Shown here piece after piece: positions 1 through 32,000 of a DNA stretch of 32,000 nucleotides. A program made the translations under genes and the position numbers. The stretch comes from Nostoc sp. PCC 7120 = FACHB-418. Lineage in GTDB: Bacteria > Cyanobacteriota > Cyanobacteriia > Cyanobacteriales > Nostocaceae. Location of the stretch: the NCBI RefSeq assembly GCF_000009705.1, contig NC_003272.1, positions 3,870,001-3,902,000 of the forward strand, in the 5' to 3' direction. Numbering within the stretch: position 1 is the first letter of the stretch; every line of letters starts with the position of its first letter. The notes beneath the pieces were generated by a model that was given only the letters and a program-made list of their open reading frames with translations, ran no database searches and was not told the DNA's origin.

Positions 1-9051: not shown

Positions 9052-10230
9052 ATGACTTCTATTTCTACTTTACAGACTAGGTTGCACAGCCATCGGGAAC
9101 AGTTCCCGGCTTTAGCTAATAAGACCTATTTTAACTATGGTGGACAGGGGCCGATGCCTCAAGGGGCAATGGATATTATTACCCAATCTCTCACTTATAT
9201 CCAACAAATCGGCCCTTTTGGGACTGAGGCGGGTAATTGGATAACCAGACAAACTCAAGCTGTGAGGGAAGCGATCGCCTCGGAATTAAACGCCTCTTCT
9301 GATACGATTACTTTTACAGATAATGTCACTGTTGGCTGTAATATCGCTCTTTGGGGCATCCCTTGGCAAGCCGGCGACCATATTTTACTATCGGACTGCG
9401 AACACCCAGGGGTAATTGCTGCTACCCAAGAAATTAGTCGCCGCTTTGGGGTGGAAGTTACTACTTGTCCCCTCAAATCTACGTTAAATGAGGGCGAACC
9501 GACAACAATTATCGCCCAGCACCTCCGCAAAAATACTCGCTTGGTAGTACTTAGTCATGTCTTTTGGAATACTGGACAGGTACTACCTTTGGATAAAATT
9601 GTTGAGGTATGCAGAAATAATAACTCTTTACTATTAGTCGATGCTGCCCAGTCTGTTGGGGCGTTACCTCTGAATTTAACCGAGTTGGGGGTAGATTTTT
9701 ATGCTTTTACTGGTCACAAATGGTTATGCGGCCCTGAGGGTGTGGGCGGTTTGTATGTGCGACCAGAGGTGAGAGAAAGCCTCAACCCGACATTCATCGG
9801 TTTGTATGGAATTATTGTGGATAACCAAGCCCAACCTGTAAGCTGGAAGCCAGACGGGCGCAGGTATGAAGTATCTACCCTAGCTTATCCATTATACCTG
9901 GGGTTAAAGGAAGCGATCGCCACTCATCAGCGATGGGGAACACCACAGGAACGTTACGCGCAAATTTGTCACAACAGCGAATACCTGTGGCGCAGTTTGG
10001 CGGCGATACCCAATGTCAAATGTTTACGTGATACACCACCGGAAACTGGTATTGTTTCTTTCCAACTCCACCAAACCCCATCCCTCAAGCTGGTGCAATT
10101 TCTCGATTCCCAAAAGATATTAACCCGAACCATTGCCGACCCAAGTTGTATCCGGGTAACTGTTCATTATTTAACACTGGAATCAGAAATAGACCAATTA
10201 GTTGAAGCTATAGCTAGGTTTTCAGTCTAG
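9052..10230 (+). CDS. aminotransferase class V-fold PLP-dependent enzyme (cysteine desulfurase-like)
   Basis: FPAL..YFNYGGQGP N-terminal motif and the TGHKW PLP-lysine motif. The track ORF starts at 8959 but its first ~30 codons merely translate the heptamer repeats. ATG 9052 (or 9025) is the more likely start. Confidence 0.8.
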   Translation: MTSISTLQTRLHSHREQFPALANKTYFNYGGQGPMPQGAMDIITQSLTYIQQIGPFGTEAGNWITRQTQAVREAIASELNASSDTITFTDNVTVGCNIALWGIPWQAGDHILLSDCEHPGVIAATQEISRRFGVEVTTCPLKSTLNEGEPTTIIAQHLRKNTRLVVLSHVFWNTGQVLPLDKIVEVCRNNNSLLLVDAAQSVGALPLNLTELGVDFYAFTGHKWLCGPEGVGGLYVRPEVRESLNPTFIGLYGIIVDNQAQPVSWKPDGRRYEVSTLAYPLYLGLKEAIATHQRWGTPQERYAQICHNSEYLWRSLAAIPNVKCLRDTPPETGIVSFQLHQTPSLKLVQFLDSQKILTRTIADPSCIRVTVHYLTLESEIDQLVEAIARFSV

Positions 10231-10314
10231 TCATTAGTTATTGGTCAAGAAAGTAGACAGTAAAAAACACAGTAGAATGCTTTCTTGCTATTTGGATTAA
10301 CACAATTGTTTTTT

Positions 10315-10761
10315 CTATAAAATTAATGTTTCGAGTTTTGCTTGTACTTCTTCTATTAAATCTTCTGTTACACTTTCAACAAATTTTACTTTTCTAGCTT
10401 TCCAATCTAGTGTTTTAATTTGATCTGCTAACACAACCCCTTTTGTTTTCATTCCTTCAATAAGGGGAACTTCAAACCTAAGCCCCTTTGCGTTAGTAGT
10501 TATAGGACAAGCTAAAACTAAAGAAGCCATTTGATTGTACTTAATTGGAGATATAACAAGAACAGGGCGATAGCCAGTTTGCTCACGCCCTTGTTGTTGT
10601 AGCTCGTTATTTAGTGTTATGGCAATATCATCAAATGACATTCCAGAATTACGAAGGGTAAATACACGCTGAATTGATTCAGCCGTGAACTGTTGTGCAG
10701 AGCCAAACTCTAATTTAACAATGTCTCCTCTATTGGGAAAGTAAGGCGGCTTCACTACCAA
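10315..10761 (-). CDS. mazF: MazF/PemK-family type II toxin endoribonuclease with an internal insertion
   Basis: RGDIV..EF ... RPVLVISP ... CPITT ... GVVLADQIKTLDW matches the MazF/PemK fold order. The start is either TTG 10761 or GTG 10755, which overlaps the antitoxin stop (TAGTG). Confidence 0.75.
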   Translation of the reverse strand: MVVKPPYFPNRGDIVKLEFGSAQQFTAESIQRVFTLRNSGMSFDDIAITLNNELQQQGREQTGYRPVLVISPIKYNQMASLVLACPITTNAKGLRFEVPLIEGMKTKGVVLADQIKTLDWKARKVKFVESVTEDLIEEVQAKLETLIL

Positions 10762-10997
10762 GCTTCATTCCCCACAGCGTCACCTGTTTCAAATTCTGGA
10801 TGAAAATTATCAGGGGTCATCCCTTCAAGTAACTCATCAAGCGTATATTTTTTTCGTCTCTTTGGTGTAATTACTATGCTATTACCTTCAACACTAAAAT
10901 TGATATCTGTTCCTTCAGTTACGTGTGCTTGTTCAGCTATCGATCTAGGAATCCTAACCGCTAAACTGTTTCCCCATTTAGCTACAACTGTTGTCAT
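10755..10997 (-). CDS. mazE: AbrB/MazE/SpoVT-family antitoxin
   Basis: VVAKWGNSLAVRIPRSIAEQ is a SpoVT-AbrB swapped-hairpin motif. ATG at 10997 is preceded by GGGAGA, and the stop overlaps the toxin start. Confidence 0.78.
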   Translation of the reverse strand: MTTVVAKWGNSLAVRIPRSIAEQAHVTEGTDINFSVEGNSIVITPKRRKKYTLDELLEGMTPDNFHPEFETGDAVGNEAW

Positions 10998-11195
10998 AAT
11001 TTTCTCCCAACGCTGCATTAGCGATTTATACGCCCGATTTTGTGTTTCCGCCGCAAAATCTTTTCAATAATCGTTTGACTGATGTATATACTTTGAAGAT
11101 ACATCAGACAAACAAGGGGTGTCAACACCCTTCAACCCCTGGTAAGCCGGAAGCAAACCATTTTTTCCATAAGCAATGCTACTAACTATAATTTT

Positions 11196-12269
11196 ATGAA
11201 ACGCCCGATCTTATATGTAGCCATCACAAACCACGGCTTTGGTCATGCTACTCGCACAGCCTCCGTCGCGGCGACAATTCAAAAGTTGTGTCCAGAAGTT
11301 CTCTTAATTATGGTGACTACTGCGCCTCGGTGGTTATTGGAGTGCTATATAGAAGGTGATTTTATCCATCGTCAGCGTGCTTTTGATTTGGGTGTGGTGC
11401 AGTCGGATAGCCTCAAGATGGATAAGGATGCAACTTTGGCGAAGTTGTTGGAAATTAAAAAGCAGCAAAATTCCCTGATTGCTTCGGAAGTAAATTTCAT
11501 CCGCCAAAATCGTGTGGATTTAATATTGGCTGATATTCCTTTTCTCACACCTTTGTTTGCTAAAGCCGCAGGTATTCCTTGCTGGATGATGAGTAATTTC
11601 GGCTGGGATTTTATCTACCGTAGTTGGGGAGGGGAGTTTGTAGCGATCGCTGATTGGATTAGTGGGTGTTATTCTCAATGTGATAGGTTATTTCGTCTAC
11701 CCTTCCACGAACCTTTACAAGCTTTCCCCAAGATTACAGATGTGGGCTTAACTGGTGGTTCTCCCCGTTACTCTGTTGAGGAAATCCGTTCTCTTTGGGG
11801 TATCACTGCACCCAAAAATAAAACTATCTTACTTACCTTCGGTGGTCTGGGTTTACAACAAATTCCCTACGAGAACCTGAAGAATTTTCCCGATTGGCAA
11901 TTTATCGTTTTTGATAATTCTGCCCCTAACTTACCTAATTTAATCAAAATCCAAGACCGCAAATATCGCCCCGTCGATTTTATGCCTATTTGTGGGCGTG
12001 TTGTTTCTAAGCCTGGTTTTAGCACATTTGCGGAAGCAACTCTACTAGATGCACCCCTGGTAACTATTCCCCGCGATGATTTTGCGGAGGCTGCTTTGTT
12101 ATTAGAGGGTATAGCCAATTACAATTCCCATCAAATTTTAACTCCAGAAGAATTCTTCCAAGGTAATTGGAATTTTCTCCAACAACCTCTGCAACCACCA
12201 AAGCAAACTCAACCAATTGCTAAGGATGGAAATGTGGCGATCGCTCAAGCTATTATTAATTATTTCTAG
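11196..12269 (+). CDS. glycosyltransferase-like protein (GT-B/MGT-like, conserved in cyanobacteria)
   Basis: 357 aa. N-terminal ITNHGFGHATRT motif and a C-terminal GFSTFAEA nucleotide-sugar-binding-like motif. Confidence 0.5.
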   Translation: MKRPILYVAITNHGFGHATRTASVAATIQKLCPEVLLIMVTTAPRWLLECYIEGDFIHRQRAFDLGVVQSDSLKMDKDATLAKLLEIKKQQNSLIASEVNFIRQNRVDLILADIPFLTPLFAKAAGIPCWMMSNFGWDFIYRSWGGEFVAIADWISGCYSQCDRLFRLPFHEPLQAFPKITDVGLTGGSPRYSVEEIRSLWGITAPKNKTILLTFGGLGLQQIPYENLKNFPDWQFIVFDNSAPNLPNLIKIQDRKYRPVDFMPICGRVVSKPGFSTFAEATLLDAPLVTIPRDDFAEAALLLEGIANYNSHQILTPEEFFQGNWNFLQQPLQPPKQTQPIAKDGNVAIAQAIINYF

Positions 12270-12291
12270 TCTCATAAAAATATCTATAACT

Positions 12292-12705
12292 ATGACTCAC
12301 TACCAAAAACTCCTGAGAGTTTCTACGAACGGTAAATCATTCCACAATATTACTGCCAAAATTGAATCTATCGTTGCAGAATCTGGTGTGGAAACTGGAC
12401 TTTGTACTTTATTTTTGCGCCATACTTCTGCCAGTTTAGTGATTCAAGAAAATGCTGACCCAGATGTACTTGTGGATTTAGCTAATTATATGGCTAAACT
12501 TGTGCCAGAATCTGGGAAATATATTCATGATGCTGAAGGTGCTGATGATATGCCGGCACATATCCGCACGGCTTTGACTCACACTTCTGAAAATATTCCG
12601 ATAAATCGTGGTCATTTGGTGTTGGGAACTTGGCAGGGAATATATGTTTGGGAACATCGTCAGCACAGTCATGTCAGAGAATTAGTTGTGCATATCTCGC
12701 AATAG
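12292..12705 (+). CDS. yjbQ: YjbQ/UPF0047-family secondary thiamine-phosphate synthase enzyme
   Basis: HTSASLVIQENADPDV, HIRTALTHTSE and LGTWQGIY..EHR motifs. ATG 12292 is preferred, because the track ORF start at 12217 overlaps the upstream gene. Confidence 0.8.
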   Translation: MTHYQKLLRVSTNGKSFHNITAKIESIVAESGVETGLCTLFLRHTSASLVIQENADPDVLVDLANYMAKLVPESGKYIHDAEGADDMPAHIRTALTHTSENIPINRGHLVLGTWQGIYVWEHRQHSHVRELVVHISQ

Positions 12706-12757
12706 CCAAAATTGATCAGATCCCCAACTGTGCTTAAGATTTAGGGATATGTCAAAC

Positions 12758-12831
12758 CAATTCGCAATTCGCAATTGTAATCAGTGGGTGCTTGAAACCC
12801 ACATAATCACCAATTACCAATTACCAATTTG
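12758..12831. repeat. two short heptamer arrays (CAATTCG x3, CAATTAC x3) flanking a hairpin
   Basis: CAATTCG CAATTCG CAATTGT (12758-12778), hairpin GTGGGT-n7-ACCCAC (12784-12802), then CAATTAC CAATTAC CAATTTG (12811-12831). Located downstream of yjbQ. Confidence 0.75.
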
Positions 12832-12931
12832 GTCAATATGAAAGTTAAATTTATTTAATATCTTTTCACATCATGTAATTACAGATATAAAATAATATTT
12901 ATTTATAGCCGTTTAGGCTAGTTTGATAACG

Positions 12932-13681
12932 ATGCAGCAGCACATAGCACCGATTAATAACTTTCAATTACTCGATGAAATACTAACCCAAGCTTCAGTT
13001 GATTTATTAACCTTGAATCCCCAAAAAAGAATGATAACTAGCTTCGTGGAATTGGGGCAGAAAATCACGCAAGAAACTACAAATTATCAAATAATTAATG
13101 CCCTAATTAAGACATTAGAAATCATAATCTACGCTCAGTTAAAAAATTTCCCAGGAAATATTTTCTGGGATTTTGATTTTATGGTTAGTAGTATGTTAAG
13201 ACTAGCTTTATTAGAAAACGATGGTGCTGTTGATTTTCTAGAAAGTTTTGGACAAAAGATGGTATCTTTAACAGAACTATTTGGCGGCAAGAATGAAATT
13301 AGATTTCGCTATGTCCATGATTTTACCTATGGATTTGATTGGGCAAGGTGGGTACAAAAAGATCCAATTCATCGTGTAACAATAGAGCCTTTTAGTTTGA
13401 TTTTCCTTGACTACTTGTTAGATAAAAGTGAAGAATTGCGGCAACGGATTCATCAAGGTAATTCCCAATCTTATAAGTTGTGTGCAACAGGTTTTCGTAA
13501 TCCTTTTACTTTCTCCCGCGAACCAGAAGATGAATATCGATTATTTACTCATCTGGCCCAAGACAAATTGATTCCAGTCCCAGCATGGAGTTGGAATGCT
13601 TCTCCTGTGTGGAATCAGCCTTTTGAGGAGATGCGTGAGCAATTAGCATTAAAATTAAATATTCAACCACAGAGACACTGA
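12932..13681 (+). CDS. conserved hypothetical protein
   Basis: About 249-aa ORF from ATG 12932. Its stop overlaps the NIF3 gene start (TGATG), suggesting translational coupling. No family recognised. Confidence 0.55.
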   Translation: MQQHIAPINNFQLLDEILTQASVDLLTLNPQKRMITSFVELGQKITQETTNYQIINALIKTLEIIIYAQLKNFPGNIFWDFDFMVSSMLRLALLENDGAVDFLESFGQKMVSLTELFGGKNEIRFRYVHDFTYGFDWARWVQKDPIHRVTIEPFSLIFLDYLLDKSEELRQRIHQGNSQSYKLCATGFRNPFTFSREPEDEYRLFTHLAQDKLIPVPAWSWNASPVWNQPFEEMREQLALKLNIQPQRH

Positions 13682-14472
13682 TGAAAATTGCGGATTTAAT
13701 TACTTGGTTTGAATCTTGGGCGAATCCGGCTTGGTGTGAAAGTTGGGATAATTGCGGCTGGCAAATTGAACCTGGAATACTGCACGAAGAGGCTAGAGTT
13801 TTGGTTTGTCTAACACCAACTTTGGCGGTAATGGAGGAAGCGATCGCACTCCAAGCTAATCTGATTTTTGCCCATCATCCTTTGATTTTCAGCCCTCCCA
13901 AATCTCTACGTCGTGGTGAAGCGATCGCCGATATGGCAAGGTTAGCCTTTACCAAAAATATCGGTATTTACAGCGCTCACACCAATTTTGACCAAGTAGA
14001 AGATGGTACGGCTGATGTTTTGGCGCAAATTTTGGGACTCAAGGATGTTGCTCCCATCGTCCCAACCCAAGGGGGGCTAGGTTATGGGCGTGTCGGGTTA
14101 CTAGATCCATTTTTAAATTTACAAGAGTTATTGACTGTAATTCAAACCCGCCTGGCTCCTCCTGATTTAATTTTTTCCCCCACTGCGGATTTACAGCAGA
14201 TAATTTCACGGGTGGCTGTGTTGGGTGGTTCGGGTGCGGGTTTTATTTCGGCGGTAGCCGAAACTGGTGCGGAAGCTTATCTGACTTCTGACTGCAAGTT
14301 CCATCAGTTTCAAGAAAGCCGCGATCGCGGTTTAATTCTCATCGACGCTGGACATTATGCAACTGAACGCCCGGCTTGCGATCGCTTAGTAGAAAAATTG
14401 CGGTCTTTAAATCTACATTGGGTGCAATTGAGCAACCAAGATGAGGATTTTCGCCAATTTTTTGTGAAATAG
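13681..14472 (+). CDS. Nif3-like dinuclear metal center protein (YbgI/GTP cyclohydrolase 1 type 2 family)
   Basis: 263 aa with FAHHPLIF, YSAHTNFD and GHYATER metal-ligand motifs. Confidence 0.85.
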   Translation: MKIADLITWFESWANPAWCESWDNCGWQIEPGILHEEARVLVCLTPTLAVMEEAIALQANLIFAHHPLIFSPPKSLRRGEAIADMARLAFTKNIGIYSAHTNFDQVEDGTADVLAQILGLKDVAPIVPTQGGLGYGRVGLLDPFLNLQELLTVIQTRLAPPDLIFSPTADLQQIISRVAVLGGSGAGFISAVAETGAEAYLTSDCKFHQFQESRDRGLILIDAGHYATERPACDRLVEKLRSLNLHWVQLSNQDEDFRQFFVK

Positions 14473-14775
14473 GACAGGAGGGGATATGTAATTAAATATT
14501 AATTATTATTTAGTAGCTTTTTTATTTTTCCTTTAAGTAAATTTACGTTATTAATTTTAATATCTAAGTAGCAGTGTCTTTCTATAACTCTTTCAGCAAA
14601 TACCCTTTGGAGTCAAGATGTAATTATTATATGTATCTTAGATTTTCTTGAATGTGATCCAAATCACAGCAAATACTGACGAGGATCACTAATAATTGCT
14701 GTTTTATATCATTTAGGTAGAGTCCAAAGTGTTCCACACTGGAGGTGACCAAATGCTTACTCAACCCCAAACAAG

Positions 14776-14991
14776 ATGATTCGCGCACTTGTTGAATCTG
14801 CTTTTCAAACTGGTTATCTCAGTGTTGAATCTGAGGGTCTACTCAATCAAGTGCTGGCTACTAGGTGCTATCAGCCGGAAGATGTGCCATCTCTAGCATC
14901 TTTGTATGATGCCGTTCGTGCAGGAACCATTAAACGAGAAGCATCTTCCCAACGCCTTATAGAATCTCTCTCACGCTTCAAATCTCCCTAA
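14776..14991 (+). CDS. small conserved hypothetical protein
   Basis: 71-aa ORF. Its ATG overlaps the stop of an 8-codon upstream ORF that carries a GGAGG Shine-Dalgarno sequence. Confidence 0.45.
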   Translation: MIRALVESAFQTGYLSVESEGLLNQVLATRCYQPEDVPSLASLYDAVRAGTIKREASSQRLIESLSRFKSP

Positions 14992-15532
14992 GACTACCAA
15001 ATTCTTACAGGCAGAATAGGCTACTGGATAAAATAAAAATCTTCAACTCATAACTATTGGGGCTTTGTTGTTGAAAACCATGAAGGTCAGCCTGAGAATG
15101 AGTTAAGATCAAATACGTAGGGGTAAACGTCAAGCCGAATCCCCAGGCTTCTCAGCAATGCTAATGATTACAAGTAGGCAAATTAAACAACCGGAATCAT
15201 CGCTTGTTTTGGAGTATTTATTATTACATAATGGTAGAAAGAACTTACCGGAACCCATTCACTTGGTGAGGAAGACACCAGAAATGTTTGATTTCTATGA
15301 AACAAACATTAGCTGAATCACCCTGAAAGAGATAGAATTTTGGTGCAGTAACCACAAGTTTATGACTAAATATTCTCCCAGAACCGAAAATTATCAGTAA
15401 GTATCTGGGCATGGTCAAAAGACACACTGATTCTGAACCAGGTTTCTCAACTCCTAAGGGTGTTATTTAATTGGGGTAAAACCCAGATTTTTCAAGGTTT
15501 AACTACGTTGTTTAAAAAGGCAGAAGCAGTAC

Positions 15533-15844
15533 ATGCTACACCGCAAGATTTATCAACTGTGTTGCGACGGGCGGGAGGTATGTGTATTCTTGCGGGACCA
15601 GCAACGCTGGATAGAGCGCGCCCGCATCCTCGATATAGAGGGAGACTTAGTAACCCTACGCTATGAAACAGACGAAGAAGACGAAGTTTGCTCTTGGGAA
15701 GAGATGGTTCGTCTCGAAAGCATCGGCGCTGTTACTCAAAAATTAGCTTCAGTTCCACGCGGTAATATAGAACCCCTCACAACTGAAGATTGCCCAGATG
15801 CCGAGCGTATCCGTAACCATTATCCCGATTCTAATCCTGAGTAA
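15533..15844 (+). CDS. small acidic conserved hypothetical protein
   Basis: 103-aa ORF followed by a strong hairpin. No family recognised. Confidence 0.5.
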   Translation: MLHRKIYQLCCDGREVCVFLRDQQRWIERARILDIEGDLVTLRYETDEEDEVCSWEEMVRLESIGAVTQKLASVPRGNIEPLTTEDCPDAERIRNHYPDSNPE

Positions 15845-15932
15845 GAGGCAAGGGGGGCAGGGAGCTAGGGGGAGGCTTACCACCTGAATCCAATCCCTCT
15901 CCCCGCTCCCTACTTAATACAGACCACATACT

Positions 15933-15964
15933 GAATCCTGAGTAACACGTCCTACTCAGGATTC
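15933..15964 (+). terminator. 12-bp perfect hairpin (GAATCCTGAGTA-n8-TACTCAGGATTC)
   Basis: Read directly, about 90 nt downstream of the 15844 stop and followed by GTTATTT. The same AATCCTGAGTAA string also forms the last codons of the upstream gene (15834-15845). Confidence 0.5.
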
Positions 15965-15978
15965 GTTATTTAGTAGAT

Positions 15979-16139
15979 AGGGGTGTAGGGGTATAAGGGT
16001 GTAAGGGTGTAGGGGAAACAACTAATAATTAAATCAAGATACCTCATAAATACGGTTTTTCTCCTAACCCCTATACCTAGTCACAGCAAGAGTTTCACCT
16101 TTACAAGCGAGGCATTCCCTTTATACTCCTATACCCCCC
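15979..16139. repeat. G-rich GGGTGTA/GGGTATA-type short repeats with inverted C-rich partners
   Basis: GGGGTGTAGGGGTATAAGGGTGTAAGGGTGTAGGGG (15979-16015), with complementary CCCCTATACC (16068-16077) and CTCCTATACCCCCC (16127-16140). A related copy lies at 2596-2640. Confidence 0.6.
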
Positions 16140-17806
16140 TATTCACCATTGGATAATCGCTCAAAAGCCGGACAGTGACCTTCTAAAGTCACTCTAAAGT
16201 TATATAGGGGAGAGGAAGGGTTCCAGCAGCGCTGTCCTCTTTGATGGCGACAAGTGCCGCAGCAATCAATTTCGGGGGGGATGTTGCGATCGCTATTTTG
16301 ATTGAGTAGTTCTCTTTGGGTTAATCCCCGTAATACCAGTTCTTCCCCTTGCCAACGGGCTTCGATTAAACCAGTGTCGGCGAACTGTCGCCACCGGGGA
16401 TCGGCGGTAATGGCTTCGGGGATGCTGATGGTGATGACTGTCCCTAACTCTGTCAGTTCGCCTTCATAATTTGTTTCTGGGGGGGCTGGTTGTAAAAAGG
16501 TTTCGCCAATGAGTAGTTCTACCATTGTCTCAGCCGCCGGTGAATGGATGTGATAGCGGTTCTGCAACTCTTCTAAGCAGGTTAAATCTGCTAGGTACGC
16601 AGGGGAACCGTGAACGAAAACGACGTGCTGGGGACGTAAATTATGAATTAATTGGGTAGTGCCAGGCCCATCACTGTGTTGAGCTAGCAGATAACTTTCT
16701 ACTGTGGTGGGGGCTGAGTATTTTTTATTAACTTTTATATCAATTTTTTCTGGCAATAAGATGAGCCAAGGCCCAGTTTCCGGTTGACAGTACTGTTCTA
16801 AATCAGATGTGGAATCTGTCAGGACAATACAAGGCGATTTACCTACTATGCTGCGGTTTTCGGCTTGCAAACGCCGCACACGGGGACGCACCCGCTCATC
16901 CCAAAATAAGGGTTGATGACGGGCGAAGTTTTGGACTGATGCTGGTAGGTGGGGTAGGAGTTCCAAGTAAGCATCACAGCCAATAGCCACAGCGCCATCA
17001 ACCCAAATATCTAAATCCCGGCCGGTGAAATGGTGATGGGAGCGCAACAACATCAACAGTTCTTGTCCTAAGCCTAAGGCGGGGGTAGGGAGGACAACAG
17101 AATAGCGATCGCTAATGGCGCGATTAATTCTCTCGGCTAGTTGGTTTTCTTGGTTGCGGCGGTGGGGGTGTCTGGATGTGCCGTAAGTCCCTTCTATAAT
17201 CAACACATTTAAATCTATACCCCGTAATTCTTCTAACCGCAAACCTTCCACTAAGCGAGAGTTAGATAGGAAGAAATCCCCTGTATATAGTAATTTGTAA
17301 GAGCGCTGTTCTGTGGTGTATGTGAGGAGGATTGCCACGGCTCCTGGCAAGTGTCCACAGGGGAAGATTTCGGCAACTAATCCATCTTGTAGTTCTACAG
17401 GCGATCGCAACGGCAGGGCGTGACACAGTTGGGGAATTTCTTGGGGATTGTGGTCTAACCAATTCAAAGGCAGCAGCTTGCTTGTTACTTCGCTACCATA
17501 TATAGGTAAATTAGGGAAAGCTTGATGCAGTGCTAGCAAGCCTCTAGCATGATCTGGGTGAGCATGGGTAACCAAGACTAAATCTGCTGGTGAAGGTGGA
17601 TTACCCCGCTTTACCGATGGAGTTAAACTCTTTTGGATAGATGAAATATCCGCTAAACCACAATCCAACAGGATGCGATGTGGCCCCATCCGCACTAATA
17701 AACATACACCTTCATCATTGTGCTGAACGCTGTAGGGAAAACATTCTAGTTCAGTTGCTGCTTCCCCTGTCTCAATATTGGAATATGCGGACAAATTATT
17801 CCTCAT
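16139..17806 (-). CDS. MBL-fold metallo-hydrolase with a Cys-rich C-terminal extension
   Basis: 555 aa. LVTHAHPDHARG (HxHxDH) motif and a C-terminal CCGTCRH...C...HC cluster. Confidence 0.78.
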   Translation of the reverse strand: MRNNLSAYSNIETGEAATELECFPYSVQHNDEGVCLLVRMGPHRILLDCGLADISSIQKSLTPSVKRGNPPSPADLVLVTHAHPDHARGLLALHQAFPNLPIYGSEVTSKLLPLNWLDHNPQEIPQLCHALPLRSPVELQDGLVAEIFPCGHLPGAVAILLTYTTEQRSYKLLYTGDFFLSNSRLVEGLRLEELRGIDLNVLIIEGTYGTSRHPHRRNQENQLAERINRAISDRYSVVLPTPALGLGQELLMLLRSHHHFTGRDLDIWVDGAVAIGCDAYLELLPHLPASVQNFARHQPLFWDERVRPRVRRLQAENRSIVGKSPCIVLTDSTSDLEQYCQPETGPWLILLPEKIDIKVNKKYSAPTTVESYLLAQHSDGPGTTQLIHNLRPQHVVFVHGSPAYLADLTCLEELQNRYHIHSPAAETMVELLIGETFLQPAPPETNYEGELTELGTVITISIPEAITADPRWRQFADTGLIEARWQGEELVLRGLTQRELLNQNSDRNIPPEIDCCGTCRHQRGQRCWNPSSPLYNFRVTLEGHCPAFERLSNGE

Positions 17807-18078
17807 GTTCTGCTCCCCTCCAACCTCATCATTGACCTATCCGAAAAACCAAGATTCACGAAGATTTTGGTTTTGTAGCTTGGGGGTAGTTTTGGTAGTG
17901 CGCCCCTAAAGCTGAAGAATGTGGATTTTTGATTGGGATGGACACCTTTTGCGAACGCGGACTGGTTCGTAAAAGTTGGATAACCGGGAGCCATTAAACT
18001 GGGGAATCAGGGAATTTGCCTCTTGCATCTGTAAGGAACCGAAATTCTGATCGCTTACTTTCAGCAACCAGATTTCTT

Positions 18079-18201
18079 TCAATGGGCAGAGCCATTGCCA
18101 TGATAGTTATCTGAATCATAGAACCCATTTTTCGTCCCAAAGAATAGGCACGAAATAGTAAATATAACGGTTAAACCAACTAAAATTAGTTTTACGTCCA
18201 T
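18079..18201 (-). CDS. candidate 40-aa single-pass membrane peptide (below the ORF-track cutoff)
   Basis: Hand translation gives MDVKLILVGLTVIFTISCLFFGTKNGFYDSDNYHGNGSAH, an ATG start with a GAGAG purine tract about 10 nt upstream. It lies in an otherwise empty 660-bp intergenic region. Confidence 0.3.
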   Translation of the reverse strand: MDVKLILVGLTVIFTISCLFFGTKNGFYDSDNYHGNGSAH

Positions 18202-18468
18202 TGGTTGTCACTCTCTAACTAAGACTTACTTATATTAATAGCGTGATTTTCCCGTCTAGCGGAATCGCTAGAAAATCTTTACTATGCTTGGGTTGATTGG
18301 GCAATAGGTAGATTTACCGCAATCAGTCAGATTGTAGAGCTTTTTGGTGTTACCTGTCTATTCACGCAATATGCCTTTACAAAATGGGGATTGGGAAGAA
18401 GCAGAGGGGAGCAGGGGGAGAAGTATTGAAGTTAAAAAATGGGGAACTGGGTTCCCCTTGCGGTTATG

Positions 18469-18927
18469 CTATTTTGCGCCCCACTCTAAAACGATGCTGC
18501 GGGTAAAATCGATGCGTTGTGAGAAGTCTAAGGCTTTAACTGTATCAACAAAGCTTTTGGTTTCTAGGGGTAGTTCATAGTCTGATGGGACTTGAATAAT
18601 CTCACCGCTTTCCATACCGCGTGCGAGTCTGAGCCACAATTCTATTTTGGGGCTAGAGTGCAAGGCATTGTAGGTGCGGCTAATATCTGTGTTTCCACCA
18701 CTAGCGATATCCCGTTGGGCTTGTAATTGTTGTTCTTGTGGTAAGGCTCGAATCTGATCGTATAAAGCCGCAGCTGTATCTTGTACGGAAGGTTGATTTG
18801 TTTCTGAATCTAACTGTTCCTTGAGGTCAAGATAGCCATACCACAGTAGAGCTAGTTGGGTGTCAATATCAAAGCCACGAAACTGTTCTATGGCTCTTTG
18901 GGTGCGTTCATCGGTAGCGTAAGTCAT
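18469..18927 (-). CDS. helical carotenoid protein (orange carotenoid protein N-terminal domain homologue)
   Basis: MTYATDERTQRAIEQFRGFDIDTQLALLWYGYLDL resembles the OCP NTD (..DQLALIWFAYLEM..). ATG 18927 with GGAG upstream is preferred over the longer track ORF. Confidence 0.8.
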   Translation of the reverse strand: MTYATDERTQRAIEQFRGFDIDTQLALLWYGYLDLKEQLDSETNQPSVQDTAAALYDQIRALPQEQQLQAQRDIASGGNTDISRTYNALHSSPKIELWLRLARGMESGEIIQVPSDYELPLETKSFVDTVKALDFSQRIDFTRSIVLEWGAK

Positions 18928-19274
18928 GGTAATCTCCGGTTCCTGTGTATTGAATTTTACTGAGGTTACTAAACTCACCTCACTCACAAAATCCTATAAA
19001 TTGAGCCAGGGAGATTAACCCTACTGAAGGTAGAAATGAGTACCTTAGCTTATGACAGATGTAAATATGACATTTGCAGTCCAGAAAAACACCAGTCGTG
19101 GCAAGTGCAATTTTAATTTTTTGCCACCAGAAATCAGGCTTCAAAGTACGTATCTAGCACTTAAAATATTTTATACGTTTATCCCTCTGTTTGCTTAGAA
19201 TAATTTGTGTACTTTATTTTTATACATGAAATATAAGCATATATATTTTACGACTACTGATATATCAATAAATA

Positions 19275-19350
19275 AACATCTAAATTTTTAAATTTTCAAA
19301 CATTTAAATGTCGACAAATAAATAGAATGTCCAGACATTTAGATGTCGAG
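19275..19350. promoter_or_regulatory. three copies of an ACAT(C/T)TAAATGT-type palindromic motif upstream of parA (candidate operator or centromere-like iterons)
   Basis: AACATCTAAATT (19275-19286), ACATTTAAATGTCGAC (19300-19315, perfect 12-bp palindrome) and GACATTTAGATGTCGAG (19334-19350). All lie in an AT-rich region 30-110 bp upstream of the ParA ATG. Confidence 0.45.
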
Positions 19351-19382
19351 TTATGATAACGTGTATTATTTATGTATAAAAA

Positions 19383-19973
19383 ATGATTATTACTGTAGCG
19401 GCGTTTAAAGGCGGTGTCGGTAAATCTACGACTGCGTTGCACTTAGCCACTTACCTCCAGATGAAAGCAGACACACTGTTGGTGGATGGTGATTTAAACC
19501 GCAGTGCGTTAGATTGGTCAAATCGAGGTTCTTTACCTTTTAAGGTGGCTGATGAGAAGCAGGCGGTCGGTTTAGCGGGGCTTTATGAGCATATAGTGAT
19601 CGACACGCCAGCCCGTCCAGACACAGAAGAACTCAAAACTTTGGCTAAAGGATGCGATTTATTAGTTATACCAACAACACCAGATGCGATCGCTTTAGCT
19701 GCGACTTTCAATCTAGTTAATTTACTTAGTAAATTTAAAATTAAGTATAAAATATTGCTTAATATTGTACCTCCAAATCCCAATAAAACCGGGGAGGAAG
19801 CGAGAACAACTCTTTTAAATGCGGAACTGCCTGTATTTAAGTCAGGAATTCGTCGCTTGGCGGTGTTCCAACGTGCTGCTTTAGAAGGGGTTCCAGTCAA
19901 CGCGGTTAAAGACCCTTATGCCCAAATTGCTTGGCGATGCTACGCCGAGGTGGGAAAGGAAATATTAGACTGA
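19383..19973 (+). CDS. parA: ParA-family (small type Ib-like) partition ATPase
   Basis: 196 aa with the deviant Walker A motif KGGVGKST and ParA/Soj-like layout. Confidence 0.85.
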   Translation: MIITVAAFKGGVGKSTTALHLATYLQMKADTLLVDGDLNRSALDWSNRGSLPFKVADEKQAVGLAGLYEHIVIDTPARPDTEELKTLAKGCDLLVIPTTPDAIALAATFNLVNLLSKFKIKYKILLNIVPPNPNKTGEEARTTLLNAELPVFKSGIRRLAVFQRAALEGVPVNAVKDPYAQIAWRCYAEVGKEILD

Positions 19974-20008
19974 TTCGTAATTTATAATTCTTAATTGGGT
20001 AGGATGCC

Positions 20009-20296
20009 TTGAATAATCAGAAAAAAACCAGCCGTTTCGATGATTTAATTGATGCTGCCCGCAGCCGTCAACAGCGAGACCAGCCACAGTCAACGCCAGA
20101 TAAACCGACTTCCCAAAGCAAAAGCACTGACCCAGCTTATACCCGGACAACTATTTATTTACCAAAGCAAGTACATCGCCAACTTAAAGCAGCAGCAGCG
20201 TCCCAAGAGCGACAAATGAGCGATATTGTGACGGAACTTATTGAACAGTGGCTAGAGAAGAAGCAGGGGGAAGAACTAATGACCGATGACCAATAA
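20009..20296 (+). CDS. ribbon-helix-helix (ParG/CopG-like) DNA-binding protein, probable ParA partner
   Basis: 95 aa with a TTG start. It has a disordered basic N-terminus and then TIYLPKQVHRQLKAAAASQERQMSDIVTELIEQWL, an RHH pattern. Confidence 0.6.
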   Translation: MNNQKKTSRFDDLIDAARSRQQRDQPQSTPDKPTSQSKSTDPAYTRTTIYLPKQVHRQLKAAAASQERQMSDIVTELIEQWLEKKQGEELMTDDQ

Positions 20297-20830
20297 CTAA
20301 AGTACAATATCTTCGCCTTGTTCGGTGAAGCGCACTTCTTTAATCTTCCATTGAGAATTACTGGTTAAGGTTTTACGGAGGCTGCCAAATAAGGCAAATT
20401 GTTCGCAGCTAGAGAGTGAGACGAATTGTCGCTTTGATTGGGGTGAGAGTCTTAAATCAACTGTGGCAATGCCGTTCCTGACTCTGACACGATAACCGGA
20501 TAGGTTAAAGTCGGCGGTATCTTGTTCCTTAATGATTTTACCCACAGCGTTAGTCACAGATTGGGTGGCAGGTACAGTAACTTTTTGTGGCACAAATTCT
20601 TGACATTGGACATCACTAGTATAAAGAGTAACGTTTACTGTTTTACCAGAGACGGCTTTAGGTTCAATGTTATTGGTTTTGGCTCGTAGTTGAGCCATGC
20701 TTGGTGCAGGTTTTGGGGATATTGTATTTGTTGTGTTGCTGGGGTTTGAACTACAACTGCTGAGGCTAGCGATCGCCACCATCATAAATGGTAAAAGACA
20801 CCTGTTGTTCATTTTCATCATCTTGTTCAT
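20297..20830 (-). CDS. GerMN-domain lipoprotein
   Basis: From ATG 20830: MNKMMKMNNRCLLPFMMVAIASLSSC gives a signal peptide plus lipobox (LSSC). The C-terminal region resembles GerMN (spore-germination-like) domains. Confidence 0.6.
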   Translation of the reverse strand: MNKMMKMNNRCLLPFMMVAIASLSSCSSNPSNTTNTISPKPAPSMAQLRAKTNNIEPKAVSGKTVNVTLYTSDVQCQEFVPQKVTVPATQSVTNAVGKIIKEQDTADFNLSGYRVRVRNGIATVDLRLSPQSKRQFVSLSSCEQFALFGSLRKTLTSNSQWKIKEVRFTEQGEDIVL

Positions 20831-21061
20831 ATTTCTTTCTCTTGACTCCAGTATGGCTGCCAGGGATTCCGTATAAATTTGCGATAAATTGTGAAAGAAA
20901 GCTTGGCTTTGTGGGTCATTATTCAACAAAATTATTGGTTTATTCCCCTTGATGGCTAAGGCAATTTCGGAAGCAGTACCAGCACCCACACCACAGGCAA
21001 TTATCACATCACTAGAAAGCACATTAAACTTTACTTCTTGGCTGTTATTAGCTATCTTCAA
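20831..21061 (-). pseudogene. C-terminal fragment of a TIGR00725/LOG-like (Rossmann, lysine-decarboxylase-like) gene, N-terminal half missing
   Basis: FNVLSSDVIIACGVGAGTASEIALAIKGNKPIILL matches only the second half of that family. In-frame sequence upstream of about 21045 has no similarity. The fragment runs in frame into the lipoprotein ORF. Confidence 0.5.
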
Positions 21062-21087
21062 ACCAAGACGGTGTTTGAGACTAGCTT

Positions 21088-22542
21088 ATGCCTGCAATTA
21101 CTTTTGATCTACGTACATCTGAGTGGGATGGTACACCAATTGACAAGTGGGAACCGTCTAAATGGAAGCAATGGAAAGCTAAACAAACTGATGAATTGGC
21201 CAAGGTAGAACGGGAATACCTGCGAATTAAACACTCCGTACAGCAGGCAAATGCAGCTTTAAGTCTAGATAGAATCAAGATTAAATTGAAACTTAGCAGC
21301 CCTAAAAGTATTGCTTTACAAGGTACTTTTCCTTGTAGACCTGGGGATGTAGGTAAACAAGGTAGTCCTAATAAGCAATATACCATTTCTTGCGGATTTC
21401 CTGCTAATGATGCCGGGGTAAAAATGGCTGTTTTGAAAGCACGAGAATTGGATTTATCGTTAATTACAAAACAATTCCAATGGACACCGGAGTTACTGGG
21501 TAAACAGGCACAAAAGATAGAATTACCAACTCAGAAGAATTCTGGAAAACTCATTGGTGAACTAATTCAAGAATATGAGCGTGAATTTTGGAAAACTCAC
21601 GAGCAAAATAGACGAGGGATTCGGACTTGGGAAACTCATTATATGAGGCATTTAAAAAAACTGCCTCAAGATTTACCAATGTCTGCTCAAGCATTAGAAA
21701 TAGCCTTAGAGAAAACTAAGCCGAATACATCAGCGAGGTTTTTTATGGTATGGCAACTAAAGAAGTTTTGTGAGTTTTGTGGAATTGATGATTTTAAAAC
21801 AATTTATGCCTATGCGACTCCTAAACCTCATCCGGCTATTCGCAAAGTTCCATCGGATGAAGAAGTTATCCAAGGATTTAACAAAATTGGTCTGCCTCTA
21901 TCAGTCTACACGAGTAGAGAGAACACTACACAGCCGGAACAATGGCAATGGGCATACGGGATGCTGGCTACCTATGGCTTAAGACCCCATGAATTATTTG
22001 CTGTGGATATAGAAGCTTTTCTGGAGCCAAAAAATACTTTTCATTTAGTAAGTTTAAATCCTAGTTTGACAGAAGGGACTAAAACCGGGGAACGGAGTTG
22101 TGGAATTCCCCCATTACATCCTCATTGGGTGGATTTATTCAAGTTAAAGAATATTAGATTTCCCTATAACGAAGGTAAATTGAATAATAAAACTGCCAAA
22201 CTGTATATCAAATTTAGAAATGCAGATATCGGTTTTAGACCTTATGATTTACGTCATGCTTATGCCATACGAGGCCATCGTTTACGAGTGCCAATAAAGA
22301 CTATGGCAGATTATATGGGACATACAGTACAAGAACATACTAAAAGTTATCAAAGATGGATGAATGAAGATACTAATTTAGAGATTTATAAGGAGGTGGT
22401 GATTCACAGACAAGGTACTAGTAAAGAAGCAATGAAAGAAAGAATCAAGGAATTGGAAGCTGAGAACTTGGCTCTCAAAGCTGAAAATGCTACACTTAGG
22501 GGTTTATTAGTTCAGCATCAATTGGGTGAATTGCTAAGTTAA
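21088..22542 (+). CDS. XisA/XisC-family site-specific tyrosine recombinase
   Basis: 484 aa. Blocks LQGTFPCRPGD..NKQY, WQWAYGMLATYGLRPHELF, KTGER..PLHP.W, RPYDLRHAYAIRGH and GHTVQEHTKSYQRW parallel, from my recollection of XisA (not a computed alignment), the heterocyst excisases. It also has a C-terminal coiled coil like XisA. Confidence 0.8.
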   Translation: MPAITFDLRTSEWDGTPIDKWEPSKWKQWKAKQTDELAKVEREYLRIKHSVQQANAALSLDRIKIKLKLSSPKSIALQGTFPCRPGDVGKQGSPNKQYTISCGFPANDAGVKMAVLKARELDLSLITKQFQWTPELLGKQAQKIELPTQKNSGKLIGELIQEYEREFWKTHEQNRRGIRTWETHYMRHLKKLPQDLPMSAQALEIALEKTKPNTSARFFMVWQLKKFCEFCGIDDFKTIYAYATPKPHPAIRKVPSDEEVIQGFNKIGLPLSVYTSRENTTQPEQWQWAYGMLATYGLRPHELFAVDIEAFLEPKNTFHLVSLNPSLTEGTKTGERSCGIPPLHPHWVDLFKLKNIRFPYNEGKLNNKTAKLYIKFRNADIGFRPYDLRHAYAIRGHRLRVPIKTMADYMGHTVQEHTKSYQRWMNEDTNLEIYKEVVIHRQGTSKEAMKERIKELEAENLALKAENATLRGLLVQHQLGELLS

Positions 22543-22625
22543 GAATAAGTCATTATTTCCAAATCATAACTACTGAGTTTGAATTGATATTGCTGGATGG
22601 AGATTGGGCAACATAGATACTATAG

Positions 22626-25586
22626 ATGCTGAAGTTAACTTCAAATTTGTCGCTGGTAAGTAGTATACCTATGACTGACAATCTCGTGACTATAGATAAA
22701 AATACTTATGATTCTCTTCAAGAAGAACTCATAGGACTACGCCAGGTAGTAGCAAAGACTTTAAAACCAGAGTCATTTATTGAGTATATACCTGCGGCGA
22801 TCGCTATTTTCGACAGAGAGATGCGCTACTTGCTGGCTAGTCGGCGCTGGCGAGAGGACTATAACTTAGGTGATGAGAATATCGTTGGTCGTTTCCATCA
22901 TCATGTTTGTCCAGAAATCACTTTGGGTTGGCAAAACAGATATGAGCGTTGTTTGGCGGGAAATACAGAGAAATCTGAAGAGGAAACTCTCATCCGTCGG
23001 GATGGGACTATTGATTGGGTGAAATGGGAAATAAATTCTTGGTATGAAGTATCAGGTGAGGTGGGTGGTTTAGCTGTTGTCTCTGAGGTAATTACCGCAC
23101 GTAAACAATCAGAAATGGCTTTAGCTGATAGTGAAAGACGTTTAAGAGAGACGGAAGCACGGTTACAGCGCCTAGCCGATAATCTGCCAGGGATGCTTTA
23201 TGAATTTTGCCTTAAACCTGATGGCACGATGACTTTCCCTTATGTTTCTTCTGGGTGCCTAGAACTGATAGAATGCAGTCCCCAAGAGTTACAGGATGAT
23301 GCCTCGCTCACTTTTGCCAGTACTTATCCTGAGGATATTATAGGGCTGCAAGAGGCGATCGCTAACTCTGCTAAAACTCTGCAAAACTTTGAACATGAGT
23401 GGCGTATTATCACTTCTTCAGGTCAGCTAAAATGGGTCAAAGGAGCCTCCCGACCGGAACGTAAGCCAGGAGGTGAAATCACTTGGTATGGTTATCTATT
23501 AGATGTAAGCGAACAGCAAGCCGCACTTCGTGAACGCAAACAAGCAGACCAACAACTGCAACAGCAAGCACAATTATTACAAAGTATCTGGGAAGGCGTA
23601 GATTACGGTATCTTTGTTTTGGATGTTTTGGATGATGAGGCAGAGTTTCGTTACGTTCAAATCAATCCTGCCATGTACCGAATTAGTCCTGTACCTCTTG
23701 AATCTTTCATCGGTAAGACAACGGCGGAAGCACTACCACCCGAAATTGCCAGCTTATATCGCCAACGCTATCAACAATGTATCCAGTCGAAAAAGAGCCT
23801 ATTCTTTGAGGATGATTTCTTAGTTAATGACAAAGAAACTTGGTGGCTCATTAATATTACACCCCTTGGCGATAGCAATTCACGAATTTCACAACTCATA
23901 GTGACAGCGACGGAAATTACAGAACGCAAACAAGCTGAACAAGAACGACAATTGTTTGTCTCTCTGATTGAAAATAGCAGTGACTTTATTGGTTTTGCGA
24001 CTTTAGCAGGAAAACCATTATTTCTGAATGAAGCTGGACTCAAGTTAGTTGGTCTTGATAGTTTGGACGCTTTGAAGAATCTCCACATTATGGATTTCTT
24101 CTTTCCAGAAGATCAACAATATATGGATAAACACGTTATGCGTGTGGTGAATGAGCGTGGTTTATGGCAGGGTGAATATCGTTTCCGTGACCATCAAACT
24201 AACGAAGCAATACCTGTGGACTTTAATATGTTCACTGTCAAAAATTCTGAAACTGGTAAGCCTTTGTGTTTAGCAACGGTTACTCGTGATATTCGGGAAC
24301 GTAAAAAAGTAGAAGCATTACTGCAAGAACAAGAGCAATTTTTGCGTAATATTTATGAGGGTGTTGATCAAATTATCTTTGTGGTTGATGTTTTAGAAAA
24401 CTTGGATTTTTGTTATACAGGTTGGAACTCAACAGCAGAAAAATATACAGGAATTAGTCGAAATGATGCTATTGGTAAAGCACCTGAGGATATTTTTGGC
24501 AGTATTGAAGGTGTAGTAGTGCGTCAACGATACAAGAACTGTGTAGAGGCTGGTGTTAGCATTTCTTTTGAAGAGTGTCTAACTGTCAACAATCAAGAAA
24601 CTTGGTGGTTAACTAAAATTAATCCCCTCAAGAATAGCTCAGGTAGAATTTATTGCTTGGTTGGGACAACTTTGGATATTACACAGCGTAAACAGGTAGA
24701 AATTCAGTTGCAACAACAAGCCGAAAATTTAGAAAACACTCTGCGTGAATTACAGCTTACTCAAACTCAACTTATCCATAGTGAGAAAATGTCTTCCATT
24801 GGAAATATGGTTGCAGGTGTAGCTCATGAAATCAATAATCCAGTTAACTTTATTCATGGTAATTTGATTCCAGCCAGTGAATATGCTCAAGACTTGTTAC
24901 AGCTAGTAGAACTCTATAGACTCCACTTTCCCTACCCGCCAGAAGAAATTCAGGAACTCATTATAGATATTGACTTTGATTTCCTCAAGGAGGACTTGGT
25001 TAAGCTGCTGCAATCTATGCGTATAGGAACCCAACGCATTCGAGAAATTGTCTTATCACTCCGCAATTTTTCCCGCCTTGATGAAGCTGAATTTAAGCAA
25101 GTAGATATTCATGAAGGTATCGATAGTACTCTCATGATTTTACAAAATCGTCTGAAAGCCAAGTCAGACCATCCAGAAATTTTAGTTGTTAAAGATTATG
25201 GCGATTTACCTTTAATTGATTGTTATCCTGGTCAATTAAATCAGGTATTTATGAACCTTATAAGTAATGCTATTGATGCTTTAGATGAGTCAGTTATCGG
25301 TGGTCAGTTGTCAGTTGCTACACCCACAATTTGTATTCGTAGCGAAATGTTTAATAATAATTTGGTACGAATTACTATATCAGATAATGGTGTAGGGATT
25401 CCTCCAGAAATATTATCGAAACTGTTTGACCCATTTTTTACTACTAAGTCTGTGGGTAAGGGAACTGGCTTAGGTTTATCTATTAGTTATCAAATTGTTG
25501 TGGATAGACACAATGGCAAATTATCTTGTAATTCAACACCTGGACAAGGAGCAGAATTCGTCATCGAGATTCCTATTCATCAGTGA
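22626..25586 (+). CDS. multi-PAS sensor histidine kinase
   Basis: 986 aa. At least four PAS/PAC-like repeats are separated by coiled-coil linkers ([24 protein letters not shown]). Phospho-acceptor region [10 protein letters not shown] and HATPase_c motifs [15 protein letters not shown] and GTGLGLSIS. Confidence 0.9.
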
Positions 25587-26041
25587 ATTGTGTTGATTGC
25601 TTTACCAAACTATTTGTAAACTCAAAATAAACCCTGGTAATATATCTTCCCCAGATAATTGTGTTGGGTATGCTAATATTTCTACGGGGTTGTGGGGATG
25701 TGCCATGATATTTGATGATAACAAATCCGATTTGGGAAAATATATTTGATTGTTTGTATTGTTGGGGTGTGTCAACCATATTGTGGTGGTTGAATTATAT
25801 TTTTGGCGTAACCATATTGGGGTGGTGTGCCATGTATTGGATATCAACAACCCTAATTGGGGAAATTTTATTGCGGTGGGATATTTTTGTTGAGTCGGAC
25901 AAGTGTTCGGTTTTGCAACCTACCAACCTATCCAACCCGGTTTTATATTCGGAGGTCGTCACCTTCCTCGCTGGGACAGGTCTGGACTCCCTAATGTGCG
26001 CTCGATAAATTCCCACTTACCGACTCTGACTTTGGGGCGTA

Positions 26042-26170
26042 CTCACAGAATAGCCACCGCGACAACACGAAAACCAACATTGTTGTTCCGATTCGCGCGC
26101 GCGTTTCTGTTGCGATTAGCACAGCGACAGTTCCTGGCATTGTTGTTCCACGAACCGCCACGCAGCAGCT
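26042..26170 (-). repeat. DGR template repeat (TR), non-coding copy
   Basis: 129-nt gapless match to 26359-26487. The sense strand reads ..TGG AAC AAC AAT GCC AGG AAC TGT CGC TGT GCT AAT CGC AAC AGA AAC GCG CGC GCG AAT CGG AAC AAC AAT GTT.. with no upstream ORF. 13 of the 15 mismatches to the gene copy are at adenines of this copy. Confidence 0.75.
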
Positions 26171-26358
26171 AACGTTAACCTAATCCCATGCTCAGATTCT
26201 CAATTAATTGAGAAATCTGATTGTATATAGTGTATATTGGTTAGTAGGCAGAAATAGCAAATTTAAAAAAAAGATCGTTCCGCTTCGCTACACTAACAAA
26301 GTGTAAAGATTAAGAAGTGTAAAGGGGAAAAGGGCAAGAGAGAAAAGGGAAAGGAATC

Positions 26359-26487
26359 CTCACAGAATAGCCACCGCGACAACACGAAAACCAACATTGA
26401 AGAGCCGATACGCGCGCGCGTGCATGTCGCGATAAGCACAGCGACAGCTCCTGGCATGGCTGTGCCACGAACCGCCACGCACCAGCT
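26359..26487 (-). repeat. DGR variable repeat (VR) at the 3' end of the caspase/FGE-sulfatase gene
   Basis: Counterpart of the TR. Codons CAC AGC CAT .. AGC .. TAT .. GAC ATG CAC .. TAT .. CTC TTC replace the TR AAC/AAT/AGA codons. The last 41 nt, including the stop codon, are identical to the TR. Confidence 0.75.
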
Positions 26488-28192
26488 TTATGTTATTATT
26501 TTTACTAGTAAGCAACGCACTTCCATCTGTTGGCGCACCTTGGTAATTATCATTATATATATCTTCGCACCATTCCCATACATTACCACACATATCGTAT
26601 AAACCGAAAGAGTTCGGCGGAAATATTCCTACATTGGTTGTTTCTCCACGATATTTACCTTTGGGTGCAGCACCGTAGGGAAATTCACCGTTGTAGTTAA
26701 CTAAATCTGTGGTGATGGTTTCGCCAAAATAAAAGGGCGTGGTTGTCCCCGCACGACAAGCATATTCCCATTCTGCCTCGCTGGGTAATCGGTAGGTTCT
26801 TCCTGTCTTCTGGCTCAATTTCTGACAAAACTCTACCGCATCATTCCAACTCACTTGTTCTACAGGTCTTTTCTCACCTTTGAAGTAGGAAGGATTATTT
26901 TTATTGCCTATAATCTTTTGAAGAATGTTGCCACCCATAACTGCTTGATACTGTGCTTGGGTAACTGCATATTTCCCCATGAAGAAGCCGGGAACTGTCA
27001 CCTGACGCTGGGGACTTTCCCTATCAAATCTTTCCGCCTCGCTTTCCGGTGAACCCATTGTAAATGTTCCCCCTGGTATCTGCACCATTTCCAAGGTGAC
27101 ACCATTCCCTAAGTCTTCTGCAAAATATTTTGCTGTCCGGTTTTGGCGGTTGGTGATTTTCCCTTGTGCGTTTACCGTCACCACTTCAAATGAAAAGGTC
27201 TCTAAGAGATTTTTTTCAGGTGTAGATACTCCCTTAGGAGGATCATCAGTTTGTCCTTCTTGTTTTACTAGGGTTTTACCACGCAAAAGGACAATTCTCT
27301 TAATTGCCTCGATTGCTTTCGTAGTCTGCGTTGAATCAGCAGTTAAAACCCGCATCCATAATTGTTCTGCCAAATCCCAATTTCTGTTTACTTCTGCTTC
27401 GTAAGCATCTTCTCTAAGGGTAGCAATATCGGCTGGGGTTGCATATCGAGGTACAAGTATTAAATGAGATTTAGTTACAGGCTCGGCAATAATATAAGGT
27501 GTTTGTTTGCCTTTACTGTGGGAGCTAACAATTTCCGAGACACGACGTTGTAGATACTGATTCAAGCTTGCAGCTGTGGTGTATCCATCTCGAAACCCTT
27601 CTAATAATGCAGTAGTAAAAGCACCTTGTTGTAATGCTTCAATTTCATAAGAATATTCCTGCGGACTACAGGAAAAAATACTAATAACCCCTTTTTGACG
27701 TGCTTCTGCTGAGGTTTCTTGGCCAATACCAATATGACCACCTTTTATACCATCTATTTTGCCTTCATTGCGACAAGCATCTAAAATCAAGACAAGATTA
27801 TCAGCACCAGAGCAACGCAGGTTTTCAGTGACAAAGTTAATGGAAATGGCCGTATCTGCAATGTCCCTGGGATTACCATCTGAAGGCATGAGATAATCGC
27901 GTCCATTATGGCGCATCCCATGACCACTGAAGAAAAACCAAAAGTTATCACCCGCACCCATTGAGAGGCTTTCAAATAAAGTTAGTAACACTCGCCGTAA
28001 GTGAGTACGGGTAGGGCGGGTTGAGCTAACCCCAAAATTAGGGGAATCATCACTGAATAAAATAACTTGGTCAAACCCCGCCTCTTTAATGAGAAACTGC
28101 TGGATTAACTCTGCATCCCGCTTGGCATAGTTTAGCGGTTCCAGATAATCATACTGGTTAACGCCGATCGCGATCGCCCAATTTTTCGCCAT
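26360..28192 (-). CDS. caspase (peptidase C14) / FGE-sulfatase (SUMF1, C-type-lectin fold) fusion protein, DGR target
   Basis: 610 aa. The N-terminal caspase domain has FFFSGHG (His) and LILDACRNEG (Cys). The C-terminal formylglycine-generating-enzyme-type domain has MVQIPGGTFTMGS, RLPSEAEWEYACRAG, GNVWEWC and RGGSW...GFRVV. Confidence 0.85.
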   Translation of the reverse strand: MAKNWAIAIGVNQYDYLEPLNYAKRDAELIQQFLIKEAGFDQVILFSDDSPNFGVSSTRPTRTHLRRVLLTLFESLSMGAGDNFWFFFSGHGMRHNGRDYLMPSDGNPRDIADTAISINFVTENLRCSGADNLVLILDACRNEGKIDGIKGGHIGIGQETSAEARQKGVISIFSCSPQEYSYEIEALQQGAFTTALLEGFRDGYTTAASLNQYLQRRVSEIVSSHSKGKQTPYIIAEPVTKSHLILVPRYATPADIATLREDAYEAEVNRNWDLAEQLWMRVLTADSTQTTKAIEAIKRIVLLRGKTLVKQEGQTDDPPKGVSTPEKNLLETFSFEVVTVNAQGKITNRQNRTAKYFAEDLGNGVTLEMVQIPGGTFTMGSPESEAERFDRESPQRQVTVPGFFMGKYAVTQAQYQAVMGGNILQKIIGNKNNPSYFKGEKRPVEQVSWNDAVEFCQKLSQKTGRTYRLPSEAEWEYACRAGTTTPFYFGETITTDLVNYNGEFPYGAAPKGKYRGETTNVGIFPPNSFGLYDMCGNVWEWCEDIYNDNYQGAPTDGSALLTSKNNNIKLVRGGSWHSHARSCRCAYRDMHARAYRLFNVGFRVVAVAIL

Positions 28193-28193
28193 C

Positions 28194-28589
28194 CTACTTT
28201 GGTTCTTGTCGCCTAAATGTCAGTTTAATTGCACCTTTACCACCAGCTTTCGCGCCGTTCCCAATTAACTTGACTTCACCTTCGCCGCTAATTTCTACTG
28301 ATAACTCAATTTCTTCTAGCTGTAACCCAGGGTTGTGATTGGCTTGCTTTTCTGCACGATTAAACAAACCCCCTACCAGTTGTAGAAAGTGTGTCATGTT
28401 TTGTTCTAAGTCTTGTGCTTTGACTGGGAAAGCATCTCCGATGATTTTAGGGCTAGGTATTGTTTTGAGTATGTCTGCTCCGAAACCGCCTGTGTTACTA
28501 TTTCCGCCTTTAGCACCAACACCGTCAGGGGTAGTTTCGGGTGCTTCGCCTGTGACTATCCAAATAATGTCTGAGGTTGTGTCTGTCAT
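28194..28589 (-). CDS. small protein resembling the Trypco1 / CU044_2847 family (peptidase-co-occurring domain)
   Basis: 131 aa. The C-terminal beta-rich motif IELSVEISGEGEVKLIGNGAKAGGKGAIKLTF is typical of that family as I recall it. Its stop lies 1 nt from the caspase ATG, indicating an operon. Confidence 0.45.
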   Translation of the reverse strand: MTDTTSDIIWIVTGEAPETTPDGVGAKGGNSNTGGFGADILKTIPSPKIIGDAFPVKAQDLEQNMTHFLQLVGGLFNRAEKQANHNPGLQLEEIELSVEISGEGEVKLIGNGAKAGGKGAIKLTFRRQEPK

Positions 28590-28718
28590 ATTGCACTGGG
28601 TTTTTTAGTATTTTCGCATAAGTATATGTATAAGGGGGACTATCTCACGCAGAGACGCAGAGGCGCGGGGAGATATAATTAATATTCAGCGCTCTTATGA
28701 TTTCGGTGAGGTAACACG

Positions 28719-29459
28719 ATGATCATCGCCGCGAAGAATCTGGCTCTACCAGATCACACTCAGCTACCAGATTCTGATGGTAATTTCGTGAAAAATTTTC
28801 AGGAACATCCGCAAAGTATTTTATTAACTGATTCGATTCTGCCACGATTAGAAGAAATTCATCCTGATGGTTATTATTGCATTGGTCAAGATTCTGGTAT
28901 CTATTGGCGGTTAACAGACCCACCAGAGAAAGGTGCAGAAGCGCCGGATTGGTTTTATGTCCCGAATGTTCCGCCAACTCTCAATGGTGAACTCCGCCGG
29001 TCTTACGTGTTTTGGCAAGAATTGATTGCACCATTGATCGTTTTAGAATTTGTTTCGGGAAATGGTGAGGAGGAACGAGATAAAACTCCTTACAAGGGAA
29101 AATTCTGGATTTACGAAAATGTGATCCGTCCTCCTTACTATGGTATCTATGAAGTTAAAAAAGCATCGGTTGAAGTTTATCAATTAGTTGGAAATCATTA
29201 CGAAAAAATACCTGCTAATTCTAGAGGACATTACCCGATTAAGCCTATGGGTGCGGAGTTGGGTATTTGGCCTGGTAAGTTTATCTTGGATACAGAGTTA
29301 CCTTGGTTGCGGTGGTGGGATGAGCAAGGTAATTTACTGTTAACGGGTGATGAACGTGCGGAAGTAGAACGCCAACGTGCGGAAACAATAGAGCAGGAAA
29401 ATGTGCGATTACGGGAACGGTTGCGCGCTTTGGGTGTTGATCCTGATACTCTGGGTTAA
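28719..29459 (+). CDS. Uma2-family (DUF820) restriction-endonuclease-like protein
   Basis: 246 aa. PDWFYV, VLEFVS and K..W.YE....PYYGIYE match the PD-(D/E)xK Uma2 pattern that is abundant in cyanobacteria. The C-terminus is a coiled coil. Confidence 0.8.
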   Translation: MIIAAKNLALPDHTQLPDSDGNFVKNFQEHPQSILLTDSILPRLEEIHPDGYYCIGQDSGIYWRLTDPPEKGAEAPDWFYVPNVPPTLNGELRRSYVFWQELIAPLIVLEFVSGNGEEERDKTPYKGKFWIYENVIRPPYYGIYEVKKASVEVYQLVGNHYEKIPANSRGHYPIKPMGAELGIWPGKFILDTELPWLRWWDEQGNLLLTGDERAEVERQRAETIEQENVRLRERLRALGVDPDTLG

Positions 29460-29576
29460 ATGATAGGCGATCGCTTTTATCAAATTGTAGGATGGATAAT
29501 GCGCGATGGTGTCCCGTCCAAAGTAGGCGATCGCTTCCATTATTTTATTATTTGTGTGTAAGTTTTAATATCGTGT

Positions 29577-29849
29577 TCAAGTCTTCCTCTTCTTCTCTTT
29601 CCATCTAAAGCAGATGAAATATTGATGATTAATCAGAATGATATGATGTCCTTCTCTGTTGCTTTTTACAGGTTCTATTTTATGGACTGGTTGCACTTTC
29701 ATATCATTCAAAGAAATTGCTGTGTTTAGTTGGTCTAGTTTTCTTTGAGTAATATTTCACAGGTTAATAGGGCAGATTTTTCGAGCTTCTTTTGAATCGC
29801 TACCATCAAAAATATCTTCAGTACCTTGGTCTTTGAAGGATACTATTAT
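29577..29849 (-). pseudogene. decayed HigB/RelE-like (killer protein) toxin gene
   Basis: Hand translation gives IIVSFKDQGTEDIFDGSDSKEARKICPINL*NITQRKLDQLNTAISLNDMKVQPVHKIEPVKSNREGHHIILINHQYFICFRWKEKKRKT*. There is an in-frame TGA at 29757-29759 and ATA where the ATG is expected. No HigA partner lies downstream. Confidence 0.55.
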
Positions 29850-30027
29850 AACTAACGCGATAGCAGAGATATTATGCTATTACCCTAAATCACCAGTATC
29901 ATATAAAGTATGAAAAATCAAGATATAAGCAATGATAGGCATTAAAAATTTACATTTAAAAGTAAGAAAAAAGTAAGAAATGGATTTTTTCTAAAAAACC
30001 GAGATTCAAATATAGTAAGGAAAAATA

Positions 30028-30843
30028 ATGGTACGACCGCGCAAGCTCTTTGCTCAACATTGGCTCAAAAGTGAGAAGGCACTCGACGCAATTGTGAAGG
30101 CGGCAGAGTGTAGTACAAATGACCGCATCCTAGAAATCGGCCCCGGTACAGGTATTCTGACTCGGCGTTTATTACCTGCGGTGCAGTCTTTAGTTGCAGT
30201 AGAAATAGACAGAGATTTATGTGAACTATTAGCTAAACAATTAGGAAAGAAAGAAAATTTTTTATTGTTACAGGGAGATTTCCTGACAATAGATTTAGCC
30301 GCAAATTTAGGATCATTTCCTAAGTTTCAAAAGCCTAATAAAGTAGTTGCTAACATTCCCTACAACATTACTGGGCCGATAATAGAAAAACTATTAGGAA
30401 CTATTTCTAATCCCAACCTCGAACCATTTGACTCCATAGTATTGTTAATACAAAAAGAAGTAGCCGAAAGGTTATATGCTAAATCTGGATCAAGAACATT
30501 TGGGGCATTATCGGTCAGGGTACAATATTTAGCTGATTGTGAATTTATCTGCGATGTCCCTGCGAGTGCATTTCATCCACCACCAAAAGTAGATTCCGCA
30601 GTTGTTAGATTGCGTCCTCGACAGATAGAAATTCCTGTTAATGACCCAAAACGACTAGAGAATTTGGTAAAGTTAGGATTCGGTGCGAAACGTAAAATGC
30701 TACGGAATAATTTGCAATCGGTGGTAGACCGCGATCGCCTGAGCCAATTGCTGGAACAATTAAATATAAACCCCCAAGCCAGAGCTGAAGACATCAGCAC
30801 TCAGCAATGGGTAAAATTAGCAAACTTGTTGGGAGTAGAGTAA
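30028..30843 (+). CDS. rsmA: 16S rRNA (adenine1518/1519-N6)-dimethyltransferase
   Basis: 271 aa. FAQHWL, the ILEIGPGTGILT SAM motif and NIPYNIT. Confidence 0.92.
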   Translation: MVRPRKLFAQHWLKSEKALDAIVKAAECSTNDRILEIGPGTGILTRRLLPAVQSLVAVEIDRDLCELLAKQLGKKENFLLLQGDFLTIDLAANLGSFPKFQKPNKVVANIPYNITGPIIEKLLGTISNPNLEPFDSIVLLIQKEVAERLYAKSGSRTFGALSVRVQYLADCEFICDVPASAFHPPPKVDSAVVRLRPRQIEIPVNDPKRLENLVKLGFGAKRKMLRNNLQSVVDRDRLSQLLEQLNINPQARAEDISTQQWVKLANLLGVE

Positions 30844-30876
30844 TTTCAGATTTTGGATTTTCGATAAAAGTCAAAT

Positions 30877-30912
30877 CCCCGTCCCCAGTCCCCAGTCCCC
30901 AATTCCCATTCC
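30877..30912. repeat. STRR1-type heptamer array (CCCCAGT and variants)
   Basis: CCCCGT CCCCAGT CCCCAGT CCCCAAT TCCCATT, immediately upstream of the ispE ATG. Confidence 0.85.
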
Positions 30913-31866
30913 ATGCGTTCCTACAAATTAATTGCTCCCGCCAAAATTAACTTGTATCTAGAAATCATCGGCGACAGACCCGATGGGTATCATGAGTTAG
31001 TGATGATATTGCAAAGTATCGACCTAGCCGACGAGATTGAAATACATTCCCTCAGCAGTGAAACTATCCACGTTCATTGCAACCACCCACAAGTTCCCAC
31101 AGACAAAAGTAATCTCGTATATCGCGCCGCCGAACTGATGGTGACAAGATTTCCTGAAGCCTTCACGAAACATGGGGGTGTAGATATTACCGTTCACAAA
31201 CATATTCCCGTAGCAGCTGGCTTGGCTGGAGGTTCAACTAACGCCGCAGCTGTGTTAGTCGGGATAGATTTACTTTGGAACTTGGGACTAACCCAAACAG
31301 AACTAGAAGAGTTAGGCTCTACTCTTGGTTCCGACGTACCATTTTGTGTGGCTGGTGGTACAGTCATCGCCACAGGTAGAGGAGAACAACTTTCCCCCTT
31401 GCCCAGTTTGGATCATATATATATAGTATTAGGCAAATATCGCAGCTTAGAAGTTTCCACCGCCTGGGCATATAAAAACTACCGTCAAGAATATGGTAGT
31501 ACTTATCTTAGAGATACCAATGACTTAGCCTCCCGCGCCGCCGCAGTTCATTCAGGTAGTATAGTTAAGGCTATTGTAGAAAAAGATGCTGTAGCGATCG
31601 CCCAAAGACTGCACAATGATTTAGAGAAAGTAGTATTACCTTCCTATCCGCAAGTTTTGCACCTCCGAGAATTGTTAGCATCTCAACCAGGTGTTATCGG
31701 AACCATGATGTCTGGTTCAGGCCCTTCAGTATTTGCTCTGTGTGAAACTCAAGCACAAGCAGAACAAGTTCAGCAGCAAGTAAGACAAACAATTCCCGAC
31801 GAAGATTTAGAATTATTTGTAACTCGCACAATTACACATGGGATTCAAGTTGTGGGTAATGGGTAA
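30913..31866 (+). CDS. ispE: 4-diphosphocytidyl-2-C-methyl-D-erythritol kinase
   Basis: 317 aa. APAKINLYL, the GHMP kinase motif [15 protein letters not shown] and GSGPSVF. Confidence 0.92.
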
Positions 31867-31869
31867 CTT

Positions 31870-32000
31870 ATGAACAACGAAACTCAACAAACAGATACAT
31901 CAGGACAAGTTCCACCTACGCCATTACGCTGCATAACAGGAGCAGGTATTTCTGGCGGAATGGGATATGCTTTGTATTTATTAATGATATCCATCGCTAC
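31870..32000 (+). CDS. 5' part of a membrane protein gene (DUF3082-like), truncated by the window end
   Basis: The ATG at 31870 opens MNNETQQTDTSGQVPPTPLRCITGAGISGGMGYALYLLMISIA, which stays open to the window edge. Confidence 0.4.
   Translation, partial: MNNETQQTDTSGQVPPTPLRCITGAGISGGMGYALYLLMISIA

What the first reader, a model, noticed from the sequence alone, without database searches (positions are those of the whole stretch)
25587..26358. The template repeat is orphan: no reverse transcriptase or Avd next to it
Canonical DGR cassettes are ordered target(VR)-avd-TR-RT. Here only 188 nt separate VR and TR, with no ORF between them. Downstream of the TR there are just 455 nt before the convergent stop of the histidine kinase. 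The short overlapping ORFs there (25573..26016) have no RT motifs (no YxDD, no finger/palm blocks), and no RT-like or Avd-like ORF exists anywhere in the 32 kb. There are three possibilities. The TR may be serviced in trans by an RT-Avd pair elsewhere, which would be a remote TR and is unusual because it is normally VRs that are remote. The RT may have been lost recently, possibly in connection with the adjacent recombinase/kinase cassette. Or some non-canonical arrangement exists.
Basis: partly seen in the sequence, partly recalled or inferred. Interest (0 to 1): 0.8.

Follow-up and report, generated by a model that had tools for sequence, protein, structure and literature searches.

The report
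DGR template cassette without its enzyme
Next to a hypervariable caspase-lectin gene of Nostoc/Anabaena PCC 7120 lies a complete template-RNA gene of a diversity-generating retroelement with no reverse transcriptase beside it; this was already noted in print as a "remnant", but comparison with relatives suggests such enzyme-less cassettes are conserved and served by a reverse transcriptase encoded elsewhere.

Summary
VR (26359-26487) and TR (26042-26170) are a 129-nt repeat on the minus strand, 188 nt apart. 13 of 15 mismatches lie at TR adenines. No RT or Avd is detectable in the 32 kb, in ORFs or in any reading frame.

The window is Nostoc/Anabaena sp. PCC 7120, and the target is all3226. 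Vallota-Eastman et al. [quoted passage not shown] They also reported two DGR RTs elsewhere in this genome.

New here:
- The TR is flanked by a conserved leader hairpin and a roughly 155-nt structured 3' RNA domain (25887-26046). A covariance model built only from RT-linked cassettes hits it at 140 bits.
- The same RT-less layout (target-VR, spacer, TR, 3' domain) recurs across Nostocales.
- Against N. parmelioides, the non-coding cassette is about 7-fold better conserved than neighbouring four-fold sites.
- In two near-identical relatives, an RT-less cassette shows fresh adenine-specific VR turnover.

Best reading: an intact template cassette that depends on RT-Avd supplied in trans. Current activity in PCC 7120 is unproven: there are 2 non-A mismatches and the VR is identical in all assemblies. 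A silent relic remains a serious rival.

The parts
28194..28589 (-). Pepco-domain gene (all3227), the upstream partner of the target gene
   Evidence: Pfam PF24393 at 4.8e-31. The same Pepco + caspase-FGE pair is found in L008, L009, L011, L015, L025 and L027.
26360..28192 (-). DGR target gene all3226: an orthocaspase (Peptidase_C14) fused to an FGE-sulfatase/CLec domain, 610 aa
   Evidence: Pfam hits at 2e-31 and 6e-61. Exact match to BAB74925.1. The C-terminal tails of 120 homologues vary at exactly the TR AAY codons.
26359..26487 (-). Variable repeat (VR): the last 42 codons plus the stop codon of all3226
   Evidence: 13 mismatches lie at TR adenines and 2 at other bases. By comparison with other TRs, both non-A changes are on the VR side.
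26171..26358 (-). Spacer: a pyrimidine-rich VR 3' flank, a T8 run (26272..26265) left over from the target-gene terminator, an AT-rich stretch and the TR leader
   Evidence: Alignment with the spacers of L007, L016, L023, L025, L028, L017 and L020. The first ~50 nt also follow the VR in the RT-containing cassettes L024, L032 and L033. The GC hairpin before the T-run is degenerate in PCC 7120 and N. parmelioides.
26229..26234 (-). Candidate -10 box TACACT for a separate TR transcript (inferred, not shown)
   Evidence: It lies in the block ATACACTA, which is identical in the six RT-less cassettes aligned. The simple sigma-70 scan found no full promoter here.
26193..26219 (-). Leader hairpin, ending 22 nt upstream of the TR
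   Evidence: Predicted in the 348-nt fold, z = -4.65. The same hairpin is present, with compensatory base changes seen by eye, in L023, L024, L032 and L033.
26042..26170 (-). Template repeat (TR): non-coding, 27 adenines, preceded by an in-frame TAG
   Evidence: All AAY codons are intact. The sequence is the same as the naive gene ends of P0004 and P0005.
25887..26046 (-). Structured 3' domain of the DGR template RNA. It begins at the GTGAG that ends the TR and contains three hairpins.
   Evidence: Covariance model R1, built only from five RT-linked cassettes, scores 139.8 bits, E = 4e-35, full length. On an 18-sequence alignment, 41 pairs were predicted, 13 with compensatory changes and 98% of cells paired; 0 of 500 shuffles reached this, and shifted-partner controls gave 32-45%. 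There is a weak full-length Rfam hit to RT-14: 27.8 bits, below the gathering score of 48.1.
25692..25886 (.). Lineage-specific filler with short direct repeats. In L017-type cassettes this is where avd-RT would start.
   Evidence: No homology to avd or RT or to any fetched locus. Repeats are listed. In N. parmelioides this position holds REP-like hairpins and an IS200-like Y1 transposase. In UHCC 0870 it holds a PIN toxin-antitoxin module and two Uma2 genes.
25587..25691 (+). 3' flank of the convergent histidine kinase. It is not part of the cassette.
   Evidence: 91% identical to L030 and 82% to L008, directly after the orthologous kinase.

Best explanation
Region 25887-26487 is the complete non-coding half of a Nostocales diversity-generating retroelement (DGR), attached to its target gene all3226 but lacking avd and RT. 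Read on the minus strand it contains:
- the VR
- the VR 3' flank, with a weakened terminator
- a leader hairpin
- the TR
- a ~155-nt three-hairpin RNA domain, which in related cassettes lies directly 3' of the TR and next to avd-RT

Proposed mechanism, steps inferred: a roughly 330-nt RNA (leader, TR and 3' domain) is transcribed, either alone or as read-through of all3226. An RT-Avd complex made from a DGR locus elsewhere in the chromosome binds the flanking RNA structure. PMC7517822 reports all3497 and all5014 as such loci. The complex copies the TR with errors opposite adenines, and the cDNA replaces the VR 317 nt upstream.

Shown here: the cis parts are intact, the VR was templated by this TR, and the cassette is conserved far above neutral expectation.

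Inferred: the RT acts in trans.

Not shown: that this still happens in PCC 7120. The locus may currently be quiescent.
For: 1. Adenine-specific VR/TR mismatches: 13 of 15, P = 1.2e-7. VR and TR also share lineage-specific non-A features, namely CRC rather than CRS and the ending VVAVAIL*.

2. A covariance model built only from RT-linked cassettes (L013, L017, L024, L032, L033) finds the 3' domain at 139.8 bits, full length. Covariation supports the fold. All five RT-linked cassettes examined carry this domain directly after their TR.

3. L033 (Nostoc sp. UHCC 0302) is the same system with the enzyme genes present: caspase-FGE, VR flank, bAvd, RT, leader, TR, 3' domain. The PCC 7120 layout is therefore that cassette minus avd-RT.

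4. The RT-less layout recurs. L007 is RT-less in the roughly 720 nt held beyond its 3' domain. L016 has no RT anywhere in its 13.5 kb. L031 has none in 6.3 kb downstream. The orthologous locus L009 has none within +/-10 kb.

5. In those RT-less cassettes, VR/TR mismatches are at adenines only: L016 14/14, L023 10/10, L028 16/16. This matches the RT-linked cassettes: L017 16/16 and 17/17, L024 14/14.

6. L031 and L025 are near-identical strains: spacer 0/194 differences, downstream 1/619. Yet they differ at 17 of 128 VR positions, 15 of them at TR adenines. A T/C polymorphism in the TR is mirrored in each strain's own VR.

7. PCC 7120 versus N. parmelioides: four-fold sites of ksgA + ispE differ at 27/252 (10.7%), and an intergenic stretch upstream of ksgA is only 74% identical. 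The non-coding cassette differs at 7/463 positions (1.5%); Fisher P = 8.6e-8.

8. The syntenic locus in the more distant UHCC 0870 also lacks an RT. The VRs of PCC 7120 and N. parmelioides differ at nearly every variable codon. This suggests homing continued after the RT-less state arose.

9. Literature: PCC 7120 has two DGR RTs, both marked as not degraded (PMC7517822).
Against: 1. There are 2 non-A mismatches in PCC 7120 and 3 in N. parmelioides. Clean cassettes show none, so the last homing in these lineages is not recent.

2. In N. parmelioides the 5' part of the TR has taken over VR sequence (AACAACAAT to TTCGCCGAT), losing 5 adenines. An actively selected template should resist this.

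3. Every PCC 7120-type assembly and metagenome contig carries the identical VR, and the 90% cluster contains no VR variant. These are probably all derivatives of one isolate.

4. The terminator stem in the spacer is degenerate, and no promoter was found by the consensus scan.

5. I could not fetch the two resident RT loci. Their compatibility with this RNA is therefore inferred only from the uniformity of the RT clade (72-87% identity) and its constant association with the 3' domain.

6. The high conservation against N. parmelioides could instead reflect a recent recombinational exchange. The target gene itself is a mosaic of segments 40-100% identical.
Confidence: 0.55

Rival explanations
1. 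Silent relic (the published reading). A once-complete cassette lost avd-RT, the current VR was frozen, and the TR and its flanks are decaying leftovers with no present function.
For: - Vallota-Eastman et al. call it remnant homology and propose that diversification components are removed once an optimal variant is fixed.
- There are 2-3 non-A mismatches in PCC 7120 and N. parmelioides.
- The N. parmelioides TR is partly overwritten by VR sequence.
- The VR is identical in all PCC 7120-type assemblies.
- The terminator stem is degenerate.
- Related loci have lost the TR altogether through VR x TR deletion: L009 and L015 compared with L031.
Against: - A relic that predates the PCC 7120 / N. parmelioides split should have diverged by about 10%, as four-fold sites have, or more, as other intergenic DNA has (74% identity). 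It differs by 1.5%.
- All 27 TR adenines, the leader hairpin and all helices of the 3' domain are intact.
- No avd or RT debris remains.
- RT-less cassettes elsewhere show fresh turnover.
Confidence: 0.3
2. Ordinary remote target. The all3226 VR is diversified from the TR of a complete DGR elsewhere (the all5014 locus, as tabulated in PMC7517822). The local TR-like copy is a non-functional duplicate.
For: - Table S1 of PMC7517822 lists BAB74925.1 as a remote variable protein in the all5014 row.
- Homologous genes in L009 and L011 have diversified VRs with no local TR.
Against: - The VR shares lineage-specific non-A positions with the local TR.
- The paper's remote-target criterion was only >= 50% identity.
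- In N. parmelioides, a whole-genome scan with the adenine-degenerate TR pattern found only the local copy.
- In L031 and L025, a TR polymorphism tracks each strain's own VR.
Confidence: 0.1
3. Not a TR at all. The A-rich copy is the displaced original 3' end of the gene, left behind by a duplication or by recombination with a paralogue.
For: - In UHCC 0870 and CENA543 the gene itself ends in the naive Asn-rich sequence.
- In UHCC 0870 the same 3' domain follows that naive end directly.
Against: - RT-containing cassettes (L017, L024, L033) have exactly the same leader, TR and 3' domain as a non-coding unit.
- An in-frame TAG precedes the TR.
- The naive gene ends are better explained by VR x TR deletion, which is documented at orthologous loci.
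Confidence: 0.03

Closest known systems
Complete Nostocales DGR cassette with the same target family (Nostoc sp. UHCC 0302, CP151099, locus L033; also L024 Desmonostoc vinosum and L017)
   Same: - Caspase-FGE target with a C-terminal VR, and the same pyrimidine-rich VR flank.
- The same leader hairpin.
- A TR encoding the same [10 protein letters not shown]... scaffold.
- The same 3' RNA domain.
   Different: Those cassettes carry bAvd and a DGR RT, either between the VR flank and the TR leader (L033, L024) or after the 3' domain (L017). PCC 7120 has neither, and the two halves are joined into a 188-nt spacer.
Bordetella phage BPP-1 DGR (mtd-avd-TR-brt) with its TR-RT spacer RNA (Rfam RT-10)
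   Same: Adenine-specific TR-to-VR transfer into a CLec-fold C-terminus. A structured RNA sits immediately 3' of the TR (Weinberg 2017, PMC5737381).
   Different: - Different gene order.
- The 3' RNA here is not RT-10. Its only Rfam resemblance is a sub-threshold match to RT-14.
- In BPP-1 the RT is in cis.
- VR and TR here are identical over their last 41 nt, so there is no IMH/IMH* distinction inside the repeat.
Incomplete DGR loci of Thiohalocapsa PB-PSB1 (Dore et al. 2024, PMC10907252)
   Same: These are loci lacking some DGR components. The authors explicitly consider diversification in trans by an RT and/or TR encoded elsewhere. The targets are also conflict-system sensors of a multicellular bacterium.
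   Different: In that study the clear trans cases were remote VRs matching another locus's TR. The TR-bearing loci with disrupted RTs had intact-RT variants in the population. Here the TR cassette has no RT in any assembly, and the same holds across species.
Dispersed copies of the DGR1 template ncRNA in Nodularia spumigena CCY9414 (Voss et al. 2013, PMC3610870)
   Same: Copies of a DGR template RNA are located away from the RT gene in a heterocystous cyanobacterium.
   Different: Those are about 70 near-identical copies interpreted as retro-insertions into non-coding DNA. Here there is a single copy in a fixed position beside its own VR, syntenic across species.
Rfam RF02921 RT-14 RNA (RT-associated motif, Weinberg et al. 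2017)
   Same: The match covers the full model (1-144) and coincides with the conserved block. It shares the three-hairpin layout and sequence islands.
   Different: 27.8 bits against a gathering score of 48.1, with E = 0.06-0.2 even in a tiny search space. This is not a member by Rfam's criterion. It is at most a distant relative.

Membership tests
Diversity-generating retroelement (DGR) | A near-repeat pair (TR/VR) whose differences fall at adenines of the TR | tested here: met
   13 of 15 mismatches at TR adenines; P = 1.2e-7
Diversity-generating retroelement (DGR) | VR at the 3' end of a target ORF with a CLec/FGE-type fold, and a non-coding TR rich in AAY codons | tested here: met
   FGE-sulfatase domain at 6e-61, with the VR as the last 42 codons. 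The TR has 27 adenines and is preceded by an in-frame TAG.
Diversity-generating retroelement (DGR) | A DGR-clade reverse transcriptase in the same locus | tested here: not met
   No RVT Pfam hit in the 28 main ORFs scanned. No tblastn hit at E <= 10 with two cyanobacterial DGR RTs. None in the called genes of L001, +/-10 kb around the target.
Diversity-generating retroelement (DGR) | The accessory protein Avd in the same locus | tested here: not met
   No bAvd or Avd hit by Pfam or by tblastn.
Diversity-generating retroelement (DGR) | A DGR RT somewhere in the same genome | not testable with these tools
   PMC7517822 reports all3497 (BAB75196) and all5014 (BAB76713), both not degraded. I could not retrieve either locus.
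Diversity-generating retroelement (DGR) | Ongoing VR variation within a population or between close strains | tested here: inconclusive
   No VR variant was found among PCC 7120-type sequences, but these are probably one isolate. Close relatives of other RT-less cassettes do vary.
Cyanobacterial DGR template-RNA 3' domain (family defined here from RT-linked cassettes) | A full-length match to a covariance model built without the query, positioned directly 3' of the TR | tested here: met
   Model R1: 139.8 bits, E = 4e-35, model positions 1-158, starting at the GTGAG that ends the TR.
Rfam RT-14 RNA (RF02921) | A score at or above the curated gathering threshold | tested here: not met
   27.8 bits against 48.1. 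The hit was not recovered in L007-L009 at E <= 1.
XisA/XisC-type excision element that replaced avd-RT | The recombinase-kinase block is an insertion absent from RT-less relatives, or RT fragments lie at its borders | tested here: not met
   The kinase and its 3' flank are conserved next to the target in UHCC 0870, with no recombinase gene called in the stretch fetched. There are no RT or Avd fragments.

The most novel reading that the evidence does not exclude
RT-less "satellite" template cassettes may be a regular, selected architecture in heterocystous cyanobacteria. In this picture, one or two RT-Avd loci per genome act as a hub. They serve several self-contained units, each made of a target, a VR, a TR RNA and a 3' domain, and each unit carries a private template for its own Pepco-caspase-lectin sensor. 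VR x TR recombination repeatedly converts these units into TR-less targets, or into genes ending in naive template sequence. PCC 7120 all3226 would be a genetically tractable example.
Probability: 0.4. Interest if true: 0.65.

Novelty: already known. Interest (0 to 1): 0.45.

Why it matters
If RT-less template cassettes really are used in trans, DGRs in multicellular cyanobacteria are not single-locus devices. They would be small networks in which one enzyme pair reads several dispersed template RNAs.

That would change how DGRs are detected, because most pipelines start from the RT and look for a TR within a few kb. It would also change how many loci are counted as hypervariable.

PCC 7120 is a standard genetic model, so the question is directly testable by knockouts and amplicon sequencing.

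If the cassette is instead silent, it is a dated example of how a diversified sensor becomes fixed. That is the reading already in the literature.

Tried and rejected
1. Looking for the genome's own RTs. Two protein searches used cyanobacterial DGR RTs as queries, and one cluster look-up followed. None returned the PCC 7120 proteins among the 120 listed hits, because thousands of RTs at 72-87% identity crowd the list. The all3497 and all5014 loci were therefore never seen.

2. Genome-collection scan with the adenine-degenerate TR pattern. It found only N. parmelioides. The source genome was not hit even at its own TR and VR, so the scan says nothing about a second TR copy in PCC 7120.

3. Locus L006, a Logan contig, joins the VR directly to the 3' domain in a PCC 7120-identical background. 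I rejected it as evidence for a deletion. The last 41 nt of VR and TR are identical, which is longer than the 31-mer I believe Logan's assembler uses (my own knowledge, not checked here). A de Bruijn loop collapse is therefore the likelier cause.

4. The idea that the 3' domain is a VR-side recognition site, because it follows diversified VRs in L009, L011, L012, L015, L019, L021 and L027. I rejected it. In RT-containing cassettes neither VR is followed by the domain (L017, L024, L033). The orthologous loci L031 (with TR) and L009/L015 (without) differ by exactly the VR-to-TR interval, which points to VR x TR deletion.

5. Rfam membership: only a sub-threshold match to RT-14.

6. The consensus promoter and terminator scan found nothing convincing upstream of the TR.

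7. Expression data: supplements of two PCC 7120 transcriptome papers contain no entry for all3226, alr3225 or all3227.

8. A long-range leader / 3'-domain helix (GGGA..AGG with CCTG..TCCC) is suggested by the fold and holds by eye in most cassettes, but L023 breaks two of its pairs. The alignment was too poor there for a formal count, so I make no claim.

9. N. parmelioides beyond the RAYT could not be fetched.

10. The table header shows they are CLec percent identities.

Full report
**1. Observation**

The repeat is real. Coordinates 26042-26170 and 26359-26487 form a 129-nt direct repeat, 88% identical. Read on the minus strand, the copy at 26359-26487 forms the last 42 codons and the stop codon of a 610-aa ORF (26360-28192). 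That ORF carries a Peptidase_C14 domain and an FGE-sulfatase (CLec-fold) domain.

The other copy, translated in the same frame, reads [41 protein letters not shown]. Thirteen of the 15 mismatches lie at adenines of this copy. The probability of that bias by chance is 1.2e-7. This is a textbook TR/VR pair.

No RT or Avd is present in the window:
- Pfam scans of 28 main ORFs, chosen from the 40 of at least 80 aa, plus two small ORFs beside the TR, gave no hit.
- tblastn of two Avd and two DGR RT proteins from related cassettes gave nothing in any frame, even at E <= 10.
- Locus L001 from the same genome extends 10 kb further on the target side, and its called genes carry no RT.

**2. Source organism and what is already published**

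The target protein is identical to BAB74925.1 of Nostoc/Anabaena sp. PCC 7120, which is gene all3226. Vallota-Eastman et al. 2020 (PMC7517822) state that PCC 7120 has two DGRs, with RTs all3497 and all5014. [quoted passage not shown] They read this as removal of the diversification machinery after an optimal variant was fixed.

Their Table S1 marks both RTs as not degraded. It lists BAB74925.1 as a remote variable protein in the all5014 row. What remains open is whether the TR is dead.

**3. Anatomy**

The roughly 150 nt that follow the TR (26041 to 25891, minus strand) are conserved far beyond the surrounding genes.
- In Nostoc sp. UHCC 0870 the block is 94% identical, while ksgA and ispE are 82-83% identical and the target gene 79%.
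- In N. sphaeroides it is 91% identical, and in Calothrix NIES-4101 83%.

A metagenome scan with the core of this block returned 18 more loci. On an 18-sequence alignment, RNAalifold predicts 41 pairs, 13 of them with compensatory changes. 98% of cells pair. None of 500 shuffles reaches this, and shifted-partner controls give 32-45%.

Five loci carry bAvd and a DGR RT: L013 (duplicated as L018), L017, L024, L032 and L033. In each of them this RNA domain lies directly 3' of the TR. A covariance model built only from those five RT-linked copies hits the window once, at 25887-26046 on the minus strand. The hit is full length, at 139.8 bits and E = 4e-35.

Rfam offers only a sub-threshold, full-length resemblance to RT-14, one of the RT-associated motifs of Weinberg et al. 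2017. Its sibling motif RT-10 is the TR-RT spacer RNA of phage BPP-1.

Upstream of the TR, the 188-nt spacer has a conserved order:
- a pyrimidine-rich VR flank
- a GC hairpin plus T-run, whose stem is degenerate in PCC 7120
- an AT-rich stretch containing an invariant ATACACTA
- a leader hairpin at 26193-26219, which shows compensatory changes in other cassettes

The 348-nt stretch from leader to 3' domain folds with z = -4.65.

L033 (Nostoc sp. UHCC 0302) shows the same system with the enzyme genes in place: caspase-FGE, VR flank with terminator, bAvd, RT, leader, TR, 3' domain. The PCC 7120 locus is that cassette with avd-RT missing and nothing else missing.

**4. Comparative architectures**

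Four states occur.
- **A.** Target-VR, spacer, TR, 3' domain, with no RT in the DNA fetched. Examples: PCC 7120; N. parmelioides (L007); L016, with no RT in 13.5 kb; L031, with none in 6.3 kb downstream; and L023, L025 and L028, which have short flanks.
- **B.** A diversified VR fused directly to the 3' domain, with no TR. Examples: L009 and L011, both complete genomes, and L012, L015, L019, L021 and L027.
- **C.** The gene ends in the naive template sequence, followed by the 3' domain. This is seen in UHCC 0870 at the syntenic locus. The CENA543 homologue P0004 has the same naive tail, but its flank was not examined.
- **D.** RT-linked cassettes.

L031 (state A) and L009/L015 (state B) are orthologous by downstream synteny. 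They differ by the VR-to-TR interval. States B and C are therefore best explained by recombination between VR and TR. This recombination also explains the N. parmelioides TR, whose first three variable codons now carry that strain's VR sequence.

**5. Is an RT-less cassette used?**

Family-level evidence says yes.
- VR/TR mismatches are at adenines only in the RT-less cassettes L016 (14/14), L023 (10/10) and L028 (16/16). The RT-linked L017 and L024 show the same.
- Members of 90%-identity protein clusters differ essentially only at the VR codons.
- L031 and L025 come from different samples and are almost identical: spacer 0/194 differences, 3' domain 1/159, downstream 1/619. Yet they differ at 17 of 128 VR positions, 15 of them at TR adenines. 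A T/C difference in their TRs is mirrored in each strain's own VR. Information has therefore recently flowed from a local TR with no RT within reach.

**6. Status in PCC 7120**

In favour of function:
- All 27 TR adenines, the leader hairpin and the 3' domain are intact.
- Against N. parmelioides, the non-coding cassette differs at 7 of 463 positions, not counting the conversion tract.
- Four-fold sites of the adjacent ksgA and ispE differ at 27 of 252, and an intergenic stretch upstream of ksgA is only 74% identical.
- The two species' VRs differ at almost every variable codon.
- The more distant UHCC 0870 also lacks an RT at this locus. This suggests homing continued after the RT-less state arose.

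Against current activity:
- There are two non-A mismatches here and three in N. parmelioides.
- The N. parmelioides TR has lost adenines.
- The VR is identical in all PCC 7120-type assemblies, although these are probably one isolate.
- The terminator stem is degenerate, and no promoter has been demonstrated.

A recent recombinational exchange could also mimic the conservation, because the target gene itself is a mosaic.

**7.

- Trans service is the best supported.
- Loss linked to the recombinase/kinase block is not supported. The kinase and its 3' flank are the ancestral neighbour, and no enzyme-gene debris remains.
- An RT just outside the window is excluded within 10 kb on the target side, and within 26 kb on the other side.

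**8. Comparison and novelty**

This is a DGR cassette by every cis criterion, and it fails the two protein criteria locally. The locus-level observation is in print (2020). Incomplete DGR loci and possible trans action "by an RT and/or TR encoded elsewhere" have been discussed for Thiohalocapsa (PMC10907252). Dispersed template-RNA copies are known from Nodularia (PMC3610870). I therefore rate the thing itself as already known.

In the literature I could search, three points are not stated:
- The orphan keeps a complete, structured template-RNA gene.
- The RT-less layout recurs across Nostocales and is under constraint.
- At least one such cassette shows fresh turnover.

**9. Limits**

- I never saw the two resident RT loci, so RNA-enzyme compatibility is inferred rather than tested.
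- The single TR polymorphism mirrored in the VR is one site.
- Nothing here measures activity in PCC 7120.

Noticed in passing
window 21088-22542 (+), with 19383-21061: A 484-aa XisA/XisC-type tyrosine recombinase (PF27551/PF27132 in the precomputed hits) sits next to the kinase. Beside it are a SLOG-family gene, an RHH gene and a ParA-like gene. This could be a heterocyst-type excision element or another mobile module. Orthologues at >= 90% identity occur in many Nostocaceae.
   Followed up: partly
window 26360-28192 compared with L007 1196-2998: Between PCC 7120 and N. parmelioides the target gene is a mosaic. Some segments are about 100% identical (27057-27176), others only 40-65%. The flanking housekeeping genes are about 96% identical. 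This suggests recombination with paralogues or very uneven selection.
   Followed up: partly
L007 878-1005 (N. parmelioides TR): The first three variable codons of the TR read TTCGCCGAT, identical to that strain's VR, instead of AACAACAAT. This looks like a VR-to-TR gene conversion that removed five template adenines.
   Followed up: yes
L008 11709-11836 (Nostoc sp. UHCC 0870); protein P0004 (Nostoc sp. CENA543): These caspase-FGE genes end in the fully naive, Asn-rich template sequence. In L008 the 3' RNA domain follows directly, so the gene appears fused to its TR. The CENA543 flank was not examined.
   Followed up: partly
L006 5749-6329 (Logan SRR29636225): This contig is identical to PCC 7120, but the VR is joined directly to the 3' domain and the spacer and TR are missing. 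Collapse of a repeat loop during assembly is the likely cause, though a real deletion variant is not excluded.
   Followed up: partly
window 25692-25886: A roughly 200-nt stretch unique to PCC 7120 lies between the RNA domain and the kinase 3' flank. It contains short direct repeats (TTGTGGGGATGTGCCATG three times, AACCATATTGKGGTGGT twice). Its origin is unknown.
   Followed up: partly
L017 6008-7254: The RT of this otherwise complete cassette is split into two tblastn pieces (6062-6832 and 6985-7254). It is possibly a frameshifted or interrupted RT, yet both of its VRs show adenine-only mismatches.
   Followed up: no
L026 (oriented) about 3925-3960: The 3' RNA domain is interrupted after hairpin 2 by an insertion that starts with TTCGGAA repeats. 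The model hit is split into two pieces.
   Followed up: no
L007 60-570 (-) and 600-720: An IS200-like Y1 (REP-associated) transposase and REP-like hairpins (GAGAAACCCGGTTTCT) lie directly after the RNA domain in N. parmelioides. N. sphaeroides has a faint Y1_Tnp gene and 105-nt tandem repeats at the equivalent place.
   Followed up: no
window 10315-11018 (-); 2678-5864 (-); 18469-18987 (-): Three unrelated features: a MazE/MazF toxin-antitoxin pair, two tandem Ser/Thr protein kinases, and a helical carotenoid protein (homologue of the OCP N-terminal domain). None is related to the finding.
   Followed up: no

Follow-up and report, generated by a model that had tools for sequence, protein, structure and literature searches.

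We found a genuine DGR template repeat (TR) and variable repeat (VR), as judged from the sequence, in a 32,000-nucleotide stretch of the chromosome of Nostoc sp. PCC 7120 (hereafter, the window), at a locus without an RT. The locus is probably an RT-less DGR cassette with a complete template-RNA gene that is served by RT-Avd in trans. The TR/VR pair of all3226 is already published; the sole paper that mentions the locus, by Vallota-Eastman et al. (2020), recorded it as "remnant TR-VR homology" (PMC7517822). As a system, the PCC 7120 pair is of a known kind; its arrangement is an under-appreciated one.

A repeat search returned a single strong 129-nt direct repeat with a spacing of 317 nt and an identity of 88%. 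Base-by-base comparison of the two copies on the minus strand, which is the sense strand, gave an ungapped alignment with 15 mismatches. These fell at 13 of the 28 TR adenines and at 2 of the 101 other bases (Fisher exact p = 1.3e-8). The two non-A mismatches were a C-to-G change at 26165/26482, near the 5' edge, and a G-to-T change at 26107/26424, inside an AGA codon. In-frame translation of the TR gave the Asn pattern N N N / N / N / N R N / N / N N N, and the VR residues at these sites were H S H / S / Y / D M H / Y / L F N. The identity of TR and VR ends one base past the TGA stop, and the flanks farther out are unrelated. No IMH/IMH* difference was visible within the repeat, the two copies diverging only past the stop codon; in the VR flank, a terminator-like element comes after a conserved CT-rich tract, and a clear cruciform was not seen in a simple scan. 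An earlier note on this DNA had claimed the gapless alignment with its offset and mismatch count, the adenine enrichment, the two exceptions, the Asn codons of the intergenic copy against the residues of the gene copy, and the identity of the final 41 nt through the stop codon. The alignment was reproduced by both methods, the substitutions proved to be enriched at TR adenines in the formal comparison, contrary to the refuting outcome that the note had named, both exceptions were found, the residues matched our translations exactly, and the 41-nt identity was confirmed. The coordinates of the features are summarized in the following table.

Features of the all3226 locus in the window (position 1 is the first nucleotide of the window).
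Feature	Position	Strand	Description
TR (template repeat)	26042-26170	(-)	Non-coding; 28 adenines, mostly in AAC/AAT codons
VR (variable repeat)	26359-26487	(-)	3' end of target gene; 13 of 15 mismatches opposite TR adenines
VR variable core	26400-26464	(-)	
VR 3' 41 nt	26359-26399	(-)	Identical to TR; IMH-like
Target gene all3226 (610 aa)	26360-28192	(-)	N-terminal caspase and C-terminal FGE-sulfatase/C-type-lectin fold
Pepco gene all3227 (131 aa)	28194-28589	(-)	Pfam PF24393, E = 4.8e-31; BAB74926.1
VR-proximal VR-TR spacer	26238-26358	(-)	CT-rich tract conserved among orthologues, then T-run 26265-26276 (16-locus alignment)
TR-RNA leader	26171-26237	(-)	-10-like TATACA/TATATA region; 5' hairpin 26192-26220; GGGAUUAGGU 26178-26187
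Structured 3' RNA domain (164 nt, Sp-like)	25884-26047	(-)	Directly 3' of TR
P1/P2 helices	about 25996-26040	(-)	Within 3' domain
Invariant core AGCGCACAUUAGGGAGUCCAGACC	25979-26002	(-)	Within 3' domain
GNRA (GUGA)-capped stem-loop	25951-25969	(-)	Within 3' domain
Long hairpin	25892-25938	(-)	Within 3' domain

The TR guanine of the AGA codon (26107) is opposite T in the PCC 7120 VR and opposite C in the VR of N. parmelioides. The changes at VR position 26424 are independent in the two species, and the TRs of other species retain G.

Pfam analysis of the 610-aa ORF identified Peptidase_C14 (PF00656, E = 2e-31) and FGE-sulfatase (E = 6e-61) domains, which bears out the placement of the gene copy by the earlier note at the 3' end of a caspase/FGE-sulfatase gene. 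The FGE-sulfatase domain covers residues 368-605 of 610, and the last 42 codons are the VR. The SGHG and DAC motifs (His/Cys dyad) are visible in the translation of all3226, and the product is a predicted caspase. The protein is an exact match to BAB74925.1 of Nostoc sp. PCC 7120; from the accession offset, BAB74925.1 should correspond to all3226 and BAB74926.1 to all3227. The Pepco gene lies directly upstream of all3226, of which it is the probable operon partner, and almost every related locus likewise has a Pepco gene ahead of its caspase-FGE gene. With a dyad-bearing Peptidase_C14 domain and a neighbouring Pepco gene, the locus has the sequence features of a caspase-Pepco conflict-system module with predicted protease activity.

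The 3' end of a convergent PAS histidine-kinase gene lies ~455 nt past the TR. At 3.5 kb from the TR is a 484-aa ORF (21088-22542 (+)) with XisAC_N and XisAC_2nd domains, which it shares with the recombinases responsible for excision of heterocyst-specific DNA elements; Nostoc FACHB-87 likewise has a XisA/C-like homologue close to its cassette. The interval from the Pepco gene to ksgA contains a gene for a Uma2 putative endonuclease (28719-29459 (+)) and a small HigB-like toxin ORF (about 29577-29753 (-); weak Pfam match, from contig L001), and Uma2 genes flank the cassette in other Nostoc loci too. Ordinary cyanobacterial content of the window includes a tRNA-Asp gene (2407-2480 (-)), two tandem Ser/Thr protein kinase genes (2678-4237 (-) and 4260-5864 (-)), and a gene for a helical carotenoid protein with the OCP N-terminal domain (18469-18987 (-)).

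When orthologous loci were aligned, starting at the VR stop and ending 450 nt beyond the TR, a conserved block emerged that includes the TR and extends from ~75 nt upstream to ~150 nt downstream of it. Conservation ends abruptly outside the TR block, and the surrounding intergenic DNA is unalignable. The orthologues have a GC hairpin and a T-run at the position of the T-run in the VR-proximal spacer. A simple terminator scan made no call near 26265-26276, so that the spacer element is taken from the alignment as the presumed terminator of the target gene. In regards to the leader, GGGAUUAGGU is able to pair with ACCUGUCCC, which lies downstream of the TR; six long-range pairs emerged from full-length RNAalifold and pair counts, each of them paired in 18-20 of 20 sequences. 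The leader may also contain the promoter of the TR RNA. The -35 region upstream of the TR is poor, and a simple consensus promoter/terminator scan returned no promoter upstream of the TR and nothing convincing for the TR RNA. In the supplements of Brenes-Alvarez 2016, all3225-3227 go unmentioned, and no transcript evidence for the TR RNA was found there.

The 3' domain contains the core consensus AGCGYACANNNNNGAGUCCAGACC. An alignment of 23 copies supported 38 pairs, 21 of which showed compensatory changes; 97.4% of the cells were paired, versus 34-44% in slid controls, and none of 500 shuffles reached the observed values. The structure is supported by covariation and not by energy, as single-sequence folding was not exceptional (z = -1.77). 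With the covariance model R1, which includes RT-linked copies, the window domain scored 170 bits over its full length, which is in the same range as other RT-less copies. Rfam at the gathering threshold identified only a tRNA within the window. Helix P1 begins 2 nt after the TR/VR homology ends, and this is where cDNA synthesis would begin by analogy with the template:primer duplex of BPP-1. Cyanobacterial DGR RNAs have a conserved GNRA "Avd-binding stem-loop" and an upstream/downstream "cPRT Stop duplex" (Handa et al., bioRxiv 10.1101/2023.10.23.563531), which the GUGA stem-loop and the GGGAUUAGGU/ACCUGUCCC pairing of the window match. The covarying 3' domain, the GNRA stem-loop, and the upstream/downstream duplex together have the makeup of a DGR cis-acting RNA with a predicted role in priming.

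The same RNA domain occurs beside RT-linked DGRs. Its core also follows the TR of the canonical RT-linked locus L058, and the domain is found beside RT-Avd in L058, L134, and L137. A metagenome scan with the core yielded 38 loci, about 27 of them DGR-type; RT-Avd was directly downstream of the domain in L101, L106, L107, and L127 and directly upstream in L098 and L108, and was missing from many other loci despite kilobases of flank. Among the listed genome loci with the full-length domain, 31 of 32 had no RT/Avd within the fetched flanks (up to 10 kb per side).

Eight viral-contig matches to the core motif, all without an RT, were rejected as chance matches. The L098 metagenome contig, which carries a DGR RT, also contains two Acido-Lenti-1 RNA matches (3214-3259 (-) and 3326-3371 (+)), which scored 38.8 and 33 bits against a gathering score of 37.

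We searched the window for RT and Avd by several methods. RVT_1 and bAvd had no Pfam match among the 20 largest ORFs, and phmmer with cyanobacterial DGR RT and Avd sequences returned nothing from all six-frame ORFs of the window. A Nostocales RT profile run against all six frames with the filters off gave a best E of 4.8, which is noise. No RT was present in a further 6 kb past the window end on contig L001. RT and Avd were absent for at least 26 kb to one side of the locus and 12 kb to the other, and not even a pseudogene or remnant of either was found within the window. The locus has neither a DGR-clade RT nor a bAvd gene adjoining a TR or RT. As there is no local RT or Avd, any activity must come in trans. 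PCC 7120 is reported to have two DGR RTs elsewhere in its genome, alr3497 (also given as all3497) and all5014 (PMC7517822), and avd-TR-brt is able to act in trans (PMC5758913).

A genome scan with the 610-aa protein identified at least 80 homologous loci. Among the loci listed, 16-17 resemble PCC 7120 in carrying a TR downstream of the VR, at a distance of 146-200 nt (379 nt in L085), and in none of these TR-bearing loci did the fetched flanks, of at most 10 kb to either side, contain an RT or Avd. RT/Avd occurred among the loci listed only at L058 and L047, both from distant cyanobacteria. Mismatches between TR and VR were confined to adenines in several RT-less orthologues (15/15 in L018, 14/14 in both L016 and L017, and 10/10 in L011) and in two syntenic RT-less cassettes (17/17 in L135 and, inside the repeat, 13/13 in L136).

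The VR agreed with its own TR in 830 of 852 comparisons at non-A positions where the TRs differ between species, and the PCC 7120 VR did so at 15/15 to 18/18 of such species-distinguishing positions. The TRs of PCC 7120 and N. parmelioides (L009) are identical save 5 A-sites, and their VRs differ at 14 of 22 A-sites versus 4 of 99 non-A sites. Where the TRs agree, the VRs of different species differ at 10-18 of 22-25 A-sites versus 2-6 of 78-99 non-A sites. The tracking of each TR by its own VR and the divergence of the VRs at A-sites imply a TR-to-VR flow of information with adenine mutagenesis after the lineages split. These results indicate that TR-to-VR transfer took place in loci without an RT.

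The concentration of between-species VR differences at TR-adenine sites is the outcome of a check on related strains that the earlier note had proposed, and its reading of the pair as a DGR TR/VR is supported by the adenine bias, the CLec-fold VR, the RNA elements flanking the TR, and the A-confined differences between species. Its further claim of recent activity is supported on an evolutionary scale only, from the VR differences between species; all assemblies of the PCC 7120 lineage share one VR. In this lineage the protein is unchanged and the VR is identical on 21 contigs, including FACHB-709, NIES-23, and culture "metagenomes"; as the contigs are ~100% identical over 15.6 kb, the identity of the VR says little either way. 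In the N. parmelioides TR (L009:11993-12121), the first AAC-AAC-AAT block reads TTCGCCGAT, exactly as in its VR (cf. window 26141-26147), and part of this template seems to have been overwritten from the VR.

Two genomes contain both an RT-less ksgA-ispE cassette and an RT-Avd on another contig or plasmid. The single isolate assembly of Nostoc sp. FACHB-87 contains L135, an RT-less locus that is orthologous to and syntenic with that of the window; its order is ksgA, ispE, DUF3082, Pepco, caspase-FGE, TR, 3' domain, XisA/C-like gene, and PAS kinase. A different contig of this assembly carries L134, with two FGE targets, bAvd, RT, TR, and the 3' domain. All 18 mismatches of its VR1 are at A, and its TR is only about 70% identical to the TR of L135. 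In the finished genome of Fischerella sp. NIES-4106, the same syntenic cassette is chromosomal (L136; 3' domain, 177 bits) with no RT in 21.7 kb, and an RT-bAvd with its own TR lies on a 78.7-kb plasmid (L137). In both genomes the RT-linked TR is 68-71% identical to the TR and VR of the RT-less cassette, and the RT-linked 3' domains score 101-104 bits versus 167-177 bits for the RT-less ones. As the RT-linked 3' domains are more divergent than those of the RT-less cassettes, trans recognition is plausible at most. One MAG likewise pairs an RT-linked locus (L058) with an RT-less one (L062). The presence of the cassette at the same ksgA-ispE site in PCC 7120, FACHB-87, and Fischerella means that the RT-less cassette predates their split. 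These comparisons indicate that the RT-less ksgA-ispE cassette is old and in register with its own TR in each lineage.

The published reading is that the locus is a relic, in which an original RT was lost or which arose as a copy of a complete DGR, and that its TR and VR are frozen and slowly decaying. The lack of RT, Avd, or a pseudogene of either within the window, the two non-A mismatches of the PCC 7120 pair, the invariant VR of its lineage, and the "remnant" wording of Vallota-Eastman et al. all agree with this reading, as do decaying orthologues (9 A and 11 other mismatches in L031; 10 A and 15 other in L034) and the loss of the TR in 12 related loci. However, an unused TR and 164-nt domain would not stay intact beside unalignable intergenic DNA, and the VR of each ksgA-ispE lineage equals its own TR at 98-100% of non-A sites, differing only at A sites. 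Such lineage-specific agreement at an old RT-less site implies TR-to-VR transfer after the RT-less state arose. We therefore regard a relic as unlikely.

A second alternative is that the VR is a remote target of the TR beside one of the PCC 7120 RTs and that the local TR-like copy is an irrelevant duplicate. Remote targets of distant TRs are documented, and BAB74925.1 is listed as a remote variable protein under the all5014 element in the supplement of Vallota-Eastman et al. (PMC7517822). This alternative is nevertheless very improbable: the VR equals the local TR at 99 of 101 non-A positions and at all 15-18 positions that separate it from the TRs of other species, and the local TR has full DGR-RNA flanks. 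In FACHB-87 and Fischerella, the low identity of the RT-linked TRs noted above means that they cannot template the RT-less cassettes. An ordinary tandem partial duplication of the gene 3' end that gene conversion had homogenised, its A bias being due to chance or composition, would suit two direct repeats 317 nt apart and is effectively refuted by the Fisher p value, by the same A bias arising independently in more than 10 species, and by a TR flanked by an RNA domain that otherwise lies beside DGR RTs.

We accordingly favour an RT-less cassette served in trans, which would work as follows. The cassette would consist of the target gene (Pepco and caspase-FGE/CLec, all3227-all3226) and a separate, complete DGR RNA gene. 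An RNA of ~340-365 nt would be made from the minus strand, roughly from 26230 to 25884, and would comprise the 5' hairpin, one strand of the long-range duplex, the TR, and the four-helix 3' domain with the GNRA stem-loop. RT-Avd from elsewhere, for which alr3497 and all5014 are the candidates in PCC 7120 from the literature, would bind this RNA. Priming from the 3' domain at the P1 helix would be followed by copying of the TR with misincorporation opposite adenines, and the cDNA would replace the VR via the ends that TR and VR share, 41 nt at the 3' side and an identical stretch at the 5' side. About 13-17 codon positions would thereby be rewritten in the lectin-fold sensor domain of a caspase-type effector. 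Within this scheme, we infer the transcription of the TR RNA, the RT that serves it, and the priming site; diversification may continue in present-day PCC 7120.

Beyond PCC 7120, we lean towards the view that such RT-less "DGR satellites" are a stable class in heterocystous cyanobacteria rather than debris, each with a target gene and its own complete template-RNA gene, retained over very long periods at fixed chromosomal sites (ksgA-ispE, from Nostoc to Fischerella), and served in trans by the RT-Avd of another locus or replicon. If so, one RT-Avd would run several independent template RNAs, and the VR-TR recombination likely behind the fusions at 12 loci would be a recurrent off-switch of satellites. 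At these loci (L008, L014, L020, L021, L022, L023, L025, L029, L033, L035, L057, and L086), which include the finished genomes of Calothrix NIES-4101 and NIES-4105 and Nostoc C117, a VR-like gene end is fused to the 3' RNA domain and the separate TR is gone. The domain begins ~4 nt upstream of the stop codon of the target and is intact (142-177 bits), and the gene 3' ends resemble the VR and not the TR. The fusion likely arose by recombination across the identical 3' segment, and the 12 loci without a separate TR indicate that the cassette is breakable. The idea that the fused loci are self-templating was rejected as unsupported; they are without a leader to form the long-range duplex, and adenines are not depleted in their VRs.

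Two Logan contigs of the PCC 7120 lineage, L006 (5749-7625; SRR29636225) and L007 (3454-4509; ERR10446356), also have the VR joined directly to the 3' RNA domain, with a junction that omits 317 bp relative to window 26042-26358. We did not accept this junction as a real deletion, as a k = 31 assembly may skip the loop at the 41-nt identical segment; it is either such loop-skipping or a real VR/TR recombinant.

As DGR surveys take the RT as their starting point, they overlook cassettes that consist of a template RNA and a target alone, or write them off as remnants. If these cassettes are served in trans, hypervariable proteins in multicellular cyanobacteria are undercounted, and one RT-Avd must recognise several distinct template RNAs via a conserved RNA domain. 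In that case, the requirements of DGR-template RNAs are also testable in PCC 7120, a genetically tractable model. The cassette also connects a caspase-Pepco module with DGR diversification, in keeping with the suggestion that such proteins act as diversified sensors of immunity or cell-death systems.

The locus shares with the BPP-1 system (mtd-VR, avd, TR, Sp, brt) adenine-specific TR/VR differences, a VR at the gene 3' end, a target with a C-type-lectin-type fold, and an identical IMH-like 3' end. The BPP-1 TR needs flanking upstream RNA and ~140-160 nt of structured downstream RNA, and the window TR has similar flanks. Unlike BPP-1, the PCC 7120 TR has no adjoining avd or brt, the repeat shows no visible IMH/IMH* difference, and the target is a cytoplasmic-type caspase fusion and not a phage tail fibre; the TR RNA also appears to be a transcription unit of its own past the target-gene terminator. 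In regards to Rfam, positions 1-144 of the RF02921 (RT-14 RNA) model align over their full length to the 3' domain (25892-26039(-)) with the same helix order. The scores are below the gathering score of 48.1, at 27.8 bits (E = 0.18) for the window and 44.1 bits for the RT-linked L127. The RT-14 motifs were defined by their proximity to RT genes (Weinberg et al. 2017), whereas the window copy has no RT gene nearby.

Among the closest known systems are the cyanobacterial DGRs of clade 5E, for example Nostoc punctiforme Npun_F4892, alr3497 and all5014 of PCC 7120, and L134, L137, L101, L106, L127, and L058. They have in common with the window locus an RNA 3' domain with the invariant GAGUCCAGACCU core and GNRA stem-loop, the FGE-sulfatase/CLec VR scaffold (RGGSW...VGFRVV), and conflict-system domains such as caspase/CHAT, trypsin, EAD, VMAP, and MoxR. 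Clade 5E loci have bAvd and RT 0.1-1.3 kb from the TR, whereas the window locus has none. The 3' domains of the satellites form a tight, highly conserved subgroup (141-179 bits), in contrast to the RT-linked copies in the same genomes (101-104 bits).

The arrangement also resembles the remote or incomplete DGRs that act in trans, namely those of Trichodesmium IMS101, DGRs 1, 3, 4, 5, and 7 of Thiohalocapsa PB-PSB1, and the remote targets of Wu et al. 2018, in which a VR is diversified at a distance from its RT; the idea that another locus may provide the RT and/or TR is likewise shared. The well-supported published remote VRs match an RT-adjacent TR, whereas the PCC 7120 remote locus carries its own, different TR. 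Compared with the published remote targets, the PCC 7120 cassette has the full RNA elements, and its arrangement is conserved and syntenic across genera.
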